DNA of 64,000 nt from an uncultured Pseudomonadota bacterium (GTDB lineage: Bacteria; Vulcanimicrobiota; Vulcanimicrobiia; Eremiobacterales; Eremiobacteraceae): contig CAVTNB010000001.1 of the NCBI GenBank assembly GCA_963736005.1, positions 768,001 to 832,000 on the forward strand, given 5' to 3'. A model generated the notes under the pieces. That model was not told the DNA's origin and ran no database searches. It saw only the letters and a program-made list of their open reading frames with translations. Positions within the stretch are counted from its first letter, which is position 1; the number at the start of each line of letters is the position of its first letter. The position numbers and the translations under genes were made by a program. Shown in pieces: positions 1-64,000 of this stretch.

Positions 1-107
1 ATCGGAGTCCGGTGAATGGCCGAGCGTGAGTTGTCGAATTCCGTCAGTCATGGCACCGCCGGTTCTCGCAGGGATTCTTCTTCTCCGCCGATAACAACGT
101 GAAAAGT

Positions 108-467
108 ATGAATCCACAAGAAACACCGGAAGCGCAAGCGGCCTCGGCTGCGGTCAACGAACCACTGACCGAAGAGCGGGTCCGCTCGGAGCTGCGCAAC
201 GTGGTCGATCCAGAAATCGGTATCGACATGGTGAGCCTCGGCCTGATTTACGGCGTCAAGATCGAGGGTACGGTCGTCTCGGTCACCATGACGCTCACCT
301 CACCAGGCTGTCCGGTAGCTGGCATGTTCATCAGCGCGGTGCATGCGGCACTGATGTCCATTCCTGGCGTGACCGATGCGAAAGTAGACTTGACGTTCGC
401 CCCACCGTGGGATCCACGAACCATGGCGAGCGAGGACGCCAAAATGATGATGGGGATCTACTACTAA
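108..467 (+). CDS. DUF59/SufT-like Fe-S cluster assembly protein
   Basis: Motifs VVDPEIGIDMVSLGLIY, MTLTSPGCP and PPWDP typical of DUF59; ATG at 108 chosen over GTG at 99. Confidence 0.9.
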   Translation: MNPQETPEAQAASAAVNEPLTEERVRSELRNVVDPEIGIDMVSLGLIYGVKIEGTVVSVTMTLTSPGCPVAGMFISAVHAALMSIPGVTDAKVDLTFAPPWDPRTMASEDAKMMMGIYY

Positions 468-1223
468 TTGCAGCGTGACAACGGCGCTCCGAGCGCCGTT
501 TCTATCCAGCATCTCACGAAGCGCTACAAAACCGTCACCGCGGTTGACGACCTCTCGTTCGAGGTTGCTCCTGGCGAGTTTTTTGGTTTTCTGGGGCCAA
601 ACGGCGCCGGCAAGACGACGACGATTAACGCCATGGTAGGCCTCGCGACGATTCAAGGCGGCAGCATCAGCATTTTTGGTCACGATGTCATCACCGATTA
701 TCGTCGCGCTCGGTCCCTCATTGGTTTGTCACCGCAAGAATTCAACTTCGATCGCTACCTGACGATCGAGGAAATCCTCATCTATCAGGGTGGTTACTAC
801 GGCATGCCGCTGGCTTCGGCGAAACCGCGGGCTCGCGAATTGCTCGATCAATTCGAACTCACAGACAAGCGGCGCAACAGCTACCTCGAACTCTCTGGTG
901 GAATGAAGCGGCGGCTCTCGCTTGCCCGAGCGCTCATTCACAGCCCAAAGCTGCTCATTTTGGACGAACCAACTGCCGGCATGGACGTTGAGCTGCGTTT
1001 GGAGCTATGGGATTTTCTCAAGATCATCAACGCCGGGGGCATGACGGTGTTCATGACCTCGCACTATATCGAAGAAGTCGAAATGTTGTGCAACCGGATT
1101 GGCATCGTTAATTATGGCAAACTCGTGGAACTAGAAGACAAAGCCGCGCTCATGGCACGGCACAGCGAGCAGTCACTGCAAGAGGTCTTCTTAGAACTCG
1201 TGGGACGTCGCACGCATGGTTAA
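468..1223 (+). CDS. ABC-2 type exporter ATP-binding protein (YadG-like)
   Basis: Walker A GPNGAGKTT, signature LSGGMKRR, Walker B LILDEPT. Confidence 0.93.
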   Translation: MQRDNGAPSAVSIQHLTKRYKTVTAVDDLSFEVAPGEFFGFLGPNGAGKTTTINAMVGLATIQGGSISIFGHDVITDYRRARSLIGLSPQEFNFDRYLTIEEILIYQGGYYGMPLASAKPRARELLDQFELTDKRRNSYLELSGGMKRRLSLARALIHSPKLLILDEPTAGMDVELRLELWDFLKIINAGGMTVFMTSHYIEEVEMLCNRIGIVNYGKLVELEDKAALMARHSEQSLQEVFLELVGRRTHG

Positions 1224-1980
1224 TTACGTCGGCTTGGGGACGCTCATTCGGCGCGAGCTCAAACGCACGTACATGGTGATCAATCAAGTTGTGTGGCCGC
1301 CGGTCATCACAACGTTGCTCTTCCTTTTCATTTTTGGCCTGTCCCTTGGATCGCGCATCAAAATTCTCGGCGGCGTGCCCTATGTCGAGTTTCTCTTGCC
1401 CGGACTGGTCATGCTCAACGTCATTTCGTCGAGTTACGACGAATCAGCGTCATCGCTGTTTCAGCAGCGCTTCATGAACTCAATTCAAGAACTTCTGATT
1501 GCTCCGCTCTCGTACATGGAACTTATCATGGGCTTCTTGACGGGCTCCGTCTTGCGAGGCCTGGTCATCGGCAATCTTGTCATGATCATTGGCCTCTTGC
1601 TCGTGCACGCGCACCCCAAAAACGCGCTGATTTACTTTTATTTCATGGTGATGACGGCGTTGCTCTTCTCTGCCGTTGGTATGATTGCAGGGTTGCTCGG
1701 TAAGACTTGGGACAATCTTGCTATCTTTACCACGTTCGTCATCACGCCGTTGACGTATATCGGCGGCGTTTTCTCAAGCATCGCACTGTTGCCGTCCATC
1801 TTTCGAAAAATTTCATTATTCAACCCAATGCTCTATATGATTGACGGCTTCCGCAGTTCGTACACTGGTGTTGTTGACGTGAGCCTCACAGCCGACGCCG
1901 CCGTCGTAACGATCTTGGCTTTCGCCGCACTCGCTATTGCCGTCGTGTTGACCAAGCGTGGAGTAAACTTGCGCGTCTAG
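1216..1980 (+). CDS. ABC-2 type exporter permease (YadH-like)
   Basis: About six hydrophobic segments, YVEFLLPGL and FNPMLYMIDGFR motifs, overlaps the ATPase gene. Confidence 0.9.
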   Translation: MVNYVGLGTLIRRELKRTYMVINQVVWPPVITTLLFLFIFGLSLGSRIKILGGVPYVEFLLPGLVMLNVISSSYDESASSLFQQRFMNSIQELLIAPLSYMELIMGFLTGSVLRGLVIGNLVMIIGLLLVHAHPKNALIYFYFMVMTALLFSAVGMIAGLLGKTWDNLAIFTTFVITPLTYIGGVFSSIALLPSIFRKISLFNPMLYMIDGFRSSYTGVVDVSLTADAAVVTILAFAALAIAVVLTKRGVNLRV

Positions 1981-2075
1981 GTCTTTTGTCCGATGTTTAT
2001 GGCACACCGGCGCGCGAAAATTAAGTTCGTCAATAACAAAAAGGAAGCAGACTCGAACGGCGGAACCACTCTGTT

Positions 2076-4439
2076 GTGCATTTAATTTTTCTCGCCTTAT
2101 GCTGCCTCATTAGTGGCAACGTGCATGCGCAATCCGGTGCGCCTTTGTCGCACGTGCGTATCGCTCTTTTGGGGGCTGCTTCGCTTGACACAACGAGCGA
2201 CGCGAAAGGAAATTTTTCCTTAAGCGCCCCCCAGGGAGCGTACGTCTTGAGCGCTTCGGTTCGGGGCTTTTCACCTGTTGCGATCGCACTAAAGGTCGAT
2301 CGCGATGTCACCGTGGATGTTGCGCTCGAAGCCCTCGACTCGCCGAAACTTCGCCAAATAGGAACGGTGACCGTCGATGGACGCCTCGCGCCGATTCGAG
2401 GAGTTATCCCATCGATCGATCTTACCCGATCGGATTTCGACCGGCTTGGTAACGATCGCCTCATCGAAGGGCTGCAAGCCCTACCTTCCGTTACCTTTTC
2501 GCGACCCAACGGCGGTTCGGCCGCTGCCATTTCGGTGCTTTCGCTCCGAGGGCCAGACCCTTCTGAGGCGCTCGACACGCTCGACGGCCAGCTGCTCAAT
2601 GATGGCAACACGGGCGATCTCGACCTCTCGCGCTTTCCGGTAGCGGCGTTTTCCTCGGTCGATCTCACCGAGGGCTTGGGACCTGAGGACGCTGAGGGCA
2701 GCAATACATTCGGTGGCGGGATTAACTTCGTCTCGCTGCGTCCGACGCAAGAACCCCACTATGCTTATTCGGTGTCGGGTGGGTCGTTTGGTCGCAGCGA
2801 AGTTTGGTTCAACACGACCGGCACCCAAGGACGCCTTGGCTACGGCGGCGCGCTCGACGATCAAAACGAGAGTGGCTTCGTCAATCAAACGGTCCAATTG
2901 TACCAGGCAACACCTCTTGGAACGACTCCCTCGCCGCCTCTTCCCGTTGCGCTTGGCTCGTCGGTTGCGTCGCACTTGGGACTCGCCAATCTCACCTGGA
3001 CGTTTTCGCAGAACGCCGATCTCAACGCTCGTGTCTTTGTGCTGGGCGACAACCGCGACGAAAGCAGCGCGCTCAACGGCATCGATGGTCACACGGGAGA
3101 TTCAACCTTCGGCCTTTTCATTGGACCCGGAGCGCAAACGTTTGGACAAACGATCCGCGCGTATATGCTCGATGGCCGGCTCCCGCTGGGTGCTGGCGAG
3201 TTGACGGCCTCCGCGCAAGAGAGCGATAACAATATCGCTATCAACGGTCAGAATTTTATTAATCCCTACAGCGTGAATCATCTCGACCATCGGTATAACG
3301 GGGCGCTGACGTGGCAACGGACCTTCGCAACGTCGCAATTTGCCTTGGGGGGTTACACGCGATACGAGAACCTTACGTTCGTCTCACCACCAGGCGCCGG
3401 GCCAGCGTCAGCTAATCTCGGCCAAACGATCGATGTTTTTTACGCGCGCGGGGGCTTTGCACCGACCGAGAAACTCCGTCTCGATGGCGGCGTATTTGAG
3501 TCGCGTTACACCTCGTTCGGGTCGAACCTAGATGGTCGTTTTGGCGCGATCTACAATATGGATCCAAGAACTGCGCTGCGCTTTTCGGTTGGCACAGGAT
3601 TTAGGGCGCCGTTACTGGCTGAGCTCTATCGGCTTTCGGCAACACAGCTGGCCCAGGACGCCAACGGTGTGTTTGTCGGACAGGGAAACCCAAACGAGCA
3701 CCCCGAGCACGCGACGCTGTACGAACTTGGCGTGTCGCACGAATTCTCGCCGGAATCGACGCTTGATTTCTCGCTGTATCGGACGAATCTGCGCAACCCC
3801 ATCGAGGTCTTCTATCCGCTCAATGCCACTGCGCCGCCGCCCGGCCCAAATTGTCTGAGTCCGAGCAACACCCCGCTCACCCCATTTCCGGGCTGCTTCT
3901 CATACAATAGCAACGTCGGAACCGCGGTGTATCAGGGCACTGAGATTCGATTCGTCAGCCGCTTCGTGCCGCAACATCTTTTCCTCACCGCGCTGTATGG
4001 CATCAACGTTGCGTATCCGTCTAATTTCACTGCGGAGTTTTCAAATCCAACCTCCGGGGGCAGCCTTGTCGACAACGCCCAGTTCCTAGGCATCCCACAG
4101 CAACAGGGATCTCTCCAGCTTGACTGGGCCAGCAGCGGATGGCACGCCTCCGCCGCTTCGATCTTCCGGGGTAGGAATAACGAGCTCAGCGTGCCGCCAT
4201 TTATGATTGTCAACGCCATGCTCGGCAAACAGGTGAGCCGGCACGTCGACCTATCGCTTGCCGGCACAAACCTTTTCAACGCAGCAGGGGGTCCGTTTAC
4301 CGTGTTCGGGGCCGGCGTGCCCTACCGAGGAGTTGTTGGTCAAGACGCGAGCCTCAATCCGATCTATGGTCCGTTGCCCACGGATGCACGTCACATCGAG
4401 CCTGCGGGCGTTCGACTGATCCTCACCGTTCGCGACTAA
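2076..4439 (+). CDS. TonB-dependent receptor with N-terminal carboxypeptidase-regulatory-like domain
   Basis: Signal peptide, TTSDAKGNF domain, plug-like LRG..LDGQLLN segment, barrel motifs GTGFRAP and GNPNEHPE. Confidence 0.85.
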   Translation: MHLIFLALCCLISGNVHAQSGAPLSHVRIALLGAASLDTTSDAKGNFSLSAPQGAYVLSASVRGFSPVAIALKVDRDVTVDVALEALDSPKLRQIGTVTVDGRLAPIRGVIPSIDLTRSDFDRLGNDRLIEGLQALPSVTFSRPNGGSAAAISVLSLRGPDPSEALDTLDGQLLNDGNTGDLDLSRFPVAAFSSVDLTEGLGPEDAEGSNTFGGGINFVSLRPTQEPHYAYSVSGGSFGRSEVWFNTTGTQGRLGYGGALDDQNESGFVNQTVQLYQATPLGTTPSPPLPVALGSSVASHLGLANLTWTFSQNADLNARVFVLGDNRDESSALNGIDGHTGDSTFGLFIGPGAQTFGQTIRAYMLDGRLPLGAGELTASAQESDNNIAINGQNFINPYSVNHLDHRYNGALTWQRTFATSQFALGGYTRYENLTFVSPPGAGPASANLGQTIDVFYARGGFAPTEKLRLDGGVFESRYTSFGSNLDGRFGAIYNMDPRTALRFSVGTGFRAPLLAELYRLSATQLAQDANGVFVGQGNPNEHPEHATLYELGVSHEFSPESTLDFSLYRTNLRNPIEVFYPLNATAPPPGPNCLSPSNTPLTPFPGCFSYNSNVGTAVYQGTEIRFVSRFVPQHLFLTALYGINVAYPSNFTAEFSNPTSGGSLVDNAQFLGIPQQQGSLQLDWASSGWHASAASIFRGRNNELSVPPFMIVNAMLGKQVSRHVDLSLAGTNLFNAAGGPFTVFGAGVPYRGVVGQDASLNPIYGPLPTDARHIEPAGVRLILTVRD

Positions 4440-4885
4440 CGAGTCTCTTTTTCAATCGCCGCCAAAGAGCGGCCTTCGAAATCTTCGATCTGCTGGCGGC
4501 GCAGGTCTGAGACCTGGATCGACTTTCCCTTCGCGTAGTCGAACATGACTTGGATGGACGTCATTTCAAAAACCAGCTGACCGGTGTTGGCGTTACGGAC
4601 TTCATGCTCCATCACAAAGCTCGAGCGGCGCAGCTCCGTTACCCGGCAGCCCGCGATCAAATCATCACCCAGCTCCGCAGACAATCGATAGCGAGCCGTC
4701 AACTCCGCCAAGACAAAATCGAACTGCTCAAGCTTCTCGATGCCCGTCACCTTCATCCAATACTCGGTTCGAGCTGCCTCGGCGTACGATAAATAGACGG
4801 CATGATTGACGTGGCGCATTCCGTCAAGGTCGCGAAACATGACTTTGATTGGGCGAAGGAGCCTAAATCGATTTTCTTCCGGCAC
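4436..4885 (-). CDS. Acyl-CoA thioesterase (4HBT/YbgC hotdog family)
   Basis: FRDLDGMRHVNHAVYLSYAEAAR motif. Confidence 0.9.
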   Translation of the reverse strand: MPEENRFRLLRPIKVMFRDLDGMRHVNHAVYLSYAEAARTEYWMKVTGIEKLEQFDFVLAELTARYRLSAELGDDLIAGCRVTELRRSSFVMEHEVRNANTGQLVFEMTSIQVMFDYAKGKSIQVSDLRRQQIEDFEGRSLAAIEKETR

Positions 4886-4906
4886 GAAGTCGAACGAAGC
4901 GTTCGG

Positions 4907-5287
4907 CTAGGCGGACTTCTTCATTGGCGCTTCGCCCAGCGGCGACGGAACGATTTCTTGCCGCGCCAGCAGCGTTTCGGAGTTGGCGACCGCCCAGTTG
5001 TGAAGCTGCTGCAAGATGGGCAGCAGACTTCGCCCCAGCGCCGTGAGCGAGTACTCGACCCGCGGCGGTATTTCGGCATACGCTTTGCGCGTCACAAGGC
5101 CATCATGCTCGAGATCGCGCAGCTGGCGCGTCAGGACTTTTGGCGTTACTCCCTGCATGGCGCGCTGCAACTCCCGAAAGCGCATGGTACCCTCGCCCAA
5201 GTTGGCGATGACGATGACCTTCCACTTGTCAGCGATCATCGCAATGGTTCTTTGTATGGGGCACGTGAGCTTGGTGGAGTAGGTCAT
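4907..5287 (-). CDS. HxlR-family winged-helix transcriptional regulator
   Basis: CPI..IADKWK and EIPPRVEYSLT motifs. Confidence 0.92.
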   Translation of the reverse strand: MTYSTKLTCPIQRTIAMIADKWKVIVIANLGEGTMRFRELQRAMQGVTPKVLTRQLRDLEHDGLVTRKAYAEIPPRVEYSLTALGRSLLPILQQLHNWAVANSETLLARQEIVPSPLGEAPMKKSA

Positions 5288-5449
5288 CTGGAGGTCTCCT
5301 GCCGCGACTGGCGATGGGGGCAGGCTAAGTTCCTTTTGGCCCCACGCTTTCCTTTTGGACCTGATTGGTTGGTGGCAGATTTAGCGGTGGGTATTGCATG
5401 ACAACGTGTCCCGGCATCGCTGCGCGAGGATCGACGGTACGTCGCCGCT

Positions 5450-5528
5450 GGCGATTTCGGGCGATTTCGGGCGATTTGACAATCGCCCACTACATTTTCC
5501 TTTGGGCTATTTGACAATCGTCCGCTAC
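5450..5528 (-). repeat. REP family A cluster (two hairpins plus a tandem GGCGATTTCG stutter)
   Basis: GGGCGATTTGACAATCGCCC-ACTAC at 5469-5493 and a degenerate copy at 5504-5528. Confidence 0.8.
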
Positions 5529-5902
5529 ATTTTTTTTATTACGAGCGCTCTTGCCTCGGACGCAAACCGATCGTACGCTCCGGCGAGTGATGCTGCCCAA
5601 CCGTCTATTGGTTCGCGCGGACCCGTTGCCAATTTTGTTTGCAGGTCTGCCGCGATTGTGGTTAGCTCTTCAGCGCCGATGTTCGCACAGACGCCTTTGA
5701 TCTCGTGGGCTAGAGCGTGGGCGTCATTTGATCTCCCGGCGGCCAGCTCGATTCGGAGGCGCTCGACGAGCGTTTTGAGCGAGACAATGGCCAGCTCTAG
5801 GATTTCTGAGATCGATACCCGGTCGGTGCCGAGCAATTCAACCAATCGATCGGGGTTGAGGGCCGCTCGACCCGCTAGAGGTCTGTGACTCGGCTCATAC
5901 AT
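5525..5902 (-). CDS. Hpt (histidine phosphotransfer) domain protein
   Basis: AHALAHEIKGVCANIGAEEL Hpt motif; start re-assigned to ATG at 5902. Confidence 0.8.
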   Translation of the reverse strand: MYEPSHRPLAGRAALNPDRLVELLGTDRVSISEILELAIVSLKTLVERLRIELAAGRSNDAHALAHEIKGVCANIGAEELTTIAADLQTKLATGPREPIDGWAASLAGAYDRFASEARALVIKKM

Positions 5903-5948
5903 TCTTCGTACAAAGACTCGTCGTTCTGATGCGGGACCGATAACTTCT

Positions 5949-7091
5949 ATGAGCAACGTATTGGACGGTTTCACTGTGCGGCAACCTATCAAACCTCTTG
6001 TCATCGCGCGCGAGCAACGCCCGGCTTTTGCATCTGGCATTGCTGTTTCTTTTACTGTTCTTATTGTCGACGACAGCAACGTAAACCTTAAGCTCTACGA
6101 GAAGCTCGTGAAGAGCGTTGGGTGCGGCGATGCTGCCTGTTTTAGCACGTCGGCCAGCGCGCTCGCATGGGTTGGCGACCACGACGTCGATCTGATCATC
6201 GTCGACTACAAAATGGCAGCGCCGGATGGTTTGAAGTTTATCCAACTCATTCGCAAGATGGCGGACAAGGAACACGTGCCGATTTTGATGGTCACTGCTG
6301 ATCAGGCAAAACAGGTTCGGCGCGCCGCTCTTGAATTGGGTGCGAACGATTTTCTCGCCAAGCCTATCGACCCCGACGAGTTCACCGCTCGGATCAAAAA
6401 CATGCTGAGCTTGCGCCAGAGCCAAAAGCAGCTCGCAGAAACTGCTTCATGGCTCGCCGATCAGGTGAATGCTGCGACTGCCGAACTCGTCGCGCGCGAG
6501 CGCGAAACAATTCTCACGCTTTCGATGGCGGCGGAACGGCGCGATCCCGAAACGCCTTCCCACCTCGCTCGGATGGCTCACTATTGCGAGAGCATTGCTC
6601 GTGCCGCGGGCTTACCTAAGCCGAAGCAAGAGCTGATTTTGGCAACTGCCCCGCTCCACGACATCGGAAAGATCGGTGTCCCAGATCATGTTCTTCAGAA
6701 GACAGGGAAACTGACGCCCGCCGAATTTGCCTTGATGAAACGCCACACGATCATTGGGTATGAAATTCTGAAGCACGGCCGCTCGAGCACCATGCAAATG
6801 GCGGCACAAATCGCGCTCACCCACCATGAGCGCTTTGATGGATCGGGTTATCCACACGCTTTACGCGGCGACCAGATACCTCTCGTCGGTCGCATCTGCG
6901 GTGTCAGCGACGTCTTTGACGCGCTGACCTCGGCGCGATCATACAAGGAATCCTGGCCCGTTAAGGACGCGATCGCCGAGATCAATGCAGGCTCTGGCCG
7001 CCAGTTCGACCCGGAAATCGTCTCGGCGTTTAACGCCGTTTTGCCCGAGATCGCAGACATTAAGAGGAGATTCCCGGAGGAACGAGGCTGA
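5949..7091 (+). CDS. REC + HD-GYP response regulator (RpfG-like c-di-GMP phosphodiesterase)
   Basis: REC (IVDD, IIVDYKM, FLAKP); HDIGKIG and HHERFDGSGYP motifs; true start may be downstream. Confidence 0.92.
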   Translation: MSNVLDGFTVRQPIKPLVIAREQRPAFASGIAVSFTVLIVDDSNVNLKLYEKLVKSVGCGDAACFSTSASALAWVGDHDVDLIIVDYKMAAPDGLKFIQLIRKMADKEHVPILMVTADQAKQVRRAALELGANDFLAKPIDPDEFTARIKNMLSLRQSQKQLAETASWLADQVNAATAELVARERETILTLSMAAERRDPETPSHLARMAHYCESIARAAGLPKPKQELILATAPLHDIGKIGVPDHVLQKTGKLTPAEFALMKRHTIIGYEILKHGRSSTMQMAAQIALTHHERFDGSGYPHALRGDQIPLVGRICGVSDVFDALTSARSYKESWPVKDAIAEINAGSGRQFDPEIVSAFNAVLPEIADIKRRFPEERG

Positions 7092-7096
7092 CGCTT

Positions 7097-10000
7097 GTGT
7101 CCTTAAAGCTCAGCCACAAACTGCTCATCATCACTGCGGTTCCCCTCGCGTTCATCTTGGCGCTGCTGTTTGCAGTGGACCAGATGCACGACCGGGTCGC
7201 CTCGGCCGAATACTACGCCCAGCGCTCCGAACTGGTCATCGTCCAAGCTCAATCACTTTCCCGCAACTTAGCGCGCGCCGAATCAAGTATTCGAGGTTAC
7301 GCCTTGACGGGAGACCCGAAACTTGCCGAGCCCTACCAGGCCGCGGCTGTCGATATTCCCGATCAATCCGATCGACTCAAGCAGCTGGTCAGCGAGAATG
7401 AAGACCAAGAACTAGCGGCAGCGCGGCTGGCTCAGCTCGCGCATCGGATCTTAGGTTCGCTCGCGCAGGTCCGGATCGTGGCGGACGCGAGCGGCAAGAA
7501 CCGACCACACGTTCAAGCCGCCGTGATCGCAAGTGGCGAGCTCAACGACCTGTTCGTGAATACCATGGAGCAATTTATTGCGGACGAACGCCGTTTAAGC
7601 GCGATTCGCGACGGCGACCTGCAAGGTGCGTGGCATCAGTTTGACGTGTTGTTGGTTGCCGGCGCGGTCGCGGCATGTTTTTTGACCCTCGCCCTCATGG
7701 CACTGTTCAGTCAAACGACGGCGCGACGACTGTCGATGCTAAGCCAAGCAGCCCAGCGCTTCGCGGCAAGTGGCGAGGTGGGGCCGCAGGTTGGCGGCAA
7801 CGATGAGGTGGCACAGGTCGACGAAGCGTTTCATGCCATGGCCGCGGTGCTCAAAGAACGCCAGGCAACGCTCGCGATGTACAAGTTGCTTTCTCAGCAC
7901 GCCCGCGACGCGATGATTTTTGCCCGCCGGAGCGATGGTCGCGTCATGGAGGCCAACGACGCCGCGCTTCAGATGTACGGATACACTCGCAGGGAAATCC
8001 TCTCACTCCGCGTGCACGATCTCCGCGATCCTGCGGATCTTGCAACCCTCGAGTCGACCCTGGCCGAAGCCGAACGCGGCGGCGTAATCTATGAGACAAG
8101 AAACAAGCGCAAAGATGGCTCGATCTTCCCAGTCGAGGTGGGGGCCCAAGGCGCCATCATTGGGGGAGAGCGTACGATCATGGGCATTGTCCGCGACATT
8201 ACCGAGCGCAAACAGTTCGAGCGCGAACGCCAACGCTATTTCGATCTCTCGATCGATCCCATGTGCGTCGCTCACATCGGCGGAAAATTCGTTCGAGTCA
8301 ATGCAGCCTTCGCAAACATTCTCGGATTCACGCAAGACGAACTGCTCGCTACGCCCTTTAGCGATCTCGTTCATCCCGATGACAGCGCGCTGCGAATGGA
8401 ACAACTGCGAAAACTGGAAGCTGGGGAGAAAGTGGTCGGCTTCGAGGTCCGTTGTCGCCGCAAAGACGGCACCTATGTGTGTTTGGTTTGGGATGCGGTG
8501 CCAGCGGGAGAAGGTGATCTCGTTTACGCCATGGGCCGCGACGTCACCGAACAGAAGGCCGCAGAGACCGCTCTTGCTCAAGCCAAAGACAAGGCAACCG
8601 AAGCGTCTCGCCTCAAGTCCCAATTTCTCGCCAACATGAGTCACGAGATCCGCACCCCGATGAACGGCGTCATCGGCATGACGGAACTTCTTCTTTCGAC
8701 CCCTCTCTCACGCGAGCAAAACGAATACGCAGGCGCAATCCGCGAGTCTGGGGCAGCATTGCTGGCAATCATCAACGAGATTTTGGATTTTTCCAAACTC
8801 GAAGCGGGAAGGCTCGATTTGGAGATTTCGGAATTTTCGCCGACCGCTGCGGCGGAGAGCGTCGCCGATCTGCTGGCCTCCCAGGCTCGTCAAAAATCGC
8901 TCGCCGTCCAGTCGTTTGTCGCAGCGGACGTGCCGCGCTCGTTGCGCGGCGATCCGGGCCGGCTGCGTCAAGTCCTCATCAATCTGGTTGGCAACGCCAT
9001 AAAATTTACCGACGTCGGCCGCGTCACACTGCGCGTCACCAGCGAAGCGACACAAGGCAACGGGGTGACGTTGAAATTTGCGGTTACCGACACAGGCGTC
9101 GGCATCCCTGTTGCGGCTCGATCGCGGCTCTTCCAGCCGTTCGTTCAGGCAGACGGTTCGGCTGCCCGATACGCCGGAGGCACCGGCCTTGGTCTTTCTA
9201 TCTGCAAGCGGCTTGTGGAACTCATGCACGGCGAAATTGGTTTTGAAAGCGAGCAGGGGAAGGGCTCGACCTTTACGTTCACGGCTCAGTTTGCAAGAAG
9301 CACGGTTGCTACGGCGGAGCCGCCCCGCACAGAACTGCAAGGCCATCGCGCGTTGGTCGTCGACGACGACCCCATCGCGAGAGAGATCATCCACGCCTAT
9401 GTCGTTTCCTGGGGAATGCGGGCAGAGGGCGTTGCGAGTGGCGGCGAGGCGCTCAACATGCTTCGCAAGGCCGTGCAGACAGGCGATCCTTACGATATTG
9501 CGATCGTCGATTTTTGGATGCCGCAGATGAACGGACTTACCTTGGCACGCAACGTCCGCTCCGACTCGACGCTGAGCCACACAAAGCTCATCCTCATGAC
9601 CGCCTTCGATGCAAATTTGCACCGCAATGAGGCAACCCGCGCCGGCTTCGCCGCTTACCTTACCAAACCAGTCAAGCAATCGCAGCTGTTCATGAGCATT
9701 TCGTCAGCAATTCGTCATGGCAATGCCGGCACGCCCGATGCCGCGGTGACCGCCACCATCCTCGAGCAGCTCGAACCGCGCCCCGGAGCGCTTGCATCGG
9801 CGAGGATTCTCGTCGCCGAGGACAACCTCATCAATCAGAAGCTCTCCGCGGCTCAACTGAAACGGCTAGGCCTTGACGCTGATGTTGTCAAGAATGGCCA
9901 GGAAGCAGTCGACGCGCTCAAGACCAAAGACTACGCACTCGTCCTCATGGACTGCCAAATGCCCGGCATGGATGGTTTCGAGGCAACTCGTATGGTGCGC

Positions 10001-10192
10001 GCATCCGAATTGGGCACGAGAAAGCACACGACTATTGTTGCCATCACGGCCAACGCGCTGGATGGGGATCGCGAAGTCTGCGTCGCCGCGGGCATGGACG
10101 ACTACCTCTCCAAGCCGGTGCAGCTTGACGCCCTGCGGGCGCTTGTGCAGCGCTGGTTGCCAGGCTTCGGCAAAGAGACCGCAAGCGCATAA
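7097..10192 (+). CDS. Hybrid sensor histidine kinase (CHASE3-HAMP-PAS-PAS-HisKA-HATPase-REC-REC)
   Basis: AESSIRGYALTGD (CHASE3), two PAS domains, FLANMSHEIRTPMNG, GGTGLGL, two receiver domains. Confidence 0.93.
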   Translation: MSLKLSHKLLIITAVPLAFILALLFAVDQMHDRVASAEYYAQRSELVIVQAQSLSRNLARAESSIRGYALTGDPKLAEPYQAAAVDIPDQSDRLKQLVSENEDQELAAARLAQLAHRILGSLAQVRIVADASGKNRPHVQAAVIASGELNDLFVNTMEQFIADERRLSAIRDGDLQGAWHQFDVLLVAGAVAACFLTLALMALFSQTTARRLSMLSQAAQRFAASGEVGPQVGGNDEVAQVDEAFHAMAAVLKERQATLAMYKLLSQHARDAMIFARRSDGRVMEANDAALQMYGYTRREILSLRVHDLRDPADLATLESTLAEAERGGVIYETRNKRKDGSIFPVEVGAQGAIIGGERTIMGIVRDITERKQFERERQRYFDLSIDPMCVAHIGGKFVRVNAAFANILGFTQDELLATPFSDLVHPDDSALRMEQLRKLEAGEKVVGFEVRCRRKDGTYVCLVWDAVPAGEGDLVYAMGRDVTEQKAAETALAQAKDKATEASRLKSQFLANMSHEIRTPMNGVIGMTELLLSTPLSREQNEYAGAIRESGAALLAIINEILDFSKLEAGRLDLEISEFSPTAAAESVADLLASQARQKSLAVQSFVAADVPRSLRGDPGRLRQVLINLVGNAIKFTDVGRVTLRVTSEATQGNGVTLKFAVTDTGVGIPVAARSRLFQPFVQADGSAARYAGGTGLGLSICKRLVELMHGEIGFESEQGKGSTFTFTAQFARSTVATAEPPRTELQGHRALVVDDDPIAREIIHAYVVSWGMRAEGVASGGEALNMLRKAVQTGDPYDIAIVDFWMPQMNGLTLARNVRSDSTLSHTKLILMTAFDANLHRNEATRAGFAAYLTKPVKQSQLFMSISSAIRHGNAGTPDAAVTATILEQLEPRPGALASARILVAEDNLINQKLSAAQLKRLGLDADVVKNGQEAVDALKTKDYALVLMDCQMPGMDGFEATRMVRASELGTRKHTTIVAITANALDGDREVCVAAGMDDYLSKPVQLDALRALVQRWLPGFGKETASA

Positions 10193-10193
10193 T

Positions 10194-10247
10194 GTAGTGT
10201 CACGAATTTATTCGTGACAAGAAGCGCGAATAAATTCGCGCGACTAC
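10194..10247. repeat. Inverted doublet of REP family B (REPIN-like) between convergent genes
   Basis: GTAGTGTCACGAATTTATTCGTGAC followed by GCGCGAATAAATTCGCGCGACTAC. Confidence 0.8.
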
Positions 10248-10248
10248 G

Positions 10249-10590
10249 TTAAGGTAACGTGTTCGCGTCCTTTTGCGCTTGCAACTGATCTTGCGCGTCG
10301 CTGGTTCCTTGATCGACACCACTTTGGCCAGCGTTTTGCCCTGCCTGCGGCTGCGTATCCACTTGCGTCTGAGCGGCGATTGCGAGCTTGCAATCTTGCG
10401 TGTTTTGTTGATCGGGATGCGCGTTGCAGTAACTGAGCATAGTCTGGCGGTCGCTGTCGTGGCTGACCCAGTACTCGACGGTTGCTTTATCGTTGGGGTC
10501 GTGGGAGACTGACGGAGCAAACTCTGACTTGGCCCAATACCCAATAATTGCGACGACGAGCAAGAGACCGATGAGGCTGAAGTTTCTCAT
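10249..10590 (-). CDS. Small membrane-anchored protein with an EexN (entry exclusion)-like two-Cys motif
   Basis: N-terminal TM; TVEYWVSHDSDRQTMLSYCNAHPDQQNTQDCKLA resembles the EexN-family pattern from memory. Confidence 0.55.
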   Translation of the reverse strand: MRNFSLIGLLLVVAIIGYWAKSEFAPSVSHDPNDKATVEYWVSHDSDRQTMLSYCNAHPDQQNTQDCKLAIAAQTQVDTQPQAGQNAGQSGVDQGTSDAQDQLQAQKDANTLP

Positions 10591-10629
10591 GCATGATATA
10601 TCGGTTCATGCCCGGGCGAATCATCGACC

Positions 10630-10643
10630 GTGATCATGATCAC
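10630..10643. promoter_or_regulatory. Perfect palindrome GTGATCATGATCAC, CRP/FNR-type operator candidate
   Basis: GTGA-N6-TCAC spacing, about 40 bp upstream of the 10590 start. Confidence 0.35.
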
Positions 10644-10892
10644 CTAAAGGAGGTCTGCTTACCTAGACGGCTTCCTCCCAGCTCGCCATTTCTGGGCAGA
10701 TAAGGGCCCTCGCGCGATCCGTGCCTGCGTTCCATTTCCCAACGAACAGCTCCTCAAAACGGCCTCGCTCAGCCGAAGCGGCACACCAGCCGACCGCGCG
10801 AGCGGTCCGGTGCGGCTATTTCAGTGATTCGAGTCACGGATACGACCAACGTACTGCCACATTAACAACTCGGCAGAGTCCTGTGCGCGTAT

Positions 10893-11345
10893 ATGCTACC
10901 GATAACCAGTGGTGTGCGACACGCCTCACGAGCCTTCACACTGTTGGAACTAATAATTGTTGTCGCCATAATCGCGATCTTATCAGCAATCTTGATTCCC
11001 AACTTTTTGCATGCTCGGGCCGAATCAATAACTGCCGCTTGCGAATCCAACGAGAAACGCCTAGCGATTGCTGAAGAGGAGTATGCTGTCGACCATCGTG
11101 GCAGCTATGCCCTATTAGCGGCGCTGACAACACCCTACCTTACGACCATGCGCACTGATCCAGTCAAAAAGGGAAATCGCTATCGTATTCTTATCCCAGG
11201 CGGCTCAAGCGGATCATATCTCCTCACAGACGCGGGTGGCCATGATCCCTCGACGATGCGAAGATTGAGAAAGACCTCAGGAGCAGTATGCATCAACTGC
11301 ACCAGCGTTCTATATGCGCAAAATTCCGGCATTCATGGGAATTAG
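10893..11345 (+). CDS. Type IV pilin / pseudopilin-like protein
   Basis: Prepilin motif RA|FTLLELIIVVAIIAILSAILIPNF. Confidence 0.88.
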   Translation: MLPITSGVRHASRAFTLLELIIVVAIIAILSAILIPNFLHARAESITAACESNEKRLAIAEEEYAVDHRGSYALLAALTTPYLTTMRTDPVKKGNRYRILIPGGSSGSYLLTDAGGHDPSTMRRLRKTSGAVCINCTSVLYAQNSGIHGN

Positions 11346-11493
11346 TCGTTCTTGGGTTATGCTGGCAGAGTAAGGCTATTTCTTTTTGACAGAGGCGGTT
11401 AGTTGGATCCGAGTGCACGATCTTAACTTCTGTCCAATGGGCGCTGCTGACCATCTCTCCTTAGATTCGCGCGAAGAAATTCGCAAGACAATC

Positions 11494-12537
11494 TTACTTT
11501 GTGCATGTGAGGTCGATGCGGAAGTCCGCAGGCGGACGATAGTGCGGCATGCCGGGCAGTGCGTTCTGTATTGCAGCATTGAAGGTTACGAGCAAGCGAA
11601 CCGGCTTGTCGGTGCCGTTCAGATCACCTCCGGCGAAGAGCTGTGAGAACGTAAATGACCCACCGGGCGGAAAAACAACGTTTCGAGAACCTAAAGCAAA
11701 GCCGCCTACCACGTTAAATGATGAAGCATTGTTCCCGCTCTGTGTGGCAAGAAACTCGTCGGACACATTTGAGGGCGCTTCTCCCGGACCGTACAATCCG
11801 TCCGGCCACAGCCTACGACTCGTGGCGTTGACCCATGTCTGCGTCACGTGCCAGCCGTATTGGTCTTCTGGCTTTGCGTCAGACGGAAATGGGGTTATTG
11901 CGGTCACGCGCATCTTCCAAATGCCATTGGTCATCCATTGGTTCATGCAACCTGGGGTCGCAGCGATCTCATTGGCCCCGCCTTCGGCGTTGGCAGCCGC
12001 GCCCGTCGCGACGCAACCCAGGTTGAAGTGAAAGTTATACTTTGAGGTAGTGAACTGCGGCTTCGACTTCAATTGGGCAAGCAGTACTCCGTTGAACGTG
12101 ATCTCAAGACCCTTTGGTTTGTTCGACGGATCGACGTTGGAGTTCCAGAATATTTGTTTATATGTCATCTGCCCGGCGGGCGCAAACGTATTGTTGCCCA
12201 CGTTTCCCATTGACATACTACCCGCTGTCGACTCCTTCGCGGTGATGGCACCGCTTCCGAGTTCCAGTCGCTGGTCTAGGAGCTGAGCGTCGCCGGGGGA
12301 GGTTTCTCCCGACGTTCCGTTGCGCCACACTTCGGTGACTAGCCAACCAACTTGCTGGCTGCCGTTCATGTATGGCTCAACGTTTGTGACTTTCACGCGC
12401 CACACTCCATTGAAGAGCCATTGATTCATGCAACCCTCGCGGCTATTCGCATCGCTCAGACTTGCCGAGCGTGTAACAAGAACGCAACAAGCGACGAGTG
12501 CGACGAGTAGTGACGATCGGGACAAGTTTTGTCGCAT
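11494..12537 (-). CDS. Secreted hypothetical protein with an internally duplicated domain
   Basis: Signal peptide MRQNLSRSSLLVALVACC; GCMNQW..NG.W...VT occurs twice; SD AGGAGAG upstream of the 12537 start. Confidence 0.75.
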   Translation of the reverse strand: MRQNLSRSSLLVALVACCVLVTRSASLSDANSREGCMNQWLFNGVWRVKVTNVEPYMNGSQQVGWLVTEVWRNGTSGETSPGDAQLLDQRLELGSGAITAKESTAGSMSMGNVGNNTFAPAGQMTYKQIFWNSNVDPSNKPKGLEITFNGVLLAQLKSKPQFTTSKYNFHFNLGCVATGAAANAEGGANEIAATPGCMNQWMTNGIWKMRVTAITPFPSDAKPEDQYGWHVTQTWVNATSRRLWPDGLYGPGEAPSNVSDEFLATQSGNNASSFNVVGGFALGSRNVVFPPGGSFTFSQLFAGGDLNGTDKPVRLLVTFNAAIQNALPGMPHYRPPADFRIDLTCTK

Positions 12538-12679
12538 GATCTCTCTCCTTACTGGCCACGATAGTCGGTGTGAAAGAAAATTCTGTGCATCAACAGGGCG
12601 GGCAACGGCTGCCAGTTCTATCACTGATCGCCATGTCCGGTGACTCACGCTGATTCCTTCGGGATGAAGTGCGTCGGGC

Positions 12680-12701
12680 ACTACAGGTTTACTACAGGTT
12701 T
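12680..12701. repeat. 11-bp tandem direct repeat ACTACAGGTTT x2 near the tRNA 3' end
   Basis: Seen directly in sequence. Confidence 0.7.
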
Positions 12702-12745
12702 GGGGGCAACTTTCGGCGTTTTTTGGCGGTCCTTGGCGTAAAGTA

Positions 12746-12791
12746 AAGAACCCCACGATAAAGGTGTAAGCCTTTATTTCATGGGGTTCTT
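12746..12791 (-). terminator. Long hairpin immediately 3' of tRNA-Asn
   Basis: AAGAACCCCA..ATAAAGG / CCTTTAT..TGGGGTTCTT inverted repeat. Confidence 0.6.
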
Positions 12792-12793
12792 AA

Positions 12794-12869
12794 TGGCTCC
12801 CCGAGCTGGACTCGAACCAGCGACATTCTGATTAACAGTCAGACGCTCTACCAGCTGAGCTATCGGGGA
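12794..12869 (-). tRNA. tRNA-Asn(GTT)
   Basis: TCCCCGATAGCTCAGCTGGTAGAGCGTCTGACT-GTT-AATCAGAATGTCGCTGGTTCGAGTCCAGCTCGGGGAGCCA; 76 nt cloverleaf with encoded CCA. Confidence 0.97.
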
Positions 12870-13136
12870 ATACTTTGTTTCAAGGGCTTCGTTGGCGCGT
12901 TTTCTGTTGTTATCCCTCCACGTGGCCCACTAAAGAGCGCGAAAAACCGATTCCTGCAGTTCACCCCATACAGTCGGTCGTTTCCCAACCATCGCGCCAA
13001 TCTCCACGAGGACGCGTTTTCTGACACCTTCTTCCATCGCAACCCCTGGCCGAAGGGCTCGGCATCACGATGGATCGATCAACTTACACAATCCTGCTCC
13101 ATGGGGACATGAGAGCGTCGGGGACTGAGGGAAAAG

Positions 13137-13865
13137 GTGGGCATGGATTTCGTTAACTCTTACCAGGATGTCATCCGTGCCGGCGCATACGCCAGGCTTG
13201 AGTTCGCAAATACGTATTACCTCGCATACCGTGATCTCCCCGCGGTTATTTCAGAGCATGTGACGGGTACGAGGGCGCTTGATTTCGGTTGCGGCACCGG
13301 CCGGTCAACACGGTTTCTGCGCAAACTCGGTTTTGATGTCACTGGTGTCGACATCTCGGAGGACATGTTAAGGATTGCACGCGCTTTGGAGACTGCGGGT
13401 GATTACCGTATTTTGCCTGGGGGCAATTTGACCGACTTTGCATCAGAACATTTCGACCTGATAGCTTCACTTTTTACCTTCGATAATATTCAAAATGCAG
13501 CGAAAGGCCTGATTCTCTCCAACCTCAGAAGACTTCTACGACCAACCGGCACCATCATTAGCGTCGTCTCATCTCCAGAAATCTACACACATGAATGGGC
13601 TTCGTTCACGACCAAAGACTTCCCAGAGAATTCATCTGCGCGCAGCGGCGATCTTGTACGCATTATTGTGACCGACCACCAAGACATCAGACCGGTTAAA
13701 GACATCCTTTGTACGAATTATTCGTATCAAGAAGTGTACAGGGAAGCGGGTCTTAGGACGGATCAGATCCTTAAGCCGCTGGCCGAAGGCAACGAGCCAT
13801 ATACATGGGTCAACGAAATGAAGATACCACCATGGGTTATCTACGTGTTGAAGCGAGCGGCTTAA
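13137..13865 (+). CDS. Class I SAM-dependent methyltransferase
   Basis: ALDFGCGTGRS motif I, VTGVDIS motif. Confidence 0.9.
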   Translation: MGMDFVNSYQDVIRAGAYARLEFANTYYLAYRDLPAVISEHVTGTRALDFGCGTGRSTRFLRKLGFDVTGVDISEDMLRIARALETAGDYRILPGGNLTDFASEHFDLIASLFTFDNIQNAAKGLILSNLRRLLRPTGTIISVVSSPEIYTHEWASFTTKDFPENSSARSGDLVRIIVTDHQDIRPVKDILCTNYSYQEVYREAGLRTDQILKPLAEGNEPYTWVNEMKIPPWVIYVLKRAA

Positions 13866-14014
13866 GCTCGTAGCACGAGCTCGATCTTCATTAGAGTCTG
13901 TTGTCTGCTGCGAACCTAAGGGATCGAGCGGCCTTTGGAGACCATGCTGGTACCCGGCGCGCTCGCCCTTCTGTCAGCGAATCGCCGTTACCGACTCCAG
14001 CTAGACGCAGCTCC

Positions 14015-14713
14015 TCACAGGAATGTGACCTCCCCTGTTTCGAGCTGATAATACGCGCCGACAATTTTGAGTTGACCGGCACTTATCAAGTCAGATAACA
14101 CGGGGCTCGCTTGCAGCGCGTGCATCGCGAGCCGGATGTTGTCCATCGTCGCGTTCACGGTCCAATTGCCCGCTTTACCTTTGCTGGATAGGGCAGCCGG
14201 TTCAATAACCTTTGCGAGGTCTTGGATTTTGCCGGGAAACGATTTGCCTTGCGCAAGCTCGATGGCCGCTTTGACTGCGCCACACGAAGAGTGCCCCATG
14301 ACAACAATAAGTGATGATTTGAGCACCGCCGCGGCATACTCAAGACTTGCCGTCTCGGTGACCGTTGCGACATTTCCGGCGACTCGCACGACGAAGATGT
14401 CGCCCAAGCCTTGATTGAAAATGATCTCCGGCGTCGTCCGCGAGTCTGCGCATGAGAGCACAGAGGCAAAGGGCGCTTGCCCTGCGCCAAGAGCGGCACG
14501 CTCCTCGATGGTTTGCGACCGCGTTTGAGTCATATGCGCGACGAATGTGGCGTTGCCTTGCTTCAGCTTTCCGAGTGCGTCATCTGGAGTCATGACTGCT
14601 GAGGCGTTGGCCGCAATGGATCGGGTCGGATTGGCGATGGGCAGCGCCACTACCACAGCGGCCCCACCTATGAATGCTCTCCGCGTGAGCGAAAATGATC
14701 GATTGTGATCCAC
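14015..14713 (-). CDS. Beta-class carbonic anhydrase with Tat signal peptide
   Basis: CADSR, RVAGN and HSSCGAV motifs; TRRAFI twin-arginine; GTG start after SD AAGGA. Confidence 0.92.
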   Translation of the reverse strand: MDHNRSFSLTRRAFIGGAAVVVALPIANPTRSIAANASAVMTPDDALGKLKQGNATFVAHMTQTRSQTIEERAALGAGQAPFASVLSCADSRTTPEIIFNQGLGDIFVVRVAGNVATVTETASLEYAAAVLKSSLIVVMGHSSCGAVKAAIELAQGKSFPGKIQDLAKVIEPAALSSKGKAGNWTVNATMDNIRLAMHALQASPVLSDLISAGQLKIVGAYYQLETGEVTFL

Positions 14714-14760
14714 ATTGGTTTCCTTTCTCAGTTGAGCGCGAATAAATTCGCGCGAGGACG

Positions 14761-15408
14761 TTATTTGCGGAGGAGTTTGAAGGCGTGATTCCAGTCTTGA
14801 TAGCGCAGTCCACAGGTAACCCAAAGGATACACATCGGCTCGAGCAACCGCGCACCTTCGATCCCTCCGATGTCAATTACCGACCACCCGAATTGCTTTA
14901 AGAACTCCGTGACCGTTTTCTTGGCGCTATCATCGTTTCCCGCAATGAACATGTCGGGCGGCCCGCCTTGGAAGTCTGGATGCACCATGTGGGCATTGCC
15001 GACTATGTTAAAACTCTTGACGACGCGGGCACCCGGCAGCCAGCGCTGCACTTGTTCGCCACCCGAGTCGTTCCATCCAAGCGCGAGGTGTGGCGGCGGT
15101 TTGCCACACGGAAAGACAAGCGGGTTGGTCGCGTCGATGACAACCTTCCCGACGAAGTTCTTTGGATCGGCGAGCTGGATGGCATTTTCTGTACCACTCC
15201 AAACCGTCGCAAGCACGATCACCTCACCGAATTGAGCCGCGTCCGCGAACGTTCCACCCGAAGCATTTTTGCCGTTGGCCGCGACCCAGGCGCTGAGTTT
15301 GTCGTTTTTTGGGTCACGCGAACCCATCTTCACCACATGTCCAAGGGAGATGAAGCCGCTGCCGAGCTTTTGACCGACATCGCCGGTGCCAAGGATAGCG
15401 ATTCTCAT
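14761..15408 (-). CDS. NADPH-dependent F420 reductase-family oxidoreductase
   Basis: GTGDVG Rossmann fold, VIDATNP and VVKSFN motifs. Confidence 0.87.
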   Translation of the reverse strand: MRIAILGTGDVGQKLGSGFISLGHVVKMGSRDPKNDKLSAWVAANGKNASGGTFADAAQFGEVIVLATVWSGTENAIQLADPKNFVGKVVIDATNPLVFPCGKPPPHLALGWNDSGGEQVQRWLPGARVVKSFNIVGNAHMVHPDFQGGPPDMFIAGNDDSAKKTVTEFLKQFGWSVIDIGGIEGARLLEPMCILWVTCGLRYQDWNHAFKLLRK

Positions 15409-15460
15409 TTGGATCTCCTTGCGGTCGAATAGGTTGCGGGGCGAGTTGACGGTTGCCCTC

Positions 15461-16915
15461 TTACGACAGGGCTGTGCGGGAAGTTGCGATGCAGTCGGTC
15501 ACTGATGGACCTTTTAGGTAGCTGCCACACAATCGGACACCCGGCAGCCGCGCCAAGCAATCTCGAATGACTCCTATTTTTTGCGCGTGCCCTACATTAT
15601 ATTGTGGGATTGCCTCCTGCCACCGAAAGCCCGCCACGATGTGCGGTGCGACGTCGCTGATCCTCATGACGCCTCGCAGCTCTTCATGGGCCTGACGTGC
15701 GAGTTCTTCGTCACTTTGCTCGGCCACTAACGAGTCTGTTGCACCGCCCAAGAAGGCGGTCACGAGAACCTCGTTCTCCGGGCAGCGATCGGCAAACATC
15801 GCCGAGTTCCAGACGCACCCCAGGATTCTCAAACCTTCTGTGCGGGGCACGAGAAAGCCAAAGCCGTCGAGTGGCACACCAAGAGCAGTTCGTGGATATG
15901 CAAAGGCAATCTGGACGACCGTCGGATACTCAAAGGAACGTAAGGCTGCTGATGCGTGCGGCTCGAGCGCGTCGAGCAACTCGGCTGCCGCCCCCGCGGG
16001 TGTTGCGACCACCACGTTTTTTGCAACGACCCGGCTATCCACGTTGCCACCGACCAGTAACTCCATCCACTCGCCACGCTGCCATAGGGCTTTCACGGGA
16101 GCGTTGAGGCGCACGTCCGTACCCATATGTTGAGCGAGAGCTCTGGGCAACACGTCATTGCCACCACGAAATCCAAAACTGCGACGGCGCGCTCTGCCGG
16201 GAGATTGATCTCCGGAGCGGACCTGAAGGTCCGCTGCTACATTGGATGCTGCTACATTGGATGCTGCTACATTGGCCGCTGCTACATTGGCCGCTGCTGC
16301 GTTGGCCCTTTGTTGTCTCATGCGAGCGAGAGCGCCTCTGATAATGCTGCCGTGCTCGCGTTCCATCTCGGCCATCATCGGGAAGGCGCTGCGAACCGAA
16401 AGCTGGTTTGGGTCGCCGGCGAAAATTCCGGAAACGTATGGCCCAACGAGGTTCTGTAAGACTGCCGCACCCGCACGACGCCGCACGAAGTCTGCGACGG
16501 ATTCGTCGCTTGCGTCGCTGGGGCCAACAAGTGGCTCGCTCAGCGCGCGGAGCTTCGCAAGCGGCGAGAGCAAAGGCGTCAGGATCATTTGCTGCGGTGA
16601 CTGCGGCACAGCAACGAGTCGGCCATGGAAGTAAAGGTATGGCCGAGCTGCGCTTTCCAATGCCGGCAAGACCAGGGCATCGAGACCGGCGTCTTTGACC
16701 AACTGCGCGATTGGCTCGGAGGGCAGGAAGCTCTGCGGACCGCCATCGGCGATGTACGCGCCAGAGCGAACGCTTGTGATGCATCCGCCCACCTTTCCCG
16801 ATGACTCGAACAAGATAACCGAGCGCCCTAAACTCTTTGCCCAAAAAGCGCAAGCGAGACCGGAAATGCCGCCGCCGATTACTGCTAGGTCAACTGGTTC
16901 GAAGACATCGCTCAC
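15461..16915 (-). CDS. hemY: Protoporphyrinogen/coproporphyrinogen oxidase (HemY type) with repeat insertion
   Basis: GGGISGL FAD motif, GIFAGDP, GFGFLVP, AIPQY; clustered with hemE and hemH. Confidence 0.92.
   Translation of the reverse strand: MSDVFEPVDLAVIGGGISGLACAFWAKSLGRSVILFESSGKVGGCITSVRSGAYIADGGPQSFLPSEPIAQLVKDAGLDALVLPALESAARPYLYFHGRLVAVPQSPQQMILTPLLSPLAKLRALSEPLVGPSDASDESVADFVRRRAGAAVLQNLVGPYVSGIFAGDPNQLSVRSAFPMMAEMEREHGSIIRGALARMRQQRANAAAANVAAANVAASNVAASNVAADLQVRSGDQSPGRARRRSFGFRGGNDVLPRALAQHMGTDVRLNAPVKALWQRGEWMELLVGGNVDSRVVAKNVVVATPAGAAAELLDALEPHASAALRSFEYPTVVQIAFAYPRTALGVPLDGFGFLVPRTEGLRILGCVWNSAMFADRCPENEVLVTAFLGGATDSLVAEQSDEELARQAHEELRGVMRISDVAPHIVAGFRWQEAIPQYNVGHAQKIGVIRDCLARLPGVRLCGSYLKGPSVTDCIATSRTALS
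16216..16307 (-). repeat. REP family C hairpin plus five 15-bp tandem units inside hemY
   Basis: AGCGGACCTGAAGGTCCGCT then (GCTGCTACATTGGNN)x5, last unit degenerate; encodes AAANV/AASNV repeats. Confidence 0.9.
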
Positions 16916-16937
16916 GTTCGATCACCTTGGTTGGCAT

Positions 16938-17003
16938 GGGCGACTTGACAGTCGCCCACTACAATCCGCCGCTGGATGGGGCGATTTTCCAATCGTCCCC
17001 TAC
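16938..17003 (-). repeat. Two REP family A hairpins between hemH and hemY
   Basis: GGGCGACTTGACAGTCGCCCACTAC and GGGGCGATTTTCCAATCGTCCCCTAC. Confidence 0.85.
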
Positions 17004-18010
17004 AAGCTCGTGGTCAGATAGGTCGATTTTATTTGCGTTGTGGCCTTTTCGACTTGGTTTGCTAAGCACGCAATGTAGCGAGGATGGCACTTGACCGCAC
17101 ACGCGCGGTAAAACTCTGTGACGCCGGATTCCTTTGCAATAGCGCCATACTGAATGTCAATTTCGTTAAGCGTCTCGACGTGCTCCGAGACAAACGCAAT
17201 AGGAACAATGCACATCGCCTTCGCCCCCGAGCTACCAAGTTCGCGGATGAGCTTGTCCGATGCGGGTTCGAGCCACTTCTGTGGTCCGAGACGGCTTTGA
17301 AACGACGTGTGAATCGGGCCCGGGTGACCGAGCGCCTGCGACACCGCCTTGACGCTGCGCTGAACGTGGCTGAGGTAGGGATCACCATCTTCGATGTATG
17401 AGAGAGGCAAACCATGAGCAGAAAAAATGAGGTGCACTTCGCTCGCCGGCGTTGAAAATGCGCGCAAAGCTCTGCGCGTCACGTCGGTGACGGCCGCAAC
17501 GTAGTCGGGATCGTCGCAATGCTCTTCAAGTGCGATTATGTCTGGGTGATAACCGAGCGGGTCCATCGCTTTTCTGAGGCCGGTGAGGCCAGAGAGCGTC
17601 GTGCTAAATGAGTACTGCGGGAACAGCCCGATGACGATCAGCTGAGTCAAACCCGCATCGCGCGCGGCGGACAGCGCGGCAAGAGAATTTGGCTGGGAAT
17701 GCCTCATGGAGACGAACACCGGAAGGTCAAGACCGCGATGGCGCAATTCCCGAGCCAACGCTCTGGCTTGTGCTTGGGTTTGACCCAAAATTGGCGACCC
17801 GCCTCCAATAGAAGCGTACAGCGAACGACTGTAGGGCGCCCGAAACGTTGACAGCGACCAGGCAAACGCACCTTGCAACGGCTTCATCCACGTGGGCAAA
17901 CGAATGAGGTCTGGGTCAGAAAAAAAACTGCGAAGGTATGGACGGACCGCATCCAGGTTGTCAGGTCCGCCGACTTGTGTGAGGATAACCCCGGTTTTGG
18001 AACTAGCCAT
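17000..18010 (-). CDS. hemH: Ferrochelatase
   Basis: GGGSP, FSAHGLP, FQSRLGPQKWLEP and FVSEHVETLNEID motifs. Confidence 0.95.
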   Translation of the reverse strand: MASSKTGVILTQVGGPDNLDAVRPYLRSFFSDPDLIRLPTWMKPLQGAFAWSLSTFRAPYSRSLYASIGGGSPILGQTQAQARALARELRHRGLDLPVFVSMRHSQPNSLAALSAARDAGLTQLIVIGLFPQYSFSTTLSGLTGLRKAMDPLGYHPDIIALEEHCDDPDYVAAVTDVTRRALRAFSTPASEVHLIFSAHGLPLSYIEDGDPYLSHVQRSVKAVSQALGHPGPIHTSFQSRLGPQKWLEPASDKLIRELGSSGAKAMCIVPIAFVSEHVETLNEIDIQYGAIAKESGVTEFYRACAVKCHPRYIACLANQVEKATTQIKSTYLTTSL

Positions 18011-19041
18011 CACGCGTGTGCGCCGAAAGTCTTGGGCGCATCGATGAATGCTTGCGCGCAATCAAGCGGCGTTGCGGGCAAAATTCCGTGGCCGAGGTTG
18101 AGTATGTGACCCTTTGGACCCGCAGCCCGCATCGCGACGTGGGCTGCCTCACGAACGGCATTCGGCGTCGCCAAAAGCACCGCTGGATCCACGTTACCTT
18201 GCAGCGCGCACTGCATGCCGATGCGCGAACGAACTGTCTCCAGGCCAATACGCCAATCCACGCTGAGCACGTCGGCTTGGGCGTGCGTCAAAAGTTCGAG
18301 CACGCCTGCACAGCCGTTCACGAAGAGCATCGCGGGGACGCCCGTCGCTTTAATGTGCTCGATGACCGCCTTTTGATACGGCAAGGCGAAGCGGGCGTAG
18401 GCATCGGGGGCAAGCTCGCCGGCCCACGTATCGAAAACTTGCACGGCCTGCGCACCCGCAGCCACTTGGGCCACCGCATATTTTGCAACCGTGTCGCTCA
18501 GTTTGGCGAGCAAGGCATGCAGCATGGCTGGCTCGGAGTACAGCATGGCCTTGGTCGTCGCGTAGTTCTTGGAACCTCCACCTTCGATGAGGTAGGAGGC
18601 AAGCGTAAAGGGTGCACCGCAGAATCCAATGAGCGCCGTGTCGTTGTGCAGTACCGCTCGTAGCATGCGCATGGTTTGCAACACGAACGGCATCTGTTCG
18701 GTGGGATCGGGGATTTGGAGCTTATCGATATCGGCGATGCTGCGCACTGGGTATTCGAGGACCGGTCCTTGATCCGTGAATGCAAGTGGCGCGCCCATCG
18801 CTTCGACCGGGATCAGGATGTCGCTAAAGATGATGCAGGCGTCCATGCCAAAGCGCTTGACTGGCTGCAGTGAAACATCCGCCGCCAAATCGGGCGTCTT
18901 GCACAGCGTCAGAAAACCAACTTTCTCGCGAACGGCGCGGTATTCAGGCAAGTAGCGCCCCGCCTGGCGCATCATCCAGACCGGGGTCCTATCAACCGGC
19001 TTGGACGCGCAGGCCGCGAGGAAGCGTTGGGCTCCGTTCAT
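18010..19041 (-). CDS. hemE: Uroporphyrinogen decarboxylase
   Basis: PVWMMRQAGRYLPEY, FSDIL, NLGHGI. Confidence 0.97.
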   Translation of the reverse strand: MNGAQRFLAACASKPVDRTPVWMMRQAGRYLPEYRAVREKVGFLTLCKTPDLAADVSLQPVKRFGMDACIIFSDILIPVEAMGAPLAFTDQGPVLEYPVRSIADIDKLQIPDPTEQMPFVLQTMRMLRAVLHNDTALIGFCGAPFTLASYLIEGGGSKNYATTKAMLYSEPAMLHALLAKLSDTVAKYAVAQVAAGAQAVQVFDTWAGELAPDAYARFALPYQKAVIEHIKATGVPAMLFVNGCAGVLELLTHAQADVLSVDWRIGLETVRSRIGMQCALQGNVDPAVLLATPNAVREAAHVAMRAAGPKGHILNLGHGILPATPLDCAQAFIDAPKTFGAHA

Positions 19042-19059
19042 ATTTTGCTACGTTCGGCA

Positions 19060-19084
19060 CGCGCGAATAAATTCGCGCGACTAC
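19060..19084 (-). repeat. REP family B hairpin directly after the metK stop
   Basis: CGCGCGAATAAATTCGCGCGACTAC; further copies near 14736, 24836, 52276 and 55723. Confidence 0.85.
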
Positions 19085-19085
19085 A

Positions 19086-20324
19086 TTAACTGAAGACGGG
19101 GGCGGGGAATTTTTCCTCATCTATCTTGACGCCCGCCGCTTCGCGCAGCGTGAGCGCGAGGTCGGTCTTCTCCCACGGCAAGTCCAGATCCGGACGACCG
19201 AAATGACCGTAGGCTGACACTTGGCGGTAGATGGGCCGGCGCAAATTCAATTTTTCGATGATCGCGCCGGGGCGCAAGTCAAAGTGCGCATCGACCAGCT
19301 GGCAAATTCTCTCTTCTTCTACTCTGTTCGTGCCAAAGCACTCGACGTAGATCGAGACCGGCTTGGCCACGCCGATGGCATAGGCAACTTGCACTTCGCA
19401 GCGGTCTGCAAGACCCGATGCAACGATGTTCTTGGCGACGTATCTAGCTGCGTAAGCACCCGATCGGTCGACTTTGGTCGGATCTTTCCCGGAGAACGCG
19501 CCACCACCATGGCGCGCCATGCCCCCGTAGGTGTCGGCGATGATCTTGCGCCCCGTGAGGCCCGCATCACCGAGCGGGCCGCCGATAACAAAGCGTCCGG
19601 TAGGATTCACGAAGATTCGCGTTTCCTTGTCGCGCAAGTGACCGTCGATGGCGGTGTCAATGACATGGCTGACGATGTTTTCGCGGATGACGTCGAGGGG
19701 ATAACCGTCGGCGTGTTGCGCCGAGACGACAATCGCGTCAACGCGCGCCGGCTTGAAACCATCGTACTCGACGGTAACTTGTGCCTTGCCGTCTGGCCGC
19801 AAGTACTCGATGACTTTGTTCTTTCGAGCTGCGGCGAGCGTGCGAGTCAATCGATGCGCGAGGACGATGGGCAGCGGCATGAGTTCTTTGGTTTCGCGGC
19901 AAGCAAAGCCAAACATCATCCCTTGGTCGCCAGCACCGAGCGCTTCGAGGGCATTCTTTGCGCTGAACTCGCCTTCTTTGACCTCAAGCGCCTTATCGAC
20001 ACCCATTGCGATGTCTTGGGATTGCTCGTCGATGGACACTGAAATGCCGCACGTGTCGGCGTCGAATCCGTATTTGGCCCGCGTATATCCGATATCGCGA
20101 AGCACTTGGCGCACGATCCTGGGAATCTCCACGTAACAGTTCGTGCTAATCTCTCCGGCGATGTGCACCTGGCCGGTGATAACAAACGTCTCGACGGCAA
20201 CGCGCCCGGTCGGGTCTTGCCCTAAGATCGCGTCGAGCACGGCGTCCGAAATTTGGTCTGCCACCTTATCTGGGTGACCTTCGGTGACACTCTCAGAAGT
20301 GAACAGTTTCTTGACTCTTGACAT
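19086..20324 (-). CDS. metK: S-adenosylmethionine synthetase
   Basis: [35 protein letters not shown]. Confidence 0.98.
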
Positions 20325-20329
20325 TACCT

Positions 20330-21634
<1,305 letters not shown>

Positions 21635-21657
21635 CTATGACGTAGCACGCGGACTTC

Positions 21658-21792
21658 TGACTCCAGTGTCGCGGAATCCTGGCTCGTACGGTGTGGCGCT
21701 GCGACGTTTGGTTGGTCCGAAGCTTCGCACATGCGCGCGACAAGGACACCGTGAAGGCGCGCGCTAAACGGCCAGATGCTCTTGTGGGGTGA
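21658..21792. ncRNA. Candidate structured RNA of unresolved identity (SAH-riboswitch-like or 6S-like)
   Basis: Nested complementary pairs ACTCCA/TGGGGT, CTGGC/GCCAG, ACGGTGT/ACACCGT and TGCGA/TCGCA in the divergent intergenic region. Confidence 0.3.
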
Positions 21793-21810
21793 TTGGCCGG
21801 GCGAGTGGGT

Positions 21811-21863
21811 GGGGCGATTCGCCAGTCGCCCCCTACAAGGGCGACTTGACAGTCGCCCTCTAC
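21811..21863 (-). repeat. Two tandem REP family A hairpins
   Basis: GGGGCGATTCGCCAGTCGCCCCCTAC and GGGCGACTTGACAGTCGCCCTCTAC. Confidence 0.85.
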
Positions 21864-21886
21864 ACAGTAACCCGAGGGGAGATTTC

Positions 21887-22522
21887 GTGCCGCTTACTGC
21901 GCTCTCGATGGAGGCCTTTGCCCGCAAGTTGGCCTCGGCCGATCCCACACCGGGAGGCGGAAGCGTTGCAGCAGCAGTTGGTTCGTTCGGGGCCGGTCTT
22001 GTGCGGATGGTTGCCCTGCTCACCAGCAACTCGCCCAAACACGCCAGCGTCTCCGCGCGATGCCAAGCGATTGGCGACTCCGCCGGCAGTCTGTGCGAAG
22101 CGTTGCTGCGGCTCGTCGACGAAGATACAGAAGCGTTCGATCGCGTGAGCGCTGCCTACCGACTGCCAAGAAATACCGACCCGGACAAGGCAACGCGCTC
22201 TGCGGCGATTCAACGAGCATTAGCTGGGGCAATCGTACCTCCGACCAAAGTCATCGCTCACGCACGCGAGATCTGCGAACTAGCCGTTGAGCTCGCCGAC
22301 ATTGGCAATCCAAACGCGCTGAGCGATATCGGCTGCGCGGCGTTGTGCGCACGGTCGGCTGCAGAGGGTGCCGCCCTCAACGTCGACGTTAACGCGCGCT
22401 CGCTCAAAGATCGCGCCGAGGCACAGAAACATTTGGATCGAGCCAACCAGGGAGTTGCACAAGTTAGCCTTCTCTCCGAGGTGATCTTGGGCAAGTTGCG
22501 CGGCATGGTGGAGTTCGGATGA
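21887..22522 (+). CDS. Formiminotetrahydrofolate cyclodeaminase / cyclohydrolase-family protein
   Basis: LASADPTPGGGSVAA, LVDEDTEAF, GNPNALSD; GTG start after GAGGGGAG. Confidence 0.9.
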   Translation: MPLTALSMEAFARKLASADPTPGGGSVAAAVGSFGAGLVRMVALLTSNSPKHASVSARCQAIGDSAGSLCEALLRLVDEDTEAFDRVSAAYRLPRNTDPDKATRSAAIQRALAGAIVPPTKVIAHAREICELAVELADIGNPNALSDIGCAALCARSAAEGAALNVDVNARSLKDRAEAQKHLDRANQGVAQVSLLSEVILGKLRGMVEFG

Positions 22523-23370
22523 GTCCTGCTCGCGTGCTCGACGGCAGGCCGGTTGCCGCGGCGATTCGAGAACAAGTCAAAGCACGCGCTTCGAAGCTGC
22601 GCGAGCGCAACACTACACCGACGTGCGCCATCGTTCTCGTCGAAGGCGATGAACCCGGCGGCCTGTATGCCGCGCAGATCGCCAAGAGTGCAGCGCCGCT
22701 GGGCGTGAACGTCGAGATTCGCCAATTGCCTCGTGACGCGACCACCAATGATGCGCTGGTGGCGGTGGCGAGCATTGTCGACGATCCGCACATTCAAGCC
22801 ATGATGGTGCAGCGGCCGCTCCCGCCCGGGCTCGATGCAGAACGAATCGCCGAAGAGATCGATCCCCGTAAGGACGTCGACGGAGCACACCCATACAATC
22901 AAGGGCTCCTCGTCGCGGGAGAGACTTTTTTTGTTCCCGCGACAGCTGCTGCGGTTATGGAGCTGCTTCGGCAACCCTCACTGCCATCGCTCGACGGAGC
23001 CCGAGCTGTCGTCCTTGGCCGTTCTGCGGTCGTTGGGCGACCGGTCGCGCTGTTGCTCACCGCCGCGAATGCCACGGTCACGATTTGTCACTCGCACACC
23101 AGGGATTTGCCGGCGGTGGCCCGCGAGGCAGAGATTCTCGTCGCCGCGGTGGGGCACCCGAAGTTTGTTACGGCGGCGATGGTGAAGCCCGGCGCTACGG
23201 TGATCGATGTCGGCACGAATTTCGTTGCCGGACACTTCGTTGGTGACGTCGATGAGGACGCGGTCGCGCCCGTTGCTGGCGTCATCACTCCCGTGCCCGG
23301 CGGCGTTGGTCCTGTGACCACAGCCGTCTTGTTGCGCAGCATTGTTGAAGCCGCGGAGCGATCTCGATAG
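22519..23370 (+). CDS. folD: Bifunctional methylene-THF dehydrogenase/cyclohydrolase
   Basis: KDVDG, GRSAVVGRP, TPVPGGVGPVT. Confidence 0.95.
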   Translation: MSPARVLDGRPVAAAIREQVKARASKLRERNTTPTCAIVLVEGDEPGGLYAAQIAKSAAPLGVNVEIRQLPRDATTNDALVAVASIVDDPHIQAMMVQRPLPPGLDAERIAEEIDPRKDVDGAHPYNQGLLVAGETFFVPATAAAVMELLRQPSLPSLDGARAVVLGRSAVVGRPVALLLTAANATVTICHSHTRDLPAVAREAEILVAAVGHPKFVTAAMVKPGATVIDVGTNFVAGHFVGDVDEDAVAPVAGVITPVPGGVGPVTTAVLLRSIVEAAERSR

Positions 23371-23371
23371 C

Positions 23372-24193
23372 ATGCTCAAAGTTGATTTGCACACGCACAC
23401 AACCATCTCGGATGGACGGCTGGATCCGGCGGCGCTCGTACGAGCCATCGCGACCTCCGGGCTGGACTACTTCTCGATCACTGACCACGATACGATGGGT
23501 ATGTATCTTCAGCATGGCGCGCTGCTCGAAACGTTCGGTAACAAGGTGATCAGCGGCGTTGAAGTCAGCACCTTTGGTGAGGGCCGTGAAGTGCATATCT
23601 TAGGCTACGGTTTGCCCGTGGGTCCGGCAACGCTGGATGGCGTGCTCACCGATCGCCGGCTGGCGCGACACAATCGGGCGGCTCTCATCGTACAAAAGCT
23701 TCAGGATATGGGTGTGAATATCTCGATGAGTGAGGTCCAAGGCAAGGCTCAGGGAGGCATGATCGGTCGGCCGCACATCGCGCGGGTTCTCGTTGAAAAT
23801 GGGGTGGCTCGTGACGTGAGCGACGCGTTCGATCGCTACATTGGGTCGGCGTGTCCGGCGTTTGTTCCGTCCAGTACGCTCACGCCTGTTGCCGCCATCC
23901 GGGCGATCAACGAGTGCGGCGGGGTATCTGTCCTCGCGCACCCCACTCGCAACAAAGCGGAAGAGCTGCTCGAGAATCTCGTGCACAAAGGGTTGCGTGG
24001 CGTCGAGGCATATTCGACCAGTCACACAGCGCACGACGCGCAGCGCCTGCGCGCGATTGCGCACAAACACAATCTTGTGATGACGGCCGGCACGGACTTT
24101 CACGGGCCAACGGATCTCAATCCGCTGCCAGGTTGCGAAGTCGACGACGACGACCTGCGCGGTTTCCTCGAGCTCGTCCGGGCGCGCGCATAG
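23372..24193 (+). CDS. PHP-domain phosphoesterase (TrpH/YciV-like)
   Basis: DLHTHTTISDG, ITDHD, GRPHIA, AHP, GTDFHG. Confidence 0.92.
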   Translation: MLKVDLHTHTTISDGRLDPAALVRAIATSGLDYFSITDHDTMGMYLQHGALLETFGNKVISGVEVSTFGEGREVHILGYGLPVGPATLDGVLTDRRLARHNRAALIVQKLQDMGVNISMSEVQGKAQGGMIGRPHIARVLVENGVARDVSDAFDRYIGSACPAFVPSSTLTPVAAIRAINECGGVSVLAHPTRNKAEELLENLVHKGLRGVEAYSTSHTAHDAQRLRAIAHKHNLVMTAGTDFHGPTDLNPLPGCEVDDDDLRGFLELVRARA

Positions 24194-24224
24194 GGACGCA
24201 GACGTTCGCGAAGAAGCTCGTGGC

Positions 24225-24812
24225 GTGACCGCACGACCCCGTCGGCAGGACGAGCCGCCGTCTAACGATCAGAATGCCTTTCTCGAACACGCCATGACGA
24301 CGTACGGCCGCCAAACCTACAATTATGCGTACCGGTTGACCGGCAATGAAGCGGACGCTCGCGACCTAACGCAAGAGGCTTTCATACGCGTGTTTCGCGC
24401 CTGGCGTTCATTTCAAGCGGGAACGTCATTTCTGTCGTGGATCTATCGGATCGTCACGAACCTTCACCGCGACGAATTGCGCAAGCGCAAAGGCGTCTTC
24501 TTGCAGGAGCTGCCGGATGACAACATGGCGCATGAGCTGCCCAAAGAAGCCCGGGAACACGATCCAATTGCCCTGATGCACGACCGGCAGCTATCAGCGA
24601 CGGTGGCGGCCGCCTTACAACAGTTGACGGCTGACCAACGGGCTGTTGTACTTCTCGCGGACGTCGAAGAGCGGTCCTATCAGGAGATAGCCGATATCAT
24701 GGCATGTTCCATTGGAACTGTGCGCTCGCGCCTGCATCGGGCGAGGCTGCAACTGCGAAAGCTCATTCCAAAGCGGCGCGAGGAAGAGCAAAGGCAGGGG
24801 TTTTCGGTATGA
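24225..24812 (+). CDS. ECF RNA polymerase sigma factor (RpoE/SigW-like)
   Basis: DARDLTQEAFIRV, SWIYRIVTN, SYQEIA..GTVRSRLHRAR. Confidence 0.94.
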   Translation: MTARPRRQDEPPSNDQNAFLEHAMTTYGRQTYNYAYRLTGNEADARDLTQEAFIRVFRAWRSFQAGTSFLSWIYRIVTNLHRDELRKRKGVFLQELPDDNMAHELPKEAREHDPIALMHDRQLSATVAAALQQLTADQRAVVLLADVEERSYQEIADIMACSIGTVRSRLHRARLQLRKLIPKRREEEQRQGFSV

Positions 24813-24942
24813 AACGTATTTGCGGGACAGGGACGCTCGCGAATAAATTCGCGAGACTACATAGCGGAACGGAACGACCCTCACGCCCGTTATCTAGAGT
24901 GAGGGGATTGCGAACCACGCCTCCTTTGAGAGACTCAATATC

Positions 24943-25425
24943 ATGACGTGCCAAAACTGCCGCGAACTGCTCGCTGATTATCAGCATGGTGAACTCGACG
25001 CCGCCGCCGATGCGACCGTGTTCGAGCATATCTCAACCTGCGCTTCGTGCCGCGAAGAGCTCGCAGCGCAGACGGCCATGACCGAGACGCTGCGAGGCGC
25101 GTTTGCCGAAGAACTCGATCTGCCGATGTCCGTTGTCGCCGGGGTGCGACAAGCGGTGCATCGAGAACGCAGCGTGACCTTCGTCAACGCACTGCGCGGG
25201 TTGTTGAGACCGATTGTGCTCGCGCCAACCGCCGTGGCCATCATGCTGGTTGCCGGCGTGGCCTCATACGTTCACAACGGCTCGAGTGCTCCGCTAGTGT
25301 CGGCGGACTATCTCGTGCGGCAGCACGTCGTGCATACGATGAATTCGCAATCGGGCGATCGCGCCTGGAACGCGTACCTCCTCACTTCGGCTACGAGCGA
25401 AGACGCGAATGGTCCGAACAAATAA
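24943..25425 (+). CDS. Zinc-binding anti-sigma factor (zf-HC2) with TM helix
   Basis: C..CRELL and HISTCASC motif plus one TM, downstream of the ECF sigma. Confidence 0.88.
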   Translation: MTCQNCRELLADYQHGELDAAADATVFEHISTCASCREELAAQTAMTETLRGAFAEELDLPMSVVAGVRQAVHRERSVTFVNALRGLLRPIVLAPTAVAIMLVAGVASYVHNGSSAPLVSADYLVRQHVVHTMNSQSGDRAWNAYLLTSATSEDANGPNK

Positions 25426-26455
25426 ACTCTGGGTGCGTCTCCTCGTCTTGCCGCTCGCGCTCGCGTCGGTGCTTTTTGCGCGTTCTATCGGCCTCGCTGG
25501 CACGAACGGCGCTGCGCTCTACAGCGAGGCGGTGGAAGCCGACGACCACGTTTCCTATTATGCCACCCTCACGTCGGTCGTGTACGAGAGCGATCACGCA
25601 GCGTCAACCGTCGCGCGCATCGAGCATCAAGCGCCGCACTCGTGGCGGCTCTGGTATATGGCACCAGCCGATGCCTATGGACGTTTGATCGTCAGCAACG
25701 AACAACAAACCTACCAATACGAGCCAAAGCTTAATCGCGTCATTAGCCACGATTGGAACGCCTCGGCTCCCGGGGTCGCGCAACCTGTCGATGTCAGCGT
25801 GGTTCTGAAAAACTACAATGTTGAAGTCGGTCCTGCCAGTTCGATCGCCGGTCGCGCGACGCACAGTCTGTCGCTCGTGTCACGCTACACGGGGAATGTG
25901 GTGCAACGCGTGTGGGTGGACGATAAGACGAAGCTTATTTTGCGCCTAGAGAACTACAATGGCGACGGCGAGGTCACCATGCATACGAGTTTCGACAGCA
26001 TCCGGGTGGGTGGCGATTTTCCGCCAGAGTTGTTCGCTCTTGAAGTGCCCAAGGGCATGACCTTGGTGCGTGGTTTCGACTACGGGCAATCAACATTGAA
26101 CACGACTGACCTTTTGAAGGCGGCAAATTTTCAATTTGCCGAACCTAAGTATTTGCCCGACGGCTTTGCGCTTGTTTCAGGAAGCGTTGCGATGCGCAAC
26201 GGTGTGCAGACGATTCAACTGGTGTACGGCGATGGCTTGCGGACGTTTTCCCTCTTCGAAAACGCGACCGGCCGCCTGCCGAGCTTCGACGAAGCAACGC
26301 CGAAGCCAATCCAGGTGGGCAGTGCGAGCGCCGAGTATGCGGACATCGAAGGCAAGACGCTTGTCTCATGGAACGACGGCGGACTCAATTTGACGATCGT
26401 CGGTGACCTCTCCGAAAAGGAAAGCGCGACGATCGGAGCCTCAATTCATCCTTAA
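25409..26455 (+). CDS. MucB/RseB-like periplasmic sigma-E regulator (LolA-like fold)
   Basis: Signal peptide, VWVDDKTKLILR, YLPDGF, YGDGLRTFSLFE. Confidence 0.82.
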   Translation: MVRTNKLWVRLLVLPLALASVLFARSIGLAGTNGAALYSEAVEADDHVSYYATLTSVVYESDHAASTVARIEHQAPHSWRLWYMAPADAYGRLIVSNEQQTYQYEPKLNRVISHDWNASAPGVAQPVDVSVVLKNYNVEVGPASSIAGRATHSLSLVSRYTGNVVQRVWVDDKTKLILRLENYNGDGEVTMHTSFDSIRVGGDFPPELFALEVPKGMTLVRGFDYGQSTLNTTDLLKAANFQFAEPKYLPDGFALVSGSVAMRNGVQTIQLVYGDGLRTFSLFENATGRLPSFDEATPKPIQVGSASAEYADIEGKTLVSWNDGGLNLTIVGDLSEKESATIGASIHP

Positions 26456-27479
26456 AGTTTACTTCGATCCGGTCATGGAGCGACACGACACGGGACTCAG
26501 CCACCCGGAACGCGCTGAGCGTCTCGAGGCCTTTGCGGTTGGGTTGGAAGCCGGTGGCGTCGCGCGCTCGGCGTTTGTGAAACCGAAGGTCGCCAGTCTT
26601 GCTTCGATCCAGGCCGTGCATCCGCAAGCGTACGCGGCGATCGTGGAAAGCGTCTGCAACCAGACCCCGCCCGGATCGCTTGCCGAGTTGCCCACCGGTG
26701 ACACGGTAGTTTCGCACGATAGCTTTGCGATTGCGCTCACTGCCGCGGGCGGCGCGCTCGATGCAGCAGCGGCCGCAACCAGCTCGCAACCCGCGCTCGC
26801 GCTTATCCGCCCCCCGGGGCACCACGCCGAACCGGCCCGTGGCATGGGATTTTGCCTCTTCAACAACGTTGCGATCGCGGCGGCATGGGCGTTGCGAGAG
26901 CGCGGCAACGTGCTCATTGCCGATTTCGACTATCACCACGGAAACGGCACGCAAGCGTGGGTTGAACAGGCGCTCGAGCAAGGACAGCATGGCCTTGGGT
27001 TTGTTTCCACGCATGCCTATCCCGCGTATCCGGGGACGGGGGCTTTCGATGAGTCGCGCGTGAGCGATGCAGGATTCGTCATTGACATCCCGCTCGCGCA
27101 CGCAACCGGCACGGATGATTTTATTGCGGTGTGGAGCAGCCTTCTGCCCGCAGTGGTGCAGCGGGTCAAGCCGCAAATCATTATCGTTTCGGCGGGGTTT
27201 GATTTTCTGGCCGGCGATCCGATTGCAGGACTTCCGATCGCGACGCGCGCGGTGGATGCGCTGTGCGCTCTCCTGGGGTCCGCCGCAGCGCACAGCAATG
27301 CCACGCTCGCGCTCGTCCTCGAAGGCGGTTATTCGCTCGACAATTTGCGAGCAAGCGGGGCTGCATTGGCAGCGGACTTTGGTTCGGCGACTGCGAGCGT
27401 CCACGTGCCGTCTTCGCAATCGCCGCGCGATGAGCGCCTGCGCTCGATGGTTAGTGAAGCGTTGGGTTGGCTTCGTTGA
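26403..27479 (+). CDS. Histone deacetylase-family amidohydrolase
   Basis: HPE..ERL, RPPGHHA, GFCLFNNVA, DYHHGNGT, SAGFD, LEGGY; start uncertain. Confidence 0.92.
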   Translation: MTSPKRKARRSEPQFILKVYFDPVMERHDTGLSHPERAERLEAFAVGLEAGGVARSAFVKPKVASLASIQAVHPQAYAAIVESVCNQTPPGSLAELPTGDTVVSHDSFAIALTAAGGALDAAAAATSSQPALALIRPPGHHAEPARGMGFCLFNNVAIAAAWALRERGNVLIADFDYHHGNGTQAWVEQALEQGQHGLGFVSTHAYPAYPGTGAFDESRVSDAGFVIDIPLAHATGTDDFIAVWSSLLPAVVQRVKPQIIIVSAGFDFLAGDPIAGLPIATRAVDALCALLGSAAAHSNATLALVLEGGYSLDNLRASGAALAADFGSATASVHVPSSQSPRDERLRSMVSEALGWLR

Positions 27480-28958
27480 CTATTGGGCTAGCTGTTTGAT
27501 GTAAGAGCGCGCTTTGTTGGCTCCATCACCAGTCGGTACGTAGGCCAGATATCGCTTGTATGCCAGGGTTGCAGCTTGCTTGTCGCCCTGGTGACGACAC
27601 GTCTCACCCAGAATAAACCACAACTGCGGATCGGGATGAGCCTTATCTTGGTGGGCGGTCAGCGCCTCGAAGACTTCGCGAGCGTGTATGTAGTCCTTTA
27701 GGTTGAAATATGACAAGCCTAAGTTGAAGAGGCTCGTATACGTATGCATCAAGTCGAATGATGCTTTGAAATTGTCGCGCGCCTGCGCCCATTGCCCTTG
27801 CGCGGCGTATGATTGCGCGAGCCAGAATAAAGCTTCCGCATTGCCGGGCTCAAGGTTGCCGATCTTGGAAAAGGCGTCTTGTGCCACGGTGAAATGCCGC
27901 ATGCTGAGCAGCTCAAAACGTCCATACTCAAAGAGGAGCGTTGTATTTTGCGGCGCGAGGGCGAGGGCTGATTGGAATTCCTTTTCGGCCTGCGTGCCGT
28001 TTTTCTGCTGCAAGTCATATTCGGCTTGGAGCGCCCACGGTTCGGAGTCCTTCGGGTGGTCTTTGATGGCTTGGGCGAACTCTTGACGCGCTTGATCGAC
28101 CATCTTTTTTTGGAGATATAATTGCGCAATATTGTCTTCGGGCTCGACCGAGTCAGGTTCGAGCTTCACGACCTGTTGGAGCGCCGCCACTGCGTCCGTC
28201 ACATCGTTCTTTTGCGCAAGCGCTTCAGCTTTGCCGGCCAAAGCGTCGACGTTCTTGGGATCCTCAGTCAACACTTCATTATAAATGCCCAGCGCCTTAT
28301 CGGCGTCCGGACTCTTTTGCGCGAGATACGACTTGGCGATGAGGAGCTTCGCTCGCGTGTCTTTGGGATCGATCTGCAGTGCCCGATTGAGCGAAGCTCG
28401 GCCTTGGTCTAGTTTTCCTTGGTTCAGTTGCACCATCCCAAGCTGCTCATAAGAAAATGCTTCGGCGGGATGCAGCTCAACGGCGCGATTTGCGACGCGC
28501 AGCGCATCGTCCAAACGTCCAACCTGCAGATATGCACCGATCAAGCTTTGGAGCACAGCCGGGTTGGCGGGGTCCAAAATTTCTGCCCGCTCGAAGGAGG
28601 TGACGCTGTCGGCAACGTCACCGAGCTCGCTGTCGGCAATACCGATAAAATACCACACCTCAGCATCGTCCATGCCCAGGCGTACGGCTGTTTCGAGATG
28701 GTCTCGGCCATCGCTTGGATCTCCGGTCTCAACGAGAAGTTGCCCGAGTTCGGCGTGTGAGGCCTTGTCGTTGGGATTGTCTTTGACCGTCTGCGTCAAC
28801 GTTGTAATGCGCTCTTGCGGAGTCGGTGTTGGCGATTCGCTGGGTGACGGGCTGGGCGTCGGGCCGTGTGGCCTTGCTGCGACGCCGGCCGGCTGCTGCA
28901 GCGCCACGATCGCAAGGATGAACAAACCGACCAAGGCGATGACGAAATAACGGGGCAA
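27480..28958 (-). CDS. Exported tetratricopeptide-repeat protein
   Basis: Signal peptide, PT/PS linker, many TPR-like helical repeats. Confidence 0.85.
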   Translation of the reverse strand: MPRYFVIALVGLFILAIVALQQPAGVAARPHGPTPSPSPSESPTPTPQERITTLTQTVKDNPNDKASHAELGQLLVETGDPSDGRDHLETAVRLGMDDAEVWYFIGIADSELGDVADSVTSFERAEILDPANPAVLQSLIGAYLQVGRLDDALRVANRAVELHPAEAFSYEQLGMVQLNQGKLDQGRASLNRALQIDPKDTRAKLLIAKSYLAQKSPDADKALGIYNEVLTEDPKNVDALAGKAEALAQKNDVTDAVAALQQVVKLEPDSVEPEDNIAQLYLQKKMVDQARQEFAQAIKDHPKDSEPWALQAEYDLQQKNGTQAEKEFQSALALAPQNTTLLFEYGRFELLSMRHFTVAQDAFSKIGNLEPGNAEALFWLAQSYAAQGQWAQARDNFKASFDLMHTYTSLFNLGLSYFNLKDYIHAREVFEALTAHQDKAHPDPQLWFILGETCRHQGDKQAATLAYKRYLAYVPTGDGANKARSYIKQLAQ

Positions 28959-28976
28959 CTGCGGTCCTTTCCCAAG

Positions 28977-29001
28977 GGGCGACTTGACAGTCGCCCGCTA
29001 C
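28977..29001 (-). repeat. REP family A hairpin
   Basis: GGGCGACTTGACAGTCGCCCGCTAC; single copies also near 32972, 45590, 47676 and 52236. Confidence 0.85.
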
Positions 29002-29019
29002 ATTATAGTGATATAACGA

Positions 29020-30000
29020 TTAGGAGGCGCCCTTGCGTTCCCTTACAAGCTTTGTCAGTTCCGGCACGATGCCAAACAAATCGCCGACCACGCCGAAATC
29101 GCAAAACTCGAAGATCGGAGCATTGGAATCCTTATTGATAGCAACGATAATGCCTGCACTGCGCATTCCGACTTTGTGCTGAATTGCGCCCGAGATGCCG
29201 CACGCGATGTAGAGTTGCGGCGTTACGGTTTTCCCTGTTTGACCAACTTGGTGCGCATGAGGGATCCAACCCGCGTCGACTGCAGCGCGCGACGCCCCTA
29301 CCGCTCCGCCGAGCGCGTCGGCGAGTGCTTCGATAATGTCAAAATGCTCTGGACCACCCAGACCACGGCCACCCGAGACGACAATGGTCGACTCCTCGAC
29401 CGTGAGTTTTCCAGCTTCGGCGGCGACGCGTTCCTCGACGCGGGCGGTGTAGTCACTTCGCGTCGGAGCCGCAAGAGCCACGATCTCCCCCTTGCCCTTT
29501 TCGTTACGAGCGGCAAAGCTGTTCGGACGGCAGACGATCACCTGATAGTCCGAACTCTTGAACTCGATCGTGCTGACGACCGAGCCCCCGAACTTTGGGG
29601 ACTGGATGACAAGCTTTCCATCCTTGACGCTCACGTCGTTCGCTTCGGTCACCACGCCCGCGCCGAGTCGAACCGCAAGGCGCGCCGCGGTATCTTTTCC
29701 CGCGTTGGTGGAGGGCACGAGCAGGGCTGCGGCGCCTGCCTGCTTGAGCAAAATTTCGAGGCTATCAACCGCCGGATCACCGAGGAATGCATCGATCGGC
29801 ACGTCGGCGCCCGTGTAGATTCGGTCGACCGGCGTTGCCAAGAGCGCCTCGGCTGCCTTGGCGGCGTCTTTGCCAAGCACGATCGCGGCCGAGGGAACGC
29901 TTAGCGCTTTGCCCAGGTCGGCCGCTTTGGTCGCCATCTCCAAGCCAACGCGACGAACTGCTCCACCTTCCTGCTCGACGAGCGCAAAAACGGCCTTCAC
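29020..30000 (-). CDS. etfA: Electron transfer flavoprotein alpha subunit
   Basis: VSGGRGLG, QVGQTGK, GISGAIQH, AINKD. Confidence 0.96.
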   Translation of the reverse strand: MKAVFALVEQEGGAVRRVGLEMATKAADLGKALSVPSAAIVLGKDAAKAAEALLATPVDRIYTGADVPIDAFLGDPAVDSLEILLKQAGAAALLVPSTNAGKDTAARLAVRLGAGVVTEANDVSVKDGKLVIQSPKFGGSVVSTIEFKSSDYQVIVCRPNSFAARNEKGKGEIVALAAPTRSDYTARVEERVAAEAGKLTVEESTIVVSGGRGLGGPEHFDIIEALADALGGAVGASRAAVDAGWIPHAHQVGQTGKTVTPQLYIACGISGAIQHKVGMRSAGIIVAINKDSNAPIFEFCDFGVVGDLFGIVPELTKLVRERKGAS

Positions 30001-30001
30001 G

Positions 30002-30793
30002 TTAGATCACTTTTTTCGCGATTAAGAAGTCCAGGATCTGGCGTGCGCCTTCCTTCGGATCCGAGACCGTGATGACGGTACCTTTCGCTCTGGCACCCAC
30101 CGCCGCAAACGAATCAACCTGCGTCTTGCTCCCTGCGTCGCCATAGCGTCCTGCCTCAGCGCCAATATCAGCGAGCGTCAACGTTTTGATTTCCTTTTTC
30201 TTGGCGCCCATGATGCCTTTGAGCGTGGGGTAGCGAGGCTCGTTGATGCTCTTGGTTACCGAGACGAGCGCCGGCAGGGACGCCGTGACGCGCCAGTAAC
30301 CGCTTTCGGTCTCGCGTTGAATTTCCACCTTGCCATCGCTCACCGTGAGCTTCTTTGCATAGGTAAGGCACGGAATGCCGAGATGTTCGGCGACGGCCGC
30401 GGGAACGATGCTGTTGATCGCATCGGTGCTTTGCGTTCCCGAAAGAACGAGATCGAAACCAATGTGCTTGAGGGCGAGCGCAAGCAGGTAGGCGGTTGCC
30501 ATCGTGTCGCTGCCGCCGACCGCGTCGTCGGACAGCATCGCCGCGTTATCGGCTCCCATGCCCAAAGCTTTGCGCACGATCTCCCCACCGCTTGTGGGCG
30601 CCATGGTCAAAATAGTGACCGTCGTGTCGCCGCCAATCGACTCCCGCAACCGCAGCGCTTCTTCGATTGCATATTCGTCGAATGGATTGAGGACGTTTTC
30701 GATCGAGCTTCGGTTGAGCCGCTTGGTCTGCGGATCAAAAGTCTTTTCCGCGTTCGTATCCGGGACTTGCTTGACGGTGACGACGATTTTCAA
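30002..30793 (-). CDS. etfB: Electron transfer flavoprotein beta subunit
   Basis: KQVPD, NPFDEYAIEEA, NEPRYPTLKGIM. Confidence 0.96.
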   Translation of the reverse strand: MKIVVTVKQVPDTNAEKTFDPQTKRLNRSSIENVLNPFDEYAIEEALRLRESIGGDTTVTILTMAPTSGGEIVRKALGMGADNAAMLSDDAVGGSDTMATAYLLALALKHIGFDLVLSGTQSTDAINSIVPAAVAEHLGIPCLTYAKKLTVSDGKVEIQRETESGYWRVTASLPALVSVTKSINEPRYPTLKGIMGAKKKEIKTLTLADIGAEAGRYGDAGSKTQVDSFAAVGARAKGTVITVSDPKEGARQILDFLIAKKVI

Positions 30794-30813
30794 AGCAAAA
30801 AGCAGCGCTCTTC

Positions 30814-31461
30814 TTAAGCGCGCGCGAGATCGCGCCGCTGCGCAAGCAACAGCGCCAGGCGTTCGATGAGATCAGTCGCCGCATACGGTTTGCGCAGCAT
30901 CATGAGAGGCCAGCGTTCTGCGGTGCGCAGCACGTCCTCTTGCTCTAGGTAACCGCTGGCCACAATCAACCCAAGCGTCGGTCGGCTGCTCTTGATATAC
31001 TCGACGATCTCAAGACCATTCATATCCGGCAGACGGAGATCCAACACGATGGCGTCAAAAGGGTCGCGCGTGCGAAGCCGCGCGAGCGCATCCTGACCCG
31101 TGAGGGCGACGTCGACCTTGTGGCCATATTCACGCAACGCCGAAGCAATGGTTTCGCAGAGCACGTCGTCATCTTCGACGAACAAAACCTTACCAAAGCG
31201 TTTGTGGTTGCGGCGAGGACCGTCCACGACGAAGGTCCCAGCACCGTGACGGGCTTCCACAACGCCTTCTTGCTCCAGGAGCGCGAGTGCTTGACGCACG
31301 GTCATCAGCGCAACCCCATATTGTTTGGCTAGGCTTGCCGATGCGGGCAGCTGCTGACCCGGCTTGAGCGAACCACGCGAAATGCGGTCGCGGAGATCAA
31401 CGGCGATCGATTGATATTTTAATATTCGGCGATCTGAAACTGGCATGTAAAACGACGGCAC
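30814..31461 (-). CDS. GntR winged-HTH + C-terminal receiver domain regulator
   Basis: KYQSIAVDLR..LKPGQQLP..TVRQAL..GAGTFV then VLFVEDD..LDLRLP..RKPY. Confidence 0.85.
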   Translation of the reverse strand: MPSFYMPVSDRRILKYQSIAVDLRDRISRGSLKPGQQLPASASLAKQYGVALMTVRQALALLEQEGVVEARHGAGTFVVDGPRRNHKRFGKVLFVEDDDVLCETIASALREYGHKVDVALTGQDALARLRTRDPFDAIVLDLRLPDMNGLEIVEYIKSSRPTLGLIVASGYLEQEDVLRTAERWPLMMLRKPYAATDLIERLALLLAQRRDLARA

Positions 31462-31517
31462 CGGTCTATTGGCGTCTGACAGAGGGGCAGTTTCTGGACT
31501 TTTCCAAACATACCCTC

Positions 31518-32498
31518 GTGACCCAACACGCCGAGTGGCCCTTGCAGTTTGGCGACATCACAGCAGCCGAGCAGCGTCTGCGCGGGGAAGCCTGGCACAC
31601 GCCCGTCTTGCGAATCGAAGAGCTCGACAAACGATCGGGCAATGCGCTCTTCGTCAAGTGCGAGAATCTTCAGCGCATAGGCGCCTTCAAGTTTCGCGGC
31701 GCTTATAACCGGCTCTCCCAGCTGAGCGCGGACGAGCGACGCGCCGGGGTCGTGGCCTTCTCCTCAGGCAATCACGCGCAAGGAGTCGCGCTGGCTGCTC
31801 AGCTGTTGGGCATCAAAGCGACCATCGTCATGCCCGCCGATGCGCCTGCCACAAAGCTCCAATCCACGAGGGAGTTGGGAGCTCGGGTTGTCACGTTCGA
31901 GCGACGTACCGAAGATCGCGAAAAGATTGCTGAGCAGATTCGCGCTGAAAATAACGCCACGCTGGTGCCACCATTCGATGACTACAGGATCATGGCCGGG
32001 CAGGGCACGGTAGCGCTCGAGCTGTGTCGCGAGGTCCCCGATCTCGATGCGTTGTTCGTTCCGCTCGGCGGTGGTGGGCTGCTCTCTGGAAGCGCGGTGG
32101 CCGCAAAAGGTCTGCGACCGGAGATTGCGCTCTACGGCGTCGAGCCACAGGCGGGCAACGATTGGGAACGTTCGTTTCAAAAGGGCGAGCGCGTGCGGAT
32201 AGCCATTCCCGATACCATCGCCGACGGTTTGCAAGCGACATCGCCCGGTGCGCTCGCCTGGCCGATCGTGCACGCACTCGTCGCGGGCGTTCTCACCGTT
32301 TCTGACGATGAAATTCGACAGACGATGCGTCTGCTTTTTGAATTCGGCAGGCTCGTCGTCGAACCATCGGGCGCGGTCGCCGTCGCTGCAGCAATGTTTC
32401 ACAAGACGGCGCTGCGCGGCAAGCGAATTGGAGCGATCATCTCAGGTGGCAATGTGGACCCGCGGGAGTTTTGCAAACTCATTTCAAGCGCTAGCTGA
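31518..32498 (+). CDS. PLP-dependent threonine/serine dehydratase (serine racemase-like)
   Basis: KCENLQRIGAFKFRGA, SSGNHAQG, GGGGL, ISGGNVD. Confidence 0.93.
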   Translation: MTQHAEWPLQFGDITAAEQRLRGEAWHTPVLRIEELDKRSGNALFVKCENLQRIGAFKFRGAYNRLSQLSADERRAGVVAFSSGNHAQGVALAAQLLGIKATIVMPADAPATKLQSTRELGARVVTFERRTEDREKIAEQIRAENNATLVPPFDDYRIMAGQGTVALELCREVPDLDALFVPLGGGGLLSGSAVAAKGLRPEIALYGVEPQAGNDWERSFQKGERVRIAIPDTIADGLQATSPGALAWPIVHALVAGVLTVSDDEIRQTMRLLFEFGRLVVEPSGAVAVAAAMFHKTALRGKRIGAIISGGNVDPREFCKLISSAS

Positions 32499-32565
32499 GG
32501 TCGATGGGTACAGGGGCCATGGCCTGTCCCTCGAATACGTCGAGTACGACAGAGGAGGTTTTGCT

Positions 32566-32943
32566 ATGGCAAAGACCGTTGCTCTCATTTTTGGCATCAT
32601 CTATACGCTTGTCGGTATCATCGGTTTCCTTCCCGCCTTGGGTGGCACATTTGGCATGGCTCCCAGTGCGTTGCTCAATATCTTCAGTATCAATGCTCTT
32701 CACAACGTCGTTCACTTGGTCATCGGTGTTGGGGCGTTGATCGTTTCGGGCACTGAAGAAAAAGCAGCTCCATTCTTGCGCACGTTTGGATACATTCTCA
32801 TCCTCATCGCCATTGTGGGCTTCTTTTGGAAAAACCCGTTCAATATTTTGCCGATTGGCGGCCCAGACGTTTGGCTCCATCTTGTCACCGGGCTCATCTT
32901 CGTGTGGGCCGGGATGACCTCCGCACGCCCGGCCACTGCGTAA
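32566..32943 (+). CDS. DUF4383-like small integral membrane protein
   Basis: Four TM segments, NALHNVVHL and WLHL motifs; SD GGAGG upstream of ATG 32566. Confidence 0.8.
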   Translation: MAKTVALIFGIIYTLVGIIGFLPALGGTFGMAPSALLNIFSINALHNVVHLVIGVGALIVSGTEEKAAPFLRTFGYILILIAIVGFFWKNPFNILPIGGPDVWLHLVTGLIFVWAGMTSARPATA

Positions 32944-33018
32944 CCTTCCGCGGGATCGCGCATCGACGAGCGGGCGACTTGACAGTCGCCCGCAATTATT
33001 TGGTCAAGGCCTCGAGTT

Positions 33019-33882
33019 GTGACTGACTTTACCTTCATAACCTATCGCGATTTGCCAAACCTCGACCCAGACGATCGTCTCGCCGCCGACTTGTTACGAC
33101 AGCGAGGCTTTACCGTTGGCGTGGCGGTCTGGGACGATCCCTCGGTTACATGGGCGAACGGCGGCATTTGCGTTTTGCGCTCCACGTGGGATTACAATCT
33201 GCGACTTCAGCAGTTTCTTGCTTGGGCTGAATCGGTTGCAGCGATTGCACCATTGTATAATCCGATCTCTTTGGTCCGGTGGAACAGCCATAAAAGCTAT
33301 TTGAAAGACCTCGCGGCGCGGGGCGTGCCGGTTGTTCCAACCCACTGGCTGAAAATTGGCGCGCAGGTTGACCTTGCAGCGATTCTCCGCGAACTGCGCT
33401 GGGAACGAGCAGTCGCCAAACCGGCCGTCGGCCTGTCGACCTACGGAGTGAAGGTCGTCGACGCAGGTCCGGACGCGCAGGCGCATGTCAATGAGCTGCT
33501 GCGCGAATATGACGTTATGCTGCAACCATATATTACCTCAGTCGACGATTATGGCGAGCGGGCGCTGACGTTCATCGATGGAATCTATTCCCATGCGACG
33601 CGCAAGACCGCATTTCAGTCGCTTGCGCCTGCGGGTGAAGCGGGAGAGACTGCAGCGCAAGCCACAGGAGAGGAGATTGCAGTTGGAGTGGCCGCGATGC
33701 GGGCGCTGGAGGAACCGGCTCTGTATGGACGCGTCGATATCGTCCGCGATAGCGCAGGCGCACCACGAGTGATTGAAATGGAGCTCGTCGAGCCAACCCT
33801 CTTTCTCGGAATGCACCCGCGCGCAGCAACTCGCTTTGCCGATGCGCTGGCCAAACGTGCGCGCTCACGGTCGCCATGGTGA
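33019..33882 (+). CDS. ATP-grasp ligase (RimK/glutathione synthetase-like)
   Basis: LRSTWDY, WNSHKSYL, VAKP, GRVD, EMELVEP. Confidence 0.87.
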   Translation: MTDFTFITYRDLPNLDPDDRLAADLLRQRGFTVGVAVWDDPSVTWANGGICVLRSTWDYNLRLQQFLAWAESVAAIAPLYNPISLVRWNSHKSYLKDLAARGVPVVPTHWLKIGAQVDLAAILRELRWERAVAKPAVGLSTYGVKVVDAGPDAQAHVNELLREYDVMLQPYITSVDDYGERALTFIDGIYSHATRKTAFQSLAPAGEAGETAAQATGEEIAVGVAAMRALEEPALYGRVDIVRDSAGAPRVIEMELVEPTLFLGMHPRAATRFADALAKRARSRSPW

Positions 33883-34571
33883 TTTATCATTTTTGCAACG
33901 ATACGTTTGGCAGACCGTTTCCGGCGGTGTCAGCTGCGTTTGCGAAAGCGAGTGGGCTGCGGATCGTTCGGGTGTTGGCTGAGAAGCCGCCCGAATCTTC
34001 GCTTGCTTCGATGTCGAAAGCGATTCGCAGACCCGCAAGTCGCGCGCTTCGACGCGTTCAGCGGATGTTAACTAGAGCTCCCAGTCATGGTGAGGATTTG
34101 CCGACTCTCTATGTAACTGACGTCAACGCTCAAAGTTTCCGGCGATATATCAAAAAGGGCGACGCCGGCGTCATCACGGGCTTCAATCAGATCTTTAGCG
34201 CGGAGACGATCGAACGCTTCAGCTCGTTCGTGAATCTGCATCCCTCAATATTGCCGCTCTACCGCGGACCGGTTCCGACCTACTGGTGCATTCGCAATCG
34301 CGAACGCTTGACTGGATTCACCTTGCATAAGGTGACTCCCAAGATTGACGTAGGCGAAGCGCTGTATCAGGAAGTTGTTCCCATTGAGGGCGAGACCGAT
34401 GTGCTCGGTCTCGAGCTGAAGATCGCTCGCGCTGCGCTGCCGATGTTCTCGCGTTACTTAGAGCACCTTGCAACCGGCATGGAATGGGTGCCTCAATACG
34501 TTGATGCGTTCACCGTATACCAAACGCATCAGAACTACGCGACGTTTCCGGAGCTAGAATCTTTGGGATGA
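33876..34571 (+). CDS. Formyltransferase-family protein
   Basis: NLHPSILPLYRGPVP, GFTLH, IDVG; its stop overlaps the tRNA-Leu 3' end. Confidence 0.82.
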   Translation: MVIYHFCNDTFGRPFPAVSAAFAKASGLRIVRVLAEKPPESSLASMSKAIRRPASRALRRVQRMLTRAPSHGEDLPTLYVTDVNAQSFRRYIKKGDAGVITGFNQIFSAETIERFSSFVNLHPSILPLYRGPVPTYWCIRNRERLTGFTLHKVTPKIDVGEALYQEVVPIEGETDVLGLELKIARAALPMFSRYLEHLATGMEWVPQYVDAFTVYQTHQNYATFPELESLG

Positions 34572-34896
34572 CCGGGACTCGAACCCGGACGCCCTTTCGG
34601 GCGACAGATTTTCGCACCACTATGGCTTTCGCCACCACGTAAAGCGGACCTAAAGGTCCGCTGCTACATTGTTTGTGGTCCGGACTGTGCCTTGACCATA
34701 TCGCTTTGCCGCGACGTAGGCCGCGCCCATCCAGTCTCTACGCCTTCTTTCGTGCGTGCATCGAAAGCTTGGTTCGGCGTTGTCACGCCCCGCGGGCAAG
34801 AGAGTTCGCCGAGTTTGAGCGCATCCCGAAGGCGGTTTCCCAATCCTTCGGCTCCAAACGGAAGTCTGTCGTGTCTGCCGATTTCACCATCATCCC
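34564..34896 (-). tRNA. tRNA-Leu(UAA), intron-containing; exons 34896-34862 and 34612-34564
   Basis: Joined exons GGGATGATGGTGAAATCGGCAGACACGACAGACTT^AAAATCTGTCGCCCGAAAGGGCGTCCGGGTTCGAGTCCCGGTCATCCCA form a class II cloverleaf; CCA not encoded. Confidence 0.93.
34613..34861 (-). ncRNA. Group I intron (IC3-like), 249 nt, no ORF
   Basis: Follows exon U, ends in G; P1 CUU|C..GGAG with U-G at the splice site; P CTCAAACTCGGCGAA, Q AACGCCGAACCAAGC, R GTAGAGACTGGATGG, S AAGGCACAGTCC. Confidence 0.92.
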
Positions 34897-34951
34897 ACGA
34901 TCGGCGTCGATATCGTTGGCTTTCGCCGTGTCAAACGCCTCGGTGACTGAA

Positions 34952-35134
34952 CTAGCGGCGTCCAGCCTCATCGTAGCTTCGTGCCATCGGGTATAATCTC
35001 GCAAATCCAGCAATCGAGAGCACACCGAAGATGACAGCATCCCATGGGAAACCGCTATCACCGATGCTCAGGGACATCCAGAACACCGTGATCGCGATGT
35101 TGAGCATGCAGCCGATCCACCAAAGCACAACCAT
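34952..35134 (-). CDS. Small two-TM hypothetical protein
   Basis: 60 aa hydrophobic ORF filling an intergenic gap, SD GAGGTGG. Confidence 0.45.
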   Translation of the reverse strand: MVVLWWIGCMLNIAITVFWMSLSIGDSGFPWDAVIFGVLSIAGFARLYPMARSYDEAGRR

Positions 35135-35166
35135 AACAATTCCACCTCAGTGGATTATCGGCATTT

Positions 35167-35281
35167 GGGCGACTTGACAGTCGCCCACTACGTTGGCGCG
35201 GGCGGCGGGAATGGGGCGATTTTCCAATCGCCCCCTACAGGGCGCGGACGGCATTTGGGCGATTTTCCAATCGCCCGCTAC
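35167..35281 (-). repeat. Three tandem REP family A hairpins (about 45-bp period)
   Basis: Copies at 35167, 35213 and 35257; the last supplies the TAG stop of the upstream minus-strand gene. Confidence 0.88.
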
Positions 35282-37401
35282 ACGACTGGGGCGAGGACGA
35301 GGAGCTCGTTTACCCCTTCGTCCAGCACTTGCTGGGCGAAGCTTTTTGGCCCCAGCCATCGCGGCTTCGTGCGAACCCCCTCCACAACAAACGTTGCTCC
35401 TGGGTGCGCCGCACCCATTCGCGCCAAGCCCCTCGCGGGGTTGGTGTCGGAATCGACCACCCAACGCCCATCGAGCATCCGCGTTGTTTCGCTCAACGTC
35501 TTGAGCGCAGCGCTTTGCGCGGCTTGCGCCGACGAGCTCACATGCACTACCGTAAAATCCGCATTGAGACGCTTGGCAAGCCGCGCCGCACGCTGCACGA
35601 GCACCGTGTCGCGCTCCCGAGCTGCGACCCCGAGCACAATTTCGCGGACGACATGCGGCACGCGCGTCGTTGCGCGCGCCCTCAGTGCTTCTCGCAAGGC
35701 GAGCTCGCGCAGCGCTGTGAGATTCTCGGTCCGAAAGAACGAACTGAGCGCTGCTTCAATCCGTTCCTTTGGATAAATTTTCCCCGCGCGGAGGCGATCG
35801 CGCAGCGTCTGGGCGCTGGCGTCGATGAGAACGACGTCGTCTGCCAGCTCCAAGATGCCATCCGGCATCGTCTCGCGTACCGTTACGCCCGTGAGCCGGC
35901 GCACGATGTCATTGAGACCTTCGAGATGTTGAACGTTGAGCGTAGTCAGCACCGAGATCCCCGACCTCAGGACGCTGAGAACGTCTTCATAGCGCTTGGG
36001 AAATTTGCTGCCGGGGGCGTTGGTGTGCGCAAGCTCGTCGATGAGGGCAACCTGTGGGCGGCGCTTAAGCAGCGCTTCGAGATCGAGCTCTGAATAGCGC
36101 ATCCCACCACTGACGATCTCTAATCTCGGTAACGTTTCCAGGCCTTCAAGTTTCCGGGTCGTATCGACACGCCCATGTGTCTCGACAAATGCAATGACGA
36201 CGTCGACACCTTCGCTTTTCAATTGGTGTGCCTGGTCGAGCATCGCATAGGTCTTGCCGCATCCGGCCGCCGCGCCCAGATAGACGGTGAGGCGACCGTA
36301 ACCCACGCGCATCCGATCGCCAGCCGTGCGCGCGTACGGATGCTGGCCAAAATCGTACGGTCCTTCTCGCTCGACGGGTTCGACGAGCCTCGAGGCGACG
36401 AACACATCGCGATCGATAGGGAGCTTCAGCAATTCGCTCGATACCCTGCCTTTCGGCAGCGCGACAAACGAAGCTGCGAGGTCGCGAAGTTGTGGTCTTG
36501 CAAAATCAAACGTCGAGTTCGACACGACGTGCGCGCCAACGGACGTGGCGACTCGCGCAACACTCTCTTCGCCGAAGCCGGGCGCTGGCAACACGGCGAG
36601 ATCGAGATTGAAGGCGTCCGCAAACGCGCCGACCCGGGCAAGAAACGCTTCAGTATTGAAGCCCGGGAACAAGAGCGCGAGCGCCGTTGACATGCGAGCG
36701 GCGGGGAGCTCCGGCACTGTGAGGTCATCAATGGTCCGCAGCATCATCTCGCGCAATGCGCGCAACGTCTGCGGCCGAAATGGGCCTTGCAACGCGCGCT
36801 CGATATCATCTTTGCGCACGATAGCGCCCGCGTAGAGGCGCGCTTCAAGCTGCTCGCGCTCCACGTCGATGGCAATAACCTGGTCTGCCGCTTTGAGAAA
36901 CGTCAGCGGCACGATTTCCCGAATGGGGAAGCCGATGAGGGCTTCTGCCGTCGGTGCGACGGTATCGAGGTGCGCGATGTTCATCGCACCGAGCACGCTG
37001 ATGCCGGCAGCGCGCAGGGCGAGGGCGTCTTGCCAGCGCTTCGCGTGCACGGATCCGGGAAGATTCGTGTGCGCAAGCTCATCGAGCACAATAGCCTGTG
37101 GTCGCGCAGCCAGCGCGGCTTCGAAGTCAAACTCGGGGAACGTCGTCGCTCCAACTTCAACCATTCGCGGGGGGATGCGCGGCAGACCCTCGCACAGTCT
37201 CTCGAGATCCGCCCTGCCTTTTGTTTCGATCCATCCGAGCACGACGTTGGTGCCGCTCTGTTGTAACTGTCGAGCTTCGCCGATCAGCCGATACGTCTTG
37301 CCCGCTCCGGGAGCGAAGCTGACGAACACCGTGAGGCGCGCCTGGGCCCCAATCTCCTTGAGGAGCTCGGTTGGGGTGGGGCGCTGCGCACGTGCGTCCA
37401 T
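35278..37401 (-). CDS. Soluble protein with two KdpD N-terminal sensor domains and a USP-like C-terminus
   Basis: LTVFVSFAPGAGKTY..DELAHTN..KRWQD and LTVYLGAAAGCGKTYAML..DELAHTN..KRYED; no TM or kinase domain; start ATG 37401. Confidence 0.88.
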   Translation of the reverse strand: MDARAQRPTPTELLKEIGAQARLTVFVSFAPGAGKTYRLIGEARQLQQSGTNVVLGWIETKGRADLERLCEGLPRIPPRMVEVGATTFPEFDFEAALAARPQAIVLDELAHTNLPGSVHAKRWQDALALRAAGISVLGAMNIAHLDTVAPTAEALIGFPIREIVPLTFLKAADQVIAIDVEREQLEARLYAGAIVRKDDIERALQGPFRPQTLRALREMMLRTIDDLTVPELPAARMSTALALLFPGFNTEAFLARVGAFADAFNLDLAVLPAPGFGEESVARVATSVGAHVVSNSTFDFARPQLRDLAASFVALPKGRVSSELLKLPIDRDVFVASRLVEPVEREGPYDFGQHPYARTAGDRMRVGYGRLTVYLGAAAGCGKTYAMLDQAHQLKSEGVDVVIAFVETHGRVDTTRKLEGLETLPRLEIVSGGMRYSELDLEALLKRRPQVALIDELAHTNAPGSKFPKRYEDVLSVLRSGISVLTTLNVQHLEGLNDIVRRLTGVTVRETMPDGILELADDVVLIDASAQTLRDRLRAGKIYPKERIEAALSSFFRTENLTALRELALREALRARATTRVPHVVREIVLGVAARERDTVLVQRAARLAKRLNADFTVVHVSSSAQAAQSAALKTLSETTRMLDGRWVVDSDTNPARGLARMGAAHPGATFVVEGVRTKPRWLGPKSFAQQVLDEGVNELLVLAPVV

Positions 37402-37455
37402 GAGTGGATTCTTCTGCCAGGTCAAAAGCTTTTCCAGCCGAAGCGTCCGATTGAA

Positions 37456-39078
37456 ATGCAGAACTCCGCAAACATGAGACCACACCTGACGCTCATTGTC
37501 TGCATTGTTCTTCTCCTCGGCGCGTTTGCGTTTGACATGATAACGCCGCAAGCGCTCGTGGCAGCGATTCTGTTGACCATTCCCGTGGCGTTGAGCAGCT
37601 TGCTTCTCAACCGCAAGATCACGGGGACATTTGTCGTCGCGGCGCTCGTGGCCGACGTCGTTGCCGGTTGGTACAACGGCGCAGTCGAAGGACATCACTG
37701 GAGCACGATTGCCATCGCCAACCGGGCGCTGGCGGCGTTCTCCATCATTCTTGTCGGCGTGCTCGGCACGCTCGCGCAAGCAGCAGCGCAACGAAGCGGC
37801 CAAATTGCGGCCGAGCACCGTCAGGCCGAGCGAGAGCAGGCACTGCGCCGAGCCATGGAAACGATTCGTTCGTCGCTCAACGTCGAACTCGTCGCGCGGG
37901 CAATCGTACGGGAAGCGGTTGAGGCCCTGGGCGTCGACAGCGCTCGCCTTTATACGATTGAGAGCCATAATTTGGGAGCGACAACCTTCACGTGGGTCGC
38001 CGGCGGCGAGGACGTGAGCGTCAGCTGCGACCGTCCGAGCGCAGAGCTGCTTTCTCTGTTACAGCGAAGTCTCAGCGAGCGGCATCTCGTTGCGATAACC
38101 GAAGCCGATGCGCTGGGAAGGTTTGCGCTCGCGACGCTGGGCGCGGCACGCGCGATATGCGTCCCCTTAGTGAACTCCCAAATCACGTTTGGCATGCTGC
38201 TCTTGGCCGTCAAAGATGAGGGAAGTCTGCCGCCGGATATCGAGCAGTGGGTGGGAATCTTTGCCGAACAAGCCACCGTCGCGGCCGCTCAAGCCTCACT
38301 CTTTGTCGAGCTCGCCGATCGCAACGCCGAACTCCAGCAGGCAAACGAGACGCTGCAACGGCGTGGCGAGGTCATCCGTGACCTCGTGTATGCGTTATCT
38401 CACGACCTACGCACGCCCCTCACTGCGGCCGCGATGACCATGCAACAGGCACTCGACGGCGTTTACGGTCCGCTGCCGGAAAAGTATCGTGAAATTCTTC
38501 TCCGCTCGATTGTGTCGAACGACGAGCTTCGGCGGCTCGCCGAAACGTTGTTGCTCGTCGCTCGCTACGAGTCAGGCGAGCAATCGACCAGTCGCGAGCC
38601 CGTTGAGCTGGACGGTCTCGCCACGAGCGTGGTCACGGAGCTTGAGCCACTCTGGCGCGCGAAGCACATCGACTGCGCGGTTCGATCGGACGGTAAGTCG
38701 GCAATTTTAGGCGACGAGGCCGAGCTTCGGAGAGCGCTCACGAACCTGTTGGCCAACGCCATCAACTGGACGCCCGAAGGAGGCCACATTTGGATTACGA
38801 TCGCGCCCGCCGGCGCGAGAGTTTTGGTACGGGTTGAAGATGACGGCTACGGCGTTCCGCCACATGTGCGCAAGCAACTCTTTCAGCGCTTTGGCCCCGG
38901 CGATCACTCGCGACAAGGTGCGGGATCGGGGCTAGGTTTATACCTCGTCCGGCTGATCGCGGAAAATAACGGGGGAACGATTCGTTATGAACCCCGTGAA
39001 GGCGGGGGCAGCACCTTTGCGATCGATTTACCTGCCGCGCAAGCCGATGTAGCATCGCGAATTCATTCGCGAGTTTGA
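37456..39078 (+). CDS. Membrane sensor histidine kinase (4TM-GAF-HisKA-HATPase)
   Basis: N-terminal TMs, GAF-like segment, SHDLRTPLT, NLLANA, GSGLGL. Confidence 0.92.
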   Translation: MQNSANMRPHLTLIVCIVLLLGAFAFDMITPQALVAAILLTIPVALSSLLLNRKITGTFVVAALVADVVAGWYNGAVEGHHWSTIAIANRALAAFSIILVGVLGTLAQAAAQRSGQIAAEHRQAEREQALRRAMETIRSSLNVELVARAIVREAVEALGVDSARLYTIESHNLGATTFTWVAGGEDVSVSCDRPSAELLSLLQRSLSERHLVAITEADALGRFALATLGAARAICVPLVNSQITFGMLLLAVKDEGSLPPDIEQWVGIFAEQATVAAAQASLFVELADRNAELQQANETLQRRGEVIRDLVYALSHDLRTPLTAAAMTMQQALDGVYGPLPEKYREILLRSIVSNDELRRLAETLLLVARYESGEQSTSREPVELDGLATSVVTELEPLWRAKHIDCAVRSDGKSAILGDEAELRRALTNLLANAINWTPEGGHIWITIAPAGARVLVRVEDDGYGVPPHVRKQLFQRFGPGDHSRQGAGSGLGLYLVRLIAENNGGTIRYEPREGGGSTFAIDLPAAQADVASRIHSRV

Positions 39079-39079
39079 C

Positions 39080-39712
39080 GTGCCAAGCGTTGTGTTGGTG
39101 GAAGATCATGCACTAACCCGAGCCGGTCTGCGCGCCGCGCTTGCCGAGGCTGGATTCGAGGTCGTCGGCGAGGCGGCCGATGGATTGCGCGGCCTGGAAG
39201 AAGCGTCGCGCCTCAGGCCAGATATTGCCGTGGTCGACCTCGGATTACCGGGACTTGACGGAATTGACCTTACCCGACGCTTGCGCCAAGCCGTACCCGC
39301 CACCCGGGTCGTTATCTTGACGATGCACGACCTCGACACGGAGGTACTCGCGGCGCTGGCCGCCGGCGCCGATGCGTACTGTGTTAAGACGAGCAACCCA
39401 CAGGGGGTAATAACCGCGGTGCGTGTTGTTAGCGAAGGTGGCGCGTACTTTGACCCGGCTGTCGCACATGTCGTGCTTCGCAAGATAGCGAATCCCAGTG
39501 CTCCCTCCACAAAGGCAAGCTCGCCCCTCTCACCGCGCGAAACCGAGATTCTCAAACTGATTGCCGACGGTGTTGGAAATGCAGAAATCGCAGAGCGCTT
39601 GAGCATCGGCTTGGGAACCGTCAAGGGTCACGTGCGCGACATCTTGGAAAAGCTCTCCGCAGCGGATCGCACCCAGGCTGCAGTCGTAGCGCTACGGCGC
39701 GGAATTATCTAG
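39080..39712 (+). CDS. NarL/LuxR-family response regulator
   Basis: VLVEDH..DLGLPG; LSPRETEIL..GTVKGHV..ILEKL. Confidence 0.94.
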   Translation: MPSVVLVEDHALTRAGLRAALAEAGFEVVGEAADGLRGLEEASRLRPDIAVVDLGLPGLDGIDLTRRLRQAVPATRVVILTMHDLDTEVLAALAAGADAYCVKTSNPQGVITAVRVVSEGGAYFDPAVAHVVLRKIANPSAPSTKASSPLSPRETEILKLIADGVGNAEIAERLSIGLGTVKGHVRDILEKLSAADRTQAAVVALRRGII

Positions 39713-40301
39713 CGGAATTGGCGTCGAGCGCAAGATTGAGCTCGAGCACGTTGACGCGAGGCTCCCCAAGGAATCCAAGCGTTCTGCCACGTTCGTGCGT
39801 GGCGACGAGCGCTAGCACCTGCGCGAGAGGGATGCCGCGTGCTTTTGCTATGCGCGGCGCTTGATAGTCTGCCGCTTGCGGACTGATATCAGGGTCAATG
39901 CCGCTGGCGCTGCTCGTCACGAGGTCGGGCGGCACGGGGCCGGTCGCGTCGGGGTTCTCCTTCTTCACCTCTGCGATGGTCGCTTTGGTCGCGTCAATCA
40001 GCTTCTTCGACGTCGGACCGAGATTCGTGGCGCCTGTGGATGTTGGATCATAACCTTTGCCGGCGGCGGACGGGCGACCATGGAAGTATTGCGGCTTGGT
40101 CCACAGCTGGCCAATGATCGCAGATCCCACCGGGATGCCGTTGCGATAAAGCATCTCGCCTTTTGCCTGCCAGGGGAAGATCAGCTGCGCGACAAGCGTC
40201 ATCACGATGGGGTAAACCAGTCCGAAGATTGCAACCGAACCTACTGTGTATATGACTGCAGTGCCGAGATACCTCAGGGTGCTGTCTTTGATGGTGTTCA
40301 T
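39705..40301 (-). CDS. kdpC: K+-transporting ATPase subunit C
   Basis: YFHGRPSA, DLVTSSASGIDPDIS, EPRVNVLELNLALD. Confidence 0.96.
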   Translation of the reverse strand: MNTIKDSTLRYLGTAVIYTVGSVAIFGLVYPIVMTLVAQLIFPWQAKGEMLYRNGIPVGSAIIGQLWTKPQYFHGRPSAAGKGYDPTSTGATNLGPTSKKLIDATKATIAEVKKENPDATGPVPPDLVTSSASGIDPDISPQAADYQAPRIAKARGIPLAQVLALVATHERGRTLGFLGEPRVNVLELNLALDANSAR

Positions 40302-40308
40302 GATTTCC

Positions 40309-42366
40309 TCAGGTAAGATGTAAAGCGGCGAGGATCATGTCGATCAGCTTTATGCCAAGAAACGGCACGATAATACCGCCGATACCGTAGACGAACACGT
40401 TGATGCGAAGGACCGCATTCGCGCCGATCGGCCGATATGCCACGCCTCGCAAAGCAAGCGGGATCAGCGCGACGATAATGAGTGCGTTGAAGATGACTGC
40501 TGAAAGAATGGCTCTTTGTGGATCCTGTGCTGTCCCCAAATGCATGATATTGAGCGCCTGCATTGCGGGATAGGCTGTCACAAACATTGCCGGCAGGATG
40601 GCGAAGTATTTCGCTACGTCGTTGGCAATAGAGAATGTCGTCAGCGCGCCGCGCGTCATCAGCAGCTGCTTGCCGATCTCAACGATTTCGATGAGCTTGG
40701 TCGGATCGGAATCCAGATCCACCATATTAGCCGCTTCCTTCGCCGCCTGCGTGCCGGAATTCATCGCCACTCCAACATCGGCTTGCGCCAGAGCCGGCGC
40801 GTCATTGGTTCCGTCGCCGGTCATAGCCACGAGCCGACCGGCTTCTTGCTCGCGCTTGATCAACGCCATTTTGGTCTCCGGCGTGGCCTCGGCCAAAAAG
40901 TCGTCGACGCCAGATTCACGTGCGATAGTTGAAGCGGTCAGAGGATTGTCACCGGTAATCATGATCGTGCGAATGCCCATCTTTCGCAAACGGTCAAAGC
41001 GCTCGTGTATGGCCGGTTTGAGGATGTCCTTGAGGTGAATTGCGCCCAGAATCTTGTTCCCTTCAGCCAAGAGGAGTGGCGTGCCACCAGAACGTGCAAT
41101 AACCTCAACTTCTTTGGCAAGAGCGCTTGAGTCTTGTGCTCCTCGCTCGCGTACCCATGCCCGGATCGCATCCGGGGCCCCTTTGCGAATGACTTGGCCG
41201 TTCGCAAGGTCGACGCCGCTCATGCGCGTGTACGCGCTGAACGGAACAAATGTTGCATGCTCCACATCGGCCTTGCTGGCGCCTTCAGTCTCGGTTAATG
41301 CCACGATGGAGCGGCCTTCCGGCGTCTCGTCTGGCAACGACGAAATGTAGCCGGCGCGAACGGCAACGTCACGATCAACGCCGGGTGCAACGACAATCTC
41401 CGTGGCATGGCGATTTCCGAGAGTAATCGTGCCGGTCTTATCGAGCAGCAGCGTGTCGACATCGCCCGCCGCTTCTACGGCGCGACCACTCATGGCGAGC
41501 ACGTTACGCTGGAGCACGCGGTCCATGCCCGCAATACCGATAGCCGACAGCAAACCGCCGATCGTCGTGGGGATCAGACAAACAAGCAACGCAATCAGCA
41601 CCGTCACCGATTGCACGGTGCCCGCGTAAATCGAGTAAGGCGATAGCGTCGCGACGGCAATAACGAAAATAATGGTGAGACCCGCGAGCAGAATGGAAAG
41701 CGCAATTTCGTTAGGCGTCTTTTGCCGCTTCGCGCCTTCGACGAGGGCAATCATGCGGTCTAAGAACGTCTCGCCTGGATTCGAAGTAACGGCAACAAGG
41801 ACTTCGTCAGAAAGCACGCGCGTGCCGCCTGTCACTGCACTTCGATCACCGCCGGCTTCGCGGATCACCGGGGCCGACTCGCCAGTGATGGCAGATTCAT
41901 CGACTGACGCTGCCCCATGAATCACGTCACCGTCCACAGGGATCAACTCGCCCGCAGCAATGCGAACGACGTCGCCTTTATGCAGCAGCGTCGCGCTCAC
42001 AATCTCTTCTCGCCCGTCCACAACGCGGCGCGCTTTTGTTTCGGTTTTTGTACGCCTGAGATAATCTGCTTGGGCCTTGCCTCGCCCTTCAGCGACGGCT
42101 TCTGCGAAGTTCGCGAAGAGCACCGTGAACCACAGCCAGACTGAGATGGCTAAATCAAAGCGTGCTGGCCCGTGCGTGCGTAGGTCGCGGAAAAAGAACA
42201 GGAGCGTCACGAGCGCGCCGACCTCGCACACAAACATAACCGGGTTGCGGAATTGCCAGCGCGGGTCCAACTTGCGAAATGAGTCCAGGGTTGCGACGGC
42301 GAGAATCTTGCGGTCGAACAGCGATCGCGTCTTGGGGCGGCGCTCCAGTCGTCGTTGCGAAATCAT
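40309..42366 (-). CDS. kdpB: K+-transporting ATPase subunit B
   Basis: [31 protein letters not shown]. Confidence 0.98.
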
Positions 42367-44067
42367 TAGAATAGCTTTCCTTGGGCCATGAGCAGATGTT
42401 CAACAATGGGACCGAGCGCGTCGGCTGGGAAGAACGTCAACGCTCCCACGATGAGAATCGTTCCTATCAGTAATCCAATGAAGATCGGCGAATGCGTTGT
42501 GAAGGTGCCGACAGTTGCGGGCGTGCTGACCTTGCCCGCCAGCGAGCCGGCCAGCAGCACAGCCGGAATGAGGAAGGTGAACCGTCCGCAAATCATTACG
42601 ATGCCCATCAGGATATTGAAATAGAGATTCGCCCCCGAGACCGGCAAATGCGCTTCCGTTGTTTTCCGTCGTGGACGTAAAGCCATAAAGCAGTTCGGAA
42701 AACCCGTGGGGCCCGCCGTTGTTGAGAGTTGCCGTTCCAGCTGGGACCAGCACCGAAATAGCGACCGGGATGAGCGCGAACACCGGAAGAACAAGTGCAC
42801 CGAGCATCGCGAGCTGCACTTCACGCCGTTCGATCTTCTTCCCCAAGTATTCCGGCGTCCGTCCGACCATGAGCCCGGCAATAAAGACAGTCAAGACGAC
42901 GAAGATAATCATGCCATAGAGGCCCGTGCCAACGCCGCCAAAGGCGACTTCACCGAGCTGCATGTCGGCCAAGGGAACGAGTCCGCCCAACGGCATGAAT
43001 GAATCATGCATCGCATTAACAGCCCCGCACGACGTATCGGTGGTGACCGTCGCAAAGAGTGCGGAAGCGGGAACGCCGAATCGGCACTCCTTGCCTTCCA
43101 TATTGCCGCCGGCGATGCCCAAGTGATGGATGAATGGGTTGCCGGCGGACTCCGCGGCGTATGCGACGGTGAAGCCGCTTGCAAAAAGAATCGCCATCAC
43201 CGCAAAGAGCGCCCACCCCTGCTGCTGATCTTTCGCGTAGCGTCCGTATGTGTACGTTAGCCCGGAACCAATTGAGAAAATGAGGAGTATTTCGAGCAGA
43301 TTGCTCAGCGGGGTTGGGTTCTCGTTCGGGGAGGCCGAGTTCGCATTGACAAAACCGCCGCCATTGGTGCCCAGTTCTTTAATGACCTCCTGCGACGCCA
43401 TCGGACCACCGGTAATGGTCTGTTTAAAACCCTCAATCGAGACGATGTCCTGGTAAGGATGGAAATTTTGTGGCATCCCCTGCCAAACCAGAAGTAGTCC
43501 TACAACGACGCTGATCGGGAGCAGCACATACAGGATCGACCGCGTGATATCGATCCAAAAATTGCCGAGCGTTTTGAACCCCGACCTGGCAACACCCCTT
43601 ATTACGGCGATCGCGATCGCGATTCCAACCCCGGCCGATGCAAAGTTGTGCCATGCAAGGCCAGCCATCTGCGAAAGATAGCTCATCGCACTTTCGCCAG
43701 AATAGAATTGCCAATTAGTATTGGTCATGAAGCTCGCCGCAATATTGAATGCGTTGTCGGCCGTGAAATTATCAAAGTGCTGCGGGTTGAGGGGAAGCCA
43801 CTTCTGCGTGCGCAAAAGAAGGTAAAGATATGCAAATCCGACGAGGCTGAAGGCAAGTGTCGCGAGCAGATATGCGGTAGCTGACATCTCCTTGCTGGGA
43901 TCAATCCTGCACGAGCGATAGATCAATCGCTCGACCGGGCCAAACAGAGGGCTGAGAAGCGTGCGCTCGCCCTCGAAAACACGCGCCATGTAAGCACCCA
44001 GCGGCTTGGTGATGAGCACAATGATCCCGAAGAAAACAGCGGCTTGGACCCAACCTATTATCGTCAC
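42366..44067 (-). pseudogene. kdpA: K+-transporting ATPase subunit A with a +1 frameshift at about 42632-42636 (pseudogene or sequence error)
   Basis: KdpA motifs TNTNWQ, LGTNGGG and NNGSAFAGL in one frame; C-terminus [11 protein letters not shown] in another frame ending TAATG at kdpB. Confidence 0.9.
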
Positions 44068-44076
44068 CGGTAACTC

Positions 44077-44163
44077 CTAAAACTTCTCCGGACGCAGCAT
44101 GGCATAGCCAAGATAGGCGAGACCCAAAATGGAGAGTACCAGGCCGACCAGCTGTTCAAACAT
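44077..44163 (-). CDS. kdpF: K+-transporting ATPase subunit F
   Basis: MFEQLVGLVLSILGLAYLGYAMLRPEKF; canonical YL.YA...PEKF ending, directly before kdpA. Confidence 0.92.
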   Translation of the reverse strand: MFEQLVGLVLSILGLAYLGYAMLRPEKF

Positions 44164-44246
44164 CAGAGTCTCTCAAGCGCAACCGAATAACGGTCCAGCA
44201 CGAAAAAAAGCCCGAGTGCCAAGAGCATTAACAAGATATCAAGCAT
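44163..44246 (-). CDS. 27-aa hydrophobic peptide translationally coupled to kdpF
   Basis: MLDILLMLLALGLFFVLDRYSVALERL; SD GAGG; TGATG overlap with kdpF. Confidence 0.75.
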   Translation of the reverse strand: MLDILLMLLALGLFFVLDRYSVALERL

Positions 44247-44259
44247 ATCCTCAGTCCTC

Positions 44260-45477
44260 TCAAAATTGCAGCCCGGTTTCGACGACCGTTCGGTATTGAT
44301 CGGGTTCGTTGCCGGCTGTTCCGAAGACGGTGCCAGGCACGAAATTGCTCACGTGAATTGCCGACTCCTCAGCGCGTGCGAAGAAAATCCCACGCCGGTA
44401 CGTCGGCGTCAGGGTGTAGGTCCAAGCACTCGAACCGGGTCCGTAGCCGAGCAAGTTTGCGTTGGGGCTCAGATCTGCTTTTGTGCTACTATTGTTGCCA
44501 TATTCGACGCGAAGCGGCAACGACCAGGTGGAGCTTAACGCGTATGCTGCGTTGAACACGGCGCCGAAGGCGTGTTCATCTGACGTATAACCAAGAGCCT
44601 TGCTTGTGGGCGAATCAACAAACAACAGGTACGGTGAAAACGTCCACTTACCGGTTGTGTAGGTCAGAAGGGGATTGTAGAGCCGCTTATTCGCTATCGA
44701 TGCGGTGGCGTTGCCAGGAGCACTTGAATTTGGCACGACGAAGACGAACTCCAAGGTTGTACTCGAACTCGGCGTATTGGTGATTTGTCCTTCTAGGCCG
44801 AGCCGGTTGCCCGAGTAGAAACCATCATTAACCTCCAGAGCACCGTTGAATTTGGATCCGGCAAAGTTGGCTCGAACGCCGCGGCTTACGGCCGTTTCGA
44901 TTTCCCAAATAATGCCTCGCTGAATGTTCGGATTCTCGTAGGTGTAGGTACTCTCTTGACCCGTAAAGGTCGCGAGTTTACCGGCTTCAAGATTGAAACT
45001 CGACGTCGGAGCGTACTGCACGTCCATTGCGGGCACTACACCGTAGAGACTTGTGTTCGCATTGTTCTCCAGCGTCTTATTCAGCGCGAAACCGACGACT
45101 GGGATATTGTATGCGCCGGCGGCAAAGCCGTATCGGAATGTGCCTGAGTTCTTGTTGAGGATCAAGAATGCGTTGCTCACATCAGCGCGGCTGCTCACAT
45201 CAGCGCCAGTGGGTGTATCGAATGAACCCGATGCATTAACACCGCTTGTCACCGCCCCGTAGTAGCTTGCGACACCGTCGATCGTCAGTTGGCCCAGCGT
45301 CAAGCTCGTAGAAGACGGCGATGGGGACGGCGATGGAGCTGTGCTTGCAGCCGCCGTCGGAGAAGGCACGGGGCTCGCCACTGAGTCGGCCAGAGCCTTC
45401 GAGGCCGGACCGGAACCCGCGACGACACACGCGGCAATAGCGGCGTAAAGGAATCTTTTCGTAGGCATCGCGTCCAT
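44260..45477 (-). CDS. Outer-membrane beta-barrel / putative porin heading the kdp operon
   Basis: Signal peptide, PS linker, amphipathic strands, C-terminal Phe (GLQF). Confidence 0.78.
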   Translation of the reverse strand: MDAMPTKRFLYAAIAACVVAGSGPASKALADSVASPVPSPTAAASTAPSPSPSPSSTSLTLGQLTIDGVASYYGAVTSGVNASGSFDTPTGADVSSRADVSNAFLILNKNSGTFRYGFAAGAYNIPVVGFALNKTLENNANTSLYGVVPAMDVQYAPTSSFNLEAGKLATFTGQESTYTYENPNIQRGIIWEIETAVSRGVRANFAGSKFNGALEVNDGFYSGNRLGLEGQITNTPSSSTTLEFVFVVPNSSAPGNATASIANKRLYNPLLTYTTGKWTFSPYLLFVDSPTSKALGYTSDEHAFGAVFNAAYALSSTWSLPLRVEYGNNSSTKADLSPNANLLGYGPGSSAWTYTLTPTYRRGIFFARAEESAIHVSNFVPGTVFGTAGNEPDQYRTVVETGLQF

Positions 45478-45501
45478 AATAGTGCAGTTTCAACCTGGCG
45501 A

Positions 45502-45533
45502 CCATCCGTCCAACGGATGATCCAATCGGATGG
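45502..45533. promoter_or_regulatory. Candidate response-regulator operator upstream of the porin-kdp operon
   Basis: CATCCGT-CCA-ACGGATG inverted repeat plus direct repeat TCCAA(T)CGGATG. Confidence 0.5.
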
Positions 45534-45618
45534 GTGAGCGACAAAACACGGAGCATGGGCACTTTTCAGGACACCCACTACAATGGTATGGGGCGACCTT
45601 CCAATCGCCCCCCAACAT

Positions 45619-47559
45619 TCAATAATGGAAGCGCTGTTCTAGAATCAACAGAGAACCGTGGAAGTCGGGGGATGGGCCGTTGAGAATCGACGGCAAGCCG
45701 GAGAACGCAGAGTGACGTATTTGTATCAAAATGATCGCGTGCGGCGACTCGGCATACTGACCGCCGGCGAAAACAACGTCTTGCTGATAATTGACGTTTG
45801 TCAGGGGGCCGTGCGCCCACGAACCGAGCATCGCATATCGCCCGAAACCAATTGAGCTGAGCACTCGCTTATTGAAAGATTTGGAGAGAGCCAGTACTAC
45901 CTGCGGCGCGTCGTACGACACGGCGTCTTGGGGCTGACTCGGCGCAGCGTCGCGCTGCATCATATCATCGACAAAGTCCAACGTGACGGTGCCGAACTTC
46001 GGATGCCATGCAAGCCAACAAGCGTATTGCTTCTGCTTCCCAAGTGTCGCGAATTGCGCTTGTTGGGGCAAGAAAAAACCCTCGACGAAGCCTGTTTGAT
46101 GAGACAGGCCAATGCTCGCGGCATCGATCTGCTGAAATTGCGCAAACGAGGCATGCACGTCCAGCGACCCTCCGGTGCGCGTGTAATGCACGCGGTAGCC
46201 CTGGCGGTTCGCGCCGATCTGCGTGTTATCAACTAGTTGGTAGGTTGATTTGAGCCAGACGCCGGGCCACGACCAGGCGACGCTCCAAACGTTCTCAGGG
46301 GCGCCGTAAGGGAGGATCGCGGTTGCATAGCGCGGTTCGAATCTGTAGGCGTCGATTCCAACTGATGCTGTCCCCAGTGGGTGAGACAGAGCGGCGTGGT
46401 AGTAGTTCCCAGGCTTGGCCGTGCCAGGTTCTATGACGTGATCGGCATCGTACCAGGTTCTCCCGTACTCCACCGTCGCATCGAGCGAGTGAGCAACGTG
46501 GAACGAGCCGGCAACGCCAGCGATTGTCGAAATCTGCCCGCCCAGATTGCTAAACGGCAATGCTCCCTGCGGCCCAAAAAAGAGCCTCGCGCCCGACCCA
46601 AAGAGCGTGGTCGTGCTGATTTCACCGCCCGTCACGAGATGGAGGATCTCGGCAGAAAATTGGGTGCCTTCGCCTCGATCCAAAATGACCGAGCCGAGGG
46701 AAATCCGCGCCGACGTGCCCGGCAGCGACGGTAACGCCGCGTTGGTGAGTTCGGCGGACACTGAACCCTGGTGAAGCGTCAGATCGACTCCATCAAGCGG
46801 GAGACCGGGAGGCGGACTCGGCCATCCATCGAGCACCGGCGCACCCGTCCCCAAACTCTCTGCGGTTGCCAAGGACACCTCGGGCGTCTGGTTGGTCAAA
46901 GCCGGTTGCACGAACACAAATCGATCCGTTTGATTGAGATCGAACCACCCGCCGCGCAGGTTCCAACTCCCGTCGCGTGACCCGATCGATGCCGAAAAAA
47001 TAGAGAGGCCGAGCACGGTCGCGTCGTCTTGGCCTGCGTGAGACGGAAAAGCGATCGAGTAGGGCAGCGCTTGGGATCCTAGATGAGGGTTGAGAACCGG
47101 CAGCAAGTTCTCAGTCCAGTATGCGGCGTTGGTCGTACTCCCGGTCACGGAGCTGACGCCTGATTGGAGCGAGGCAAAAATCTTTTTCCCCGTATAGGAC
47201 GTGAGCAGCGTGAACTGCCCGATCCCAGCAACTCCAGGCGTCATCGGCGCGCTGGAAAACGTGTCATACGGCGTCATTGGTGATAAAACAAAACCAGCCG
47301 CAAACCCAGGACCCTCCGGTGGCTGCGTTCCTCTTCCTTCAGTCGCCTGATCGACGAGCGAAATAAATCCATCGACTGAGTTCTGCCAACCCAACGAGCT
47401 GGTGGATGCAACGGGCGCCGGCTGCACCGCACTTGCAGATGGCGTGGGTGTCGGATCGGCCAAGGCAGCCGACCAGCCAGCGCCCACGAGCAAAGCAACC
47501 GCCACAAGGACCCGTATGAAGGTCTCGGCGCGCGAAGCGAAATGCTGCAAACCAACCAC
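45619..47559 (-). CDS. Hypothetical exported protein, probable outer-membrane beta-barrel
   Basis: Signal peptide, PTP linker, aromatic-rich strands, C-terminal EQRFHY. Confidence 0.7.
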   Translation of the reverse strand: MVGLQHFASRAETFIRVLVAVALLVGAGWSAALADPTPTPSASAVQPAPVASTSSLGWQNSVDGFISLVDQATEGRGTQPPEGPGFAAGFVLSPMTPYDTFSSAPMTPGVAGIGQFTLLTSYTGKKIFASLQSGVSSVTGSTTNAAYWTENLLPVLNPHLGSQALPYSIAFPSHAGQDDATVLGLSIFSASIGSRDGSWNLRGGWFDLNQTDRFVFVQPALTNQTPEVSLATAESLGTGAPVLDGWPSPPPGLPLDGVDLTLHQGSVSAELTNAALPSLPGTSARISLGSVILDRGEGTQFSAEILHLVTGGEISTTTLFGSGARLFFGPQGALPFSNLGGQISTIAGVAGSFHVAHSLDATVEYGRTWYDADHVIEPGTAKPGNYYHAALSHPLGTASVGIDAYRFEPRYATAILPYGAPENVWSVAWSWPGVWLKSTYQLVDNTQIGANRQGYRVHYTRTGGSLDVHASFAQFQQIDAASIGLSHQTGFVEGFFLPQQAQFATLGKQKQYACWLAWHPKFGTVTLDFVDDMMQRDAAPSQPQDAVSYDAPQVVLALSKSFNKRVLSSIGFGRYAMLGSWAHGPLTNVNYQQDVVFAGGQYAESPHAIILIQIRHSAFSGLPSILNGPSPDFHGSLLILEQRFHY

Positions 47560-47751
47560 CTAGGCTCATTTTCAACAATCGACTGGATATCATGCTCGGG
47601 ATAGTCGAAACCCGGACTTCAAAAAATCCGAGCTCCTCCTGCTGTTCCACGGACTCCATTACCCCTTTTCAGAAGGGGCGATTTTCCAATCGCCCCCTAC
47701 ATCTGTGAGCGGGGACAAGGCGCGCTTTCTGCTCTCGTTGAAATCCACAAA

Positions 47752-48864
47752 ATGGCCGTCTATGCAAAAACGAGCGTTCCCTCTGGAGCGCATACCCTGC
47801 CGCGCGAGTACTACACATCGGACCGCATCTTTGCCCTCGAGACACAGAAGATCTTCGAGCAGTGTTGGCTGCTCGTTGGCCGCGAGGAGCAAGTAGAGAA
47901 TCCGGGCGAGTTCTTCGTGGCCAATATTGGCCAAGAGAGTCTCATGATCGTGCGCGGCGCAGACCGCAGCTTGCGCGCGCTCTACAACGTGTGCCGGCAT
48001 CGCGGCACGCGAATTTGCAGCGAAGAATCAGGGAAATTCGTCGGGTCTATCATGTGTCCGTACCACGCGTGGACGTACGGACTTGATGGCAAACTCATGG
48101 CTGCACGGAACATGGATGGAGTGCCCGATTTTGACAAGTCAGAATACCCGCTGAAGCAAGCCGCGCTGGCCATCTGGGAAGGCTTCATCTTTGTCAATCT
48201 CGCGGAGCAACCGCAACCGTTTGCGGCTTCCCACGCAGCGCTCTTGGAGCGCTTCAAACGCTGGCACATCGCTGATCTGCGAATCGCCAGGACGATCGTC
48301 TACGATCTGCAGTGCAACTGGAAGCTCGTCGTTCAGAATTATTCGGAGTGCTATCATTGCCCGCTCGTCCATCCCGCACTCGACAAGCTGACGCCCTTTG
48401 ACAGCGGACGCAACGACTTGGGCGAAGGACCCTTCCTCGGCGGTTTTATGACCATGCGCAAGTCGGGGTCGCGCATGTCAATGAGCGGCACGGCACACTA
48501 TCCGCCTATTGGCGATGTGTCCGGTGAGGAATTGGATCGCGTGTACTATTACGCCATTTTCCCCGCGATGCTACTCAGTCTCGAGCCCGACTATGTCATG
48601 GTTCACCGGATTACGAGGGTGTCGACGAACCGCTCGATCGTCACCTGCCAATGGCTCTTCGATCCGGCGACGATTGCCACGCCCGGCTTTGATCCTTCCG
48701 ATGCCGTTGAGTTTTGGGATATGACGAATCGGCAGGACTGGCATGTGTGCGAACTCTCGCAGTCGGGAATTGAATCGCGCGCATACACGCCGGGGCCGTA
48801 TGCGAATCAGGAGGGGCTGCTTTACCAGTTCGACCGGCACTATCGCGGCGTTATGGAGTCGTAG
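47752..48864 (+). CDS. Rieske non-heme iron oxygenase alpha subunit (choline/glycine-betaine oxygenase-like)
   Basis: CRHRG..CPYHAW Rieske motif; NWK..ECYHC..VH iron site. Confidence 0.92.
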   Translation: MAVYAKTSVPSGAHTLPREYYTSDRIFALETQKIFEQCWLLVGREEQVENPGEFFVANIGQESLMIVRGADRSLRALYNVCRHRGTRICSEESGKFVGSIMCPYHAWTYGLDGKLMAARNMDGVPDFDKSEYPLKQAALAIWEGFIFVNLAEQPQPFAASHAALLERFKRWHIADLRIARTIVYDLQCNWKLVVQNYSECYHCPLVHPALDKLTPFDSGRNDLGEGPFLGGFMTMRKSGSRMSMSGTAHYPPIGDVSGEELDRVYYYAIFPAMLLSLEPDYVMVHRITRVSTNRSIVTCQWLFDPATIATPGFDPSDAVEFWDMTNRQDWHVCELSQSGIESRAYTPGPYANQEGLLYQFDRHYRGVMES

Positions 48865-48865
48865 A

Positions 48866-51800
48866 TTGAAGCCAAAAGGGTGCTCTCTCCTCGTCCCCGC
48901 GTTTGCGTGCGCGGGGATGCTTTTTTTAATGGGGGCGACTTTCCAGTCACCTTCGACGATCAACTTGGGCGGTCTGCATTGGCGCAACATCGGACCTGCG
49001 ATTGCAGGGGGTCGAGTGGCTGCGGTGGCGGGAACCAACGCCAATCCATTCCTTTACTACCTCGGCGCTGCGGGTGGCGGCGTGTGGCGGACGACCAATG
49101 GCGGAGTCACGTGGGTAGATGTCTTCGGAAAACAACCGACTGCATCGATCGGTGCCCTGGCGATTGCACCTTCGAATCCAAATACCGTCTGGGTAGGCAC
49201 TGGGGAGTCGAAGCCGCGTAACGACATCTCGCTCGGTGACGGGGTGTGGTCAAGCAGCGATGGCGGAAGCACGTGGCGGCAGCGGGGGGTGAACTCACCA
49301 TCCATCGCGCGCATCCTTATCGATTGGCGCAATCCCAACGTCGTGCTCGTCGGTGCGTTGGGCGATCCATATCTCGACAGCAGCGATCGTGGCGTCTACA
49401 GAACGACCGATGGTGGCAACACGTGGCGGCAAACTCTCTTTGTCGGCCCATCGAGTGGGGCGAGCGATCTCGCCTGGGACGCGCGCGACAACAAGCTCGT
49501 CTTCGCGGGGATCTGGCAAATTCGCCGCGTGCCGTGGAACTTTAACAGCGGCGGTGCGCAAGATGGCCTGTACCGATCCCGCGATGGCGGCGCAACGTGG
49601 GAGCGTTTGACCGGTCACGGCTTGCCGCAGGGCATCATGGGGCGGATTGGCGTTGCCGTGGCCCCCAGTGATCCCAAGCGGGTCTATGCGCTGATTCAAT
49701 CCAGCCAGGGTTCGTTGTGGCGTTCGGATGACGGTGGCGATCATTGGCGTTTGATGACGCGCGATACGTACGTCAACCAGCGGCCGTTTTACATGAGCCG
49801 GCTCGAAGTCGATCCGAAAAATCCGGACCACCTCTTCTTCCTATCCGAGGATCTCGTTGAGTCGCATGATGGAGGGAAGACGTTCTTCAATAACGTCACC
49901 GCGGTGCACCAGGATCATCACGCGATGTGGATCGCCACAGATGGCAAGCGCATGATCGAAGGCAACGATGGCGGCGCTCCGATCAGCCTCGACGGGGGAA
50001 CAACGTGGGACTGGCGTTATAACGTGACCCTCGCGCAAATCTATCACGTTGGCTTCGACCTTGCGACGCCGTACAATGTGTGCGGCGGCATGCAAGACAA
50101 CGATTCGTATTGCGGACCATCCGACAGTCTGAGCCCGCTGGGCATTCTCAACCATGATTGGCTTGACGTCGGTAGCGACAGCGACGGATCCTGGACCTGG
50201 CCTGATCCGCTGGACCCGAACTTGGTTTGGAACGTTGGCGTAAGGGATCTCAACGGCCAGCTCACGATTTACGACAAGCGAACGCGCCAAAGCTACGATG
50301 TGACACCATACGTGCGCGATACCAATGGCGCGAATCTCGCGGGCCTGCCGTATCGCTTCAATTGGGAGGCGCCGGTTGCGTTTTCCAAGCTAGACCCAAG
50401 GACGGTCTACTTCGGCGGAAACGTCGTTTGGAAAACGCGCGACCGGGGCAGGCACTGGCTCCAGATCAGCACCGATCTGACGCTGAACGATCCGGCGCAC
50501 CAGTTAGTAGCGGGCGGCCCAATCAATACCGATGTGTCCGGTGCGGAGTTCTATGACACGATCTTAGATATTGCGCCCTCACCACGCAATGACAGCCTCA
50601 TTTGGGTTGGAACTGACGATGGACTCGTGCAGGTGACGCGCGACGGCGGCATCCATTGGACCAAGGTCACGCCGGTTGTGCCGCCATACGGGCGAGTCGA
50701 GGTGGTGGAGCCATCGCGCTATGCTGATGGCTCTGCTTTCGCCGTCATCGACCGGCATTTCATGGGCGATCGCGCGCCGTACATCTTCGCAACGTCTGAT
50801 TATGGTGCGCACTGGAGCTCGATCGTTTCGGATTTGCCCACCGACGAGACGATGCACGTCATCAGACAGGACCTGCGCGATCCGAACATTTTGTATGCAG
50901 GTTCGGAAAGCGGCGTGTGGGTCAGCTTGAACGGAGGGCTTCATTGGCTCCGTCTCAATAACAATATGCCCACGGTTTCCGTTCACGATTTGCGCATTCA
51001 GCCGCGCGAGAACGATCTCGTGATTGCTACGCACGGGCTTGGTTTTTGGGTGCTCGATGACGTCACGCCGCTGCAAGACCTTGCGACCAGTGGCGGGACT
51101 GGCGTCGCGTTCGATCAGCCGCGAACGGCGTATACCTTTTTCCGCTGGTGGAAGTATGAGTACGGATCGGGCGTGGGGGAATGTTGTGCGCCACAAAATA
51201 TGTTTAGCGGCGAGAACCCGCCGGCGGGCGCTCTGCTCAGTTATTACCTTCCCTCGCCTGCAGCGCATACGCCAAGCATCGAAATCAAAGATGTAAGTGG
51301 CCTGACGATTGCGCATGTCGACGGTACCAACCATGCCGGCATCAATCGCGTGGCGTGGGACTTGACTGACGATCCCCCCGTTTCGTGGCTCAGCGCGCGG
51401 CCCTGGAATCAGGGTCTGAGCCAAGGGGCACCTGTCGTGCCGGGGACCTACACCGCGACGCTTCGGGTTGATGGCGCTGCTTACTCGCACAGCGTTTTGG
51501 TCAAACCCGATCCACGAGCGCTCTGGTCACGGGCCGATTATGTTGAGCGACGCAATTTCTTGCATCAATTGGATGGTTGGCTGTCGCATATCGACACGGC
51601 GCTCAATAACCTTGACTCGATCCGTGGAGCCTTGTATCGGAGAATCGAAACGATGAAGGCAGGGCATGCGTCCGCTGCCTTGCTTGCGCGCCAGCAGCGA
51701 CTGCTGCATGAGGCGCAGGACATCTCTGCTCAAATCTCTTCGAACCCTCGTAATTCAGAAGACAATCAGTGGCGACCCGACAAACTGCGCGAGCGCTTGC

Positions 51801-51961
51801 TGATTCTGATTGACGTTTACTCACTGCTCTCGCAAGGGCCACCGCTTGAGCCGCATCGACGTGAAGCCGCTGAAATCGAGGTTTCATATGATGCAGCGAT
51901 GTCGCGGTATGGGGCCTTCGTCGCACAAGTTGCGCGGGACATCGAACACCCGCACCGATAG
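48866..51961 (+). CDS. BNR/Asp-box (VPS10/sortilin-like) beta-propeller protein, putative glycoside hydrolase
   Basis: WRNIGPA..GGR and repeated S/T.DGG.TW motifs; start TTG 48866 uncertain. Confidence 0.87.
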   Translation: MKPKGCSLLVPAFACAGMLFLMGATFQSPSTINLGGLHWRNIGPAIAGGRVAAVAGTNANPFLYYLGAAGGGVWRTTNGGVTWVDVFGKQPTASIGALAIAPSNPNTVWVGTGESKPRNDISLGDGVWSSSDGGSTWRQRGVNSPSIARILIDWRNPNVVLVGALGDPYLDSSDRGVYRTTDGGNTWRQTLFVGPSSGASDLAWDARDNKLVFAGIWQIRRVPWNFNSGGAQDGLYRSRDGGATWERLTGHGLPQGIMGRIGVAVAPSDPKRVYALIQSSQGSLWRSDDGGDHWRLMTRDTYVNQRPFYMSRLEVDPKNPDHLFFLSEDLVESHDGGKTFFNNVTAVHQDHHAMWIATDGKRMIEGNDGGAPISLDGGTTWDWRYNVTLAQIYHVGFDLATPYNVCGGMQDNDSYCGPSDSLSPLGILNHDWLDVGSDSDGSWTWPDPLDPNLVWNVGVRDLNGQLTIYDKRTRQSYDVTPYVRDTNGANLAGLPYRFNWEAPVAFSKLDPRTVYFGGNVVWKTRDRGRHWLQISTDLTLNDPAHQLVAGGPINTDVSGAEFYDTILDIAPSPRNDSLIWVGTDDGLVQVTRDGGIHWTKVTPVVPPYGRVEVVEPSRYADGSAFAVIDRHFMGDRAPYIFATSDYGAHWSSIVSDLPTDETMHVIRQDLRDPNILYAGSESGVWVSLNGGLHWLRLNNNMPTVSVHDLRIQPRENDLVIATHGLGFWVLDDVTPLQDLATSGGTGVAFDQPRTAYTFFRWWKYEYGSGVGECCAPQNMFSGENPPAGALLSYYLPSPAAHTPSIEIKDVSGLTIAHVDGTNHAGINRVAWDLTDDPPVSWLSARPWNQGLSQGAPVVPGTYTATLRVDGAAYSHSVLVKPDPRALWSRADYVERRNFLHQLDGWLSHIDTALNNLDSIRGALYRRIETMKAGHASAALLARQQRLLHEAQDISAQISSNPRNSEDNQWRPDKLRERLLILIDVYSLLSQGPPLEPHRREAAEIEVSYDAAMSRYGAFVAQVARDIEHPHR

Positions 51962-52053
51962 ACCGGACTCCTAATCGGGTATAAGCGAATTATCGCTACA
52001 CGTTGATGTAGCAGCGGACCTCCGGGTCCGCTCGACCAAAGGGGGTCTCGCAC

Positions 52054-52131
52054 ATGGACGGAGCCGATGTCGCAATCATCATCTTACTTATCCTGGTCTT
52101 CCTCGCGGCAACCGGACATCTACGACTCTAA
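52054..52131 (+). CDS. 25-aa single-TM micro-peptide
   Basis: MDGADVAIIILLILVFLAATGHLRL; SD AAGGGGG; paralog adjacent. Confidence 0.65.
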   Translation: MDGADVAIIILLILVFLAATGHLRL

Positions 52132-52156
52132 CTCAAGAGGAAGGGAGAAAAAAAAC

Positions 52157-52225
52157 ATGGATGCGTTAGTGCTTGTTCTTGTGGTGTTGATCTTACTGGC
52201 CGTCACCGGCCACCTCAAGCTCTAG
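52157..52225 (+). CDS. 22-aa single-TM micro-peptide
   Basis: MDALVLVLVVLILLAVTGHLKL; SD AGGGAG; paralog adjacent. Confidence 0.65.
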   Translation: MDALVLVLVVLILLAVTGHLKL

Positions 52226-52303
52226 AAAACGAGATGGGCGACTTCACAGTCGCCCACTACATTTGTATGCTGCATGTAGTCGCGCGAATTCTCGCGCGAT
52301 AAT

Positions 52304-55300
52304 TCAGAGTTTCGCCGAAAGGCTGAACGTGAATTGGCGCGCCGGCATCAACCCCTCTGGTGAGTACGGGTAGTAGTTATCTCCGTAGTACTGCGGCTCG
52401 TTGGAAAACCCCGTATCCCCGTCTAGCCCGAGCGGGAAGCTGTAGAACGCGTTGTCGCCGTACGAAAGCACTTGATCTTTGCTCGGAAGCTCCCATGCAT
52501 AACCGTGGTTGTGGACAACGGTGAAAACATTCGTCCAAAGAAAGCTTGCAATCGTGTTCTTGCCGAGGTTGTGAGAAATGCCGAGGTTCATCGTGAGCCA
52601 CGATGGGCCTTTGAGCGAACCAAGCCCATCGAACTGACCCGTATACGGGTCTGGCCCGACTCCCAACGGAGTGACACCGGTTGGGTTTGAGATGCAGCCC
52701 GGATAATTACCAGCCGCTGACGGGGGACCTGGGTTCGGACAATGCGCGTCCAGGAAGTCCTGTGGATCGCCATACGGGTTGCCGGACTGAAAGTTGAATG
52801 TCGGCGAGATATCCCAACCGTGAACGGCTTCATCGAGATTGAGGTTGACGACCCACGGAACGTCGTAGGATGAGGACGTACCCCCCGGGGCCTGCGTCAA
52901 CGACGGTGAGTAGTAGCCATTCGGATCGAAGAGCGGATAGCTCGTCTTGTACTGCGCGTTGTAGTTAGCGATCTGCTTGTTGATGACGTCGATGTAGCTT
53001 GGGCCCAGCGAGCGCTGGAATCGAATCTTCGAATTCGTGAACGTCGCCGCGAGCGTGGCGGAAAGGCCGTTGGGGCCGCTGCGATTTTTGCGCAGAAGAA
53101 ACTCCGAGCCGTAAATGCGCGCCGCTCCGAAGTTGTAGCCAGTGACGAACGTGGGCTGCAGCGGATTGACGGGGATGCTGAGGATCTGACCTCGGGTAAT
53201 GCGGAAGAATGGGCTTAGTTTTGCAGATAAGCCGTTGTTGAAGTCTTGCTCAAATGAGAGGTCATAGTTCGTGCTATCTTGGGGTACCAGATTATGCACC
53301 GCTGTAAAGCCAAGAGGATCATAGAAGCGGTTGAGTATTGAAATAGTCGCCGGTGCACCAAACCACGGTGCGCCGATATACTCGTTGCCGAACGTTTCAG
53401 GCTGCTGCACGTAACGACCGACCGATGCTCGAAACACTTGTTGCGGGCTGATGGTGTACGTTAGGCCAAAGCGCGGGCTGAGGTAGCTAAAATCCTGAGA
53501 CCCAGAAACATTTGTCCAGTTTGCGGCCCCGGGTGTCGACGGATTAAAGCCCTGCGCTAGTTGCGAGGCGTTGATAGCCTTAAGGTATCCATTGCAGGGC
53601 TCGCCCGGCGCGTACGCATACCCGTGCAGGCAGTATCCAAACTGGTTTTGCCCAACTTCGGCCAGGCCGTTCGGACCCGTGATCTGTAGCGGCATCAGCG
53701 GCACTTCAAACCTATCCCAACGCAAACCAATATCGAAGAGCCACTTGTCGCCCGCCTTTAACGAATCGGCTAGAGCCGCATCGACATTCACCGGATTGAT
53801 GTCGTTCCAGTAGGCATACGGACCGCCGACAACGGCTACGTTATCACCCGGATTGCAATTTGCCAGGGTATTCGTGGCGAGGGTGCCGCATTGCACGTTG
53901 CCAGTGAAGAAGTCGGGAAAGAAGTTTGGCGCATAGTTGTACCGGAGCGTGACGTCTCTCGTGTAATCAGCGTCCAAACGTAAGAGGTTTTGTGGATTCA
54001 GTTGGTTCTGGTACGTCGCTGTGTAGCCACTTGCGTTATCGTGCAACTGGTAGAATGAATCGCCCAAAAATCCGTTGGTCGCCTGATCGAAATTCCATGC
54101 CGAATACAGCGAATAACCGTAAACGCGTACGAACGACGTGCTCGACAAGGAGCGCGTGTAACTGAGCTTCTCAACGGCCTCTTCTGTCGTTTGACCATCC
54201 ACGTACCAGGAGGGGATCACACCCGTTCCTCCGCCCGCGGACGGCCACGTGTACGTTCCGTATGCGGATGGATTGTAGGGCTTGTTGACGCCACCAAGAT
54301 ATGGATTGCCAGTCGGCCATAAGAGCTGGCCCGTTGGGCTCAGGCTTCCCCCGACGCCCTCGACAAAAAGCTTAGGATCGATACCAGTACCCGCGTACAA
54401 GAAGGGCGTTTCGGTTCCACCGACGAGATAGAGCGCTTGCACATCGTCGGACAGTCCGTTGTGCTCGATCGCGTAATGGAAGTTGCCAACCGTGTCTCTA
54501 ATGGCTGCGTATGGATTGACGAAGCTTTGCCACGCGCCTTGCGAGATGGGCATGTTGAGTACTTGCGCCACGCCGCAGTTCGTGAATGAAGTCGAAAAGT
54601 TAGCGAGGATCTGCGCATTAAAGGCTCCGCATCCCGCGTCGTTCGGCGGAAGCGCAAAGCTGGTATTATCGAGATTCGAGCCGTTGACAAAATTGTAGCC
54701 CTGGTTTTGGGCCAACGTCGAAACAAAATAGGTAAACCGGCGATCCGGAGTCCCACCATAGACGTCAGCCTGGATTGTGTGGTTGAAAGACGGTCCTCCC
54801 GTGGCACCCGTGAAATCAGCACCTCCCGGATAGCTCCCGCGGCGAATTTCCTCGTTGATGTACCCCGACATTGATCGGCCAGCATCGGCGGGCTCGCCGC
54901 CCGTGTAGACTTCCAAACTCCCGATGCCGTTTGTCGTGAACGAGGTGCCGTTGGCGGCATCGAAGCCGCGGTTGAGCGGAATCCCCTCGAGTTCGAACCC
55001 TACCTGGTCGGTCGAGCCGCCCCGGAAACTCAGCGTTCCGTTGCCAAAGTAACCGCCTCCGCTGCCGAGGCTGCGTGTAACTCCTGGCAAGGAGCCGACG
55101 ACGCCGTTTTGGCTATAGAGTGTTTCAGCGCCACCCGCGCTTCCCTGATATTGGCTGATGGTTTTTGCGTTCACTGCGTAGAGGTCGCCAGTGACGTTCT
55201 TACTCACCACACTCGCCGTCGCGGTTGTCACCACTCTGCCAAGCGATTTCGCCGAGAGATGCATCGTGACGGCAACTGATGCGGTCTGGTCAGCCTGCAC

Positions 55301-55588
55301 GGTTATCCCCGCTACTGAGGCCGTGTCATAGCCGTCTTTGCTTGCCGTTACAACGTAGGTATCGGGTGAAAGATTGAGGATCGAAAAGAAACCGTGGGTG
55401 TCGGTTGGCGAGCTGGCAGACTGAGATGGCGAACTTGCTGTGACCTTTGCTGCGCCGATTGGGTTACCTTGGTCGTCGGCTACGCGACCGGAGATATTGC
55501 CCGTAACCCCCGCAAGCGACACGGTGCCGCACCATGCGACAATTACGAACGCGACGGCGAGAAGCCGTCCAAGCTTCCAAGTCAACAT
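52304..55588 (-). CDS. TonB-dependent receptor (Oar-like) with carboxypeptidase-regulatory-like domain
   Basis: Signal peptide from ATG 55588, GNISGRVAD..TDTHGFF, GLRWD and SPRFGLTY barrel motifs. Confidence 0.86.
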   Translation of the reverse strand: MLTWKLGRLLAVAFVIVAWCGTVSLAGVTGNISGRVADDQGNPIGAAKVTASSPSQSASSPTDTHGFFSILNLSPDTYVVTASKDGYDTASVAGITVQADQTASVAVTMHLSAKSLGRVVTTATASVVSKNVTGDLYAVNAKTISQYQGSAGGAETLYSQNGVVGSLPGVTRSLGSGGGYFGNGTLSFRGGSTDQVGFELEGIPLNRGFDAANGTSFTTNGIGSLEVYTGGEPADAGRSMSGYINEEIRRGSYPGGADFTGATGGPSFNHTIQADVYGGTPDRRFTYFVSTLAQNQGYNFVNGSNLDNTSFALPPNDAGCGAFNAQILANFSTSFTNCGVAQVLNMPISQGAWQSFVNPYAAIRDTVGNFHYAIEHNGLSDDVQALYLVGGTETPFLYAGTGIDPKLFVEGVGGSLSPTGQLLWPTGNPYLGGVNKPYNPSAYGTYTWPSAGGGTGVIPSWYVDGQTTEEAVEKLSYTRSLSSTSFVRVYGYSLYSAWNFDQATNGFLGDSFYQLHDNASGYTATYQNQLNPQNLLRLDADYTRDVTLRYNYAPNFFPDFFTGNVQCGTLATNTLANCNPGDNVAVVGGPYAYWNDINPVNVDAALADSLKAGDKWLFDIGLRWDRFEVPLMPLQITGPNGLAEVGQNQFGYCLHGYAYAPGEPCNGYLKAINASQLAQGFNPSTPGAANWTNVSGSQDFSYLSPRFGLTYTISPQQVFRASVGRYVQQPETFGNEYIGAPWFGAPATISILNRFYDPLGFTAVHNLVPQDSTNYDLSFEQDFNNGLSAKLSPFFRITRGQILSIPVNPLQPTFVTGYNFGAARIYGSEFLLRKNRSGPNGLSATLAATFTNSKIRFQRSLGPSYIDVINKQIANYNAQYKTSYPLFDPNGYYSPSLTQAPGGTSSSYDVPWVVNLNLDEAVHGWDISPTFNFQSGNPYGDPQDFLDAHCPNPGPPSAAGNYPGCISNPTGVTPLGVGPDPYTGQFDGLGSLKGPSWLTMNLGISHNLGKNTIASFLWTNVFTVVHNHGYAWELPSKDQVLSYGDNAFYSFPLGLDGDTGFSNEPQYYGDNYYPYSPEGLMPARQFTFSLSAKL

Positions 55589-55605
55589 ACACGCCTCCCA
55601 GCGAT

Positions 55606-55747
55606 GGGCGACTTGACAGTCGCCCGCTACAACTCCCTTTTGCGTTGGGCGACTTGACAGTCGCCCGCTACGACTCCCTTTGCGTGGGGCGATTTGCCAA
55701 TCGCCCCCTACAATCTTGTCCACGCGCGAATGAATTCGCGCGACTAC
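55606..55747 (-). repeat. BIME-like array of three family A and one family B REP (about 40-bp period)
   Basis: Copies at 55606, 55647, 55686 and 55723; spacer ACTCCCTTT repeated. Confidence 0.9.
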
Positions 55748-55748
55748 A

Positions 55749-56216
55749 TTAACGGTTCCGACGAGACGATTTGAGCCCCTTCCGGGAACGTCTTGGCATT
55801 TCACGATCTCGGCGCTGGTCTCGCTCTTCAAAAGGAAGAAGACGCTCCGTCCGTTTGTGCGACGTTTCATCGTCATCGACGCGACCGGCGTTTCGGTCCC
55901 ATTCAGACACTTGACGCCAAAAATCAATGATCTTCTGCTCGAGTGATGATGAAAAACGCTCGAGGGGTCTCTCTCCCGAGAGCGGACCTAAAGGTCCGCT
56001 GCTACTTTGCTGCGCGGTGAGCGAGAGTCGGACGCGCCGTCCGTTTTCCTCGGCGACGATGAAAGGGAGGTCTGGATGCCGCCCAGCCATCAACGCCCGT
56101 TTGACAACATCGACGCCTGGATCGGAGGCCGGAAGCAATCCAAAACGGCCATCTTCAAGCCGGACAATGCACCCGAAGCGACTGCAATGCACGACGCTCC
56201 CGCGCACCTGCTGCAC
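55749..56216 (-). CDS. S1-domain RNA-binding protein (YabR-like) with an in-frame REP
   Basis: VRGSVV..FGCIVRL..GLL S1-like start; SLEQKIIDFWR tail; follows divIC as in Bacillus. Confidence 0.7.
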   Translation of the reverse strand: MQQVRGSVVHCSRFGCIVRLEDGRFGLLPASDPGVDVVKRALMAGRHPDLPFIVAEENGRRVRLSLTAQQSSSGPLGPLSGERPLERFSSSLEQKIIDFWRQVSEWDRNAGRVDDDETSHKRTERLLPFEERDQRRDREMPRRSRKGLKSSRRNR

Positions 56217-56218
56217 GA

Positions 56219-56626
56219 CTACTGCTGCGCAGCGGGCGCAGGCGTTGACGGGGCTACTTCAATGAAGACTTCGTTGGGTTTGGCGAGGCCAAGTTGTTCG
56301 TGAATGAGCGGGACGAGGTATTCAGGGTCGTGCAGATGACCGACGCGCGCGACAAGCTTATCGTTTTGTGCTTGCAGCGTGGCGTTTTCACCCTCGACCT
56401 GCGAAATCTGCTGGTGCAATGCGACGTTGCGCATCGCGACATGCCACACTTGTGCACCTGCCGTCACTGAAATAAATAAAGCCGCCACCAACATCAATCC
56501 TCGGCCAGCAATCAGGGCGGCAACGCGTGCCGAGTGCAGGTGCTTTGAGGTTTGCTCGGCGCGATTGCTCCGCGCCTGCGTGAAACGAACGATTTTATGT
56601 CGGAGACTACCGCGCCGCGCTGTCAT
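56219..56626 (-). CDS. ftsB: Septum formation initiator FtsB/DivIC family
   Basis: TM plus coiled coil, DPEYL..IHEQLGLAKPNE. Confidence 0.82.
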   Translation of the reverse strand: MTARRGSLRHKIVRFTQARSNRAEQTSKHLHSARVAALIAGRGLMLVAALFISVTAGAQVWHVAMRNVALHQQISQVEGENATLQAQNDKLVARVGHLHDPEYLVPLIHEQLGLAKPNEVFIEVAPSTPAPAAQQ

Positions 56627-57581
56627 GCACTAACTCGACATGTGAGCCCATGCGCCGGAACTTTTCGTAGCGACGGTCAACAAGCTCATCAGTACGAACG
56701 CGCAGCAGCCGATCGAGCGCTCTGCGATCCGCGGCGAGCGTATCTTTGATGATGCGCTCGGGATCCTGGTGGGCTCCGCCAAGCGGCTCCCTGATAATTT
56801 CATCAATCAGTCCGAACTCGAAGAGTTCATCCGAGGTTAGGCGCAAACGTTGAGCGGCTTCTTCCGCGCGGGATGCATCGCGCCAGAGGATGGAGGCCGC
56901 GGCTTCGGGTGATGCGACGGAGTAGATCGAGTGCTGCAGCATGATGATGTGGTCGCCGATGCCAATGGCAAGCGCGCCGCCGCTGCCGCCTTCACCCGTT
57001 ACATTGACCACGACCGGCGTCTTCAGACCGGCCATGACTCTTAAGGACGTCGCGATGGCCTCGGATTGACCGCGTTCTTCCGCGCCAATGCCTGGGTAGG
57101 CTCCGGGAGTGTCGATGAACGTCACGAGCGGTCTGCCGAACTTCTCGGCCAGCCGCATGATACGCTGCGCCTTTCGGTAGCCTTCCGGATGCGGCATGCC
57201 GAAATTGCGGTAGAGGTTATCCTTAGTGTCGCGGCCCTTTTGCTCACCAATCACGAATATCGGCAGATCGTCGAGATAAGCGTAGCCCGCGACAATGGCT
57301 GGATCGTCGCGAAATGCCCGATCCCCATGCAACTCCGTGAACCCATCGAGGGCGCTGAGGTAATCGAGAGCCAGTGGGCGGCGGGGGTGGCGTGCCAAGT
57401 GGACGCGCTGCCAAGGCGTAAGGTTAGCAAAAATCTCGAGCTTGAGCTGGCGCGCCTTCTCCTCGAGTGCGGCAATTGAACCGGACAGGTCAACCCGCTG
57501 CGTCTCGTTGAGTTTCTTGAGGTCTGCTATTTTGGCCTCAAGCTCGAGCAGCGGTTTCTCCAGTTCGACGATGACGTTCAC
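56607..57581 (-). CDS. accA: Acetyl-CoA carboxylase carboxyltransferase alpha
   Basis: ARHPRRP, ELHGDR, FIDTPGAYPGIGAEERGQ. Confidence 0.97.
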   Translation of the reverse strand: MNVIVELEKPLLELEAKIADLKKLNETQRVDLSGSIAALEEKARQLKLEIFANLTPWQRVHLARHPRRPLALDYLSALDGFTELHGDRAFRDDPAIVAGYAYLDDLPIFVIGEQKGRDTKDNLYRNFGMPHPEGYRKAQRIMRLAEKFGRPLVTFIDTPGAYPGIGAEERGQSEAIATSLRVMAGLKTPVVVNVTGEGGSGGALAIGIGDHIIMLQHSIYSVASPEAAASILWRDASRAEEAAQRLRLTSDELFEFGLIDEIIREPLGGAHQDPERIIKDTLAADRRALDRLLRVRTDELVDRRYEKFRRMGSHVELVHDSAAR

Positions 57582-58426
57582 GCCGGCACCGCCTTGCGCG
57601 TCAGGAAACTCAACAACCTTCCGAGAGCGTTCTTGAGCTCGCCGCGCCGGACGACCATGTCCACTTGCCCGTGCTCGAGCAAGAATTCAGCAGACTGAAA
57701 CCCTTCGGGCAGTTTCTGCCGGATCGTCTGGTCGATGACGCGTCTACCCGCAAAACCAATAGCCGCACCAGTTTCGGCGATAATGACATCCGCTTGGAAG
57801 CCGAATGACGCGGAGACGCCGCCGGTCGTGGGATCCGTGAGGATGGTAATGAGAGGCAAACCGAGCCCGGCAAAGCGCTCGACGGCTGCTGTCGTCTTGG
57901 CGAGTTGCATCAGCGCGATCACGCCCTCTTCCATGCGCGCGCCGCCCGAAGCGGTGACAATCACCACTGGGAGTTTCTGGCGCGCCGCTTCCTCAATCAA
58001 CAACGTGATTTTCTCGCCCACGACACTACCCATCGTGCCGCCGCGGAAAAAGAAATCCATAACCCCCAGCCCGACCCGCACACCTTCGATGTTGCAGATG
58101 CCGACGACCACTGCTTCAAGCAGACCTGACTTTGCTCGGTCACCCGCGATCTTGGTCGCATAGGGCGTCCGGTCGGTCCATTGCAGCGGATCGCCCGTTG
58201 CGAGCAGCGGCGCGAGTTCCTGAAAATCTCCATCAGCGAGGAGCGCGATGCGATCGAAGGCATGCAGCCGAAAGTGATGGCCGCACTTCGGACAGACGTA
58301 GAGACGCTCGGCGAGATCCTTCTTATAGAGACGCTCACCGCACGATGGGCAAATCTCCCAGAGCGCGTCGCTTTGGGGTTCTGGTTTGGCGGATCGCCTC
58401 CGCAGCCAATTTGGGGTTGGCGCCAA
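57578..58426 (-). CDS. accD: Acetyl-CoA carboxylase carboxyltransferase beta
   Basis: Zn finger CPSC..CPKC, SGGARMEEG, PTTGGVSAS. Confidence 0.97.
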   Translation of the reverse strand: MAPTPNWLRRRSAKPEPQSDALWEICPSCGERLYKKDLAERLYVCPKCGHHFRLHAFDRIALLADGDFQELAPLLATGDPLQWTDRTPYATKIAGDRAKSGLLEAVVVGICNIEGVRVGLGVMDFFFRGGTMGSVVGEKITLLIEEAARQKLPVVIVTASGGARMEEGVIALMQLAKTTAAVERFAGLGLPLITILTDPTTGGVSASFGFQADVIIAETGAAIGFAGRRVIDQTIRQKLPEGFQSAEFLLEHGQVDMVVRRGELKNALGRLLSFLTRKAVPA

Positions 58427-58431
58427 CTCGT

Positions 58432-59181
58432 CTACTCCTGCTCTTTGAGCGTTTGGGTGGACGTCAGGCTGGCTTCGGACCGCCGGCCGGCTCCTGTATA
58501 AATCTTGCCAAGTTGCTTGAGATAGTTGAAGATTTCGCCCGAATTGAGTTTGCTCGAACCGTGCCGGCGGTCGGTAAAGACATACGGGACTTCCTTTGCA
58601 TTTCGATACTTCCCTTTCATGATGACTTCGAGACCGATCTTAAAACCGATGGGATCGAGCTTGACGCCCTCAATGACCGAACGCTTGCAAAAGAAAAATC
58701 CTGACGTGATGTCCTTCACGCGCGTGAGCGGCATGGCGAGCATGATCGCGACACGCGACGTGAGGCGACGGCGCCATGGCCAATTCGTAATGCCCCCACC
58801 TGGAATATATCGGCTGCCAATCGCCAGTTCGCATGCTCCGCTGCGAATTGCGTCGAGCATTGCCGGGACTATTTTTGGATCGTGGCTGAAATCGGCATCC
58901 ATCACGCCGAGGATCGGCGAGTCACAGGTTGCCCATCCGTCAATAACTGCCGAGGATAACCCAAGCTTGCCTGCTCGATGTACGCAGCGCACCGGATAGC
59001 GTGTGGCAAGAGAATCGACGAGCGCACCCGTTCCATCGGGTGAGTTGTCATCGACGACTACGATTTCTCCCTTGATGTTCGCTTGCGCAAAGACGCCGGT
59101 CAGCGCTGAGACAAGTTGCTCGATGCCGCCCGATTCATTATAGGTTGGGATGACGACCGAGACTTCATAGTCCTGTGCCAC
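58432..59181 (-). CDS. Polyprenol-phosphate mannosyltransferase (GT2, DPM1-like)
   Basis: IPTYNE, VDDNSPDGT, MDADFSH, GSRY. Confidence 0.9.
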   Translation of the reverse strand: MAQDYEVSVVIPTYNESGGIEQLVSALTGVFAQANIKGEIVVVDDNSPDGTGALVDSLATRYPVRCVHRAGKLGLSSAVIDGWATCDSPILGVMDADFSHDPKIVPAMLDAIRSGACELAIGSRYIPGGGITNWPWRRRLTSRVAIMLAMPLTRVKDITSGFFFCKRSVIEGVKLDPIGFKIGLEVIMKGKYRNAKEVPYVFTDRRHGSSKLNSGEIFNYLKQLGKIYTGAGRRSEASLTSTQTLKEQE

Positions 59182-59245
59182 TCTCGTATTGATTCAGGAA
59201 ATTTCCCACCGGACCTTGTAGCAGCGGACCCTTAGGTGCGCTCCG

Positions 59246-59971
59246 TTACCACCAACTTCGCAACGCGGCGATGGCAGCGATTGCCGCTGCAGCAGCCGTT
59301 TCAGTCCGAAGGGTTGTGGGACCGAGCGAGACGACGTCGCAATGCAAGCGTTTTGCGGCAGAAAGTTCTGCATCGGTGAAACTTCCTTCGGGCCCGATGA
59401 CAACGGCGAGCGAGCGGCGAGCGTCGACGCGAGCAAGGGATGACGCAAGACTCGCGTGCGACGCCTGCTCCCACGCAACCAAGACATGGACTGCACTGGC
59501 AAGACGCTCCAAGGTGCCCAGAAGATCCGCAACGGCTTCGACCTGCGGCACGCTGAGTCGCTGCGCTTGCGCAGCCGCAGAGCGAGCAATGCGTCTCCAG
59601 CGTTCGAGCTTGTGTGGCGCATCGCCACCGTACGAGCGCTCGCAGCGGACCGGCAGAATTTGCGAAGCACCAAGCTCGGTTACTTTCTCGATGACGTCAT
59701 CCATCTTGGTGCCTTTGGGAATCGCCTGCACGACAATCACCTCGACGGGCAATTCTCCCCCAAGTTTCGATTCCGCAAGAATCGTTGCGACCACGCGATC
59801 TCGCTGCACTTCTTCGAGTTGCGCGTTCCAGGCAACGCGATTGCTCACGACGGTGATCGAGTCGCCCCGCTGCATTCGTAGGACGAGCGCGATATGGCGC
59901 ACGTCCTCGGGGGCGAGCGACACCTGTCTACCCGGAGAACAGGGTTGGGTGGTGAAAACGCGCGTGCTCAC
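59246..59971 (-). CDS. rsmE: 16S rRNA m3U1498 methyltransferase
   Basis: HIALVLR, KVTELG, IGPEGSF, LRTETA; GTGA overlap with prmA. Confidence 0.93.
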   Translation of the reverse strand: MSTRVFTTQPCSPGRQVSLAPEDVRHIALVLRMQRGDSITVVSNRVAWNAQLEEVQRDRVVATILAESKLGGELPVEVIVVQAIPKGTKMDDVIEKVTELGASQILPVRCERSYGGDAPHKLERWRRIARSAAAQAQRLSVPQVEAVADLLGTLERLASAVHVLVAWEQASHASLASSLARVDARRSLAVVIGPEGSFTDAELSAAKRLHCDVVSLGPTTLRTETAAAAAIAAIAALRSWW

Positions 59972-60921
59972 CGTGACGCTCGCTTCGCGTGGACAAATGC
60001 AAACCATTCTGCCTCGCTCTGCCGCTCGATGCATTCCAGGCCGGCACGCGCGAATGCCTGACTGATCAGATCCTTACCGCTTGCGACCACACCGCTCGTG
60101 ACGAGCACACCGTTTCGCTTGAGCTTGCGCGCAAGCGCCGGAGCCAGTCGCGCTAGAACTCGAGCCGTGATGTTGGCCACGATGAGATCGGCGCTTGGAA
60201 ACGATGCAGGCACGTCGCGCGAGCGCACGATAGCTCTTGCGCAAAGCTTGTTGTGGGCGAAATTTGCCCGGGTCGCCCGCACGGCAAGGGAGTCCATGTC
60301 ACTTGCATAGACCCGCGCGCCGCGCTGCGCAGCCGCCGTGGCGATGATCCCCGAACCGCAACCGACGTCGAGCACGACGCAGCCCGGGCGCACGCGGCGC
60401 AGCACAAGCGCCAGCGCTAGGCGCGTTGTGGGATGCTGCCCGGTGCCAAAAGCCATCCCCGGATCCAGCCAAAGGACCGTGGCTTTCTTTGGAGTGCGAA
60501 ATGCCCGCTCCCAGGTGGGAGCAATAAAAAGATTCGTGGCAATGGCAAACGGCTTGTAAAATTTTTTCCATGACGATGCCCACGAATCGTCGTTGACGAG
60601 TGTGTCGCCAAGCCGGGTTGTGCTGATGAACCGGCCCTTGCGTGCCGCACGCAGCATCGCGCGAATCCGTGCCCGAGCAGCGTTGGCTTGTGTGCGCGGG
60701 ACCCAAACGGTGATGCGTGTGTTGGGGGGACGGGCGCGCATTGACTCGGTCGCGGAGAGAGCTTCGGTCGCGCTTTCCAGGAGCGCCGCCGCAGAGATAC
60801 TCTGCTCTCGGGGCACCACAAGTGAAAAGCGCCGATAGGTAGCTTTAGTCGCCGCCGAACGCTTTGCGGACTTTGCCGATGAAATCTTTGTCCTCGATTT
60901 CCTCGCCGCCGGCGCGCGCAA
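59968..60921 (-). CDS. prmA: Ribosomal protein L11 methyltransferase
   Basis: LDPGMAFGTGQHPTT, LDVGCGSG, VANI; true start uncertain, probably near 60820-60850. Confidence 0.92.
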   Translation of the reverse strand: MRAPAARKSRTKISSAKSAKRSAATKATYRRFSLVVPREQSISAAALLESATEALSATESMRARPPNTRITVWVPRTQANAARARIRAMLRAARKGRFISTTRLGDTLVNDDSWASSWKKFYKPFAIATNLFIAPTWERAFRTPKKATVLWLDPGMAFGTGQHPTTRLALALVLRRVRPGCVVLDVGCGSGIIATAAAQRGARVYASDMDSLAVRATRANFAHNKLCARAIVRSRDVPASFPSADLIVANITARVLARLAPALARKLKRNGVLVTSGVVASGKDLISQAFARAGLECIERQSEAEWFAFVHAKRASR

Positions 60922-61960
60922 ACTCCTCTAAGATCTCGCGCTGCTTCCGCGTCAGCTTAGCAGGCACCACGACGCGAACGTCAACAACGAGATCACCCCT
61001 CGCGTGACCGCGAATCTTCGGCAACCCTCGGCCGCCGATGCGAAACGTCGTCCCGGTTTGGGTGCCAGCGGGAATCTTTAACGTGACGTCCCCATCGAGT
61101 GCTTCGATTTGCAGCGTGGCCCCTAGGGCCGCTTGCGTGAACGAAATCGCAGTTTCGCAGTGGAGATCGGCTCCTTGTCGTTCGAACACGTCGTTCGGCG
61201 CGACAGAAATGTAGACGTACAGGTCGCCGCTTTCACCGCCGCGCTCGCCTGCTTCACCCATGCCCGTATAACGCAGACGCGTGCCGTCGTCTGCACCTGG
61301 TGGCACTTTGACGGTCATCTTCTTACGCTGTTCGCTGCGTCCACTCCCATGGCAGGTCTTGCATGGATTGCGCACGACCCGCCCCGTGCCCCGGCATCTC
61401 GCGCAGGGCACACTCGTGACGAACTGACCCAGCATCGTATTACGTGTCTGGCGCAGCTCTCCCGTGCCGTGGCAATCCTGGCATGCGACCGGCTCGTGGC
61501 CATCCGCCGAACCAGAACCTGCGCAGGTCTCACAGCGCGCGAGATGTGCAAACTCAATTTCGCGCTCGCAGCCTTCGAGCACATCGTGCAATTCAATTTC
61601 CAAATCGTAGCGCAGATCGGATCCGCGCACCGGCCCATGGGGCCGCCGCATCCCGCCACCGAAGAAGAAATCGAAAATATCGCCGACTCCCGCGCCGGGA
61701 AATCCGCCAAACCCAGCGCCGGCCTGTCCGTCAACCGAACCAAAGCGGTCGTAGTGTGCGCGCTTGTTTGGATCCGAGAGTACCTCGTACGCCTCGTTGA
61801 TCTGCTTGAAGCGCGTCTCGGCGCGCTTGCGCTCTTCGTCGCCCTGCACGGTGTCCGGATGCATCCGTCGTGCGAGACTCCGGTACGCATGTTTGATTTC
61901 GCTTTCCGAGGCCGTCTTGGAAACGCCGAGAACTTGGTAATAGTCTTGCTGTGTTGGCAC
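60845..61960 (-). CDS. dnaJ: Chaperone DnaJ
   Basis: J domain with HPD, four CxxCxGxG repeats. Confidence 0.97.
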   Translation of the reverse strand: MPTQQDYYQVLGVSKTASESEIKHAYRSLARRMHPDTVQGDEERKRAETRFKQINEAYEVLSDPNKRAHYDRFGSVDGQAGAGFGGFPGAGVGDIFDFFFGGGMRRPHGPVRGSDLRYDLEIELHDVLEGCEREIEFAHLARCETCAGSGSADGHEPVACQDCHGTGELRQTRNTMLGQFVTSVPCARCRGTGRVVRNPCKTCHGSGRSEQRKKMTVKVPPGADDGTRLRYTGMGEAGERGGESGDLYVYISVAPNDVFERQGADLHCETAISFTQAALGATLQIEALDGDVTLKIPAGTQTGTTFRIGGRGLPKIRGHARGDLVVDVRVVVPAKLTRKQREILEEFARAGGEEIEDKDFIGKVRKAFGGD

Positions 61961-61962
61961 GA

Positions 61963-63066
61963 CTAACGATCGAGTTCTTGTTCGCCCTGGAAGAGCGCGT
62001 TGAGGCTATCGGCCATGCCGTCGATGAGCGCAATGAGCCGCGCGTACTGCATGCGCCGCGGTCCAAGAATACCGACGGCGCCCGCGTTGCTGTTCCCCAC
62101 CTTGTACGGCACCGTCACGACGCTGCATTCGCTCATGTCCGCGTTCGGTAGTTCGTGGCCGATGGCAACGGTGGGACCTTCGGTTTGGAGCGAGCCGTGG
62201 AGCAATGTGTAGAGCGTCTGCTGTTCTTCAAGCAAGTCCAGAATAGCGCGGAGTTTGCGCAAGTCGCGAAATTCTTGTTGGTCCAACAAGTTGTGCGCGC
62301 CACCAGCGAACAGGCGATGCTCGGCGTCTGCGCCCGTGTGTTCTGCCAAGATGCCGGCGATGGCGCGAATCAGATCTTCGGGCAATGGAGCTTCACGCGC
62401 TAAGCTCTGCAAGTTGGCAACGGAAATCTCTACCAGCGGCATACCATGCAAGTGTTGGTTGAATGCGTTAGTTGCGCGAAGCAACTGGTCCGCGTCAGCT
62501 TCTTGCGCAGTCTCGATCGTTGCTTGCGCCGCCAGACCGAGATTGGTGACAAGCACCACGTGCGTCGCGCGCGCGCCAACGCGGATGAGTTCGATGTGTC
62601 GAAAAATCTGGCTGCTCAAGCGCGGCCTGATGGCGAAGGCGATGCTGCGCGTGAGGTTCGAGAGAACGTGCGACGCGTGATCCACAACGGAGTCGAGCTG
62701 GTGAGCGGCGCGCCTCACCTCGGCGCGGATACGGTCGCGCTCTTCTTGCGTGAGGGTCTCCGGCAGCATGAGGTGATCGACGTAATATCGGTAACCTCGA
62801 TCGGATGGCACTCGGCCGGCCGAGGTGTGCGGTTGGTCTAAATAGCCTTCTTCGTCCAAACTCGCGAGCTCGGCACGAACGGTGGCTGGGCTGATCCCAA
62901 GGTTGTACTTTTGGGTGAGGGTACTTGAACCGACCGGCTCGCCGGTCGCAATATACTCGTAGACGACCGTGCCAAGAATGGAGTTCTTGCGGTGATCGAG
63001 TTCGGGCTCGCTTGCGGGGGCCCGCCCGTCGGGCGTTTTTGAGCTTTTCTTCTTCTGCGTAACCAT
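61963..63066 (-). CDS. hrcA: Heat-inducible transcription repressor
   Basis: YIATGEPVGS, QPHTSAGRVPSDRGYRYYV, GILGPRRMQY. Confidence 0.97.
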   Translation of the reverse strand: MVTQKKKSSKTPDGRAPASEPELDHRKNSILGTVVYEYIATGEPVGSSTLTQKYNLGISPATVRAELASLDEEGYLDQPHTSAGRVPSDRGYRYYVDHLMLPETLTQEERDRIRAEVRRAAHQLDSVVDHASHVLSNLTRSIAFAIRPRLSSQIFRHIELIRVGARATHVVLVTNLGLAAQATIETAQEADADQLLRATNAFNQHLHGMPLVEISVANLQSLAREAPLPEDLIRAIAGILAEHTGADAEHRLFAGGAHNLLDQQEFRDLRKLRAILDLLEEQQTLYTLLHGSLQTEGPTVAIGHELPNADMSECSVVTVPYKVGNSNAGAVGILGPRRMQYARLIALIDGMADSLNALFQGEQELDR

Positions 63067-63067
63067 A

Positions 63068-63094
63068 TTAGCAATCGGGGCACGAGAGTGCTAA
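63068..63094. promoter_or_regulatory. CIRCE operator
   Basis: TTAGCAATC-N9-GAGTGCTAA, one mismatch to TTAGCACTC-N9-GAGTGCTAA, directly upstream of hrcA. Confidence 0.95.
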
Positions 63095-63170
63095 TCCGAC
63101 TTTACGCCGGACGGTCGGTAGGTACCTTGTCACGAAGTGTGGCCACAGCTACCTTCCATATGGAGTATCG

Positions 63171-63944
63171 GTGAACGGTTCCAATCAGCGAGTGGCACTT
63201 GTGACTGGCAGTGCTGCCGGCCTCATGCGCGGCGTCTGCGTTTCGCTCGCGCAACGCGGGTACACCATTGCGGGCAACTACCGGCCTCCTCACACTCAGG
63301 CCGATCAGACGGTGCATGCCGTCCAAAGCGTAGGCGGAACGATCGAAGCATTCCCCGCCGACGTCTCCGATCCAGATCAAGCTGCCCGCCTCGTTTCGGC
63401 TGCGCAAGCTCGGTTTGGTCATGTTGACGTGCTCGTTGCCGGTGCTGGCCCCATGATCGTCAAGGACACGTATAATATAACGCTGCCCGAGTATCGCGAA
63501 ATGATCGAGGGTAACTTGGGTTCGGTTTTCTATTGCGTGAAGGCTGCGCTCCCGCTCATGCGCGAGCGTCACTTCGGACGAATCGTTGCGTTTGGGATGA
63601 TCGGCAGTGACGCAACGATGGGTTCCCGACACCTTGCTGCGTACGCAGCGGCGAAGGCGGGGGTCGTCGCTTTCATCCGATCACTGGCGCTCGAAGAGGG
63701 CCCGCACGGGATTACCTGCAACGCGATCAACATTGGTGATATTCGTGATAAGGACGCCGATCGCGCTTCGGTCCTGCAACGCCGAGACTATCGCAACCCG
63801 ACCATGCGCCCGGGAAGTTGGGAAGACGTGGGTGATGCCGTCGCCTATCTGGTGAGCGATGAAGCTTCATTTATTACGGGAGCCGTCTTGAATGTCACCG
63901 GCGGTTGGCAAGGCTTCCTCGCCGAATACGCTCGCTGGCCCTAG
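63171..63944 (+). CDS. Short-chain dehydrogenase/reductase (FabG-like)
   Basis: VALVTGS..G, YAAAK, GITCNAI, FITGAVLNVTGG. Confidence 0.92.
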   Translation: MNGSNQRVALVTGSAAGLMRGVCVSLAQRGYTIAGNYRPPHTQADQTVHAVQSVGGTIEAFPADVSDPDQAARLVSAAQARFGHVDVLVAGAGPMIVKDTYNITLPEYREMIEGNLGSVFYCVKAALPLMRERHFGRIVAFGMIGSDATMGSRHLAAYAAAKAGVVAFIRSLALEEGPHGITCNAINIGDIRDKDADRASVLQRRDYRNPTMRPGSWEDVGDAVAYLVSDEASFITGAVLNVTGGWQGFLAEYARWP

Positions 63945-63971
63945 GCGGGGAACATCGGAAAGGATATTCAC

Positions 63972-64000
63972 ATGATACGCCACCTCGCCGCTGTTGTTGT
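63972..64000 (+). CDS. 5' fragment of a gene running off the window
   Basis: SD AAGGA then ATG, MIRHLAAVV (signal-peptide-like). Confidence 0.4.

Follow-up and report, generated by a model that had tools for sequence, protein, structure and literature searches.

Several small bacterial tRNA introns offer close comparisons for the locus analysed here. Williams 2020 describes a 'Leu.3Ug' class that is inserted between U34 and A35 of tRNA-Leu(UAA), with CUU before the intron, a terminal g in the intron and AAAA after it, and reports that all four of the classical types of bacterial tRNA intron carry the label IC3 in a group I intron database. The cyanobacterial and plastid trnL(UAA) intron, the classical case (reviewed in PMC4033280), shares its point of insertion and its general fold with the intron described here. 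The Azoarcus tRNA intron, which measures 205 nt and is built of the same helix set, self-splices efficiently at 37 C (PMC13168695).

In the window (the whole stretch of 64,000 nucleotides that was analysed) a group I intron of 249 nt, preceded by U, sits between U34 and A35 of a tRNA-Leu(UAA) gene, which is the insertion point of the Leu.3Ug class. We put the probability at about 85% that this is a functional small bacterial tRNA-type group I intron (IC3-like, Leu.3Ug), carried in the single tRNA-Leu(UAA) gene of an Eremiobacterota soil bacterium. The host is most likely a soil bacterium of the Eremiobacterota (Vulcanimicrobiota), as judged from the nearest named loci (intron and tRNA similarity) and not from marker genes; these nearest relatives are MAGs of that phylum, in line with the non-cyanobacterial host proposed in a preliminary description of the sequence. 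The phylum has a cultured member in Vulcanimicrobium.

The intron shares with the Leu.3Ug class the gene and splice site, U at -1, the terminal G, the absence of an ORF and the size range (210-270 nt), and over its full length it shows homology to the Leu introns of Acidobacteriota, Alpha- and Betaproteobacteria, Bacteroidota and Chloroflexota. It differs in that it belongs to a distinct and well-supported clade, found only in two Eremiobacterota families as far as sampled, whose P3, P4 and P7 have sequences set apart by compensatory changes and which the Rfam model RF00028 (Intron_gpI) scores below gathering or not at all; moreover, this copy has a REP-type insert. The cyanobacterial trnL introns, in contrast, form a long-branched clade of their own (100/100), are not the nearest relatives of this intron and receive 60-91 bits from RF00028, which gives this intron no score. 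The best structural and mechanistic model is the Azoarcus intron, likewise a compact anticodon-loop intron with P2-P9 and P9.0 and without large peripheral domains, although it lies in another tRNA at another site and the Ile2-type introns of our scan (L028, L073) fall on a separate branch. Because the classical bacterial tRNA intron types are marked IC3 and this intron is homologous to them, its subgroup would be IC3.

Anatomy and covariation of the split gene

The split gene occupies positions 34896..34564 of the window on the minus strand, with G1 at 34896 and the discriminator A at 34564. Its parts are the following (all on the minus strand):

34862..34896, minus: 5' exon, G1 to U34, 35 nt, ending CUU; 97-100% identical to the 5' half of the intron-less genes of two relatives (G001, G004)
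34613..34861, minus: group I intron, 249 nt, IC3-type by homology, without ORF; first base C, last base G
34564..34612, minus: 3' exon, A35 to discriminator A, 49 nt, starting AAAA; CCA not encoded
34852..34864, minus: P1, in which exon CUU and intron C1 pair with GGAG of the internal guide (34855..34852), a U-G wobble marking the 5' splice site
34826..34851, minus: P2, a hairpin with a GAAA tetraloop at its tip (34839..34836); compensatory changes in 5 of 9 pairs
34817..34822, minus: P3 5' strand, partner 34728..34723; invariant in the clade, 3 of 6 pairs covarying and 100% paired in the 33-intron set
34774..34812, minus: P4 (34812..34807 with 34779..34774) around P5/P5a; P4 100% paired with 1 pair covarying, P5 with 6 of 7 pairs covarying
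34743..34772, minus: P6, tip variable; 5 of 6 pairs covarying
34732..34736, minus: P7 5' strand GACUG, partner 34687..34683 (CAGUC), pseudoknot with P3; 5 pairs formed in every sequence
34694..34722, minus: P8, motif CCUACG...UAUGG; inner pairs 4 of 4 covarying
34616..34679, minus: 3' domain, comprising P9.0 (34679..34675 with 34620..34616), a variable hairpin and P9 (34635..34622), GAAA-capped
34641..34670, minus: REP-type dispersed repeat (GTAG and 8-bp palindrome), between P9.0 and P9
34613, minus: terminal G (omega G) before the 3' splice site; present in 17 of 17 clade introns

The 249-nt insert at U^AA in 34564..34896, as given in the preliminary description, proved exact: with introns allowed, ARAGORN reports tRNA-Leu(taa) with i(37,249) at this genome position. 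The exons are 96-100% identical to the intron-less genes of relatives. The same split gene with identical boundaries was found in 17 of 41 relatives, and the intron is carried by 69 of 201 genomes of the phylum, so that a chance resemblance is excluded. Two other readings of the insert, as an integrated mobile element or as an intron of archaeal (bulge-helix-bulge) type, were considered and rejected, the group I helices and the REP hairpin accounting for all 249 nt. An endonuclease gene would not fit into an intron of this length, and no overlapping ORF has a Pfam match, in agreement with the earlier statement that a homing endonuclease ORF is missing; neither a maturase nor an endonuclease is encoded within or adjoining it. 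A scan for promoters and terminators returned no promoter-like and two terminator-like sites (1.0 expected), an uninformative result.

The fold is that of a group I ribozyme, from P1 to P9, and the core (P3-P4-P5-P6 with P7-P3'-P8-P7' and the P3/P7 pseudoknot) is supported by covariation. Unbiased RNAalifold recovered P1-P6, P8, P9.0 and P9 together with the anticodon stem, and 28 of the 73 pairs that it predicted show compensatory changes. Once P7 is included, the 17 clade introns pair in 96.6% of 1199 cells, versus 32-41% with slid partners, and none of 500 shuffles reached any of five measures; over 33 introns from several phyla 96.7% pair, versus 29-40% in slid controls, and four of the five measures were reached by none of 500 shuffles and the fifth by three. 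Depending on the set (17 relatives or 33 introns), 25-28 pairs show compensatory changes, which occur in P2, P3, P4, P5, P6, P7, P8, P9.0 and P9; P3, P4 and P7 do not vary within the clade, their covariation support coming from the other phyla in the 33-intron set.

The hallmarks listed in the preliminary description (U-G in P1, core elements, terminal G) are all present, P4 and P7 being the core pairings seen, and its group I identification is borne out by the covariation together with the profile homology described below. The P1 pairs C-G, U-A and U-G (exon CUU with intron GAG) are invariant in 33 of 33 introns, and 58 of the 59 Leu(taa) introns whose limits ARAGORN gives likewise have U before the intron and G as its last base. 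The fifth pair of P7, presumed to be the guanosine-binding helix, is G-C in 17 of the 33 introns, A-U in 15 and U-A in one. A proposed sixth P7 pair was dropped, being unpaired in 14 of 33. The P8 motif presumably resembles, by analogy, a tetraloop receptor.

Splicing and the decoding of UUA

By the standard mechanism the precursor would fold with exon CUU paired to intron GAG in P1, and free guanosine at P7 would attack after U34. The terminal G (34613) would then take the same site and the freed 5' exon would attack after that G, joining U34 to A35 in an 84-nt tRNA, followed by CCA addition.

Splicing is probably essential, because this is the only tRNA-Leu(UAA) found (among 50 tRNA calls in the assembly, which is 84% complete) and TTA codons occur in 1510 of 2161 crude ORFs (~70%; 3.8 per 1000 codons). 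With TTA so widespread and no other tRNA able to read it, normal translation would need the spliced product, which makes plausible the earlier suggestion that UUA decoding may depend on splicing; an intron-less copy elsewhere, which had been proposed as a point to check, was not found in this assembly. No exon-exon junction was present in the contigs of four sequencing runs (X16, X17, X18 and X1; X16 is a true metatranscriptome, X17 and X18 are RNA by guess only), and these contigs show neither splicing nor its absence. The single X16 contig over the locus (172 nt, 34706-34868, 3 differences) covers the intron core and 7 nt of the 5' exon, and represents at most the unspliced form or DNA carry-over from a relative.

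The missing spliced RNA in the four runs, the incomplete assembly and the repeat element inside the intron could also be read as signs of a decaying pseudogene, whose intron no longer splices and whose codon is read otherwise or by an unassembled tRNA copy. This is hardly credible, however, given exons nearly identical to the relatives' intron-less genes, helices maintained by compensatory change over 17 and 33 sequences, the same gene at the same locus in two other genomes (G002 and G003), and the frequency of TTA in a genome with no other tRNA-Leu(UAA) found. A second alternative accepts a group I ribozyme in form and holds that splicing in the cell needs a protein cofactor, the RNA alone not self-splicing efficiently. 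Many organellar group I introns are protein-dependent (PMC9275481), and the REP insert in the 3' domain together with the low Rfam score across the clade leaves room for reduced autonomy; against this stand a complete, compact and strongly conserved core, the pair of GAAA tetraloops and the receptor-like motifs that small self-splicing tRNA introns also have, the efficient self-splicing of the Azoarcus intron with the same helices, and the lack of a maturase or endonuclease in or beside the intron. We regard this alternative as improbable and favour a functional intron of the ordinary bacterial type.

Detection by annotation tools and profiles

As the preliminary description had anticipated, standard annotation misses the gene. 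ARAGORN with default settings calls no tRNA here, and Rfam gives no match to the locus at gathering, none at E <= 10 (901 bases searched) and none with RF00028 over the whole genome. The only RF00028 matches of the genome fall in the 23S rRNA gene. According to PMC8450103 a further tool, tRNAscan-SE, is not intended for introns of this kind.

The preliminary description had proposed group I covariance models as a check on the identity of the intron and would have taken a missing hit, together with a missing spliced product, as refuting it; Rfam indeed returned none, whereas homology was established by a profile of validated introns. This nhmmer profile, made from 22 introns whose RF00028 scores reach or exceed gathering (50 bits), none of them from the Eremiobacterota clade, matches 34841-34617 on the minus strand at E 2.6e-22 (HMM positions 21-242 of 246), its sole significant match in the genome. 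RF00028 itself recovers none of 15 introns of the clade at gathering and two below threshold (44.6 and 32.1 bits), and it matches 13 of 13 other tRNA-intron loci tested (23.7-60.9 bits). Because the clade scores below threshold in two of 15 cases and the profile of validated introns gives such a match, the missing Rfam hit reflects the RF00028 model and not the RNA. That Rfam is nearly blind to this clade is a newly described detail; none of its 12 seed sequences is bacterial, according to Williams 2020.

Since default ARAGORN and RF00028 both overlook the split gene, annotation would report tRNA-Leu(UAA) as missing in this organism and in the 69 of 201 sampled genomes of the phylum. For a soil phylum about which little is known, such an overlooked gene can skew estimates of completeness and of the tRNA complement.

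Distribution, origin and the REP-type insert

The carriers in the phylum all fall within two of the 21 families sampled. A sister species has an intron-less allele at the same locus, and intron-plus and intron-minus alleles share one syntenic locus within a genus; at least four genera are involved overall. The intron would have entered the common ancestor of the two families, or earlier, and would since have been inherited mostly vertically with repeated precise loss. Outside cyanobacteria, introns in tRNA-Leu(UAA) are frequent (~30 of 80 loci among the motif-scan matches listed). The intron is an ordinary one, of a kind already catalogued in many non-cyanobacterial bacteria (Williams 2020), and the rarity implied in the preliminary description does not stand. 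A tRNA-Leu(UAA) intron in a gamma-proteobacterium was reportedly described in J Bacteriol in 2002. In the literature searched no description of the intron of the Eremiobacterota clade was found; the tables or supplements of Williams 2020 may include it.

The Eremiobacterota intron clade is monophyletic (100/100) and nests, in the careful tree, among alphaproteobacterial introns of tRNA-Arg(CCU) type (supports 98/73 and 98/94). These 'Arg.5Ug' introns (L039, L043, L068 and others, from Rhodobacter, Acetobacteraceae and Neorhizobium) are its nearest relatives: of five introns delimited within tRNA-Arg(CCU), or within what was miscalled tRNA-His, four (L043, L039, L068, L030) have G-C as the fifth P7 pair, much core sequence is common to all five and this intron, and RF00028 places them below gathering too (0 of 9 at gathering). 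They differ in lying in another tRNA at another place of the anticodon loop (after position 36/37 by ARAGORN), with a guide that matches another exon.

The phylogenetic check suggested in the preliminary description gave a divided answer. Monophyly of all Leu(UAA) introns was rejected (p 0.004, lnL difference 99), as was a clade of the Eremiobacterota and other-phyla Leu introns (p 0.006, lnL difference 82; this grouping was defined only once the quick tree was known), but an AU test did not reject the Eremiobacterota and cyanobacterial Leu introns as one clade (p 0.43), although the two are not sister in the free trees. On these trees the Leu(UAA) introns as a whole are thus not one lineage, which is a newly described detail.

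On a rival view, this intron and that of cyanobacteria and plastids would go back by vertical descent to one ancestral tRNA-Leu(UAA) intron, an ancient bacterial feature lost almost everywhere. The identical insertion site, the detection of this intron by a profile of 16 cyanobacterial trnL introns alone (E 5.9e-6) and the outcome of the AU test are what such descent would predict; the nesting among Arg(CCU)-type introns, the two rejected groupings (the second with the qualification given), the presence in so few families and the data behind the trees (~220 alignable columns, with sampling biased by the scan motif and drawn from the matches listed) argue against it, and we think it rather unlikely. 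As to the cyanobacterial side of the comparison, the two cyanobacterial MAGs from the motif scan have no trnL intron at E <= 0.01, and the comparison introns were sampled from 31 genomes of their class. As a tentative proposal, which we rate somewhat below even odds, the Leu(UAA) site may have been colonised more than once, the Eremiobacterota intron being a host-switched offshoot of the Arg(CCU) lineage and not a cyanobacterial relic, and the P9.0/P9 junction being a landing site for REP elements. The switch of tRNA could have come about, for instance, through reverse splicing into another anticodon loop, the guide sequence being retuned; under repeated colonisation the intron would then have spread through the two families, its alleles now being lost one by one.

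REP elements are repetitive extragenic palindromes mobilised by RAYT Y1 transposases, and a 5' GTAG is their signature. The insert resembles them as a 27-30-nt unit that combines a 5' GTAG with a perfect palindrome and occurs at ~149 places in the genome (100 exact pattern matches), and differs in lying inside a ribozyme and not between genes. The genome has three Y1_Tnp (PF01797) matches, which are candidate RAYTs only. The insert is absent from the G003 intron and from most relatives, and the contig of one relative skips 34636-34672; with it, the 3' domain still folds as P9.0, hairpin and P9 (-35.8 kcal/mol, z -5.5). A REP-type element within the intron is a newly described detail, and the repeat would have been gained later, in this genus, at a tolerant junction of the 3' domain. 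Two sister species have two different REP families at the P9.0/P9 junction, in opposite orientations.

Knowledge of how such introns work is unchanged by this case. The intron tree adds data to the old debate on the origins of tRNA-Leu introns, and the landing of REP elements at P9.0/P9, if true, would be an unreported interaction of two kinds of selfish or structured DNA. With both alleles at one syntenic locus, the clade is a clean natural experiment on intron loss.

The split tRNA-Leu(UAA) gene and the decoding of UUA

The gene and its parts are located as follows (window positions):

34896..34564, minus strand: class II tRNA gene, anticodon UAA
34861..34613, minus strand: intron of 249 nt, between U34 (34862) and A35 (34612)
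34670..34641, minus strand: REP-type unit of 27-30 nt at intron positions 192-221, GTAG and then a perfect 8-bp palindrome

The anticodon loop C-U-U-A-A-A-A is interrupted between U34 and A35, and because the insert begins with C and ends with G, the intron boundaries are fixed and allow no sliding. ARAGORN called tRNA-Leu(taa) i(37,249) at this place when introns were allowed and made no call at the locus at default settings. The coordinates, the intron length, the U-G pair and the terminal G given in the preliminary description are all correct, as is its strand-neutral account, and its claim that standard annotation often overlooks such tRNAs agrees with the blanks drawn here by default ARAGORN and by the Rfam model Intron_gpI (RF00028, gathering score 50 bits).

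The source genome (2.84 Mb, 58.7% G+C, 84% complete) yielded 50 tRNA calls, among which this gene alone is a tRNA-Leu(UAA), intron-less or otherwise; the other tRNA-Leu anticodons are UAG, CAA, CAG and GAG. Under standard decoding rules UUA is read solely by the UAA anticodon. TTA accounts for 3.8 of every 1000 codons and is present in 1510 of the 2161 crudely called ORFs. From the sole UAA tRNA and the widespread TTA it follows that splicing is probably essential, unless a second gene copy is located in the 16% that the assembly lacks; it had been proposed earlier that UUA decoding may hinge on self-splicing. The splicing mechanism would be that of the group I family; the closest structural model, the Azoarcus pre-tRNA-Ile intron (205 nt, with the same helices), is described as self-splicing at 37 C (PMC13168695). 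Spliced RNA was not seen in the contigs from four runs.

Group I fold and homology

RF00028 gave no match at the locus, neither at gathering, nor at E <= 10 on 901 bases, nor in the genome-wide search, and because Rfam was thus silent on group I identity, the fold was tested directly. The same split gene was recovered by DNA search in 17 of 41 related genomes (counting the source genome), with introns of 214-265 nt that all follow U34 and end with G. Unguided RNAalifold on these 17 sequences returned the anticodon stem, P1, P2, P3, P4, P5, P6, P8, P9.0 and P9, with compensatory changes in 28 of the 73 predicted pairs; P7, a pseudoknot that RNAalifold cannot draw, was added, and the resulting structure contains 71 pairs. 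In this structure 96.6% of 1199 cells are paired, versus 32-41% in controls with the 3' partners slid 1-3 columns, and none of 500 shuffles equalled the observed values. Since P3, P4 and P7 never vary within the clade formed by the Eremiobacterota tRNA-Leu(UAA) introns, we examined a wider alignment of 33 Leu introns (17 from Eremiobacterota and 16 from other phyla), in which 96.7% of 1748 cells are paired versus 29-40% when slid. Compensatory changes were found here in three of the six P3 pairs and one of the six P4 pairs, the fifth P7 pair is G-C in 17 introns, A-U in 15 and U-A in one, and the P1 trio C-G, U-A, U-G is constant in 33 of 33. An additional P7 pair that was once proposed is unpaired in 14 of the 33 and was dropped.

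An nhmmer profile was built from 22 introns at or above RF00028 gathering (6 loci from the motif scan described below and 16 cyanobacterial trnL introns, with no clade members). It matched window positions 34841-34617 on the minus strand with E 2.6e-22, over profile positions 21-242 of 246 and with the envelope ending at the terminal G, and it had no other significant match in the 2.84-Mb genome. When restricted to the 16 cyanobacterial introns, the profile still recovered the locus (E 5.9e-6), as its sole match in the window. The covariance-model check advised in the preliminary description drew a blank with Rfam, but group I membership is upheld by profile homology and is secure.

The missing Rfam match lies with the model, not with the RNA. 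At E <= 10, RF00028 matched all 13 tRNA-intron loci of other lineages (23.7-60.9 bits) and none of five clade loci in a first test; ten further clade loci gave 44.6 and 32.1 bits for two and nothing for eight, so that in total 2 of 15 had any match and 0 of 15 one at gathering. RF00028 also performs poorly on the tRNA-Arg(CCU)-type introns of Alphaproteobacteria that lie closest to the clade (some match in 7 of 9, at gathering in 0 of 9). According to Williams (2020), the 12 seed sequences of Rfam include no bacterial one, and a bacterial model increased the yield by 20%. The earlier proposal to take a missing covariance-model hit as evidence against the intron thus fails on technical grounds.

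Elsewhere in the source genome, RF00028 found a group I intron (58 bits) in the bacterial 23S rRNA gene (C1:1139562-1144173, beyond the window), where 363 nt are inserted close to position 1953 of the LSU model, and it matched again more weakly (27 bits) about 1.3 kb from there; group I introns of two or more kinds are thus present in this genome. ARAGORN with introns called three more 'intron-containing' tRNAs (C1:62417-62601, C1:697687-697918 and C1:1627270-1627536) with implausible anticodon positions (126, 170 and 230), which look like false positives because the group I profile has no match in them.

Relatives and origin

The conserved J6/7-P7 motif was used for one scan of a species-level set of genomes, which returned at least 120 stretches; 80 loci were fetched, and in most of these ARAGORN delimited intron-split tRNAs. 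At least about 30 among the matches listed are tRNA-Leu(UAA) with the same split site, from Acidobacteriota, Alpha- and Betaproteobacteria, Bacteroidota, Chloroflexota, Verrucomicrobiota and Eremiobacterota; the remaining listed loci are tRNA-Arg(CCU), tRNA-Met/Ile(CAU), Ser, Thr and Phe, with some miscalls. Several ARAGORN isotype calls are plainly wrong (His atg; Met with an anticodon position >250). Related introns in tRNA-Ser, tRNA-Phe, tRNA-Thr and tRNA-Leu(CAA) of Proteobacteria, Acidobacteriota and Nitrospirota (loci L031, L083, L087, L088, L092, L093, L095, L098 and others) agree with the many new insertion types in Williams (2020). Of the loci with a named source among the matches listed, the closest come from MAGs labelled Candidatus Tumulicola (76% identical across the gene), Candidatus Eremiobacteraeota, Candidatus Elarobacter and Vulcanimicrobiota, and from a 1.8-kb contig binned as Opitutus. 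Going by this similarity of intron and tRNA, the host most likely belongs to Eremiobacterota (Vulcanimicrobiota); it is not a cyanobacterium, in line with the earlier view of the genome as apparently non-cyanobacterial. The Opitutus contig (L029, DAITQE010000801.1, 1817 bp, 'Opitutus sp.' MAG) has exons and intron that fall inside the Eremiobacterota clade, beside the related genome G032, and is therefore probably misbinned and not a transfer to Verrucomicrobiota.

Intron-only trees were calculated on about 220 alignable columns (a quick tree of 102 rows and a careful tree of 97, five long-branch rows being omitted), with a sampling that is biased as it was taken among matches listed from an exact-motif scan. 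The cyanobacterial set came from RF00028 over 31 genomes of one class, with matches in 19, from which 16 trnL introns were taken. In both trees the 22 Eremiobacterota introns group together as a single clade (100/100), as do the 16 cyanobacterial introns (100/100). The Eremiobacterota clade is nested among tRNA-Arg(CCU)-type introns of Alphaproteobacteria (support values 98/73 and 98/94), most of which have the same G-C form of the fifth P7 pair.

AU tests of intron groupings (lnL difference; p-AU; outcome)
All Leu(UAA) introns as one clade: 99; 0.004; rejected
Eremiobacterota with other-phyla Leu (grouping named after the quick tree): 82; 0.006; rejected
Eremiobacterota with cyanobacterial Leu: 3.4; 0.43; not rejected
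Eremiobacterota with Arg(CCU)-type: 6.0; 0.38; not rejected

These comparisons of intron sequences argue that the tRNA-Leu introns do not all share one origin; a firm placement of the Eremiobacterota clade is beyond these data.

Intron-less alleles and the REP-type insert

In an even sample of the phylum, 201 genomes from 21 families, the full-length intron-bearing gene was found in 69 (E 6e-162 to 9e-30), all from two families of one class (7 of 15 plus the source genome in f1, 61 of 113 in f2). Another 46 genomes of these families gave exon-only matches, and several of them have both halves contiguous and hence an intron-less gene; the other 19 families gave no match at the sensitivity of the survey. 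The tallies include two unpublished genomes (G013 and G229), of which our claims are independent. Intron presence is polymorphic inside at least four genera (g1, to which the source genome belongs, g2, g11 and g13). G001, a member of the same genus, has an uninterrupted tRNA-Leu(UAA) flanked by the same genes, with KdpD and formyl-transferase domains, as the split gene of the source genome, and the orthologous locus thus occurs with and without the intron. Another G001 contig (L020, G001:C146:1-51), whose first base is exactly that of the 3' exon, has an overlap with the end of the contig carrying the intron-less gene (L172, G001:C129:3718-3893); such a break could arise where the assembly graph of the sample forks into alleles with and without the intron. 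The 896-aa ORF upstream of the tRNA (window 35278-37968, minus) matches the KdpD sensor domain (E 3.5e-151, best stretch residues 558-761), and a histidine kinase domain is absent from its domain matches.

Copies of the REP-type unit, most of them 100% identical, occur at about 149 genomic places, 100 of which match the exact pattern; one lies at C1:835525-835554, just past the window's end. In G003 and most other relatives the intron site contains no more than a short hairpin, a contig from a relative omits 34636-34672, and DNA contigs from the sample that is probably the source are broken at 34641-34670. G002, whose gene region (L004, G002:C3) is 91% identical, has at the same P9.0/P9 junction a different GTAG-type palindrome in opposite orientation, which is also dispersed in the source genome (176 both-strand pattern matches, 72 with GTAG). 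Three Y1_Tnp (PF01797) matches were found in the source genome (C1:912314-912637, C1:1990631-1990951 and C3:138044-138214). The 3' domain with the insert is still predicted to form P9.0, an extended hairpin and P9 (-35.8 kcal/mol, z -5.5). The insert looks tolerated, and the P9.0/P9 junction looks like an insertion hotspot.

Reviews still place bacterial tRNA group I introns mostly in cyanobacteria, with few in alpha- and beta-proteobacteria (PMC4033280). Williams (2020) mapped 5292 such introns in 80,413 bacterial genomes, with Leu.3Ug as a classical type and a Leu.3Cg variant in Proteobacteria. The tRNA-Leu(UAA) intron type itself is therefore already known, and what is added here are modest details: a clade near-invisible to Rfam and placed apart from other Leu introns, presence and absence at the level of alleles, and REP-type elements within a ribozyme.
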